A DNA stretch of 64,000 bases. Source: Chrysomallon squamiferum (taxonomy: Eukaryota; Animalia; Mollusca). Within the stretch, counting starts at the first letter, position 1; every line of letters starts with the position of its first letter. The position numbers and the translations under genes are program-made. Below, in pieces: positions 1 through 64,000 of this stretch. The notes under the pieces were generated by a model. The model searched no databases and was not told the DNA's origin. It worked only from the letters and a program-made list of their open reading frames with translations. The stretch lies in assembly GCA_012295275.1 (NCBI GenBank), contig CM022678.1:14508001-14572000 (forward strand). Reading direction: 5' to 3'.

Positions 1-1942
1 CTGAATTGTATAACTTGTAAAATTATATTTATTCACTCTTAAAAGACACCAGACTGCTAGAGTCCCGGAAATAAAAGAAAAAAGAAAAAAAAAAGAAAGA
101 AAAACAATTACAAATTAAAAATAAATTAAAATATCAGAATATAAGAGCTCAGTTAAGTAAGTAAATTCTTTTAAATAGTAAATGAAACAATGTCACATCA
201 TACTTCAAATATTGTTACCCTTCATAATAAAAACTGCTATGATAATGACAAATTCAAGTTACAAATGTTTATATATATATACATACATAATTTTTTTTAG
301 TATTTATTCTTCTTTTTTTTTTAAAGTTTTATATATATATATATATAACGTTTTATTATTTTACTTCTGATAAACTGTTTATATTTTTATAGCTAAGTCT
401 TACAGCGAAAAACACCATAATAGTTTTAAAATGGCGCTGTAAACATACTACGGTACAAGGCTGTTATAAGTTTCCAGCTACTGCTAACTAAATATTTATA
501 TAATGATACTACTGCCATTACATTTCTCTGAGGTTTTTATTAATGTTTATTCATTTTTTTTTATTATCTTTATTATGTGTCTTGATTCTATTTGGGTAAA
601 GCCTTACTTAATTAGTGATTCCCTTCATTATTTTGGTTTTAATGAAGTAGTTAGTATTTACTACAAAGTTATGCTTGGACAATGTATATTTTACATTAAA
701 CAGGGTTCGCGATCTACATAAGTCGGGCAGCAACTGTATAAGGTATTTTGTTCAGTATGACCACACTTCTAATAATTGTAATCTTTTTAATTAAATCTGT
801 TATTAATAAAATATATATGAGTAGCCAAGTATAGAGAAAGTGAACATCTCAGATCCTGTCAGTTTATCGTACATGGTGATTACGCCATTCTGTTTCCTTG
901 GTCAGGAAGTCTGTAGCAATCTCATTCACTTCTGACCATATTTCTAATTATAAACAAATCGTCTTTAACACAGAAAGCTGGTAATTACCAACCAAACTAT
1001 ATAATAATGTTATATAATCATATATTATTTCAATCTTGACTCAATGACAAAAATGATAATAATAATAACATCAAAATAAAATAATAATAATAATAACAAC
1101 AATAATAATAATATAATAATAATAACAAAACTACTTAAAGTTTTGATATAGTTAGAAAAAATATTGTTACAGAGGTAACAAATAAATCTTTATAGTACAA
1201 AAATATAAATAAATAAGTAAATAAATAAAGGGCTTAATAATAAAGTACCATTTACATATAATTGCATGTTAATATTATTACAATACTAACAGATAAACTG
1301 AATTAATAACAAGCATTGTTGCTGTAAGAATAAAAGATTACTCTGTAAATATAAATATCAACTGATTTCTACATTAATATAACTGTAATAATAACTTTTC
1401 AATATTAACATACAAATATAATATTAAACTGTTTATTTATATGTGTCTGTGTATGTAATAATAAACAGATTAAAATACTGATATATATAAATAACTGTAA
1501 TAATAAATACTAAAAACCTGTACTGAAAAACATTCCTTGATAATAAACTGTATTAAATAGAATTGATTAAAATATAAATGTATATATATAAAACTGAAAT
1601 AAGATGTTTACAAAACTAACAAAGAGTACACTGTGATAAACTGTTAATAATATTAGCATACAAACACAATAAATTGTTTATATAAAATACATAACTGTAT
1701 AGCTAATAACAGTTTACAAATCTAACACACCCAAGATATAAACATACATATACATAAATACATAGTAAACTTTTACAATATTAACAAACTTTATATTACT
1801 TCTATTAAAAGTATATGTTAAACTATTTATTAACATACACACTAGAATAGTAAAAACAGCAATAATATTAGGTAAAACTCTTCAGAATAATATATTAATA
1901 TGTCTATTAAAGCATAAATAACAATAAAGATACGTGTATGTG

Positions 1943-1946
<4 letters not shown>

Positions 1947-1976
<30 letters not shown>
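1947..1976. repeat. (TG)n microsatellite
   Basis: Direct reading. Confidence 0.95.
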
Positions 1977-1980
<4 letters not shown>

Positions 1981-2354
1981 TTAAACTGTTTTTCTATTTA
2001 CTAAATAATTTGCCAGTCACGTTGATATATTATTACAGACTTCATAATATATAAATAAATAACAGTTTATAATGAACTGTAAGATTGTTTAACAAAGCCC
2101 CAGCAAAAAAAGAGCAAACAAAAAATAAATAAACTAATTATGCTCAACGTTTAATAGCATGCACTTTACTTACTACGTTTCAAAGCCGTAAATGACCACC
2201 TTCTTGTTATTATTTATTTTCATGAAATTTATATGAGTGTAAAAAAATAATAATAATATTAATTTAAATATATATATAAACAAACACACTGTTATTGAAA
2301 ATTCACTAAAATTTCTGTCTGACTTTAGATGATTAACTGGGTTCAGTTAACAAA

Positions 2355-2592
2355 TTATGTCAAGTCACTCAATTTCGGTAGATTATCCAAACAAGTAGGA
2401 CAGGTTACAGAGTTGTCGTTCTTGCTGTCATTATAAATATGACCTGCAATTAAAAAGTACATCATTTTTATAAGTCTTTATTATTGTATTTTTAATTTTT
2501 ATTATTGTATTTTTTATTTTATTGTATTTTTTACACTTTTTAAAATGTTTTGTTTCATTTATTTATTTATTTATTTTATTTTATTTTAATTT

Positions 2593-2624
<32 letters not shown>

Positions 2625-5600
2625 ATTTGTTGGGGTTTTTGTAATGCATTTTTATAAAAAAAATTGTAATAATAATACATTGATTCTTATATAATTCTTA
2701 TATAATTTGTATTGGCATTAGCATCATTTGCAATTATATATTTATATTTAATTAATGTCTAAAATTTACTTTTTGCTTTTGATTTCTATCATGTATTACC
2801 TTCCTTGCACCTGAACCAGTGGCCCGCTGTGAATGTGATGGGTGTCTCAACTGGAACTGTCTCAGACAACTCGCTGAAGATCGAGGTGTCTGGCAAAAGA
2901 TTGTGAACTTCCTGCTGACGCTCTGGACTGTACGGTTTTCCATCTGAAATATACTGCTTTACCACATCCATGTTACGTTTTTCTTCATCAGTAACGCTCC
3001 CGAGAGTACACTTGATGTCGTACATGTTGACATCACCGAAAAGCTTCAATCTTTTAATTTCATTTTGAGCATCAAATATTTCTTGTTCTGTGAAAACATA
3101 TCTCTTTACCAGTAACCAAGTCACAAAAATATCTATTTCATCTTGAAGCTGACTGTACTTTTCAATCTTTAATTTTTTTACTTCGTCTATGAAACGGAGC
3201 TGATTTATAACACATGCACATCCTTCTATATTCTTAGTGACGTCACTGTCGAAAAAGCGAACCGCTCGTTTTGAGGCGATGTCCTTTATATTCCTTTCCC
3301 ACTTAACGAAATCGTCTTTCATCAGCCGTTTTACCACAGTGATGTCTTGCATCGTTTGTCTAATAGCATCTCCATATCGCTTGCTATGTCTGATGTGTGT
3401 CTCACACCAAGGACATTGTTTTAACTGAATTTTGATGGGAAACTCGCTGGTCTCCATCAACTTGTCAAGAACAGAAACCTCAATAAGATGTCCACAGTCT
3501 TCTAATTCTATAAAGAGTGCATCAGGGCTAATTTCTTTACCAGTCAACTCACAGAGTTCATCTTGGCTGCATTTAATGCACAAATGAGGACATTTCTCGC
3601 CACACAGACCCAGGCACCTATGACCGCATTCCAATATTCGAGGACATTTTTTGTTGCATGGTAATCGGTTGCATAAATCACTGCAATTCTTAGTGCATTT
3701 CTTATCCTTACAAGTCCAGGTACATTTTTCAGGACATGGAGAACATGGTTCACTACATTTATTTTTGCAAGACTCATGACTGCATCTGTCACATGGCAAT
3801 TGACAAGGAGGACAGTGAGAACACAACTTTTGACATTTATGTCCACAAATCAGAATTCGGTTACATTTCTCTGTACATGCAACATGAAGACGACCTTGAA
3901 AACATTTATAACAGAGACCTTTGCAAACATGGCCACATTTCAAAACAGTGTTGCATTTTTCCGCACAAGGAACATTACCTTGCAGATAACAATGTACTTC
4001 AGCTTCATGGCCACATTTTCCTACCTGTATGACAGGATGCTTGCAGTCAAAGTTTTCCGGTCTAATCCAGCATGGCATAGTCTGTTTGTGATGACATAAT
4101 GGCATCACCCTTTCACACGGTATCTCACATTTATAGTTACTGTGTTGGGGATCAACCGGATGACATCGTTTTGCACAAACATGTCCACAGTTCAATTCGA
4201 ATGTGCAGGGTTTTAGGCAACCACCTTCTGGAGCCAAAGAAAAATCTTCTGCTTTTGATGCTTTTATTCCTGCATCCTGCGGATGGTTCTGACAGTATAG
4301 AAAAAGGGCATTCCCAAGCTGGCCTTCCGATTCCAAATAATCGACAATGTTTTCCCATAAGTCACTCTGTGTCCTCAACAGGTTAAAATTACCAATGACA
4401 AAAAGACCTTTTCGAGCTCGCGACAGAGCCACGCACACTCTGTTATCAATCTTGAGAAAACCAACATTTCCTTCCTCGTTACTGCGTACCAAAGATAGTA
4501 GAATAATGTCATTTTCTTCGCCTTGATAGTTGTCAATTGGTGTCACCCTCACTCCTTTAAATATATCGGCAGGCATATTTTGTTTCAGAAATGCTACCTG
4601 ACCCGAGTAGGCTGTCAGAATAGTTATTTCGTTTGCTTCGTAACCTTGTTTGATGAGATATAAGCAAAGTGCAATAATATATCGAGCTTCAAAAACGTTG
4701 AAATGACTCCAAAGTTCAATGTTCTTTTTTTCATTTGCAGAATGGTTAATGAAGAATACATTGCTGCACACACCTAGAATATTAGGATAATTTTCAACAG
4801 ATGCATCATCTCTAAGTCGAGGATAGATGAATTTCATAATTTTGGAAATAGAGGGTCGCATTCTGTGTTGTTTTTCAAGGCTGACACACTCCAGACCGTT
4901 GTTAACCATTCTTTCAAATAACGACAGCTCCAGATTATACTGTTTAGCGAGTAGGTAAACATTGGGGCTTGGTCGCAGCTGTTGGTGGTCACCAATCAGA
5001 ATCAAATGTTCGCATTCTGAACTCAGTGATGCTGTGACGTGTGCTTCCAGAACCTCTGCAGCTTCTTCTATAATGATAATTCTAGGTTTTAATTCTGATA
5101 AAATCTTTTGGTAACGAGCAGCCCCACTAGTAGTCATTCCAATTACTGAACATTTTTTCATTACAGCCTTATCAGTCTGCAGCATTGCGATTCGGTATTC
5201 TTCTCTAGCTTCAATGCATTGTTGCTGCACTTCAGCCATTTCATTTTCAAGATGATTGTGTAGCTGTTGCATCCAGTATCTATAAAGACGCCAACGATCC
5301 TTGATTGATAATGACAGTATATCAGACACAGCTCTTTCTTCTACTTCGGTCATGGCAGACTGACACTGAATATTAGCGAGAAATTCATCTTTACGTGACA
5401 TCCTATGGCAGCCAGCTGAAAGTATGTCCCTTTCATCTCTCTGTGGCAGTTTAATAAGTTCCTCAAAATCTTCTTCAACATCCAATTTTCTTTCTGCCTC
5501 TGCAATATCTGCTTCTCCATCCTCATCATAAGTCTGTTTGTCTTTGTCATTGCTTTTCTTTCCTGAATGTGAATGTTCGTAGCTTACAGTCGTATCGACA

Positions 5601-8548
5601 TTATCCTTATGTCTAGTGTCTTTTGGTTGACTGCTTTCAAAATAATTGGAAATTTGTAGCCAGTCTAATAAAGGGTCATTGACTGAATCGATTTCAGAAA
5701 GCTGTTTGTAGTGAGTCTGTGAAATAACAGGATTCAAAACAAACTTTTTGACGATCCCCTCTTTAATTAATTTCAGATGTTTTTGAATACGAAGCAAATT
5801 TGTCTGACAAAACAAATGATGATCTTTTTCTTCATGAGGAAATTTGAAACGTGTTCGCAATTCCCTAATTCCGTACTCTCTTACCTTGTCACTTTTACAC
5901 CTGCCTCCAACCCGTACCAAACTTCCACTGTGAAATGATAAAATTCCTTCGAGAAACTGATCGAGAGCATGATTGGTATAACAGAGAACCAGCATTGGCC
6001 TTGGCTTATTATGTTGCCAAATATCGCAGTTAAAAAGAAGAGTTTTAACAATCTTCAGCCCAACATACGTCTTGCCAGTTCCAGGTGGCCCCTGAATGAT
6101 GACAAACTCTTTTGTTAAAGCTTGCTGAAATGCTTTGAACTGAGCCACATCAAGATTTAGATATTCAGGCTGAGGCCAAAGGTCTAGATTCAAAATAGGC
6201 GAGCTGTTTTCAAGTATTTCACTCTCCATATCTGCACTAGTATCACTATCGTCTTCATCGTCGTCTTTGTCTTGGTCTGCTGTAAAGCTGTCACAATAAT
6301 CTACATCATCAAGAGAAGAAAAACCAGTCAAATCAATGGATTTAAACGGAGTTCTTTTGGGATGAACAATTTGTTTTGAATTATTTGCAATAGCATCAAA
6401 ATCATATTTCAAATAGGGTTTGTTTCGAAGATAACGTGGTGGTCTGATGTCCCTTTTACAGAATACAATGTATTCTTCAAATGGAAGCTGGCCTTTTCTG
6501 ATATTTTGAAGAGCAGAAAGTACATAACGATAAGCTTCGAAGTACGCTGTTGTTTCAATCATTACCATTGGTTTGCTTAAATCTATTGGTCTTTCTCCTA
6601 CGACATACTCAATAAAAATATCGACAGTAACATCTTCGTCTTCGTCTACTTGTTTTGGTCTAGAATCAACAGAGGCAAGTGAAAATGTTGCATAGTTATC
6701 GTTGGACAGACAGACAAGTGTGCCATATATTAATCGCTTTGTGTGTTCCCACTGGATTTTATTCATACCCGGTGTGTCAAACGTTACAGTATGCACGAAT
6801 CGGTCTTTACTGAAACCTGATCTCACCACTTTAACGTTATGGTATGTGCGAACAGTCAGTGGCTGTCTTGGATTTTGAAACGCAAACAAATAATCTCTTA
6901 CACCCTGGCGCAGCGGCTCAATGAAATCTTCTCTCAGCAGTCTGAACTGTACATCCAGATAATCGTCTAGATCTTGGTATCCACCTGTTTCCTTGATTTT
7001 ACGGAGGAAAGGTTTCGTTGTAGGATAAATATCATCGTATGTTGGCATTACTGAAATAGTTCTGAAGTCATTGGGGGGTGAGATATCAGCACTCTTAAGC
7101 ATTCTGTTTGATTTTATTCTATTATTTTCCATTTTCTTTAGAAGTGATGTCTTCGTTTCCTCTAGTTCGTTTATTTTAAACTGAGTACCTTCACTAAGTT
7201 CACTTCTCGTTTCAGCTAGACGATTAACACAACACTCAATATAAGAGGAAACACCACAGACTGTTGTGATGGCGTGTGGCAAACGCTGCGATAACTCTAA
7301 CAGAACGATGAGAATGTCGTCAATAAATTCATTTAGTTCTTTTTCAGAATTTTTACAAAGTTTGCTTTTCATCTTCGTGAGAACCGCTGGCACTGTAAAG
7401 TTAAGAAACAGAGACTTTTCTACATCCACTAGCAACTTCAACAACCTCTCAGGATGTCTACATGGACGACAAGCTTTTGAGAGCATTTTCATAACCAAGC
7501 AGACCTCGCTATCTGAAAGAGTTTCCCTGTTGAGAATTGCGTTAAAACCATTGTTTTCTTGACTCACTGTCAGCAGAATATAGTCTGAATCGTCTTCATC
7601 TTTCAGATCTTGGAGTTTTTCAATAGTTAGAAGATCAGTTTGAATTTTTAGATAACTTGTCGGTTCTTTAATTTCTTCTACAGCCCGTCTTTCGTTAGTT
7701 TTTGTTTTCGTTTTCTTATTTTCAACAGTCTGTTCATTTGGCCTCCTCCAAGAAATGTAATCAGCCAGAGTACTCTGTTTGTAAGTCGGTCTCATTTTCG
7801 GACGAGCGCCAGACGACGCCTTTCTTGTTGAGTCGTTTCCTTTTGCTACCTCTTTGGGAGCGAATTTTATTTCAGTGTTTTTAGATGGAAACTTAGACAC
7901 TGCGTTATGCTGTGAAGATTTTGAACTCTTTTTGGAAGTAATTGGATCTAACAGTGACGGAAAATCTTCTGTCAAACTGTTATTTAATCGAACTTTCCTT
8001 CTTTCTGATTCTGGAATGTTTGTTGTTGGCGAAGACTGTAACCTCCAGTTCAGCTGATCGCTCGAACGAGACTTTCTGTTCCATCGAGTTTCCAGCTTTG
8101 TGTTTCTTTGTTTTAGAACTGATACATCTTCCTTTTTATTTGATGACGATTTTTTGCATTCAGCTGCAGAAGTCAGAGATGGAAAATCTTCATTTCTTGT
8201 TTCATTTCGTGGGTGATTTTGTATGTTCAGTGTCCCCCATGATATTTGTTCAGAGTTTGTTCCCTTGGATTTACCAAATCTTCTAAATGAATGATGTTTT
8301 TCACTTGATACATCACATTTAGAGACAGCAGTCAAACTGGGGAATTCTGAATCGACCTGACAGACTGCCTCGCTCTCTTCTTCCTCTCTCTCTTTATCTG
8401 AATCGTCGTTTTCAGTTATTTCATTTTTATCAGACAACCAGTCGTCCGTGAGGCATTTTAACTTGTTGGTTTTGCCTGATAAGACACGATCCTCTGTTTT
8501 ATTACTGATGTCACAGACCCAGCTTTCTTCTTTACTCCACGCAGACAT
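2355..8548 (-). CDS. ZNFX1: NFX1-type zinc finger-containing protein 1-like SF1 (UPF1-like) RNA helicase, ~1945 aa; coding exons 8548-2800 and 2443-2355
   Basis: Long ORF with ZNFX1 hallmarks YLDVQFRLLREDF, KRLIYGTLVCLS and AYFEAYRYVL; Walker A QGPPGTGKT; motifs IIEEAAEV, LIGDHQQLRP, IDNYQGEE and VALSRA; NF-X1-type Cys/His repeats; RING-like LEDCGH...CPWC. Acceptor tattacag at 8561 precedes ATG 8548 (MSAWSKEE). Donor g|gtaata at 2800/2799 joins acceptor ttgcag|gt at 2443 in frame, giving ...HWFRCKEGHIYNDSKNDNSVTCPTCLDNLPKLSDLT* (stop 2357-2355). Confidence 0.95.
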
Positions 8549-9017
8549 TGTGGTGAGTATCTGTAATACTAAATGCATTTTATAATTAGGAAGCTGTTAT
8601 TACACTGAAGGAATATTGCTGATTTGAAGAAGGGTTTTTTTCACTCACTTTATCACAGTGTATTCAAAATATATTCCAAATGTTGTTTTATTTATTTGCA
8701 ACCTTAGACGATAATAATAACAGAGTGTGATAATACCCCACACACGCACACTTACACAAACGCGCGCGCGCACACACATATAATATTGCAATGGTTTTTC
8801 CAATTGATCATTTATTTTATTTATTTTTATTTTTATTTGTTTAACTGTTTAAGGAATCTCCTGAATAAAATCATGTCTCACTGATATATACTCATATGCT
8901 TGATATTGCCATTTTCTTTTAATTACAAACACTAGTATAGCTCAGCTTGTTAATTGACAGTTAATTGTTATGCACTTTGTTTACAAATTACAAATACAAC
9001 GTCAAATTTACTCTGAC

Positions 9018-9307
9018 CTTGATGGAAATGGCTGAGAGAGGGTTGCTGTGATCGTATAGTGGGAATAACTTAATAGTAGCTTGAGATAAGGTTTCAAGTG
9101 GGAAACAGTGGTAAATCTTGTGATTTTCCTGTCCGGATCAACCGAAATCCAGAAAAACGAGATCCGTGAAATCGAGGATCAACAGCATTAGGTAAGTTAT
9201 GCACCGTCTTCCTAACACCAGTTCTGTACCTATTTCCCTTATTATTAATGTTTTCTCATTTTTCTCTTTTTATAACAAAGATTTATGAAGAGAGATAATG
9301 ACCGTTT

Positions 9308-9345
<38 letters not shown>

Positions 9346-10100
9346 CAACAACAACAACAACGGTATCAATAACAATAATAATAATAACTAGTAGTAGTCG
9401 TCGTCGTAGTAGTAGTAGTAGTAGTAGTAGCAGTAGTATTATAAAACGAAAGATTAAATATTTCTGTTAATTTGTAATTCTATAAAAATTATATGTAAAA
9501 GTACAGAAATTTTAAACTCTTTGTTACATGTTTAAAATTAAGAAATTATTTAAATAATTTTAACATTTTTAATATTAATGCCTGAAGAATACACTGACAC
9601 TAAATAATTAAACTGGTAGAAACCACTACAAGTAAAATAAACACTTGTCTTACCGTCCGACTGATTTATTAAAACTTTACATAAATAAATTAATCCCGAG
9701 CAGAAATATTAACAGTAAACTGAAACGAAAATGTCATTACAATTTATATTGAAATAGCACGACAAAATGGCCGAAATTAGAAGAGCTGAATCACCTAGTA
9801 GCAAAAGTAGACTAACTTACAAGCCCTCATAAACATCATGGATAAGAAAAAGTACTCTCTGGTTACATAGTTTCATTCTGCATAGTGAATTTGTAAACTA
9901 AAAACTCACCTAGATGTGTATTTGAAACATACTCAAAACGTACTCCATGTTTATTATCGTTTAGTCACTTCGTGAAACAAGTTTTCTAGGAACTGCTTGA
10001 CACATCCTACTTTCAGTTTGTTACTTACTGGATCAGATCGATGTTTGCATAACAACGCCATGATCAACGTAATGGCTGACGGTGCAAGTATGTGACCTTT
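9018..10100 (-). promoter_or_regulatory. Probable ZNFX1 5'UTR exon(s) and promoter, with STAT (GAS) and IRF-like motifs
   Basis: Minus-strand donor-like sites at ~9017 (aag|gtcaga), ~9653 (acg|gtaaga) and ~9908 (tag|gtgagt); local CpG enrichment; perfect GAS TTCTAGGAA at 9984-9992; GAAACGAAAA at 9722-9731. Confidence 0.35.
9309..9437. repeat. Compound (AAT)n/(AAC)n/(AGT)n microsatellite
   Basis: Direct reading. Confidence 0.9.
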
Positions 10101-10898
10101 AAACCCGACACGAACACAGGTTGTAATTGTATCAGTTTACAAAACATACATTTGTATCGCGAAATGGTCCGGATAGTTACCATTTGAGATTAATAGCAGA
10201 TTTATATATAGATCTGCATAATGTATATTCCTACTCGCCTCACCTGCCATGATATGCTAAAATTCACTGATAAATAATCGTCATTCTTTTTACATTAGTT
10301 AATCTTTATAAATAGCAACACATGCAAATGTTATTTTAACACTGTCTTTCTAATATTTACATTTTTCATTTTTTATCGAGAGCTTACTCCCAGGATCCTC
10401 TGCCCTTAACGTCGCCAGACCTCTGTCCTAATGTCAGTCGTACTCGTTAAATACAACAATGTACCAACGTCATCATATGAATGGAATTTCAAGGGGAAAC
10501 GTTCTTATAATCACCAATTTAGTTTTCTCTCTTTTTTTAATCACTATTTATTTATTTATTTTATTTTATTTTAATTTTTATTTTATTTTATTTTGTTTTA
10601 TTTGTTTATTTCTTTAATTACGTAGCTTATTTATTTAGTTTAGTTTAATTTAGTTTAGTTGTTTATTTCTTTAATTACTTACTTACGTATTTATTATTTA
10701 TTTATTTATTTTGTTGTTGTTGTTGACGGCTCTTTTTATTTTATTATTTTTTTAATTATTATCATTAATTTTTCATTCAGTTTTATATTTTATTTTCTTT
10801 GATGTATTCTTTTTTTTCTGTTTATATTGTTTGTTTGTTTTTGTTGTTTTTTATAGTGTTCTTTTTCTCTTACTCTTTTTTATTATTTTTGTTTTTTA

Positions 10899-10930
<32 letters not shown>

Positions 10931-10943
10931 TATTATTATTATG

Positions 10944-10980
<37 letters not shown>
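10899..10980. repeat. (ATT)n microsatellite
   Basis: Direct reading. Confidence 0.95.
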
Positions 10981-10982
<2 letters not shown>

Positions 10983-12524
10983 GTTACACAAAATACATAC
11001 GTATCACCAAAAAATGCTCTAAAAAATGGAACTAAATAAAAACGTATTTTTAAAAAAAGTGACAAATAGATTTACTTTCTGTTTTAAACTTGTTATCTTA
11101 TGTTGCATTCTTTTCATAACTTACATTTTTCATCTCGGGTCATATCTATTATAAAAGTCAGTGTTATCTTACGTTATTACTTTCGCTATCTGTAAGGTCT
11201 ATCCGTTTATCTGAATTAACTGTCTGTCTGCTCTCTGAGTGACGGTCTGTCTGCCTGCCTGTCTGTCTGTCTGTCTGTCTGAGTGAATAAATAAATATTT
11301 ATTTATATCAGAAAATACACTTAAATAATGATAATAGCTAAAACGTATTTGAAAAAGAAAATGTAAACGTTACCACAGTTTATCACTGATGGTTATCCGG
11401 TGACAGAGATACGAATTGTTAGTATTATCTGAGAGCGGATACGCTGTTCTTACTCCGCTGTCTATCAAAAAATAAATAATTCTTTTGTCACTATTAAGTG
11501 TTTCTAAGTCTGTAGTTGACATGCATAATTAATTAAGAATAATGGTTAATAATGCTTTTTATTAATTTTGTTTCTTGAAAATTAAATTATTATTTTCAGT
11601 ATTGGCTTAGCACGATAACTGATGTCTTTATCTTGATGTCGCTAAGACCACTGCTTACAGTAGACTGTCGCACGGTGATAAATTGATTCTTTATGCTCGG
11701 ATTCTTTAACTAAGCAGCTGTTGCGAAGCAGTCCATATCAGACATCGATTTATTATACACGGGGTTTATATTTGGTCCAAGTGTAATAATAACGTGGCAC
11801 ACTTTAGTGCAGATATTTTTAAAACACAGACTGTAATAATACTGGGATCAGTAAAGAAAAGATTAATTTCTGAATGAGGGTAAGTAATTTTATAACTTAT
11901 ATCTTTAGCTGCTGTTTTCATTTTACATTAATTCGTCCGTTTATCTCATGTTGTATCAAGTTTAAAGATTTCAAACTTCTATTGAGCAAATGGTATACGT
12001 AAGCTATCAATATTTCTAAACTACATAAGAACAATATAGAAAAGATCTAATATTTTAAGATGATATAACTAGAAAGAATAGAAAAAAAAAAAAAAAAAAA
12101 TACTTCGGAAGGAAAAAACAAATTAAACAGCAAATTGAAGTACACCGGCTCGTGAAAACGTGATCAATTAATAGACTGTTCCAAATAAGTAAAAATTAAA
12201 TTTAATGGCATGTGTATTCGTGTGTGTATATATTCATGTGTATGCATTAATATTAATAAAATTATTAATAAAAATGAACATATACAACAAAATGTCTGTA
12301 TAAGTTACACATAATAATCAAAATGGAATTAATTTTAGACACGTTGCAAAAAACACATGTAAATAAATAAATAAATAGAAAAATAACATAGAACCCAAAG
12401 CATTTTATGAATTAATTCAGCTGCAAACGATCACAAAATGTAATGATATAATATTTTATATTTATTTATTTCTTATGAATCCGTTTGTCACCAACGAAAT
12501 ATTTTTGAACTTGCAGTGAACACA

Positions 12525-12697
12525 ATGGACACAATTCATTTATTTATTTCTCTACTGTTGATGATTCCCAGCGACTCCAAAATTGGCTTTGTAAAAGATC
12601 AGAAGAAAGATTTAGTGTTTCCACCAAAGGTCACAAAGATAAAAGGACTTCCTGATGGACACCTGGGACCACTAGGTCAGTGACGTAATCTTTTAAA

Positions 12698-12730
<33 letters not shown>

Positions 12731-14102
12731 AAATACATAAATAAATAAATAATAATGATGATAAATAATAATAATAATAATCGTTGTAGTAGTAGTAGTA
12801 ATGTATTAAATGTTTAGTTTTTCTGTAGTATAATACAGAAGTAGATAATTACAGGGCATAAATAATTGTGTATACTGAATTTTCAATAATTATTTCAATT
12901 ATTGCCAACCGGTAATTTTATTTCCACTGAAAATCATTCAGTGTACGTCTAGTACTCAAATGATATAAGACTATGTAGCATTCTAAAACAACTCTCGTGT
13001 TCAAAACACAGTTTAAATTCAGTAATACTAGGCACGTGTCGAAGCTTAAAATGATTTAATGACAGATTTATTAATATAATTAGTATCAGTTATTACAGAT
13101 TAATTTTTTAAAGTCACTATTTTGTAAAAAATACAGTATACGCTGTTAATTAAATTAAAACATTATAAATATGTTATTTAAGACCTAAATGAAAACTCAG
13201 TCTAAGGCCAGCCCCAAAACGCTGCTGAATTACATCTATCTCTTTACAAGTTTTATAACGTGCTTTATAAGAAAATGAGAACTATCTGATACAAAAACAT
13301 AAAATACGATAAAATAAATCTAAAACTGTATCACGATTAAAAATATACATTTATTCACAACGCAGATATTTCAGTCCGTTTTAATCAATATAATGAAACA
13401 ATAATTTAAATCAATAGAAATATATTTTAACGTGTTTCCTATTTAGCACGAAATCACATTATTGATTTCACATTTCACAGGTGCCCAGTGTCCACCCACA
13501 GGTCCAGTTGATGAACTGGAGGGGTTCCCTCACGTGAGAGTTTTCTATAACGGTTATGTGAAGACTGGTCAGCCAGTCGTCTTTAGACACGCACTGAAAG
13601 GAGCCTCTGTTATTAGTCTGTGGAGCGACGACGAATACTTAGATACTAAGTATAATCACTATAAGTACTATAAGTACTAGTACTAGTACTACTACTACTA
13701 TAATAATAATAAACGACAACAAAAACAAGGAGTCTCTGTCCCGACTATAGAGTCATGACGAATATCTAGGTCTAAGTGTAGACACTATAATAACAACAAC
13801 TACTACTATTACACTACATCAACTACTACTATTACCACTACTACTATTACTGCTACAATAATAACAATCAAAAAAAAAACACTGTAGAGTGACAACGAAT
13901 ACCTAAATATTAAGTACAGTCTTTATAATAACAACCACAACCACAACAATGAACCTCTATTCTCATTGTGAAGCGATGATGAGTTCTTGGATACTAAGAT
14001 AGTGCCTATAATAACAACTACGACTACAATAATAACAACAACACGAAACTTCAGTTCTGACTCTGTGGGGCTATGACTATAGATACTATATATAGTCACT
14101 AT

Positions 14103-14133
<31 letters not shown>

Positions 14134-14295
14134 TCACAACAATAATAATTATAGTAAAAACAACAACAATAAAAGTTGTTTTTATTATTATTATTATTAT
14201 TATTAATAGTTGTATTACTATTACTGCTACTTCTGCAACAATAACAAGAACTACTACTACTATTACTATACCACTACTACTACTATCACTACTAT

Positions 14296-14342
<47 letters not shown>

Positions 14343-14662
14343 TAAACTGCCATCTCTGTTTCCATCCATCTGTCATGTAATTACCTGATTATTTAGTTTA
14401 TTACAGTTTTGTTTATATTTCTGTTTGGTTGTTTCGCTCTATCGAGTTAACCAGTGCATTTAAATCTGTTTCTTTTCTTCTTATTATTATTTTTTAAATA
14501 TTAAAAATTTAAATTGTTATTCCAAACGGAAATTCTTTATTATTAGAGGCAGAAAACAGACTGTTGTACGTATTTGTATTTCAAATATAAATCGAAGAAA
14601 GTCAGATGTACTGAATATATTTTCATTTCGATCTTCGTTTTCCGAGCTACAGTTTGACAGAG

Positions 14663-14709
<47 letters not shown>

Positions 14710-15537
14710 TAAAGTAGAAAAAATAAATAATAATTAAAAATAGAGGTGGGTTATCGGCTTCATGCATCAACAGTGACTGTTACCTATGTTTCGCAATAGT
14801 TTTGGAAAAACGGAAGTTTCGGTGACAATGAGGAGACAACTATTTCGTCAAGAGAAGGTAATTCGTAACGTTCAAGTGATGCAGCTGAAGAGGTTTTTGT
14901 ACGAGTACATGTATGAAGACTGGTACCTCTCCAGTACTATACCACGTGACTTAATGGCTCAGCTACCAGTATGTGAACTTTATCACTAGTTTCAGTTAAA
15001 CAATTTATTGTTTTATATTTAGGTGCAAAATGTACTGGACTATGTATAAATTTGTTATTTAAGTTACAATAATATAACTTTGTTATTGTTAGAGTTACAA
15101 TATCAACGAAATTAATTAATTTTTAAATTTTCATTGATCACTAATTCTTTCAGACATAATTCTAACAGCTTAAAATGAAGAATTTTTTTTTATAAAATCC
15201 TTTATGAAGAAGCTATGAGAATTAAAAAGAAAGTTCTTATTTCAAATTATTAAAAGCAAACTAGTTCATTTTTCGAGCTGTTTTTTCGGGCTTAATAATA
15301 AAAGTAACAAAACAACGGATATTACGTTATTTTAACAATATATTTATATATGATATGAAAGTACCTTATAAAAAATAAATTATGTAATCTGAATTTAAAT
15401 ATCTTTTATTCAAGATGCTATACTTCGTTTGGGGTTTTTCAAATATTCACATACATATATTTAATTTATTTTTACTTCAGGATATATAGGATGTGTCATT
15501 AACGATGTGGATTATATACAAGCGATTCACTGATTTA

Positions 15538-15575
<38 letters not shown>

Positions 15576-15961
15576 CATGCAGAGATATATATATAAATGT
15601 TATTTTTCTAAGCTGCCATCGGTTCTGAGTTGTGGCACATTAAGTCAGTTCCTGCAGGAGGCGGAACTGTGGATGAGTAGTGGAGGGACGTCGTCGAAGC
15701 TGCACAGTCATCTTGATCACAACCTGCACTGTGTTCTTTTTGGACGTAGAGACTTCGTTGTTATTGAAAACAAATACAAACGTAATTTCGACTTTGAAGA
15801 AGCAGTAAGTGTTTTGCATACTATGTTAATAACATGCTCTGTCGTTTGATTTATATTACTTTTTGAACGGGAAATATTTCGGACTGTCTAGGAAAACTTG
15901 CAGTTCGTTAAGTTAAAAAAAAACAAAAAAACATCCTTCTTTCTATATTTATTTCTGAAAA

Positions 15962-16004
<43 letters not shown>

Positions 16005-16685
16005 CTTTTTTCTCTTTACTATTATTATTTTTTTATGAAGGCATTATTACTTCTTTTTCGTTGATTTTAAATATGTGTGTTTTTGTGTGTGTGTGTGTGT
16101 GTGTGTGTGATATTATTATTATTTGTTGTTGTTGTTATTTCTTCGATGTTGTTGTTTTGGGGGGTTTATTCTTTTTGGGGGGTATGTGTTGTTCGTCTTT
16201 TCTAACTTGTAGTTGTTTTGTAGTACCCTAACGCTGGAGAAGGTTCCTCACCTATGGATATGGATGTGATAAACGCCTTCAAATACGATAAATTGAGCAA
16301 GACACCGTGGACGTGGTCCACGTTGAGGTCAGGAGACTGCATCCTCATACCAGCAGGTAATAATAAAATATTATGTCAAAAATAATAAATATAAAAATTT
16401 TAAAATATTATGTAGTTTCGTTTTACGTCGTGAACGTTTTTAAAGAAAATCACTCTAGATATTCTAGGGTTGCTAATTTATTTTAAATATATATTTTTAG
16501 GTTATCTTCATCACGTGCGAGCTATAGGAAGAAGTATGTCTTTCACTATACTGTTCACACCTCTTGAAGATCTCGACTTGTCAGACTGCAGAAATACAGA
16601 AAATGAACAGTTAACTCTAGCAGACGCCAATTTTACCTGGGCCTTTGAGAAAGGAGTTAGAGTATGCGTTATTTATTCACACATT

Positions 16686-16755
<70 letters not shown>

Positions 16756-17682
16756 TATGGTTTTTAAATCAAAATTAAAAGCCTAGAATAATGGAAATTT
16801 GTATAGAAAGATGTATAAATAGAAATAAATATTGCAGATAATTAATTTGGTATTATATCCATAATTAAATAACACTTACTAAGATATAGTTTCAAGTACA
16901 AAATATTTCAGCAACAAAGTGTTTTTATTTTCAGCATCTCTCCAACACGAATCTGAACGCTGAAGCTTTGCGTCACATTTTACTGTCACTCATCAGAGAC
17001 AAACCCAAAATGCACTACAAAAGATTTGAAAAGTTCTATAACGAAAGTATGGTTGTAGTAAGTACTACGTGTGTTTGTTTGCCTGTTTTGTTTTGTTTTG
17101 TTTACTTTAAACAAAACTATATACACGTCCATACAGAGAGGAGATTGTAATTGGAGAAAACGGTTTGCACAAGTTATTATTATTATTATTATATATTTTA
17201 TTTTAATTGTATTTATTTTTTAAATTTATTGTTGTTGTGGTTATTATTATTATTATTATTTGTTGTAGTTGTTGATGTTGCTGTGATATTTACAAATTGG
17301 AATTTGACTATGCAAACTGGGTCTTTCCCTTGCATTGATCTTAATTTTTAAACATGCCCATGAACCCACATGGAGTGATTGCTCTTAAAAATTCTTAATA
17401 ATTAATTTAATTATTCAGAGTGATCACCCTCCAAGAGCCTGGGATGTGTTTCAGATTCTCAAGTCGAAACTGTCGTCGGTGGATCACACTGAAGAGGAGG
17501 AAGAAGAGGAGGTGGAATTTGACGAGTACGGAAGTAAACGACAGAGACACGACATTGCGGAATACGAATTGAGCCGCAGTCAAATCAGCCTGATGAAAAA
17601 GGAACAACTACAACGCGTAGCAGACATTTTAAATGAACCTCACAAACTTAAATCAAAAACATCTGATCACGACGAACTTTAA
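12525..17682 (+). CDS. Secretory-pathway JmjC/cupin-like (Cupin_8; TYW5/JMJD7-like) protein with C-terminal HDEL, ~453 aa; exons 12525-12675, 13481-13649, 14800-14968, 15613-15804, 16224-16356, 16501-16661, 16935-17057, 17419-17682
   Basis: All junctions are GT-AG and phase-compatible (1362 nt total). Hydrophobic N-terminus MDTIHLFISLLLMIPSDS; family motifs GHLGPLG, FYNGYVKTGQPVVFR, WSDDEYL, LWMSSGGTSSKLHSHLDHNLHCVLFGRRDF, LRSGDCILIPAGYLHHVRA; ends ...SDHDEL*. A 5' exon ends at 11879 (gtaagt). Confidence 0.88.
13600..14110 (+). repeat. Five degenerate tandem copies of a ~60-bp exon-end/donor segment separated by trinucleotide microsatellites
   Basis: ggagcctctg...gacgaatacttagatactaagtataatcactataa (13600-13665) recurs in diverged form at ~13729, ~13881, ~13951 and ~14045. 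Confidence 0.7.
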
Positions 17683-20600
17683 AAATATCTTTAATTATAA
17701 GTTAGTTAATTATTTCTGTTTATTATAAAACTCATAGTTCATTACGTATTTGGAATCATCACAAACATTGCGCCGTACGAATGAGGTTCATATAATGAAA
17801 AATAAAAACAGTGTAGTTCGATTTATTTAGAAAGGAAAACTAGGAAAAGTGTTATTTGTATTATATTCTAATACTAAACACTTAATAAAATTTAGTAACA
17901 TAATGAAATAAACCAATTAGTTATTTGTTTATTTATTTATTATGTAACAAAATAACGTCTTAAACCTTTTTCCACAGAATAATTTTAATTTAAGCGAACA
18001 CTAAATAAACTAAATAATTATGAGCTTTTACTGAATAAGTTAAACAGATACTTTGTATCTAAGCTTACATGGAATAATTTAAGCAGACATTAAAAACTGA
18101 ATAAATTAGAAAGTAAAATAAGGTTTGAAACTAATTGTTTGTCTTGTTTATATCAGTTTAGTTCCATACTTCCTGACCAGTCCAGTCTGTCACAATAAAA
18201 CTGTTTTGTTAAGATGCCTATTTACCTTTTATCAGTAACACATAAGCAATTCCATCCATACTTTTTAACAATAACAGTTTTAATTTTAGGACTATTTAAG
18301 TCTTTGCATGTTTTGAATATGTTTTAAAAATAAATGAAGATATTTTAAAAAGCACTGCTTTATAAAAATAAATGAAGATATTTCAACTATATCCGATTCT
18401 TCCTTTTATTTGTTTGTATTTGCTTTTAATTTTATGTGACACAAATAATATATTACAACAAAGGATACATTATTAAAGATTGTGTATTTCAAAATGAAAA
18501 TATTAATGTACCAGAAATAAATTTGAGATACAAATTTTGTGGTGTTTTTTAGGTTATTTTTGTCAGTATATGAATAACAGTATACTTTGAAGTAAATGAA
18601 AATTAAGAATGAAGATTATTTTTTGCTTATAATATTAATGAACAATAATCTACTTATTGAAGAAAACTAGAAATACAAATTCATGAATTGTGTTATAATA
18701 ACTGGTGTTATTCATAAACTCTTGAAACAATTTAGTAATTGGCATTGTACACTGAATGTTTCACACTATTTGTTATATAGTGAACAGAAGAAAGTAAAAA
18801 GAACAACATTAATACAGGACATTTTTAACATTAACAGTGTACATATTTATTAACTCTGATTTAGCATTATAGCTGGTAACACTGAAAAAACACCCCATTA
18901 CTCAACAAGAACAAACTGCCAAAAGCAGTTTCCAGTGTTTTTAATTATTTATTTATTTATACTTTATCGTAAACCTTTTGTATATCAATAAATGTTGGCT
19001 TTATCATAATCAATTTATCAGAACAATGAGTTTCTTCAAAAGCAATTTATTTTAATATTACCATTAAATATACTGATTTAGTAGCATTGTAAGTAATAAG
19101 AAGTAAAAAAACATTGGTTATATGTTAAAAAGAAAAACTAACAAAAATGTAACATTGTGAATGACACCTTTATTTCAAAATAATTTTAATATTCCTTAAA
19201 ACAAAGATTTTATCATTTTTGAGATTTCTTAAAACTATCTGAAAAATTACCTTGTTATCCCAAGAAAATAAGAGCAAATTTTTCGATCCTAAACTGAATG
19301 ACAATTACACATTTCATGGTAATATTCTTATTTTTTATTCTTAAAAACTTCATATGCTGAAATCTTGAAATTTACTATAGTATATATTAGTAATATATAT
19401 ACATATATATATATTTTTTATTTTTTCTTCTTCACTTAATGAAAATGAAAATTATATATTCACCAAGTGTTAATGGCAGGTTATGTGGTAAAGTCCCAAG
19501 AAAATATTTAACCAAAATGTATTTTTAGAAACCGTACATCTGTTATCACAAGTATACTGCCATGTCACACACACACATTTTTTTCCTCCTTTTTATACAG
19601 TTGTATAGATTATAAAACAACTGAAAGTGTAGAAGATACACAAGACAAAGTGACCCACTAATGCTGAACTAAAACACACACAAAAATAATAATAATGTCG
19701 GTAACAGTTTTAAAATGCATCTTTTTGGTAATTTTGTATTAATACTTTTTCATCCATTTATTATTGTGAATCATTCTATTTACAGACTTCAAACCATTAA
19801 AGAGATTAAAAAATATATTCTTGGTGAAAATGCTCATTTAAAGATGTTACAAAGGCACAGAAATAAACAATCAACATTAATTTATATGGTTAGGGTAAAT
19901 AAAAAACACCTGTATAATCTTTATAATAAAAACACTTAGTATCATGATAATTAAAACATATCCTACTTCATCTGTCTAGCAGTTTAAATGTAGGAAATAA
20001 TCAGTTCTTTAAATGGAAGACTTGTAGGTGATTTTGTTTGATGAAATATTTACAGTTTATTTAAAACTAGAAAATACAAAATATTTATTTGATAAAGTTA
20101 AATTTTAAAAATAAAAGCTGTTTATTCAAATCTATGAAAAACTATAGTGGAACAAATGCAAATAAAATACAATCTAGAATTTTACATGAATACAAAGAAA
20201 CGATTAATCTATAATCTTTGATAGAGTTTTTTAAACACCAAAATACAAACAAAATTTAAAATACCTTACTAGCATATAAAGTATAGTAGATGAAATCATT
20301 ATGTAAACAAGTTTTCAGATCTAGTAAAAATATATAAATTTATTATTTTAGTTAATAAAACTGATATTTAATTAACTTTTATAACTATTTCACAAATACA
20401 ATTAACACTAATTTATAAAATGAAATAAATGCTATTATTTAACATTCTTTTAAAAAGAACCCCAGGCACATTTATAGCAGATAAAAATAAGAACTTCTCC
20501 ATTAAACCTCATCATGTACAAATAAAGTTTAAAATGTTCTTTTTTTGTAAAAAAATAAATTACAAAAATAAAACAAAAAGTTTGACTGATGGAATAAATA

Positions 20601-20924
20601 CATTTCCTTAAAATATATTTATGGCATTGTTAAAAATTAATACTTAAAAATCAAGCTGGACATATATAAACTGTGGATAATTTATATACAAGAAAACATT
20701 TTATTCCACTGATTTCAATGATCAAACTGAGACAGTGATTGGGAACAGACAGAGAATCTGGGATTTTCTCAACAATTTCTTAATTGTTTGCACATAATGC
20801 TATAGTTAAAATGAAATTCTACCCTCTTGAAAATAAAATATCAATATTAAACAGATTACTATTGCTTTCCACATAGTAAATATTTTTAATAACTTTCTGA
20901 ATCAAGGCCACGTAAAGGTGTCAT

Positions 20925-23167
20925 CTAGGGTTCCTGGTCTATGAACAGGGTATAGGGTGTCGACCACACTGTGAGACGTTTCTGCATATTCATGATGAGG
21001 TCTGCAGCACGGCTTGCCTCCATGGTGTAGAAGATCATTGCAAGGAAGGTGAAACATGTGGAGGTAATGGCCAGGTAAAATGACCAGTTGAGAACAACCA
21101 CATGTCCATCCAGTCCAAACATGTCAACATAGTCCAGCCCAAAGAGTACAAGTGAAGTCATCTCAACTGACACTGAAAATATAATTTTATATGTATATTA
21201 AAAAGGAAATAACTGTGTGATTTGCTTTATTTAATTAAAACTAATTCTGATTTGCTAACTTTGGAATTTCACTAATGGCATTATAAAAAAAGCAATAAAA
21301 AATTCTGCATATTTATTACAATCTTGGAGTATGACTATAATTATAAACACTTTCAAATGAAAGTAATATTAAATATTTACTTATCATTCTTTAGAACAAC
21401 CAATATATGTTAAAAACTCCATATAGTGAATATACATTTTGGGTTTTTACTTTACCAACAGTATTTTACTTTTATAATTAGTTATGTATGGTAATTTCTA
21501 CATAGAGTTTTCTAATTATGTTTGATCTTAATTTAAAGAGTGTCATGTACAACTGACATTTAAGTAATCATTTCCCTTAAAACACTGTTTAATGTAGTAA
21601 ACACTGGCCCACAGCTGACTGCATTCTTCTGTTATCAGAACAACAGTATCAAATTGCTTAAGATATCACAACTGAAAATTGCACTGTGGAAGTAAATGAT
21701 ATGCAAATGACATACTAATTCATTTACGCGTGTGTGTGTGTGTGTGTGTGTTGGATGGATTGGATCTTTAAACACTTGTTTATTTTTTGGACTTAATACT
21801 TTAGACAAAAAAGTTAACAAAAAAACGAGAAGTAAAATTGTTATCATCATCACAACATAATTTCTTAAAATATAAGAATCCTAGCTAAGAAGATAAACTG
21901 GAAAAGTATTCAAGCATTCAATCATAAGAAAAAATATGAAGCACTGGTGTCAAGCTATTTGATGGTTAAAGAGGATTTGGTCCAAAAAGTATAATTATTT
22001 TCTATCACTAGAAAAAGCATGTAAATAAACCCAGTGTTACCATTTATTTATAATGTTTGCCTATTGTTTCAAGTTTATTGTCATTAATTTTTCATATCCC
22101 TTTTCATAATTCTATAAAATTCTAGATTACTAAAGTTATACCTAATTAATTATATTATATATATATAATTATAAATATTTAATCTACTGAAGTAGATTAA
22201 AATGAATGGTAGTATTTGGGTTTTTTATATTTCACATAATGTTTTGTGTATGGTATATACAGACAAATTTTTAACAATATTTGTTCATGATATCTGGATA
22301 ACATTCTGGACAAATGAGGTTAAATACCTGACCTAGATTTATGGTAGTTTTCAAAGTCAAAGCTGTTCACCATTTATTGGCTTTTTTGTACCTGGATAGT
22401 GGATGATTCTGTGAATGTATTTTTTACTAGAAAATTACAAAACCTTCTAGAACAATAAAAGGAAAGAATTTGAAAGCAAAGAAATGGACTAAGTCACAAG
22501 ATAAATTTTTGCTCTGGAAATTTTAAAAACAGATGAACTACAACACTAGTTCTGAATATAAGAACTAACACAGACACTGGTAATGGTGAAAAGTATATTT
22601 GAAGTTCAGAATAACTTCTAACAAATCGTATAGTTATGTATATGTTTACACATATACAGACAGTTAAAATAGTTATAATTATGAATCTTTCACACACATA
22701 TACTCACAGATATATAAAATTAATAGTTATTAAAACATATAAAATTTAAGAAGTCAAATCAAAAATACACCAGTATAATTAAATTATTGCATGTTGTCTG
22801 TTAAGTATCAACTATTTATAAACTTACTTGTCATAATGTTAACAATGGCCAGGGTTTTGAAGGTTCCTGCAGATTCAAAGAATCTGATGTGAGACAGCAG
22901 GGACATGATGGCACTCAGAAGTGAACCAGCAACCGCAATTACAAATGTCGCCTGAATTGTCCGGAACCAAACTAATAACAACAATAAGTAAATAAATATT
23001 TGCATAAAATGAATGACTTAATCTCTCTAGATATATAAAACAACATACTTTGATTATGTTATAGTTTAGTTGTGCATTGGGATTATTACTGCTACAGCAA
23101 AAAAATAGAATTCTGATTGTTTTTCAGCTAAAATAAATAAGTCAGGACGGATATCATTTAAAAAAGA

Positions 23168-23201
<34 letters not shown>

Positions 23202-23304
23202 TGCATGCATGTACATCTTGAATTAACTGTTTTAGCAAAATTAATAAAACATTTGATTTCTTTAGAGACTAATTATGTTGGTATGGAACATATTTATTGT
23301 ATGC

Positions 23305-23335
<31 letters not shown>

Positions 23336-24380
23336 AATGTATTGACGATTCAGAGACTTATAGAATTAGTTAATAATCATTAAATTCCATGTACAATAAA
23401 ATGAATAATGTCCCAGTTTTAGTAAATGTTTTTGTTTCATTCAGAACCTGCTGATATATTTATCTGAACTTGTCTCTATATTTATGTATAGTTTTTCAGA
23501 CAAAATCTGGTAAACATCAGTCACATTCACTTTGTAAACACGAAAGCTATTTGCATGCACTGAAAATGTGGACAGTGGTTATCTTTCATCTTTACATAAC
23601 AAAGTGAACCTGATGAGGAACTGAACAAGAAAAAGATAAACACTTGTCTAAACCTGTACCTAATAACAACTATACAGAATTCTTTAAAAAAAATCTGACA
23701 TGGAACTATTTATTATGCATACAATTTTGCAAGTACCCAACACAAGTTCTTCTTAAATAAATGAGTTATCTGGGTCATATTTCAATAAATATGTATTCTA
23801 ATTTCTAATTGAAGACATTATGATTATCACAACAAACTGATAAACAACAAAACAAACTACTTTTCAATATGTATAAAATGAAATCAGAAACTGTATGATT
23901 TCCAAAAGTAAACAGAAAATAAGTTATAGCATGAAACAAATGTATATATAAATAAATAAAATAAAATAAAATGAACTGAATTAAGTCCCTCTATTTTCTA
24001 TTTTCATTTGTCAGAAGTTATTATTATTATTATTATTATTATACTTGAAACAGGTGAAATGATATTGACACTGATTTTAGAACTTCCAATATAAATATTA
24101 TGATAATTCACAATAAGTGAATAACTTAATAAACTGAATAATAAACAGATTTACATAATTAAATTTACTTACCGATATCTTTGGCATTGATGAAACGACC
24201 AAGTACTTCCATATCACCACAGTAATTTTCTTCCAAATCACAGTGCCAAAATATACCTAAATCCGTGTTGGTCTTGCCGCGTGACGATAACCAATGTGGC
24301 GTCGCTATTGAAATTATATTAAATGTCAAGCTTAAAACGGAACACATAAGTCCAAGAACCGAAAATACTGTTGTCGCCAT
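20925..24380 (-). CDS. Claudin/PMP22/EMP-superfamily four-TM protein A, 199 aa; exons 24380-24173, 22971-22828, 21172-20925
   Basis: TM1 followed by W...LGIFWHC...C (W-GLW-C-C signature), WFRTIQA before TM2, LNWSFYLA before TM4; GT-AG junctions, both phase 1; 600 nt total. Confidence 0.88.
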
Positions 24381-24586
24381 ATTAATATTATTGGCTTTGA
24401 CAAGCTGAAAACTTCAAAAAAAAATTGGAGGAAGGATTCTGTGTCAAGTCAGCGATTCTCTCTCGGTCAGAAAAGTTTACAGATGAATTGTTGTAAGTAA
24501 TGCGATCAAAATAACATCGACGACATCGAAACACAGACTGGTGATGACAGACACTGTCGACATAAAAAGAATGGAAACATCACTCG

Positions 24587-24665
24587 ATCACGTGATTGTG
24601 ACGTCACGGGCACAAACATACGCGATAAAATAAACAAAAAGTAACTGCGTTCGCGTTGCCTAAAG
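24587..24665 (-). promoter_or_regulatory. Promoter of claudin-like gene A: adjacent palindromic E-box (ATCACGTGAT) and CRE (GTGACGTCAC)
   Basis: ATCACGTGAT at 24587-24596 and GTGACGTCAC at 24598-24607, ~210 nt upstream of the ATG in a CpG-rich patch; RFX-like half site GTTGCCTA at ~24655. Confidence 0.55.
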
Positions 24666-25001
24666 TTGTCCTTTTTTCTGTTCTTATTTTTTCTTTTTTC
24701 GTTTCGAACTTAATGTCATTAATTATAATAAAATAAATACAGTTCACGTACAATAATTATGAGATAAAAATGTCAAAAACGATATCTGTGGCTAAACAGT
24801 AAAACACTTGTGTTTACAAATAAATTATTTTTACACAGGATAGAAAGCTAAATAATTTATTAGTGGTTTGATTGATACGATAGATAAATCCAATAATAGT
24901 TTATCCCCCACCAAAAAAATCCTATTTCTAAACAACAATGACAATAATAAATTAATTAATAAATAAATGATCGTCCTTTTTATACGAAAAAATGGGTAGC
25001 T

Positions 25002-25003
<2 letters not shown>

Positions 25004-25073
<70 letters not shown>
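25004..25073. repeat. (CT)n microsatellite
   Basis: Direct reading. Confidence 0.95.
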
Positions 25074-25077
<4 letters not shown>

Positions 25078-26189
25078 TAACTGTAAAGCCAATATTTTTA
25101 TACTGATTATTGCCGTATACTATGTTTGGGATCTACATTAACGTGAATAATTTAATATATCAAAATGAAATACATAATGTCACTCAGAACTCCTCTCACT
25201 TTCATAAAACTGATAAAAAAAAAAAAAAAAAAAAACCATGGGACGAATCAATCTTCGTGAAAGAAGACTGGAATATCTCCACTCTTCCTAGAAAATATTT
25301 TTACATGCCTTTCACGATTTTTAATATGAGTTCAAGGTGTTTTATATCCTTCTTCGCCTCTCTAGATTTCTGCTAAATAAGCCAAAGGTCGAGTTAGTTC
25401 CCTTGGTATTAATGTTTACCAGGATGTTCTTACATTGTTGTTTATTCAGCATTATTCAGGTCTGTTGCTTCTGAGTCGTATAGATTAATGTAATAAATGT
25501 GACCAAAATAGAAATGACCTTTTCTTTGTTTGAGTTATCGCTTTAAAATATGATCACAAAATAGTGAGATGACATTGAAATATATTGATTCCATTATCTC
25601 CATATAGATAAATTTTAAAACCTTAGAAAAAGAAAAGAAAAAAGTTGGTTAAAAATATAACTGTAGAGTATTATTGCTTGTTTATTTATTTTATTGTAAT
25701 TTATTACTTAAAGAAAAACACAGATACAACATTTTTATGGAAATCTTTAATCATGTAGTTGTCTGTCCTACAGGGTATTGAGTAAACACCTTTTAATTGA
25801 TATAATTGGTTATTCATGGTTGAAACTGCATGACTGGAAATCAACTGCATGGCAGCCATAAAAGTTTGTATTATAATCTATTACTATTTACAGTAAAAGG
25901 TGTTGGAGATATAAATAGTCATGTACCTTGTATGAACATATTTTTTATTTTTTTATTATTTTTTTTAAGATGAGTCATATAATCTTACATGTATCATTTG
26001 AACATAAACATCAAATGACTACAAGTGCTTCCCAGAAGGCCTTCTGCTGTCATAACTCTGCATAAATAATGTTAAATAAAAGTTATGATATGTGATCATA
26101 TCAAAATGCAAGATCCTATTAAAAACATGACAACGTGACATGCCTGACAATGGATGTAGGAAAAAATGGCACCAGAAGAAGATGTCATG

Positions 26190-26940
26190 ACACATTTGAG
26201 AAGCCATTCCTTCACAAGTACAATCACAAAGGTGCTTGTGCAATCAACACTTTCTGCCTGGCAGTTAATCCAAAGATGTGGGAAGCCACTAGTTCAAAGG
26301 TGCAATTATGATCTATTTTTGTAAGCAGGACTTAATTGATTATATTATCATGATCAAACCCCAAGGAAATTATATGTGTGTGTATGTGTGTATGGTTGCA
26401 TGGGTACATACATACAGCCAGGTTCATACAGATGTATCAAATGTTAATACGCATAAAATATCCTCCAGAATTATATCAGTCTGTCAGTTCAAACATAGCT
26501 TAAGAAAACTGTCAACAGCTGTTAAATATGATTTCACCTGCGGATTCTATTATTTCTGACATTAAATCATTATGTCAAATGTTATTCATGCACTAGTTTT
26601 TATGTGTTTTTTATGTGCAGTTATGAATTGTTTTTTCTCCAGACAACAAGGGCGCAAAATAGCAAAAACAATTTTTTTTACAAAACTGGTGTCTAGTGTG
26701 TGTATGAGATTCTCATGTTTTAATGATATTCGAGCTCAACTCAGTTTGGTTTGCTGATGCCCTGGATATGGCATCTTGGAGAGGCAAAGATAGCAAGTGC
26801 CAAGAACCAAAATTTCTGTGGTGTTAAAATACAAGACAAGTGAATATACAGAACAGGTGTTGAAAAAGTACTTCAAACAGAATATGTCTGCATTTATACT
26901 CAAAATGCACCCATGTGCCGTACTATATATTAACAACAAC
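26190..26940 (+). mobile_element. Possible highly decayed PIF/Harbinger-type DDE transposase remnant
   Basis: Broken frames give YNHKGACAIN (cf. YxNRKGxxSIN), ADA/GYGI (cf. GDxGY), EQVLKKYF and CAVLY (cf. ExxFGxLKxRF, CxVLHN), in the expected order but interrupted by stops and frameshifts. Motif resemblance only. Confidence 0.3.
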
Positions 26941-28201
26941 ATGCAAGACGAGACCAAAAAACCACCAAAAAAACCACCAACAACAAATAAACAAATTAAA
27001 ACAATAATTATTCGTTCTCCATGAAATGAAGTCTGTAAGCCTGGTAACTTCAGTATTAACAAAAAACTAAATACATTAATGATATCTAAAAATAATAATA
27101 AAATAATAATTAGGTACAAGATGTAGAGACACCAAAACCAGAAAAACTCGAAGATTAATGCAAATGAAATAGTTTCTATATTATAGTGACGTTGTATTAT
27201 TATTATTAAAATTTATATAAAATTAGGATTTCAGATGATAGTAACTAAACGGTAATGGTTACTATGTCGCTATGTATATTTTTATATATTCTTTCTTTTT
27301 TCTTCTTTATTTTTTACGATAATTTATTTTTAATTATTTATTTACTTTTTTAACATCTATACTTATTTCAGTTCTGAAGCCACCTCCTTAGCAAATTCAA
27401 ATATAAAAATATTTCAAATGCTATTTTTAAAAGCTTTCGAATTACGTAATCAGAGAAATTTAACCGAATTAACAAGAATTCTAAGACAAATCATTGATCT
27501 TTTTTTTTATTTTTTTTCATTTAAATTGTTTTTATTTAATTCTATTTTTTCAGGTGCATAAAATAAAATGAAATACTTTGGAAATAGAAATTATTAAGAC
27601 AGTAACAATAATTATATAAATAATAAGTTGAAAACTCATTTAAATCATTAATTAATTCGTGCTTACCAGTAGAACCGTTGCCTAAATGTATGCTCGATGT
27701 TGTAAGTTAAATACTGTTTATTTTCATTTGTGCGAAAGAGTTCAGATTGTTCCGTAACAAAGTAGCATCAGTGTAAATGACTTCGGATAACTTCGGTTTT
27801 ACTTCTTTTATATGACGTCATCAATAGTTTGTTTACTTATTGTTAGAGATAGTGCTGTTGAGCGATCTTTGTTTCCTTATAATTCTGTTTTCCTTTCTTT
27901 TTACATTATATCGTGAACTGCATCTGCGAGTAATGAGGTTCACATTTACTTTTATACCAGTAACATATTTTAGTCTAGATTAGACGCAGTTTCTTCATTC
28001 GTATAATATTCATAGAATAGATAATCAACAATAATTGTGTAATGCAATATATTATATGTACTCTAATATCTTCTTTTTATTCGTTATTTTAGTAAATACC
28101 CTCGTAAAAGTATAATTTCTTACAAATCTTTACATTACATAAAGGAATTGCCTGTATCCTCCGGTAGATCGAATGTTTTTATTTGAGATAAGAAAAAGAA
28201 T

Positions 28202-28571
28202 ATGGCGGAACAAAAGTATCATTCTATGACTGTTATTGTTTTAATGTTACCGGTATAAATATGTTCAAAATATGAGTATAGCGTATGTAAATAAACTATG
28301 TTGACAGCGACTATTTACATTTCATAAATATTCACTTCATTTATATTAGAAGCTATTCTAGCAACTACGAATGAAATAATTATAAGTAAGCAAACATTTC
28401 CTTTGTTCTTGTAGACATGGATTTCTTGGTTCTCCGGATGGGTCACGTCCATGGGCTATACCATCTTCCCTGCGTTGTGGGTCGTGGAAAAAGCACGACT
28501 TGGAGGCTGATATGAAGCGAAAAGCAGCTCAAACCAAAGCAGCTGGAACTGACAAAAATAAAATAAAATAA
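28202..28571 (+). CDS. Putative two-exon microprotein, 56 aa: MAEQKHGFLGSPDGSRPWAIPSSLRCGSWKKHDLEADMKRKAAQTKAAGTDKNKIK
   Basis: ATG 28202 in good context (aatATGG); donor aa|gtatca at 28215/28216; acceptor catttcctttgttcttgtag|a at 28414/28415; phases match. Exon 2 is a GC-richer island; AATAAA repeats follow the stop; CRE TGACGTCA upstream at 27813-27820. Confidence 0.55.
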
Positions 28572-30219
28572 AATAAATGTTAGAGTTATTCCCCTTTAGT
28601 TATGTATTACGATGTATCTATTCTTGACATTGGTGCTGGCAGAAACGAATTTTTTTAATAACAGAGATGCAAGGAAATTAGGAATGATCTTGCTTTTGTT
28701 TTGGTTATCGCTTGAAATAAAATGATAGAATAAATAAGATAATCCCGAATATTCAGAAATTAGATTAATTTGTCTTTTTTGTAGACATAATTAGATGGGG
28801 ATAATTATATTAAACAATTATTCTTCAGTTAGTGGACTGATAATAGTTTTAAAACGTCTTCAGATTTTTCTACTTCTTTTTTATGTTATTTTAAAATAAA
28901 ATAATCAGTTATGCCCAGAACCCCAATATATTTTTATAATTTTCTTTAAAACAAAGCTTTTTAAAATAAAATATATTTATGAATGCCAAGATTAATACAT
29001 AGGATCAAAATGAAACATTTCTTAACGTTCTGTGACGAGCATTATTTTTTAATGAACTAAATACAGAATTTTAAAAATTATGATAGAAAGCATATTCAGC
29101 TTGTTGTCAAATGGTTTTAATGAAATTATAAAAACTGACATGCATTAATTATTTTGCTCATTACATACAAAGACTGATAAATAGGGGTATGAAGAGGGTA
29201 ATAAAAAAGGTAATAATTAGTTCATTATTAACTGTTACTCAAGTTTATAACCAGACTGACTTTAATCATTTTGTTTAAAGCTGTAGACACATTTCATCAC
29301 TGGTTAAATTTTGCATGCAAATCAGGATATCAGTTTATTATATTTGTTCTTTTCACTTAACCTAAAAATTATAAAAAAATAAAAACAAGGAAATAAAATT
29401 AGGTAAATGTTTTATTGCTTATTTAATAGGTAATTTAGGAAAGTAAAAATGAGAAAAAGCTCTGATATACTGGAGAAGAAAAACTTCAAACCTAATTTGC
29501 TTTAAATTTGTAAATGTAAAAAAACTTTTTTTTTTTAAATTTAAAAAAGTCAGTATAAGCATACAATACATACTATTTTACTGATATTTTAAAATCATTT
29601 CAAATGATAAATTCCATACAGATTATCATTACAGTTTTTATCAAAACAATTTTACTATATTTTCTCCTGATTCAGCTGAATCAGAAATTTAAATTTTATT
29701 TTTTTAATTTTTACCAAAAATATATTTAAGAAGATGTATATAAAGCCATGATATGAGAAATGGAATGTTACAACAAAAAATGTACATAATATGGAATATG
29801 AAACAATATACAATTATTGATATAAAAATATAAGACAAATATAAAAAAATACAAATGGTTGGATATGTTTATCTCTGAAAGAAATCATTCGTGTTTTTCA
29901 TTTTCTGTAATTTGCAAAATCAGTCACTTTAACAGCATGAAACTCAACCAAAATAGTTTGAAAATAAACATACACATTTTATGACAATAACATGAAACTA
30001 GACCAAAACTACTTGAAAATTATACCTTCAAAAAAGTAAGATGCTTTTCTCTTCAATTTGATGTCTTTATTTTGTTATCACCTTTTATATAGCTAGTTAT
30101 ATCAATATTTGGTATGTTAGAAAAACATTAAAACAATTAGACAGAATTAATATTCAACAGAAGATTTAACAGAAATGTTGTGTGTAATTCTTTCTGATAT
30201 TAAATCTGATATCAGAAAT

Positions 30220-31892
30220 TTATATTTCAACTTGGCGAAGTTTGTATCCTGCACTGGCTTCACTTGCCACACTTGACTGTGGTGATGGAGGCACACGATA
30301 TCCTGGAGCCTGCTCTGGTGGTCGATACTCCATCTGTGGTGCTGTAAGGAACGTCTGAGTTTGTTGTGGAGGTTTACTCAGTACATAGCCGCCATGCCCT
30401 GGAGGCCCTGCAGGACCTGGTGGTTTCCGAATCATGGTGTAGCTGAAAGAGAGAACATCATCTGGATACGGTTCTTCAGCAGGTCTCGTTTTCATCTGTT
30501 TCTGTCTGATTTCTTCAACACTTCGACAGAGCTGCAGTGTTTGCATCCAGATAAGCACAGCACCAACAATGCTGAGAATAGCTCCAATGCATGCAATGTA
30601 GAATGCCCAGTTAAGGACAAGTGAAGGATGTGCATTTATTACAAAATGGTGGTATGGTTCATCCAGGGGCATCAGATTCCATTCATTAGTCCCATCCAGA
30701 CCCAATGAACACAAAAGTAGCAATATTATTCCCAACACATTGCAAACACCTAAAATTGAAAGAAAAAATATAATAATAACAAATAAATAAATCTTGCTGA
30801 ATGAAATAATCACAAATTTATTTTATATTTAAAACAGTGTATCTTACAAATCCAGACCATTAAGAATGTCTTACTAGCAAGTTAATAATTTATAGCATGA
30901 AATTACTCATTTTTATTTTCATATATTTAATAATATTTAAATATAATCTGTAAATTACACATAATTTTACAAACACAATTAGAACTGTTTTTGATAAATT
31001 TCTTACTTTAAATTACCAAATTTATTAAACTTCAGACAACTAAATTAGATTGACAAAAATCAGACAAACCAAAAGCCAAGGTGAATCCAGACAGTGCCAT
31101 GCTTCCAGTCAATGAACCAAGTCGTCTGCCACCCAAAATTAATGCTCCAGCTGTACAGGCAAATATTCCAAAGAATCCCATTGCAAACATAACTTGCCCT
31201 GCCTTGAACATCCCTGAAACAGCAAACATAATTATGCATCCTTATTAGTGGAATATCCATTTAAGTTAATTGAATATTATATTATTTACGTATTTAAGGT
31301 ATAAAATCCCTGAAGTAAAAAAGAAAAATATTCCATCTTACAATAATCAAAATATAAAACATAAAGAAGTTAAGAAACTTAAACATTTATTAACTACTTT
31401 GTATATTTCCGCTATTCTTATGTTATTGTTTGTACATCTTAAGATATGTTAACATTATATTTACTTGTGAATAAAATGCTGATTAAAATTCTGCCGTCTG
31501 AACTTGTTAAAATTGAAACATGCTTGGTCTATTATAAATATTAGAATACATTTTGAAAAACACAGGGACGTAATTAAAACTAGTTTCTTACTTGGCACAA
31601 CAAACAAGTTCGAAGCGTTATCCATTGCCAGAAGACTTGTCATAATTGCAGGAATGCGACTGTTTAGCCCAGGTTTGTTTGGTTTGTATATGAAAAAGAT
31701 GCCAATGTCTATACTTTGCTGCATAGCAGTCTCTGTTCCAAATGTCCCATCTTCGAAGTCAAATTTAAGGATGAACCACCACGGCAACAATGAACAAACC
31801 ACATTAACTACAGTTGCAATGACAAGAATTATACTGGCGATAGCCAGAAGAGCCGACTGCGCGAAGTTTTCTAAAATCTGTCCAAAACCCAT
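30220..31892 (-). CDS. Claudin/PMP22-like four-TM protein B with Pro/Gln-rich cytoplasmic tail, 324 aa; exons 31892-31592, 31213-31070, 30749-30220
   Basis: Four hydrophobic segments; PWW...IGIF in loop 1; LNWAFYIA before TM4; GT-AG junctions, both phase 1; 975 nt total; ends RQVEI*. Confidence 0.85.
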
Positions 31893-32065
31893 TATGATTA
31901 CGAATTTATTCCATTTACTTCTGTTATTGCGATTTTTTCGTTATTTCGTTGTTTTAATGTTAGTAAACCAACTTATAAGTGTTCAAGTAGTAAATATTTG
32001 AAGTAATGATATTAAAATTCATGAAACACATCAAATACTTCAGTTTTGTTTAAACTACATCATGT

Positions 32066-32076
32066 CCGCCATCTTG
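32066..32076 (-). promoter_or_regulatory. YY1-type motif CAAGATGGCGG near the presumed TSS of claudin-like gene B
   Basis: Exact YY1 consensus, sense-oriented to the gene, ~180 nt upstream of the ATG. Confidence 0.5.
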
Positions 32077-32615
32077 AATACTAGAAATTGTCACCTGTAT
32101 TCTACACAGGTAGGTCATAAAAGGGAGATAACAATTTTTCAGGTATATCCTTTTATAATAGGAAATCGTGAAATCGGTTTTGTTTTGTGCATATTTTAAA
32201 TTATTTTGTAGATATATAATAACAGGGGAAATAATTTGCTAATACGGGGTTATTTTATTTTATTTCAACTTAAAGAAAAGACATACAATGTACTTGTAAT
32301 AAAAATAAAATACAAAATAATTATACAGACACGATCCATTTGGTTTCAAACAAAAGAAATTATTACAGTTGCAGAAATTATTACAAACAAATGTTCAGTT
32401 AACTGTAAACTTTTTTGGAATCCACTAATTTAGTCATTCAAAATATAATTAAAAGTAAATTTATTTTATTTTATTTTATTTTATTTTATTTTATTTTAAT
32501 TTATTATTATTATTGTTGTTGGTGGTGATGGTGGCGGTGTTGTTATTTTAATTTTTATTTATTTTTAATTTTTTTGGACTTGTTTTTTCGTGTATGTATA
32601 TGTGCCAAATATTTG

Positions 32616-32617
<2 letters not shown>

Positions 32618-32657
<40 letters not shown>
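32618..32657. repeat. (CA)n microsatellite
   Basis: Direct reading. Confidence 0.95.
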
Positions 32658-32662
<5 letters not shown>

Positions 32663-33062
32663 GGATTTCACCATAATTCTTTGGTTTTCACGAGACAATT
32701 ACTTCAGCATTATCATGTCTAAAACGTTATCGTTTAATAGTGATACAGTATTGTTCACATACATACAAAGAAATAAATAAATATAGAAAAATCAAATTAA
32801 TAATATACTAGTATAAATATATATACATTTATATACATATAGAGCTGAAAACAGAAAAAGATTATATCTATATATAAACGTTTCCATTTATAAATATCTA
32901 ATATCCAACTTAAATTATTACTAATGACCTGTATAACATTTAATACTGATAAAGGATAAACTATAATATCAGCTTAACTGTTACGATGACTATATTCATC
33001 GCGACTTACGATGTATGAACCGTATAAAATGAACGAATCACAAAGCAAAGAAATATATATTG

Positions 33063-33245
33063 TTAGGCTATATAGTTGACTCTTTTCACAAACAAATTCG
33101 GCATGGTTTTGTTATGTAAATAATATGGATTGTCATGTAATTTGTTTTGAAATAACGTGTATGATAAAGTATTTCCTTGGGCATTTGCTGAAATTAAACC
33201 CACAATAATTAAGGAAAGACAAACTGTAAGTCGCGAGCTAGACAT
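33063..33245 (-). CDS. Possible small secreted peptide precursor, 60 aa
   Basis: MSSSRLTVCLSLIIVGLISANA-QGNT...LFVKRVNYIA*: signal-peptide-like n/h/c regions with an A-x-A site, then a KR site. No independent support. Confidence 0.3.
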   Translation of the reverse strand: MSSSRLTVCLSLIIVGLISANAQGNTLSYTLFQNKLHDNPYYLHNKTMPNLFVKRVNYIA

Positions 33246-33352
33246 AAAACGAATTAATTGTAATGCCAACTAAACACTTCCATTATGTCTTGTAATGAAA
33301 TACTTTTAATATTTACTTTCTTGTTATTCATCATCATCATCATTACCACCAT

Positions 33353-33388
<36 letters not shown>

Positions 33389-33401
33389 GAACATACATAC
33401 A

Positions 33402-33433
<32 letters not shown>

Positions 33434-34270
33434 TATTATTATTATTATTACTATTTAAACGATGTCATGTTTATTTTCTGATTGACCAGCAATAATTGTA
33501 TAACACAAACTTTATATACATATATTTTTATTATTATTATTTATTTACTTACTTATTTATTATTGTTGTTATTGCTGTTGTTTGTTTGTTTGTTTGATTG
33601 TTAGTTTAAGTGCATAAGTACTAATAGTGACACAAGCTTACATACAATACACACAAACACAGCCACACAAATATACATATATTCAGCACACTCAACATAT
33701 AACACACACACACACACGCACACACACACAGGTTTTGACAGTTTGTGACGTGAAGCCCTGCGGACGATGATCTGTAAATGAATTACGGTTTTCAAGGATA
33801 ATGACACAATATGTGCTGTATGGTTAAGCAGACTAACCCAGTGTTCGTCGACGGCATTGGCTGAGTAAGATTATCACCACCCAACATAATTCTGAGTAAT
33901 AACACCTTCCTAGACAACCAACAGAACTGTGTGCTGCCATTGGTCACCACAGGCTTCCGAATGTTTGCAGCTCTTCACCAGAAGTTGTCCGTTAACGACA
34001 TTGGAAAGCTAAAAAATTCTGTATTACAGGGATTTTAAAAACTTAATAAAAACTCGTTACATGGATTTCTTACAAATGTGTAATTCTGTCTGGACAAATA
34101 TTTGTTATTAATCATCAAAACTTTTCAAGGTACTTTTAAGAAATGTTTGAATCTGTGTCTGATGTAACACATTCTAAACGATTTGCTTTTTCAAAGGCAG
34201 TCTTTCCAGATATTCTGTGTTGTTCAAGGTATTAATAATATAAAAATAGTTTTTTTAAATTGTTCTAAAT

Positions 34271-35020
34271 ATGTCGTCTTTAACCCCTTTTGGGTGGTCG
34301 ACGGGTCGCATGAATTTGCATTATAAATCTGTTTACCCGACAACTGACAGAGGAATGCAAGCGACGCTACACAAAAATCTAACCAAACGCCTTTACCCAA
34401 AGCCTCGCCTCGAAGACCCTTCTGTTAATTATGTTGCAGGAAGCAAAATTCTCAAAAGAAATAGAAGACCGTCTAACTTGCCGTATTGCTACAATCCTTC
34501 AGTGTCTGCTGAAATCACCGAATTGTACGGCGATATATCACCGCGAGCCAAGAACACGTCACGAAGGCATTTACCCAAACTCCCTAGATCGTACACTGCA
34601 ATGGATGTGCATAACATCACCAAAAGAGTCACCACCTTTGATCCCGCCCGCATTGCAGAGTCAAAAGGATATCGTCTGCCTTCCCCACAACCGCGAGTCC
34701 GGCGAATCGCCAAGCTTGATAAAAAGTATACGCAAGAACAAATTGTCGGCGTTGTGAGTCGCTTGTCCGCGTACGATCCAGTCAAACACCCTGCTGAATC
34801 AAAGGGAACTCATTCTGATGACGATGGTTTGACGCAATACAGATATACGTCATCACTTCCCACTCCTAGAGGGATGTCCGCGTCTACATACAAAACAAAC
34901 CAGACGATTCCATCAACTTTCAGTCGCGTTAATTCAGAACGTATTCATCAAATTGTTGAAAGATTAAGTGCATTTGACAAAAGCAAATGGCCGCCAGAAT
35001 CGAAAGAACGCAAAAACTAA
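34271..35020 (+). CDS. Intronless basic uncharacterised protein, 249 aa, with three internal [IV]xxR[LV][ST]x[FY]D...ESK repeats
   Basis: 750-nt ORF forming a sharp GC/CpG-rich island in AT-rich DNA; repeats conserved at the protein level but diverged in DNA. Confidence 0.8.
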   Translation: MSSLTPFGWSTGRMNLHYKSVYPTTDRGMQATLHKNLTKRLYPKPRLEDPSVNYVAGSKILKRNRRPSNLPYCYNPSVSAEITELYGDISPRAKNTSRRHLPKLPRSYTAMDVHNITKRVTTFDPARIAESKGYRLPSPQPRVRRIAKLDKKYTQEQIVGVVSRLSAYDPVKHPAESKGTHSDDDGLTQYRYTSSLPTPRGMSASTYKTNQTIPSTFSRVNSERIHQIVERLSAFDKSKWPPESKERKN

Positions 35021-35352
35021 TTTCTTTTTTCTGTCATGACAAGCCTCAGAATTTTAAAAGAAACTGATTTTAACATGTGTAAATAACAGACTTCCTCAAA
35101 CGGACATGAGAAACTAAGTTCGTGTAACATTTCTAAATGCTTAATGCTAATTTGAGTTTTACTAATAATTTTGCATGTTGTTTTCATTGCAATTGTAAGT
35201 GTAATATAAACATTTATAGAAAAAAAATGTGGTAAAACATTTGATACTGCTTTTCTTTTTATTATTATTTATTATTATTCCTTTCTTTCTTTCTTCACTC
35301 TTACATCCCAACAAATTAAATTCGCAATAGTTACAAAATTTATTTAGCTTAA

Positions 35353-35386
<34 letters not shown>

Positions 35387-35566
35387 CTTTTAATTTAATT
35401 AATGTTTTCTATCATTTTCATTTATATATTATCTATCTTTGTGTGTATGATACAATCATTTATAATATGTATTCATTAACAAAGCAATGCCTAGATAATG
35501 GAAGAGAGATAACTCTAACCAAACCTCCCAAAAATCTACAAAGACTGTGGCACTTGTTTATTATTA

Positions 35567-35623
<57 letters not shown>

Positions 35624-36929
35624 AATTAGTTCCTTGTAATCTCCTTTTTTTATTCAGTGACTCGAAATTCACTCTTTACAAAATACTAAATCATATTTTT
35701 AAAAATTTCATTAGCTTGTACTCTGTTCTGTTATCTTCTTTATTTAAAGGATTGTTTGTCAAATTTCATGAGTAATCTTTATTACAATTCGATGTAAATT
35801 TATCTTAAAAATTAAATTAATTTTATTTTGTAATTAAAGTCCACTGAAAAACCAGCAATGGAGAGAAGATGCTATTTCAGGAGTGGCTGGTTCAACTGGC
35901 GTAATGACGTCAGCAAATGCAAGTGCTGTCAGTAAATCACTAACACGAATAAAGCAATATAAATTTTAATTTATAATAACTTTTTGTCTTTTTAAATGTA
36001 AATGCCAATAAAAAATATTTTGTAATTGAAACTGAAATGATAAAAATAAAGATAACAATAAAAACAATAAAAAAAATTGTTTGCTCTTGTTTGTTATTAT
36101 TATTATCATTATCATTATTATTAATGGAAAGCATACAAAAATAATTTAAATGTTTATTTCAGTTGTATAGCAATTAATTTATGTCAACAATCAACTAAAA
36201 GCAGGTTTAAGTCTGCAACGACGACAAATACGCTACGCGTATTAAGTTTTCTGTTTACGACATTATTCCATTATAAGACTTACGTCTGCAAAGTGCAAAT
36301 GAACTGACAATTAACATTACACTCTTCTTTTAAGCTGTAATAAATTAAATTTGATCAAAACATACGTGTTTACTTCTCTTATCATTTTATTAATTCTTTG
36401 TTTATTTTTTTTTTTTTTGTTTTTTTTTTTTGTGGTTTCTTTTCAGGCTGTCGTTTAGAGCATTTGATATAATTTAACTGAATATAGTTGCAAATAAATA
36501 TGGCGTCACTCTAGACGCCGTTGTCGTTCGAAATTACTAGCACTGGTGAATTGTCTATACAGACATTGCTAATGTATTTTTAGTAATTCTGATACAATAA
36601 ATGTAATAAATATCCATATTACTACTTTTATAATCAGTGGTTTTCAATTACTAATTTCGTTTCTCGTCTGTATGTTACTATTACTAGTTTTAGATTATTT
36701 TTTAAATCAATTTTTCGTTTACTATCAAATTGAAATACTTTATGAAACAGATTCCATTTTGACTCACTAGAGCTGTGTAAATAGATTGGATATAATAAAC
36801 TGATCCTTATTTACAATTATCTACCTTTTTAGAGTTGACCATGTCAGTTATATTTAAAACTCTGTCACGTCATCAGAAATATCTGGTTTTTGCTTACACT
36901 GTATAATTTTATGGAATTAACAGGTAATT

Positions 36930-37140
36930 TTGTTCTTCTTCTTCTTCATCTTCCATAGTATACTAATTGTATACTAATTGTATTCAGACTGTTATGGATC
37001 CATATTGTGGAAGCTGATGTTTCCACATGGAAAAGTGAATCAATATTGGACATCTTTCTCCGCTGTATTAGTTCCAGCTTCACACTGCCTGGCCTTCAGC
37101 ATCATAGTATGGAACAAAGACTGACTCTGCAATCAATACA
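36930..37140 (-). mobile_element. Possible decayed 3' fragment of an RTE-clade LINE
   Basis: Minus-strand fragments resemble the RTE C-terminal motif (CEAW...ID..SMW vs YGCExW...IDAFELW), followed by a (GAA)n-like tail at ~36933-36952. Weak resemblance. Confidence 0.25.
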
Positions 37141-37581
37141 TGGAAACCTACAGTGTGAACATCTATTTGTCATCAGATATATATCTGACTGACAGAATCA
37201 GGTTTCAAAACTGTACGTGGACGTTTGGGAACAAAAAGAAAGATTATTATTTTAGCTCGTTCTTTGAAATGTCTTTTGGTGTATACGTTTATCTCTTTGA
37301 GATTCGACAGCATTAATCACTGGTATGTGAAGTGCTTGGTTTAAATATTCCTATAAATCATTCCATTTAGAAGTTATTCGTGAAGCAGAAACAAAAACAA
37401 CATATTGTCGACATCCAAGCCTTTCTCTTATGAAATCAGAAAAATCTGACATTAAACATGTATTAGTTTTATTCTCACAGCCGTTATTCTATTCAAAAGA
37501 TATGACTTTGTTGGTGTTGGGGTTCTTTTTTATTTTATTTTATTTTATTTTATTATTACATATATATTCAGATTTATGTTC

Positions 37582-37618
<37 letters not shown>

Positions 37619-37960
37619 AATAAATAAATAAAAATATAATTAAAAAAAAGTAATAATAATAAAAATAAGAATTACAAAAATCTAGCAGCTTGACATTCAA
37701 AAAATATTTTAAAATATGTAATTCCACCTGGATACGAGGTATAATTACATAAACAAAGTGTGAAATATTTCTGTAATGCCTCTGTGTAATGAACTGGATC
37801 CAAGACCTTAGACGACAACATATTCTTTGTAACAGATTTATTTAGGTTCGTGCAGAAGCAAATAGTACCATCGATTCTGCATCCAATAAAAATCCTTTTC
37901 TTATCTCACGATAGAATCTGTTTATGAATTTATTTCACAGATGCATCATCCTATTTATCA

Positions 37961-37962
<2 letters not shown>

Positions 37963-38043
<81 letters not shown>
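37963..38043. repeat. (CT)n microsatellite
   Basis: Direct reading. Confidence 0.95.
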
Positions 38044-38045
<2 letters not shown>

Positions 38046-39305
38046 TTCACAAAACGTTTTGTATGGAATTTACTATGATCAAAGAAATATAAATGAACAT
38101 AACAATTTAGCTTAAATGTTCTTCTAGTGTTAATTTTTTATATTGTACTTAGCTGTCAAATTTACTATTACTATCAGTCAGAGTGTTTTAAATGGGTCAG
38201 TATTAAGAGTAATACTGGTAGGTCATCTCGATATGGTTCAACATTATACCACATCTTCTTCATGAATAGTTCTAAATAGAAGGGTTTTATAAAACACCTA
38301 GACCAGATATTTTATAACGATCCAGCGATTAATATTTTAACATGAGTATGTTCACAACAGAATGAGGGGTAAATACAATGAATATTATTAATCCACCGGG
38401 CAGCCATTTTGATTTCATGCATACCCCTTGGCAGATGTAACGAGGTGCGCAAAGGTCATAGCCGCTAAGTCTGATGATGAAGAAGTATGCTAGAAACAGG
38501 TTTATGGCTGCCAAAAACATTTCCACAGACACTATTATTTATACTCAAGTGTGTTTAAATGTTTTAAAATTACTTAAATAAAGATTGAAAAAAAAAAAAA
38601 TGGCGTTTCGGCCAAAATATGAGCGAGGTGGGCAAAATAATCATATAAATGTAATTTCTTTTGCTTGAAAGAAAACGATTATTATTTTAAAATTATTTTT
38701 ATATTGTCTATAGTAGAATTATGTAGATGCTTTTTTTAATTATTTTGTTTTGTTTGTATTTTTTGTATTTTTTTATTGTTGATGATGATATTCTGGTGCA
38801 GATCACACGAACAACATATATGGCGTTGTTATTCTTTGTATCCATGAATAGCCTATCCAAAAATCGAGGAAAATGTCGAAGAATGACAAGTCTAAATCAT
38901 AAGGTTTTAAAATAATAATTACGCATTATTATTTTTATTATTGTTTTCTGCTTACTTTTTATTCACAGTATGCTGAGTAAAATAAAGCATTAAAAGCCAC
39001 CGTGTGTGTGATACACGCCTTAAAAAATCGATCCGTGAACTTGTTATGTACGCTGTGTAATCTGACTACTTTTATCTGTCCATTCGCCAGCAACAACCAT
39101 GAATGTCGTCTGCTCGAATCGCTCTCTGCTGCAGATGTAGGTTGCTGAACTCGGTAGCTGAATGTAGCTGGAGGGATTTCTCTCTCCAGTCAAGCAGCAC
39201 ATAGCAGACATACTCTCCGTGGTGAATGTAGTCTGAACTCGACATGCGCAGAACAAGCTACAGATGTTGTCCTGATTAAAAATAGCTGCAGTTAATATTT
39301 ACTAT

Positions 39306-40338
39306 AATATTTATCCTTCTGCAGTGTTATAATTATCTTTCCATGGCCACTTCTCTATTTTTATAACCGCTAAAGGCTTTAAAAGACATAAAATTTAAAT
39401 GTATTACGTTAGTTAATTATCCATGAGGTATTCCATGTATGTCCCTGCTGTTTAAGATCTGCAAGTCAGTCGCTGAAGGAAACTTGTCTACATAATATAC
39501 TATTCTGCTGAGACAGTCTGGTCTGGCTAAACCATGCCACCAGTTTAAAACTGATAAAAACAGTATTAGAGTTAAATAGACGAGTGATTTACTGTGTCTC
39601 AATATTTTTCAGTTTGCGATACACAGGTTGATATTACAGTAGAAACACTGCTCATGGCAATCACTATTACAGATGTTTATTTCCGTTTTAAAGTATTTAC
39701 ACAAATGTGTAAACATTCTAAAAAAAAAATAGCATTTCCTTTATAGAAAACTTAAACAACCGAATCAACCAGTAAAAAAAAAAAAAAAGAAGAAGAAAAA
39801 ATAAGTCTCTAAATCAAGATTCCTAACCACTATTTTTACTGATACTTTGCCATCACGTCTGCCATATATGCAAATCAGATTCGGAAGAACTCCGCTGCGT
39901 AGTCAACCTGGCACGTGTTGCGTAGTTCCCTGGTGAATGGGGAAGGAATGGCGAGTTTATCAAAACATTTGCCATCATGTAAAGACACACTGATAAGCAG
40001 GGTGTCAAGAAAATATATGTTGTTCTCTCACATAAACGAAACATGAAATATATAATTATACTTGTATATAGATCTGTACAACTTACCTACAAAATAAGTT
40101 TTAAAAGAATACGTCCATATAATATATTCCTTTATAATTTTATTTTATTATATTCCAAAATAAAATAAATATCTTCAACACAATAATTAAATATAGCTTT
40201 AATATTTATCCTTTTGCGGGGTTATAAAAATTATTTTTTCATGACCATTTCTATATTTTTACAACCGCTAAAGGCTTTGAAAGACATAAAGTTGAAATAT
40301 ACTACGTTAGTTAATTATCTATAAGGTATACCATATAT
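39306..40338 (+). repeat. Diverged ~135-bp direct repeat: 39306-39440 and 40201-40338
   Basis: Shared blocks aatatttatcctt, aaccgctaaaggcttt, aaagacataaa and tacgttagttaattatc in the same order and spacing. Confidence 0.85.
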
Positions 40339-41053
40339 AATCTTCAAAAAATTATGTGATTATTTAATATCTATCAGAATCTAATTGCATTAAATAAGTC
40401 TAAATAAGTCTAAATTTTATCTGAACACTGTTTAATAATACAAGTTATTAAACAACTCCGTTTATTTATAAATAAAGTAACTGTTATTACGATCAATTTT
40501 CTTAAATATACTGAAGGCAAAAACTAGTTCTAATCAGATGATAATGTGCTAACCGCCGACTCGGAGCTATGCTAGCAGACACAGTATATTTCATGTTTCA
40601 GGCTTTCAGAACTGGATTCGATCATTATCTTCTTTTCCTAAACTGGTCAAAATATGAGATAAATTCTGACCATGAATGCTTCTGGTTGTCTTACCCTAAG
40701 AAGAGGACTATCTCTTATTCTCAGCTATTTTGTAAGATTCCAGTCTGTTATTTACTAAATTCTGTTTATTGCAAGACGACGTTGTGGACGTATTCTTTAA
40801 CCTGTCGTTTTTGTGATTTGGTAATGACTGAATAATCGGATAAACCACAGAACAGGCAACTATTACCTTTGAATATATTTCTTGATTCTGACTACATAAA
40901 ATCGCTTACGCCATTAAATTCCCTCTGTCGGATTTGTTTAGAATAAAAGCAATACTGTTTGCCTCATTTCATTTATGACGATTAGGAATTAATTCACTGA
41001 AAACCATTTTGGTCACATCACCGATCCTAGCAACATTAAGAATAAATATTATA

Positions 41054-41157
<104 letters not shown>

Positions 41158-44075
41158 AAACAGAACAGAGAAGAAAAAACAATTAATTATTTAAAAGAAA
41201 TTGTTCAAACCGAAAACTAAAATATTAAACATAATTATTACTTCTCTGTATCTCACCTCCCCAGACACAACACCCACCCAGTTCCTGGAAGTTGTGGACA
41301 CTCAGTTATTACTACCAATCGTAAACAGGCGATATCAGACCAGATAATTTATTATCATAAATGCTGATAAGTACTGATATATGTAAAACAATGTGTGTAT
41401 GTGTGTGTGTGTGTCTATGTATATATATGTATGTATGTATGTGTATATATCTATGTGTATCTATATGTGTATCTACATATACACACATTATTTTATCATA
41501 TATCAGTAAATAGTTATTCCATTCAACAAAGCCAAAAATACAAAATAATAAAACAGTTTTTAAAAATATATAAATCCTTCTGGCCTTGACAAAGGCTTGT
41601 TGGGCACAAAGCGACGTCCAGAACGAAGCTAGTTCAGTCGGGAGACTCATCATGAGTCCAAAAATAGCTTCACATTGATTAATGTACACAGCTCGCTCAG
41701 GAAAGAGCAGCTGGATGTGTAGGCAAGCCAAACGATAGACCAGCCTGACCTAACTATCACTTCACACACTCCCAGATCATATATGCGCTCGCTGTTTGAC
41801 TTTCCTACAAATCGAGTGTTTGTAGCCGTCTGACAGCTTTCGCTTATGACTTGAAAACATTTCGAATCTTCTGTCGTCTGCTATCTGAAGTTGTTGTGAA
41901 TATAAAAGATCTTTAGCTAACCGCTTTGGTTCCGGTCGGCAGAACATTAAAAATAATCCTCTTCTGCTCAGAAAATATGATATTTATACATCAGTGGTGC
42001 AAAGAAAGAATGTGAGACTGAAAAGTAGAAAGATCTTTAACTTATTTTTGAAATATCACGGATGGAAAGCAAGTATATTGTAAACAATAAAATGTTAATA
42101 AATCAATCATCTCTGTAGAAATCGATTCATATCACTGAACAGGTAAAACTTATAATCAGAGTAAAATATACATTTTAAAAATATATAAATACATGTATGT
42201 TGTGGTTCAGTTTTTAATAAAAGTGAAGGAACTCTAAAGATTAAAAAAGTGATTATGTAATATTGCAGAACTAATCCCTTTTATTTCATAAAATTCTTAC
42301 TAATTTATTAATAAGCAGTATGATAATGTCATTTGCTTTTTTAATTCGGACTTTGAAACACTGGCATAATCTGAAAATATTCAAATTACTTATGCATGTG
42401 TGAAATCATTAGTTTAATTTAATGTCCTTAGTGCTTTCATCTTCTTTTTCTCCATAAGCAGAACGTGTATTACTTTATTCTGCTTACTGGGTTCATTTTA
42501 TACTCTGTTGTTATGTTAAACGTGATATATATTCTTTGGTTGACACAGAATGTACTGTCATTTACGACCCGCTCTGAAAGGGTTAAAGAGGACTCCAGAA
42601 GACTTATCTGAACCTTAATCGAGCTGGCTGGCTGTTCTCCAAGTAAGCGATTTGTGTCGACTCTGGCTACGCTGTGGGCAAAGCGCCTGACACACCGTTT
42701 CCTGCCAAACCTCTCTCTACGATCGAGGTACAAAGAACTGATACGGGCGATAATGTAATGTTTGTAAACTGTGAGCGAGTTTAAGGCAGAAGAAATGTGT
42801 GTCACTTTATACATTGTAGCTCAGTGCATTCCGTTCAAAAATATTAGAAAATTAACACATACAACTGTATCATTATACTCAGCATAATATGTTGAATTAT
42901 AAATGTCACTTCTAAATAAGTTTAACGAACAAGACCACACGCTGATCGTCTTGCACGTAATTCATTGTATTTCCTTATTAGTCACAGTAACTTAACAGTG
43001 GTTCTGGCGAAAGTATCACAAACCAAAACAAACATATTTTTGGTTTCAGTCTGTGATAACTTTGAAATTTTATATTTGTATTTCAAGTGAAGCTTCAGGT
43101 TATTCTTCTAAATTATACAGTGTATACAGTGTTTTGTGACTCATTTATCTGTTGCACGGGATTTTTCTAATGTAAATAAATAAGTATTAAAAGTGTTGGC
43201 AAGTATCAGTTTAAATTTATTAACATCTATATTAACCAAGCCCACTAAACATTTCTCATTCCAGAAACAGCTCCACAACTGGCTGAACTGATATGTTCTC
43301 CCCTGGTATTTATGTACGTAAAAAAGGTCTATTCTTGTGACTGGAAAAATTAACCTATGAAGTTGCGTTAGTATATTTCCTCTATCATCATCCTTTTTCC
43401 TATGGAAATCTCTATAATGTATATCTATGTCTATTTAATCTATATTTTAAAGATTTGGTTGTGGGCTGCTAGCCCTATTGTTCATTCTAACTCGATTGTT
43501 TTTTAAAATAATATCTTCGTTGCACAAATGATATCATCTTATAATCAGTTTCAAATATATAATATTGTTACATTTGCTATTCATCCAAATCTCATTTTAT
43601 TTCGTTACATTCTTGAGTGGAAATTACATTGATATTTATATTAGTCTTAAGTTTAAATGATTGTTAAAACGTTTTGGGTTTGTTTTTTTTCTTCTTTTTT
43701 TCTCAGGGTTTTTTCTTCGTAAAACACTTTAAATATAGTTTTTTCATTATCAAATATAAGAACATAATATGCTGCTTAACTGAATAACTTCTGAGATTAA
43801 AGTTAACGATTACTGAGTGCAAAATTACATACTTACAAAAGAAAATGATCCAGAGACCAAGAACCAGGTCATCCGTCGTTCTGGAATATGTTTTGTCTGA
43901 TACCACTGGAGCTTGTCTTCCACAAAAATCATAATATATTCGCTGTGGCCAATATATATATATATGCACGATCCTTACTATTCCGATTATTTCTCTCGCG
44001 GCTGTTATCATAAGAGTTGATTTCAATACAATATAATATGTTTTTAGCAATAAATAACTATATACATTACTTGTA

Positions 44076-44081
<6 letters not shown>

Positions 44082-44154
<73 letters not shown>
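44082..44154. repeat. (AG)n microsatellite
   Basis: Direct reading. Confidence 0.95.
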
Positions 44155-44159
<5 letters not shown>

Positions 44160-45221
44160 TAATAATAATATCAGCAACCAATGTCATTTCGCGGAACATG
44201 TAGTTATTATTTGTTTCTTATTTTATCCAAGAGCTGACTCTTCTGGCAAAACCCGATAGCAGACGACAAAAATGTTTTACCTTAACTATCAAAATATAGC
44301 GTATAGTTGCAATTTTGCTGCAAGAAAAAAATTGTTTTGTGGCCTCTCTATTCAAGAAGATGAACTGAATAGTACAATATATCTTATGTCATCTTCTTTC
44401 TCTCTTTCTCCATAACTGCTAGTGAGTGGCCACTGATGCTTTATGAACTTCATCAAAAGAACAGTATATATATGGTAAGTCATTTGTCTATGTGAATGCC
44501 CATCTAAAGAACACCATGACAGTGATTCACAGAACCGTGAAACGTGTTGCCTCACGCCTGAAATGCAAAACCTAATAACATTAAAATTATCGAGGTGTCA
44601 TGGAAGAAAAAACAAAAGTAAAAAAAAGAGAGAAATTCCTCTTTAGTTTTATGATCAAACTAGATAACATATTTAATTAAAAAAAAAAAAAAAAAAAAAA
44701 AATAATAATAAAAAAAAGACCCTCATTTTCTTTTATTAATAAATTATATTTTCCCAATAAAACTGAAGCATTTGAAGAAATAAAAAAGAAATAATTATAA
44801 TAATAGTAATAATAATAATAATAACAATAATAAAGAAATGTTGTCATCTGATACACAGATTACGTCTGGCAATGGAAACAGCGCCCTCTTTCTGCAGCAC
44901 GACACGTATTCATTTATCTACGTCACAGCGATGTCCTAATTTATGGTCAGGAAATAACTGAACTGTAACAAAGGAAAGTGACAAAATAAAATTGATTTGG
45001 TGAATTTGCAAAACCACAATGTTCTAATTATTATCTTATTTAGTAAATCAAATGGGCACCACCACGTCTATGGCCTTGTTTAATGACCAAACCTTAATAC
45101 TTCAAATAAACAAATGAAATAATACATAAATACAAATATTTTAAAATAATTTTTAGACAAATAAATAAAACTGAAGGAAGAAGATTTTTCACTTAGTTAT
45201 TTAATTATTTCTTACGTTTTT

Positions 45222-45252
<31 letters not shown>

Positions 45253-45374
45253 TATCTGGGCCAAAATGAAACGAGTGCTTTGTTTCGATCATAGGTTCTC
45301 GTAGAGGACAAATGCATTATCAGCTGATGACTACAGAGAACCATTTTTTATTTTTTTCATTTTAAATATTTCAT

Positions 45375-45413
<39 letters not shown>

Positions 45414-45615
45414 GAAAAACTAAAATGAGAAATTTTTATTTAAAAAAAAATAATAATAAAAACACAACAACCAGCATTTGTGTTGGAAGAATCAATAATA
45501 TGTTTTTGACGTCTAGATGTTGTAATGGTGTATGTTTATTTGTTCAAAGAATATTACGCGTAGAGTTTAAAACGTCACTCTGAAGTACTCCCCCAGTTTT
45601 TGTATGGTTCTCGTG

Positions 45616-46050
45616 AAATGTGAATTTTATAGTTGAACTGCAGCAGAATTTGCAAACTGAAATACCGAGTTGACGTTACGTGCCCAGCTGCACAACAAAA
45701 GACTTCGCTCAGACGCTGCTGTATTTCGATCTTTCCTGTTCGCCGTAGCTGGCAAGTCATCTGGAATGCTGTACACGTCACAAGCTTGAAAAGCCCTTCT
45801 CGGCCTGTACTGTATCGTCCTCGAGGTACTTCTAATTACTCCAGTACGGGCTGCACCATTTAGCTCCACAGTAACCCTCAGAGAAAAGAATAAGACAACC
45901 CACTTCTATCGGCACTTTTCGTAACGTGTCCGAAAATAGCATAGCCTGACGCAGCGACGAGCCACTCGTGATCGTCAGGGTTAGGGAAGACAACACATGG
46001 TCTTGGAAAACCTAGAGCAGACCAACTGTGCTGTTCATATACAGAGAGAG
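45616..46050 (-). ncRNA. TERC: Candidate telomerase RNA (TR): template/pseudoknot core plus H/ACA domain, ~430-445 nt
   Basis: Template CCCUAACCCU at 45986-45977; 14-bp helix ending 3 nt 5' of it; pseudoknot topology with a UUCUUUUCUC loop; closing helix CUGUAU/AUACAG; H-box candidates ACAGGA and ACAGCA; long hairpin ending directly before ACA-UUU. G-U pairs favour the minus strand. A canonical P6.1 was not found. Confidence 0.55.
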
Positions 46051-46059
46051 CAAATCGAA

Positions 46060-46230
46060 CGGTAAGCTAAATTTAACGGCAAGTCGTATAAAACAGACTT
46101 TGTTGTTAGTAACTGTGATTATGTTTAAAACTCTGGTGTGATCTTATTACTTAACATTTGTGTTAGGATTTTATGGTCTTTGACAACAGACTACGCTATG
46201 GATCTGAAGTGGTAAGGAAACATGGCGGAC
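46060..46230. promoter_or_regulatory. Probable bidirectional promoter between the structured ncRNA (-) and the zinc-finger gene (+)
   Basis: TATAAAA at 46087-46093; plus-strand donors gtaagc (46062) and gtaagg (46212); YY1-type AACATGGCGG at 46219-46228; CpG-rich. Confidence 0.5.
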
Positions 46231-46506
46231 CTACTCGTCCTGCAAAGTCATAGTGACTCGTCTGTGTAGAGTTTTTGTTGTTTCAATGTATAATTTCTAT
46301 TTACATGCATTTTAAAAAAGATTTTTTTTTACTGAACTTGCCAGTTATATTAACCTAATTTAAAATATAATAGTTCAGTTTCTAAAATATTTTATGAATC
46401 TGAATCACAACAAATTATTTATATTAAACAAAAGCATAAACTGTTTTCCTGAATCCTGTTTCCTGTCATTTTGATTGATGCAATATATCCTTTTTATTTA
46501 GCTTAC

Positions 46507-46508
<2 letters not shown>

Positions 46509-46552
<44 letters not shown>
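46509..46552. repeat. (CA)n microsatellite
   Basis: Direct reading; another (CA)n tract lies at ~47468-47506. Confidence 0.95.
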
Positions 46553-46555
<3 letters not shown>

Positions 46556-47462
46556 ATATTTTATTTGGCATTTGATATTTCTAATAAACAATAAGAAAAG
46601 AGTTAGATTAACTAATGTCATAAAGATTAAAAGTAATTTTAAAATTTTATTAGCTGCTGTAGCAGAGAAAAAAACAGTCTTATCATCACAAGTAAATAAA
46701 TATATAAATAATAATAATAATACTGTTGAAAGCAATTCTAAATTCAAACCTAACGTAAAAGTCTACATTTTGGTCATCAGATCACAATCGTATAGATTAT
46801 CTGACTAACCAGAAAACCTATAATCTATTTTTAAAATCTCTACAAAAAGATGCCATCATTTACAAAACTTAATAAATTAAAAAAAGTAAATAAATAATTT
46901 TAAAATCTCAGTAATTATGCTATCTGTGAACATTACTGAAACTATATTAATGTATTTTAATGTTTTAATTTTTTAAACTAAAGTTTCAAAAAAAGAAAAT
47001 GGATTTTCAAATCAAGGTCACAATTTTATATTTTAAAATACTTGTCAATCAGAGAATTTTTTTGTTAGTTTTGATATTAATTATGTATTTATTGTTTTCA
47101 GGCATATATAATTTTTGTTATCAAGTTTATATAAATAGCTGGTATTTCTGTCATAAAATTATAAATATCTATTTTTAAAATAAATATTAAATTTCTGTAT
47201 CATGATATTTTACAATACCACTGTTATTTTGTGGTTGTTATTTTTATATTTTTATCCTGTATTGTCATATTGTTTGCCAGCTTTTTTGTATTGATTATTT
47301 TGTATATGTTTCTGAAAAATGAATAAAACAGAATTGATGTCAAGGATAAGTATTATTTGGGGGTAAATTTTCCTAAGTTGTTACAACAGTAACAGTTCTG
47401 AAGCAAGAGTATTCTGGGTTAGTTATGTAGTATGCAGAAAGCATAATGATAATTGCAAAATA

Positions 47463-47508
<46 letters not shown>

Positions 47509-48855
47509 ATACATCACATTGCATTGTTACGATTAACTAATACTTATTAATATTTACTTGAATATATGTTATTGCAAGTGTCTATCAATTTCTTTAAGAT
47601 ACAAGATATTTTTTTGTTGTTTGAGTGAATATTATAGTTTGGTCATGTGGTTATCTTAGGTATTTTGCCATTTTGAATATTTGACATTAATACAAATGAA
47701 TTCTTGGATTTTCTATATTTCTATATTCTATACTTTCCACTGTTTTCATCATACAAGATTTTTCTTTATTTCTTTTTTCTTTCTTTTTTATCTCTGAAGA
47801 AAGCAAATTTTATTTATATTAAAAGATACTGAAAGGCAAAGTTAGAAATATTTTGTTAAGAAATTTAAACTTGAAACTTAACTACAGATGTAAGTGATGC
47901 AACTTCTAGAGAAAAGAGACAGCTAACAGGAGTGGTGATTTGACAGATGCTTACAAAGTTTTTATGATAATTACCATCATTCTTATACATTCTTTCATTG
48001 AGCTGGTGTTGATGCCACATAAAAAATCTGAATCTATATATTTGACTCAGCCAAATATTTTGGCCAGTGATAAGAGAGAAGTATGTCTGTGAAAGTAACA
48101 CATTTATAACTGACAATAAAAATTCCTGAAAACTAATGTGAGTGAAAGACTATAATTATTGTGTTTGCAGTAGTGATGACAACGTTTTGTTAGACTTCTG
48201 TATATCATGCAGTAAGGGGAGAGGGGCTTTGCAAAAATGATGACATTCTTTTAAAAATTCTTTTCAGTCAGTGTAATAATTTTTCTAAACTCACTTAACT
48301 TCAAACACTGGTTTTCTTCTTTAGACATAAAAGTAATCAAGATTAACATTTGTTTTTTGTTTGTCTATGCTGTATGGTGTCTGATGAGAACTACTTAAGA
48401 TATTTATATATAAACTAAACAAACACATGTTTTAATAATAGAATGCTGTGAAGAAAATACATAACCAGTAATGGATTAATAGAGTATGTGAGGTTATCTA
48501 CTGAACTGATACCAAATATCCACATTATGTGAACTAAGAGGTGAACTAATAATTATCAGTTGTGCAAGAAAATATAGTTACATTTTCCACAAAAAGATAC
48601 AAAGAAACTGTATTCATGATGAGTATATCAGTAAATAATTTTACTTGCCGAAAACATTATTAGTTATTATTATTAGTGATGTGATGGTGATTGTGGTTAT
48701 ACAGTGATATTCTTCTTGTTATTCCTTATGTAAGACAAACTATTGTCTTAACCAGCATCCATTATTTTACATAATCAAAAAACCAAAATAAAAACCAATA
48801 ATAATTATTTTAATACACTGATTTTCTTTTACAGAGTGATGTTTTAAATAAAGAA

Positions 48856-51800
48856 ATGGATTTTAACCAGTCATCTAGTTCTGCGATGGATGACAGGTCT
48901 TCCACACCAGTTTTAGACGAGCGTTCAGCCACACCACTGCTTGATGAGCCATATCTGTATGAAAGTAATCCACTGGTACCATCTCTTGATGAACAGATGC
49001 TGGAAGATGCAGAAATTATTTGTGGTCAGAATGAGACTGACAGACAAACAATGAAGAATCTGCATCAGTTCAGGATGATGATGATGATGATGCTTTGGAC
49101 ATTTCTCAGAGAACTGAACAGATACAGGACCATAATCTTACTGATGACAGTAAGCAAAATGTTAACCAAAACAACCAAGAAACAACCGCAAAATGTCCTC
49201 AGATGATACAAGATTCTTCAGAAAGAAACAGATTAGAAGATTGTGTGGATTCCTCAGAGACATCACAGAGTTCTCAAAACCAGTCAAAAAGCATGTTGAA
49301 CAGTGAAACCAAAGCAGACAATATATCTGTCACAAGTAAAACCTCTTCTAGTACTAACCAAATAGCTGAAGGTTCATCCAGTTTATTTTCTAATGACAAA
49401 TTCAGTACACCAGCATCACTTGAGAAAAAACTGAAGTGTTCTGAGTGTTGTTTCACAACCACAGATGACAAAATGTTTAAGAATCACATTTGCCTTAAAA
49501 CTAGCAGATGTCATGATGCTCACAAAGAGAAGCAGATTTCTATAACATTCTCAGAAAATCATTATCACTGTAATGAATGTGATTTCAAAGCTAAAGGTCA
49601 TGCATTTGAAGAACATCTCATGTGTCATCTCATTGTCAAACCCTATCAGTGTATTTACTGTCCAGAGGCTTTTGTAAACCGTCGTGAAATGGGTCAGCAT
49701 GTTAGTGTTAAACACACTGGAGAAAAGATGAGTTGTGCTTTAAAAGCTCTAAGCAGAGCCAGGAAACTGATGTGTGAAGCAAAAAAAACCAATTCATATG
49801 TGTTTTTTGCCACAGTTGCTGGTAAAGTGCCTCTCCAGATTGATCCCGAGAAATCTGAAGTGTCAAAACCAAAACAAGGCCATTCAGAAACAACCCACTG
49901 TTCTGCAGTTAAACCTGAGAAAACTGAACAAAAAGGAAAGTTAACAGAGAGAAATGTCATTATAACAAGCAGTTCACATAACAGAAAGGAGAAAACTGGA
50001 AATGAAGTATCAGACAACACAGATAACTTGACCCTTACACATCACATAAACAAAGACAAACCAGACCAGGCAGATGTTGACAAAGACATCAATGGAAAGG
50101 AAGTAACAAAGACTTCAGTAAAGAAAGTCACAAACGAAAAAAATGTTGAAATACATTCAGCAGTTAATGAAAGTAGCACCAAAGACCTGGTAAATGAAGA
50201 ACAGAACTCTAGTCTCCAAACTAGTTCACAGTCTAGTTCACTCTCTGGCTCATTTAATGGTGTTAAAGATGTAGATATGTCTGACAACACAGCAAGTAAT
50301 ACGACCTTTATCAACAATAAAGAAAGTATTTGTGATTCAGAAAACCATGCAGCAATTGATGAAAGTGACCCAGTAAATGAAGAACAGAAATGTAGTGCAC
50401 AGTCCAGTTCAGGTGTAAAGGATACAGATTTGTCTGATAACTTAGCCGCTGACACAATCATTGCCAATAATAAAGAATATATTTTTGATTCTGACAAAGC
50501 AGCTTTAGAAACAGAGTATGTGTTAGTACCTAGAAATTCAGAAACCTCGGATGAACATGAAGATGATTCAGTAAGCATCAAAACTGACACATCAGTCAGT
50601 GAAATGCTGCAGAGAGAAGATTTACAAACAAGTCAGTCAGAATATAATGAAGAAAATGAAATTGATTCCATGAAAGAGGTGCAAACTACACAGGATGACA
50701 AAACAGAGGCAATAAATGACCAAGCAACTGTTACTGGTGGTGGTGAAATAGATAAAGATGATAAACTAGATAAGATTATTGATGATGCTGAGCAAAGCTT
50801 GTCTCAATCACAGGAATTTGTACAAAGTATATCTGAACAGGAAATGGAACAAACAAGGTCAGAAACACAACCCACTAAGGAAGATGGACAAAGTTTATCT
50901 GAGGAGCCAAATTTGTCTGAACAACTCAGCCAGGAAATTGAAGAAAATTTGTCTGAACATACCAGTCAGGAAATTGAAGAAAATTTGTCTGAACATACCA
51001 GTCAGGAAATTGAAGAAAATTTGTCTGAACATACCAGTCAGGAAATTGAAGAAAATTTGTCAGAATATACCAGTCAGGAAATTGAAGGAAGTTTGTCTGA
51101 AAAACCCTGTCAGGAAATTGAACAAACTTTGACTGAACATACCAGTCAGGAAGGTGGACAAAGTTTAGCAGAACATCCCACTCAGGAAGATGAAGAAGGT
51201 TTGTCTGAGCAAGAAAGTCGGGAAGAAGCTAATGAAATGGAAGTGACAGAATCAGAAAACATCAGAACTGAAGAAATGATGGAGTCAGTCAGTGAGAGTA
51301 ACACATCTGAAATGACTGTTGTAGAAGACTCAAAACCTGATTCTCCTGCAGGAGATGAAGAACAAGAACTAAAAATTGTTGATTCTTTTTCTTTAGATGC
51401 AGATGATAATTCATTTCAAACAGAATTGATTAGCAATAGAGTCACTGAAGAAGAAAAGCTTATTGATGACAGATCCAGTAAAGAGAGTTCAAAATATTCT
51501 GCTGTTGCAGGAAGTGGCAGTAGCAGTAATAGTGATGATGATGCCAATGTGGAGTCTTCAACTGTCAGGGAGAAGAAAACTCTTATGTCAGGTCTAATTC
51601 TTAAAAAACCTACAATTCTAGAGAGAGTGTTAACTTCCCCACAAGGGTCACCTCAACTGACACCACCAAACACATCAGTGAAAACCCAGATCACTGCTAT
51701 CAGAAACCCAAACTTCTATATCTGTGGACTTGGATGTTCCTTTAGTTGCTTAAACTCTGTGGAATTTAGGGACCACTTAATGCTAGATCATGCAGGTGAA

Positions 51801-54800
51801 ACAGGTTTTCCTTGTTTCTACTGTGGCTGGTCATCATCATTAGAAGATGGCCTCTTAAAACATATGATAAGCCATGCACACACATACAACAAAGCAGCAC
51901 CTCTGTACTGCTGTGGTGTTGGTAAGTGCAAGTTTGGAACAAACCTCCTGGCAGACTACAAGAATCACATGGAAATAATGCATGCAGGCTGTACCTCATA
52001 CAAGTGTAAAGAATGTGACTACATGGCTGACAATGTCCAAACTCTAGTGCAGCATTTTGACAACAATTTTCTGCATGTAGTCAACTGCCCACACTGCACA
52101 TGTAAAGGGAGTGATCGAGGGGTGATTCTGAGACACATTGCTCAGTTCCATCCAGGAAAGGCAAAAATGGTTCAGGTGGCCAAACAGATGATATGCAAGG
52201 AACGCAAACAAAACAATTACCATGAAAAGCAGCAAACCAGAATTATTACGTCAAACATGAAAACTGAAATCCTTTCGGTCAATATTTCTGTTGTGAACAA
52301 TGACAGCAACCTTCAGACTAAACAGACCGACAGCATGGAAAAACACATTGAATCACCTAAGTGTGATCATTGTACTTTTGTTGCTAGGGATGCTCGTCGC
52401 CTGCAGAGTCACAAGAATTGTCACGGCTTGCCTCAGATTAAGAGACATCGCTTTCGCTGCATTTACTGCCCTCAGGGATTTGACGCAGCAACAAAGTTTA
52501 AAAGTCACATTGTTTGTCATCCAGGACTGATAAAATACTGGATTTACTGTTGCAAATACTGTGAATTTGACACCAACCAACGACATGTGATGTTAAAACA
52601 TGTGAAAAACAGAGATGATGGTCACATGCACAGTGGCAGTGATGAAGACATGTTTACTATAGTTGAGCAGATTATGGAAAGTCGAGTCTTAGAATGTGAA
52701 CACTGTAACTTCCAGACAAGACACAAGCTTCATCTTCAGATTCACTGTGAGCAACAGCACAAAGTGGTGAAGGCTGCAGCTCAGTCATCCACTGACTTAG
52801 CACCTCTCAATTCTTCTCTAAGCTTCAAAACACCAAGTCTAGTGTCTGCATACAGCAAGCAGACAAGAGGATCAGGTGGTCAGGTTCAGGAAAACCGTCT
52901 GAAAAAGTTTAAGTGTCCTCACTGCCAGTATCTTGTTCCTAAAGCTGCTGACTTGAAGCAGCACATGAAAAGACATGATTATTTGGGGAAAATATCCTTG
53001 AATATATTCCGTTGTAAATACTGCAGTTCCTCTTCTACAGCCAGAGATCTTGTTTTTGAGCACATCCGAGAGAAACATGCAGGAAAAGCATTACAGCTGG
53101 TGAGAAAGACTGTTAACATTGACACAAGTGGGACTGATAACACATTTTCTGAAACATCAGTTGCTGAAGCACCACTGTCATCAAATGATTACAACCCACA
53201 CAACTCAGCAATTAATCCTGTAATGCCGATCTCATCTTCAAACCCAGTGATAGACAGATTCCATTGTGAAACTTGTTCTTTCTCAACACCTAGTAGAGAC
53301 GTATTTGACAACCACCTTCTGCTGCACAACACTAAGGGAGGAGTTCAAGGGATGGCTTCACCTGATCCTGATGATGATTCAGATGAAGGAGATACTTCAG
53401 AAATTGATACAAAACCTTCTGCTGATAAACAGATAGAAGACGAATTTTCAGAAGATATGGAGAAAATCATTCAAGTGATTATTGTTCCTGACTGTGTAGC
53501 TGCTGACACCCTCACAGCACCAGTACGATGCCCACAGTGTTATTTTGCATCAGGATATAGGTCAGCTTTTGTATCTCATGTCAAATCTCTCCATCCTTTG
53601 GTAATGGTGATAATTAGAAATAATGGAGGTGTCCAGGAGGTTTCAGAATCTGGCAACATAGGCAAACCGTTTCACTTGCCTGAAGATCTCAATCCAGAAA
53701 TATTAATTATTCCAGAAAAACAAGTATTTTCTCAGTCTGTCAGTTGTCCTAAGTGTCCAAACTTTGTGACCTACTTCAGACGTAATCTTGTTCTCCACAT
53801 CCAGAAACATCACTCTGAAGTAACTGCCATGGGATACAGATCATGGAATGGCTGGAGAGGTGAGAATGTGGCAGGTACTTCACAAGGTCAGACACTGAAA
53901 TCATTGCAAGATGAGTCGTGTATTGTGGGATCTGGTAATCTCGATGAGAAGATAGGAATGCTGTATGAAAATTATGGAGCAAAGCAGAAATGTTTAATCT
54001 GTACATTAGAGAAATCCAAAAAGTACTTCATGCATATTCATCTGCTACGACATCTGGATATATGTTTGTGGAAGTGTGCTTACTGTGCATACAAAGGATT
54101 AGAAAAACACAAAATCAAGCAGCACATCAAGGAACACCATCCTGACCAGCCTGCCACTGTCACCTACCTGAATGTTGATATAGACAATAAAGTTGCAGAG
54201 TTTGTCAAACAGCTAGGCTTGAATAGAAATCAGACATTTCTTTCCAGCACTGAAAAAGAATCTTTCCCTGAAATTACCGTAGCATCTTCGCCTAAACTAT
54301 TATGTATCAGCCCAGACAGCAAAATGAAACAGGCTGGACCATTAGGTACTGCAGACTTGGATGAAAAGATTCGATGTCTTTATGAAACTGTATATAATAA
54401 AAGCAGATGTATACTTTGTAGCTGTGAGTTCACACGCAAGTTTGCAATACACAGGCATATTGTAACCAACCACCTGAAAATAGCACTGATAGGCTGTGGT
54501 TATTGCTCATTCACTGGAGTGGACAAACACTACATTACAGATCATATTCTGATGCAGCACCCAAGTAGTCCTATAAAAGTCATTGCACTTGATATAAACA
54601 TTCCACAAAAAGTGACTGAGCTGTTGTCATCGCCAAATCCTGGAAAGCGAGGCAGTGATAATGGTGGAGATTTAGACACTTCTGAATCCAAATCTCAGCA
54701 AGATGCTGATTCCACACCAAAAGCTTATTTCCTTGGAAAAGATTTGTTGGATCAAAAGCTGCAGTGTCTGTACAGAAAACAGCCAGATGGCTTCAAGTGC

Positions 54801-57800
54801 AAGGTATGTGAGTGGAAGTTTCCAAGGAAGTATGCTTGTCATAGACACATATTTCTGAAACATCTCAAACTCAATTTATTTGGTTGTGCTTATTGCCACG
54901 CAAAGGCAGTGGAGAGATACCTGATAATATCACACATCAAGGAAGCTCATCCTGGCAGCCCTCCACATGCTCAGATACTCAAAGTTGACATTGATAAGAA
55001 GATTTCAGAGTTTCTGGCCGAGAGGTCACAGGTTGCTGAGACACTAAGTAACATAAAACAGAACACTGATTCACACTCTGCTTCTGCAGATGAATTCTTA
55101 CCAGAGCAGAAACCTGATCTCGATGAGATCAATGGATCAGGTTCTGGAATGGTTGTGGCTCTGTTTGGCAGAAAGAGAAAGGACAGTGATACAGTTTTCC
55201 CATCTGTACTCAGTCCTGTTTCTCCAAAGAAACTGAAAACAACATGTAGGATGACTGATGTGACAACTAATATTAAAGTAATCTGTGTTGCTGAAGGGTC
55301 TCTGAAGAAATATGTGTGTGAAGTTTGTAGGTTTACATCGCTTCACCGGTCTAATGTGTACCGCCATGTCCTCAGAGTTCACGAGAAGTACAGAGAACAG
55401 GAGTGTCAGTACTGTGGCTACAAGACTCTCAGTGTGGTCCTCATGCAGCAACACATCGACATAGAACATGAATCAGAGGCCTTGTCAAGTAAAACATCTG
55501 AAGACAGCAAAGAAACAATTACTGTAAAGAAAGAACCAAATGAAGAAACCAAGTCGAGTGAAGATGAAGAGGAAGCCAAAGAAGTGAAAGATGAACACGT
55601 TTCTACTGAAGCTGACACATCTGTACAACACACAATAAAAACATACTGCTGTGCTTACTGCGACTACGAGACACAAACATCAGAAGACATTCTTAAACAC
55701 ACCAAACAGTTACACTGTCAGACAAAGGAGATCATTAAACCATCAACATCATCAGCCACAACACCAGCATCTTCTTCATCATCCAGCCCATGTTACAGCA
55801 AGCCAGTGTTAAAAACTAATGTGAAAAAAGGGATGTTTAGTGCTAATCAGTATCTGAGCTGTGGATATTGTTCATACAAATCTGCTTCTTTACCAGACAT
55901 CAAGTCTCACGCCAAGTCAGAACATCGCATTGAGACTGCTCTCATTGTGTCCCCGTATGCTTGGAAATACATCTGTAAAATCTGTAGTCTGAAAAACAGT
56001 GCTGCTGGGAAGATGAAAAATCATATCAACCGCCACATTGAATACCGCCCCTACACCTGTGGGTCCTGTGGAACCTCCTACTGCTCTTCAGATGAGTTGA
56101 GGAAACACATAAAAAACTATCAGCATGCTGATGAAATTCTCTACATCAAGAATGAAAAGAAAGAGAAGAAAGTAAGCCAGCTGATGGCAGACAGTCGGCG
56201 ATGTGCTGAGATGATCAACCTGGGGACACCATTTAATTTTGACTGTGATAAACAAGATGAAGAAAATACTACTAAAAAACATACAAGTCCAAAACGAATG
56301 TATAACAAGTCTCCTGTTAAGAAAATAACAAGTACATGGAAAACTGAGGTACTGGGAAACAGTGTCAAATTTAAGTTTGTTAAGAAAAAATCATCTTCTG
56401 GACAAAAAACGAAGTTCAGATATGCTCAGAATTGTCCATTTGCTAAGAGAGTACCTGTACGAGTAAGTGCTGATAAAAACACTACTTTGATGAAGAAGGA
56501 TTGTTACAGCTGCTGTAGATGTAACTTCACCACTGCAGTAAACATTGAGGAGGTTAAAAAGCACCATGAAGAAGTGCACACGGGTGAGGAGTTTCTGTGG
56601 CAGGACAGCAGGTTACAGGTCAAGTGTACAGAGTCAGGTAGAGTGGTCAGATGTCCGAGTCAGATGAAAATGCCACCAGTAGATGAACAGTTCACTCACA
56701 AACAGTTGAGTGGGAAGAGCACCAAATTCTACTGCATCCGCTGCGAGTTCTCCTGCTGGGTTCTCCAGGCCATCAAGTCTCATCTGAGAATGCACCAGCC
56801 TCGACGCTTTCTCTGCCCATACTGCAACATGAGATACCACAAACGGTAAACATTTTAAATTACAAAATCACCATATTAAATTACCTTCTTCATATTTGCT
56901 GGCTGTTAGTGTTGCTTTAGATCCTAATAATAAACTTTTCAGTTAGTAATTATTAAAAGGCTTTAATAATAAATGTCCTTTTAAAATCTCATAAAAATAT
57001 TGTTAGAATAGAATATATTCTTAATAATATTGTATCAGATGAAAATCACTTTTATTTTGAAAACGAAACTTTTCTTCTGTATCACTCTTTATCAGTAGTT
57101 AGTTGAAGAAAAAGACTGATATAGTGTTGTATTTAAAATGAGGTTTGATTTTAAACATTTCAGAGACAATGTAGACAAACATTTGGCCTCTATTCACCCT
57201 CACTTGCCAGTGTGGGTTGTACACATTGAGGAGACTGAGGACACTGTCTACATTGACAGCAAAAGTGAGGAAGAGGACATGGATGAATCAACAACAGAAG
57301 AGAAACCAGCTGTAGCAAAAACCAAAAAGAAGAAGCAAAAATCAAAACTGCTGGGACCGAAAACCAAACGACACCAGCGACTAATGGCTGAATATAAAGA
57401 ACTGACATCAAAAGGGCAACCACGTTAGTGATTAGTGATTTAATTTTTTAAAGAAAACTGAACATTTCACTAAACTAGAACAATAATAACATCTCTGATA
57501 CTTACTATTGAATTACATTATTTTAGGTGATTGTCTTTTATTCAGATAATTAGTTCTTGTAATGTGAGTGTTTAGATGTTTTGTTTTTTCCTTTAAACAT
57601 TTAATTGAATTTTCTTTAAAATTCTTTTTTTTAAAACAATATTTTTAAAAGAATTGTCCTTTTTTTTTTCAGTTCCTCTCCTGTTTATTTAAAAATATGA
57701 AGTACTATCCCAGTAATGTAATTTGATTTTTAACAATACATATATATATCCCTCTTAAAGTGACCCTGTCAGCATTAGGCAAACTATTAACATTTGTTGA

Positions 57801-58396
57801 TAAATGCTAATGTTAAACTTCTGCTTCCTGAAAAATATTTCTGGTAAGAACTCATTCAGAATTATAATGATTCTTGTAAATTATAAATAAACACAGAAAG
57901 GGGAAATAAATATAAATTATATAATGTTTTGAAGGCAAATTATTTAATCAGAATAGTAACTTACAATCTTAACTATCTGAAGCTGAAATATTTTCTAAGG
58001 TAACTCATCAGACAGTTTGACAAAGATTATTATTATTTACATACTCAGCAGATTTCTTGTTGCAGTGTTTGCAAGGCAACAAAATAACTCTCATAGTTTT
58101 TAATCTGCTGTAATGTAAACAAGTTGATTCAACAATAGCTGTTTTCTAATTTTATAAACTTGTAGACTTTATATTGGACTGATGTTAATTTTTATTTGTT
58201 TCTAGACTATTCATTTGTCACTTAAAAAACCACAGAACCTGATCTATAAAAATAAAAAACAGTGTATGTTTGTTTACAACTCATAAATAAATAAAATTAA
58301 GAGACTAATGAGCAATATCAAGACAAACAGATCAGTACTGGTATCACTTAACATAATTACCAAAACAAATTCAGCCAGTCTTCTTTCTATTGCTGT

Positions 58397-58432
<36 letters not shown>

Positions 58433-59687
58433 TATTTGCAACTATTAAATAAAAAATGGACAACACAGTACTAAGACTTTTGACCCATAGAATCTGATGG
58501 CTCCTAACAAGGCCAAGAATAGACAGAGAAAATTCCTTTTGCTTTATTTCAATCATAGTTTTCCAGTTTTAACAATTTTTTTTTTTTTACTTTGGAGCCA
58601 TGGTCGAGCTGTTTACATTTTTATAATATTGGGTTATGCGTCTCTGGATTCAAAGGTTACCAACAGTTTAGTATTAAGCTTTTGATGTGTTGTCTGTTAT
58701 ATTGATAAATAATCTACATAAAGTTAATGTTTTGTAATTGTTATTTCAGTGAGGAGAACCAGTCAGTCAGTGCTCTACTGTTGTAATCAGTGTAATTTCA
58801 CCAACGAGAGTCTCTATCTCTTCCGTCTGCATCTAGCAACTCATGGAAACTTCTGCCATCTTGTAACAGATCTGACCAGTGAATCACCACTCAAATGTGG
58901 CTTCTGCCCTTATGTTGCAGAAGATCAAACTGACTTCAGTACACATGTGGAAACCCACTTTGATATGAGGAACTTCAAGTGCGGTCACTGCAGCTACAGT
59001 GCATATACTAAAGCTCATGTCCGCTCTCATCTGGCTAATTTTCACTCAGGCTTTGAAGAAAAGGTCATTGACACTACATCACTGGCTTTAGCAGACAGCC
59101 TCAACACAAATATGCCAAAACTGGTTAATCTTGATCCTCAGGTAGTTCTGGATGACATCATGTACTTAGATGATGATGAATTAGCCAAGTTGATGCCTCT
59201 AGCAGATAATCCGCTTTTTGATTTTACCATTCCAACCTCGGCTCAGAGCCTTGTTAATGAAAGTGAAAACAATGTGGAGCAAGTGAAATATTTACTAGAA
59301 GATGGAACAGCTAGTGATGTTTTGTTGGTGTCGTCAACCTCAGAACCAAACAATGATGATTCGGTTAATCCAGACACTTCATCTGAAATGATTTGTGAGT
59401 CGGAAATGAGTACAGTAGATACCTCACATGAGTTTGAGCTGAATATCACTGATTCCAGTATTGTGATTGGGTCTGAAGATGTATCAGTGGACAATGAAAA
59501 CAAAATTCTAGAAGATTCAGATCTCTGTCACACAGAACACATGGATGACCTGTCACAAGAAAGGTCACCAGAAGACAAAATGGATGAGGTTGATGGTTTA
59601 TCCCACTCTGATGTACCTACAAGTTCTGGTTATGATGATCCTGGAAATGTATTTAATACATTGAATAGCTGGCTCAGTAACTCTTAA
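48856..59687 (+). CDS. Very large multi-C2H2 zinc-finger protein (~3060 aa); coding parts 48856-56845 (frame break near 49041), 57164-57423, 58750-59687
   Basis: Dozens of C-x2-C-x12-H-x3/4-H fingers. Junction cg|gtaaac (56845) to cag|a (57164) completes the finger CPYCNMRYHKRDNVDKHLASIH; c|gttagt (57423) to ttcag|tg (58750) is in frame; acceptor tttcttttacag at 48834 precedes the ATG. Confidence 0.9.
50910..51218 (+). repeat. Coding 36-bp minisatellite (12-aa unit QEIEENLSEHTS), about 8 units, 3 identical
   Basis: caggaaattgaagaaaatttgtctgaacataccagt at 50931, 50967 and 51003, with diverged copies flanking. Confidence 0.95.
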
Positions 59688-61854
59688 CGGTTCCACAATT
59701 TGCTTGACCTTTGACATTTATTGTGTTAACCATTTGGCTTGCAGTCCCTGAATTACCATGAACTGTAAGATGTTTAGAAATTATGTGGAATCCATAAATA
59801 ATAATATGTTAATAGTTCAAGTTCTGTTTTAAAAAATTCTTTTTAATGTTAAAATGTTCTAAGGAATTGCTTATTTTAAAAATCCAAGTTTCATTTTCCT
59901 TTGTTATTGTTCATTGAATGATTTCTTAACTGATGAAAGGCATTTATTTTTTTCAAAGTGTTTAATGGTTTCATTTTTATTATTCACACAGTATGAGAAA
60001 AACCATTAATATTATTTGTACTTTTACAGTATTTAGTTTTTACAATATTTGTTTTTTAAAATGTCTGAATTTAATTGTTAACATAGTTTTGAAATAATTA
60101 TAACAAATTGTTTATTAACAAAAACATTAATACCTTCAACTGTTTTTAATTATAATTTCTTGAACATTATTTTTTTTATACATTATTATGTATCATGACA
60201 ATAGTTATACATCTTTTTTCAGAAAGAATGCAGTTGTAACCATTAAAAAAATGTTATCAGGATTTTCTAATTAAAAAATACCAATAATTCTTTGAAGTTA
60301 ATTTATAAATAAAGCATATTTTGATGGTGTAGTTAACAAATTGACGTTTATTTTGAATAAAATAATTCACTTCAAAAGCATTTTTGTTTTATTGTTTGAA
60401 GATTTTGTTAATATTATTTTATCAGAACAGTGATTCATAGTGATTCAGAACAAAAATATTGTTTTCCAGTAGATTGAAACTACAAAAACAAATGTCACAG
60501 TAACTTGTAATGGTTCAGTTGATATAATCTATATAGATTCTGATAATTTCATTAGCATGATTATAATGTATCAAACAAAATAAATGCTGACATTTGTTTT
60601 ATAAAATTAAGTAAGCACATGCCATATATTTGATTTATAAAAGACCATTATACATGATGCCATGTTTTCTTCAATCTAAGCAATAAATAAAATATAGTTT
60701 ACAGCTAATTTTCATCCCACTCTCAGATTGTTTGTAAACATTTATTTTTTTTATCATGTTCCAGATATTACCAGATCAATGTGAGATTAAGATCAAAACC
60801 TTTATTTGTTTGATTCTGTTGTCAGTGAGAGTTATTGAAATGTTCTTAACAACATTTAAACATAAAACAAATTTAAAAAATGACTTGTCTAAAATTTTTA
60901 AAGCAGTGTAAGGAAAGAACAAGTTAGACCTTACTTGTCCTGACACAACTTTTTTATGCTGTAAGAACCACTTCACCAGACTCATGAATGTTTAAGATGT
61001 CACTACATTCATCAATTGTTTTCATTTTCTGTTTTATCCTTAATAATATCTGACGCTTTGTAAAAAATAAATGTACTTTTAAAATAAAACATTAGATTTT
61101 TCTTTTGTTCTTTCTTTCATTTATTTTTTTCAGACATCTTTTCTTCTTACATATATTCTTACAACATCAAACAATGATGTTTTATTTGAGACCTTGTTAA
61201 AAATACATGTACTTTTTTCTTTTTTTCTTTCTTGTCGACATTTAACACTGAACAGAGGACACTTGTTCTTTTTAATCACTGTGACAACATTCATTGTTGT
61301 CATTAATTTACAGAAAACAAGACTGTTTAATTTGTTGTTTAAATCTGCTCTATTATCAGTTTTTAAAAGAAAATATTTTTAAGTACATCTGGAATTATTA
61401 CAAATTTACCTAACAGTTTCCCACTTTTGTCTGACCAGGTTCCATTGTGGTCAATTGGTTAGTTCAGAAAAAACAGAACTCAAAATTTACTTAAAACATT
61501 ATTTTTTAATTTATTTCTAAATTATTTTTAAAATGACCTGTTAATATGTCATCATTTTATTATATCTTTTCTCATTCTTAATTTTTTTTTTTTTTTTTTT
61601 TCTCTGTCGTAAGTGTCTACGGATTTAGGTTACAAAGGCAGTTAGTAGATTCTAGCTGTAAAAGAAGTTCAGTCACAAATGGATTAATACAGTAATGAAA
61701 AACAAGTAACTTAACAATGTTACATGTATTTATTGTCTTTCTGCCTTGGTTCGAGTCCACAAGAACCCTTTCATATGTTACATACATAGATACATAGTCA
61801 ACTGTTTATATCCCAGAAACATACACAAAACAAAGAGTCAACAAAAACAATACA

Positions 61855-62067
61855 GTAACCATGGCAACAGGCTTAACATGAGGATATTTATCCAATAACA
61901 AACGGCCACTTTTACAGAAATTACAAATGTAAATTTCTGAGACAAAATATGTTTTAACAAATAAAAATAATTTTACTACACAGAGCATAGCACTTTTCAA
62001 ACTTCTAAACAGTACATGTTGCCATGGATTCTAAAAACATTTATCTAAACAGAACTTTCATGGCAAC
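61855..62067. promoter_or_regulatory. Cluster of three RFX X-box motifs
   Basis: GTAACCATGGCAAC at 61855-61868, GTTGCCATGGATTC at 62018-62031, ACTTTCATGGCAAC at 62054-62067. Confidence 0.6.
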
Positions 62068-62896
62068 TAAATAAAACTTTTTAAAATTCTTTATATATAT
62101 ATATATCTATATATCTATATGTCTATATGTATATATATATATATATATAGACAGATAGATATAGATTTTTATTTTTTCATTTAAAACAACTGGCCATATA
62201 AGCATAAAAATCTTGTATATTCATCTTTTTATAATTTTTAAGGCTTATAAAAACAACATGAATAAGAATTGTGAAATGAATGCACAGACTAATTTACAAG
62301 ATTTAAACATAATACTTAGATGTGTTATTTGGAGGTACTTTATCTCACCTGTTCAGTGCAAAATATACAACCCCTGTAACTTAATGATGACAGAAATTTC
62401 TGAGTTTTTCAGACTAATTATACAAGTTTTAAAATTTGTTCAAAAATGTTAATGGTGAAAACTTTCTTTTTACCCCTATTTAAATTATTCATTTATTATT
62501 ATTATATATTTTACTTTTTTATTTATTAATATTTTATTTATTTATTTTGTATTTATTGATATTTTGATTAGTTATTATTATTATTATACATTTATAAAAT
62601 TATTTATTAAAATTTGTTATTTGTTATTTATTGACTTAGAATTTTTGGTATTCTGTTATTTTACTAGCTAAAGAGGCTGTACTGTCATGAAAGTGATGAT
62701 AAAGATAACTAGGCAACAATATGTCTACATATCATTATTAAATAGTTTTCGACAAAATTAAAACATAAGTGAACAATTAGGCCATATGCTATTAAAATAT
62801 ACAGATACTCATTGACATAAAATATTAACACTAAGGTTAAAAATAAAAATAATTTCTATTTAAAAACAAAACATGAAGTGATGTACATGTGCGCTT

Positions 62897-62933
<37 letters not shown>

Positions 62934-63958
62934 ATTTTAAGATATTAATGTAAGTTTACAATAAAATTCTGGTAAAGAAGAAGATGGCTCTAAAAAGGTC
63001 AAATACTGTACCTCTATCAACATTCGTCACCCCCAAGTTATGAAAATAATTTATATATGAAATAGCATCCTTAAAATAGAAATAAAATGCAGCATCAAGA
63101 AGTATACTGTTTTTCCTTGTACTAACTATATGAAAGATAAAAATACTGTAATGAAGTCTCATTGATTTTGAAATGTTATTCAACAGTCCACCAACTCACT
63201 GGGTAGAGCATCAAGCTAATACAAGTTTCTAACAAGCTACTGTGTTAACACTCTTCTTGAGGCACTTCATATCATTTTGTGCATATTTGTTTTTATTACA
63301 TCTGTAAATGGCATGAACTCTGAGTTATGAATGTGAAATACTGATCTGCAGTTATCTCCTCTTTTTCAAACAGAGTTCTTTTTTTCTAAATTATTTAAAA
63401 CAAATATCAGCAAAAGTAGCTGACAACATCAATTTTCTTCTACTTAAGTTTTATTTTACATTTCTTTTTAATTTTGTAAAAACAAAAAGAAGAACTGTTA
63501 GTTTACTAAATTAACAAGAGATATTAACAAAAGCAACAGATAATAATTATAAATTGATTTTCATATACATATTAGTTTTAATTTTATCTTATTTTGTAAA
63601 AAAATGAAAAAAGAAAGAAAAAAGTAATATTTGTTTACTAAATTAATTATTGAAAAGAGTTATTAACAAAAGCAAATGGTAATATAAATAAACTTTTGAA
63701 TTTTCAATTTCAAAAAAGGAAACAACTATTTGTTTAACATGATTTAGAGGATCTACACAAATCACCAGTGTAAATTTTAAGATTGATTAATTATAACATA
63801 CTTTATCTTTCTAATTAAATTTTTTTCCTGACTGCTAGTCTTTTCTCAATGTTTATAAAATAATGGTTTCTGAATATTTTTTCTTAGACTACAAATTGCC
63901 AAATCTATAGAATACACTCTCTTCCTTTTGTACAATAATTGGCACATCATATATTCTC

Positions 63959-63963
<5 letters not shown>

Positions 63964-64000
<37 letters not shown>
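63964..64000. repeat. (CT)n microsatellite running off the window end
   Basis: Direct reading. Confidence 0.95.

Follow-up and report, generated by a model that had tools for sequence, protein, structure and literature searches.

Telomerase RNAs of the box H/ACA type have been described in protostomes, including 21 molluscs, and the RNA of the snail Pomacea diffusa (408 nt) has been validated (PMC8480181). These RNAs use the helix P1.1 as template boundary element, lack P6.1, terminate in an H/ACA end and carry between P1 and box H an eCR4/5 region with no defining sequence (PMC8480181). Echinoderm telomerase RNAs, which belong to a different phylum and are comparable by features, similarly set the template boundary by an adjacent P1.1 and have eCR4/5 in place of CR4/5, as the candidate described here may do (PMC4712671). 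Chromosome ends composed of TTAGGG have been reported in the gastropod Turbo cornutus (PMC13575190).

The window, i.e. the whole stretch of 64,000 nucleotides of Chrysomallon squamiferum DNA that was analysed, contains on its minus strand a candidate for such an RNA, named in an original prediction as the telomerase RNA (TR) of this organism. All 17 extracted segments of that prediction carry the letters it assigned to them at the positions it gave. The elements of the candidate, listed from its 5' end, are as follows.

45616..46050, minus strand: candidate telomerase RNA, about 435 nt, proposed from motifs and the chance test, its strand deduced from the motifs
46039..46044, minus strand: putative P1 5' strand, CUGUAU (sequence, duplex energy)
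45990..46034, minus strand: P1.1-like template-boundary helix, 8 + 6 bp, stopping 3 nt short of the template
45977..45986, minus strand: putative template CCCUAACCCU, followed by GACG, unique in the window
45904..45976, minus strand: long linker from template to P2b, with two possible hairpins (45979-45945 and 45939-45906)
45895..45903, minus strand: putative P2b 5' strand, continuing into the UUGUCUU motif (45898-45892)
45885..45894, minus strand: putative J2b/3 loop, U-rich by sequence
45870..45884, minus strand: putative P3 5' strand, forming 12 pairs interrupted by two bulges
45855..45869, minus strand: non-canonical spacer of 15 nt separating the 5' strand of P3 from the 3' strand of P2b (9 nt with an extended P2b)
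45846..45854, minus strand: putative P2b 3' strand with the consensus CAG, the consensus taken from published rows
45819..45830, minus strand: putative P3 3' strand
45810..45815, minus strand: putative P1 3' strand, AUACAG, 3 nt downstream of P3
45742..45804, minus strand: P4-closed stem, candidate eCR4/5, without P6.1
45734..45739, minus strand: candidate box H, ACAGGA, 2 nt past P4 (alternative ACAGCA, 45722-45717)
45622..45706, minus strand: candidate H/ACA-domain 3' hairpin, its base held weakly by 3 bp
45616..45621, minus strand: ACA box and the 3 nt that follow it up to the predicted 3' end (from sequence; an RNA contig, X6 record 3, begins at 45616, and no loose end is listed there)

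Comparison by eye with the published TR rows revealed the same order of putative elements as in mollusc TRs: P1, P1.1, template plus GAC, UUGUCUU, CAG, P3 followed by P1, a P6.1-less stem, box H, a hairpin and ACA plus 3 nt (PMC8480181). GAC after the template is shared with 7 of the 20 mollusc rows compared, UUGUCUU with Haliotis discus, an H box of the ACAG.A type after P4 with the Conus, Littorina, Rapana and Elysia cornigera rows, and the terminal ACAUUU with Haliotis laevigata and three annelids, while P3 starts purine-rich like that of mollusc TRs (PMC8480181). The length of 435 nt is near that of validated TRs of 408 and 436 nt and slightly above the mollusc spans of Table S1 (at most 411 nt) (PMC8480181). 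The missing P6.1, which had been entered as a caveat against the candidate, is expected in protostomes (PMC8480181). The candidate nevertheless departs from the protostome TRs of the same source in several respects: its linker from template to UUGUCUU spans 78 nt with two hairpins versus about 30 nt in Haliotis, the distance from UCUU to CAG is 38 nt versus 13 nt in H. discus, P3 is devoid of the UUU/AAA-type end, the H/ACA domain is longer, and the overlap with a plus-strand spliced exon is the candidate's own (PMC8480181).

The putative template CCCUAACCCU is the sole match of at least 8 nt to the telomere complement on both strands of the 64 kb; its length lies within the 1.5 to 2 repeat copies looked for in a template, and comparable 10-mers are expected by chance about 0.013-0.019 times per window. 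The P1.1-like helix lies upstream of the template, as sought, and is locally stable (z -2.19, with equal stability in 6 of 200 shuffles), although a second helix competes with it when the full length is folded. Following the template, the first of the two linker hairpins pairs the last 3 template nucleotides, and six template bases are left unpaired in the free ensemble. It had also been cautioned that AGGGUUA in the P3 strand could sequester the template together with this hairpin; the first part of the caveat is weak, as the P3 strand of Haliotis laevigata likewise contains AGGGUU (PMC8480181). One or two hairpins between template and P2a are likewise found in those cnidarian and basal metazoan TRs that possess P2.1, as in the candidate, and some of these RNAs also carry template-complementary bases directly downstream of the template (PMC8480181). 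Such RNAs, however, retain CR4/5 with P6.1, and P2.1 is reported as lost in protostomes (PMC8480181). The possible post-template hairpins of the candidate resemble the cnidarian P2.1 in position only.

An H-type P2b/P3 pseudoknot with a U-rich loop and closed by P1 can be drawn, with isolated duplexes predicted at -6.0 (P1), -13.1 (P2b), -8.5 (P3, or -11.5 if all 12 pairs form) and -8.4 kcal/mol (P4), and 487 of 245,310 random flanks give the motif and pseudoknot too. The test for a canonical junction, with a spacer of at most 2 nt, gave a negative result, the P3 5' strand ending in ACU at a distance of 15 nt from P2b. In all 29 of the 29 protostome rows the P3 5' strand ends in UUU, UUC or CUU and abuts P2b, whereas the candidate shows neither (PMC8480181). 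Because of this failed junction test, the candidate was classed as a likely variant and not as a canonical member of the protostome TRs. Alternative canonical pseudoknots with a spacer of at most 2 nt numbered 15 among those listed and were all weak, and a possible P2a, pairing the region 45938-45930 with 45844-45837, reached just -4.0.

The probability of such a combination arising by chance was estimated by keeping the template fixed between 245,310 random Markov flanks of island composition. The motif together with P2b/P3 appeared in 487 of these, a boundary helix of at least 8 bp in addition in 54, P1 as well in 6, and GAC/AAC on top of these in none (0 of 245,310). The descriptor ranges had been widened after the candidate was seen, which makes this chance figure optimistic, and the canonical version of the descriptor fails. 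Eight-base templates are expected 0.7-0.85 times per window, which, combined with 6/245,310, gives about 2e-5 joint matches per window; for an illustrative genome of 0.5 Gb this amounts to about 0.15 chance loci, or to about 0.005 if GAC/AAC is added (195/6000).

Thermodynamic folding, modelled with neither pseudoknots nor bound proteins, gives the TR reading little support. The whole candidate folds no better than its shuffles (z +0.50 on the minus strand, +0.20 on the plus strand), and the local minus-strand values are -0.1 for the pseudoknot region, +0.4 for the P4-closed stem, +0.5 for the 3' hairpin and +1.6 for the H/ACA domain. Among 10 segments the only minus-strand outliers are P1.1 (z -2.2) and the first linker hairpin (z -2.0), and the plus strand behaves alike; the earlier argument that G-U pairs mark the minus strand as the functional one therefore finds no statistical backing. 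The constrained TR model reaches -77.6 kcal/mol, to which P3 would add about -11.5, versus -123.1 kcal/mol for the free fold. In the free ensemble the predicted pair probability is 0.99 for P2b and 0.0 for P1, P3, P4 and the 3' hairpin, and in the full fold a rival 12-bp helix (probability 0.84) disrupts P1.1 and P1.

RNA cover of the locus was assessed from 11 listed runs, 9 of which contain the stretch; four of them (X6 to X9) were compared, and all contigs are unstranded. In the RNA runs X6 and X8, which stem from one study, position 46061 is spliced to 48835 with GT..AG borders on the plus strand, resulting in the following arrangement.

45616..46061, plus strand: RNA-covered stretch up to the splice donor of zinc-finger exon 1 (joint in X6 and X8, donor at 46062), the mRNA presumably starting somewhere inside
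46062..48834, plus strand: intron 1, 2773 nt, from the contig splice joint
48835..56849, plus strand: second exon of the giant C2H2 zinc-finger gene, with 48856 as the position of the first long-frame ATG and with gastropod relatives

Accordingly, the candidate does not lie head-to-head with the zinc-finger gene, as originally proposed; by the spliced contigs it overlaps the plus-strand exon 1 in antisense. A contig of run X7, which is labelled "DNA?" and has almost no intron cover, ends at 46061 as well, and a contig of X9 joins 46045 to the acceptor 48835. The latter contig (depth 5.6) is devoid of the 16 bases 46046-46061 before exon 2; either the assembly is at fault here or an allele carries a deletion immediately beyond P1.

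Record 3 of X6 spans 45616-46060 and continues into exon 2. Its first base coincides exactly with the 3' end that had been predicted at 45616 before the RNA data were viewed, in one of the four runs; the other three stop at 45705, 45738 and 45928. With ACA at 10 of the 501 positions here, a contig end at ACA+3 has a probability of about 0.02 by chance. The flank 44670-45605 has zero depth in all four runs, and the missing cover below 45616 in the three low-depth runs was not counted as evidence. Intron 1 has next to no depth in X6 and a single short contig (46071-46304) in X8. Carry-over of DNA is argued against by this nearly complete lack of cover in the flank and the intron. The unstranded assembler may have merged two transcripts, one of the minus strand that ends at 45616 and a plus-strand mRNA that starts inside it. 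We infer that the mRNA start would then lie within the RNA gene, since such a merger requires the two to share at least one assembly word (31 letters). A single exon of 446 nt accounts for the cover equally well, but not for the exact end at 45616. Variant letters are not listed in 45616-46060 in any of the four runs, versus 6 substitutions in 48835-50500, numbers too few for significance. The contig 46071-46304 of X8 is unspliced and of low depth; it contains a second donor-like site at 46212, of which no use was seen, and, near 46219-46228, a putative YY1-like motif. The segment is possibly an alternative first exon or a shared promoter.

With 47% GC and 22 CpG, the candidate stretch forms an island rich in both, in a window mostly of 20-42% GC. 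With regard to a MITE or another dispersed repeat, it is single-copy within the 64-kb window and not among the repeat families listed for it. A search with all 4227 Rfam models at the gathering threshold gave 0 matches in the window, and in 45300-46400 there were 3 weak matches, all to C/D snoRNAs (E 0.2-9.4) and none to telomerase; Rfam is not known to contain an invertebrate TR model. A generic TR pattern hit 12 loci in viral contigs, which were regarded as noise, and the pattern was judged too loose.

The designation as the TR of the organism thus stands in part: the mollusc motif order, the low joint chance and the contig end at 45616 speak for it, and the non-canonical pseudoknot junction and exon 1 on the other strand limit its strength. 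On balance, we consider it probable that the minus strand of 45616-46050 encodes a divergent protostome box H/ACA TR, while the plus strand contributes to the zinc-finger mRNA through the splice at 46061. The main competing explanation, which we hold to be unlikely, is that the stretch is only a CpG-rich promoter with a 446-nt first exon (5' UTR) and that its TR-like parts arose by chance. A role as nothing but the 5' UTR of the plus-strand gene had been named in advance as grounds for giving up the prediction, and half of this was found, the DNA being used in a spliced first exon. The contigs spliced to exon 2 would suffice for the RNA cover, the folding z values are near zero on both strands, the candidate pseudoknot is non-canonical, and an equally strong second island of high GC and CpG content is located at about 34300-34900 of the window. 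Such an explanation, however, needs two coincidences, namely the joint motifs (6/245,310) and a contig that happens to end at ACA+3 (about 0.02), and its exon would contain 3 upstream ATGs. Still less probable is a decayed or secondary TR copy, or an unrelated H/ACA RNA, retained as zinc-finger promoter and first exon with the working TR elsewhere: it would fit an intact template and outer motifs beside a junction that departs from 29/29 protostome rows (PMC8480181) and would still account for the ACA+3 end, but without selection the template, the boundary helix, the 12-pair P3 and P1 would hardly all have stayed intact.

If the minus strand indeed encodes a TR, RNA polymerase II would start near 46050, judging from known animal TRs (PMC8480181, PMC4712671). 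Binding of H/ACA proteins to the 3' hairpin would halt trimming 3 nt past ACA, at 45616, and TERT would contact the P4-closed stem as well as the half that contains template and pseudoknot. A chromosome end in AGGG could then pair with the last four bases of the template, opening the first linker hairpin, and TTAGGG would be copied as far as the 3-nt linker before P1.1, which would serve as the stop. Transcription of the zinc-finger mRNA, on the opposite strand, would begin within the RNA gene, so that the TR gene and the zinc-finger gene would overlap at their 5' ends, with one CpG-rich promoter zone common to both.

Such double use of the DNA may, as a speculation, explain the insertions of the candidate. 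More tentatively, as a possibility that we would not favour, the opposite strand of the TR gene also serves as promoter and first exon of the protein-coding gene, giving an mRNA antisense to template and pseudoknot that might restrain telomerase through pairing or through interference with transcription; the TR itself would then work with a rebuilt junction and regained P2.1-like hairpins. The TR of Ustilago maydis also shares DNA with a protein-coding gene; it is, however, processed from the mRNA's own strand, whereas the candidate would lie on the strand opposite exon 1 (PMC9564094). A full-text literature search, with most subscription journals outside its coverage, found, among the papers listed, no report of a TR overlapping a spliced first exon in antisense, no published TR of this species, no telomerase paper on Gigantopelta aegis and no mollusc TR paper newer than PMC8480181. 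Mollusc TRs being already known, another one is modest news. If confirmed, a working TR that breaks the junction kept in 29/29 protostome rows would test how much triple helix telomerase needs, its divergent junction would account for the possible failure of model-based searches to detect RNAs of this kind, and the sense-antisense overlap of TR and first exon would provide a testable way to regulate telomerase.

For the zinc-finger protein, a search with residues 120-300 of the ORF gave 8 relatives among 65 candidates. The three named ones all come from gastropods and point to a gastropod host: Gigantopelta aegis (59%), Haliotis cracherodii (61%, with 60% of the query covered) and Babylonia areolata (48%). 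The fetched zinc-finger-like loci showed no resemblance to the candidate RNA (best blastn E 0.44). Alignment to metagenomes and prokaryote genomes matched 9 of 104 and 1 of 49 candidate stretches, respectively, at 29-45% identity, none of them orthologues; a C2H2 zinc-finger-like match of 32% identity was located at 10001-10342 of a bacterial MAG chromosome (L022) labelled Kistimonas. At 49043-49044 the contigs of X6 and X8 have 7 extra bases relative to the window, and the window frame from the ATG at 48856 stops after 81 aa, with a 2602-aa ORF in another frame; owing to this 7-base difference and the early stop, the window is taken to contain either an error of assembly or an allele with a shifted frame. 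The zinc-finger ORF also contains, at 50837-51232, a 36-nt tandem repeat coding for 12-residue acidic repeats.

Elsewhere in the window, a ZNFX1-type helicase is encoded at 2789-8596 on the minus strand in a single uninterrupted frame of 1935 aa. Two minus-strand ORFs with hydrophobic stretches at 30220-31940 are possibly exons of one membrane protein gene, perhaps claudin-like by their look. An ORF of about 250 aa at 34259-35020 (plus strand), situated in a CpG island, belongs to no Pfam family and has 4 relatives, at 81% and 31-33% identity.
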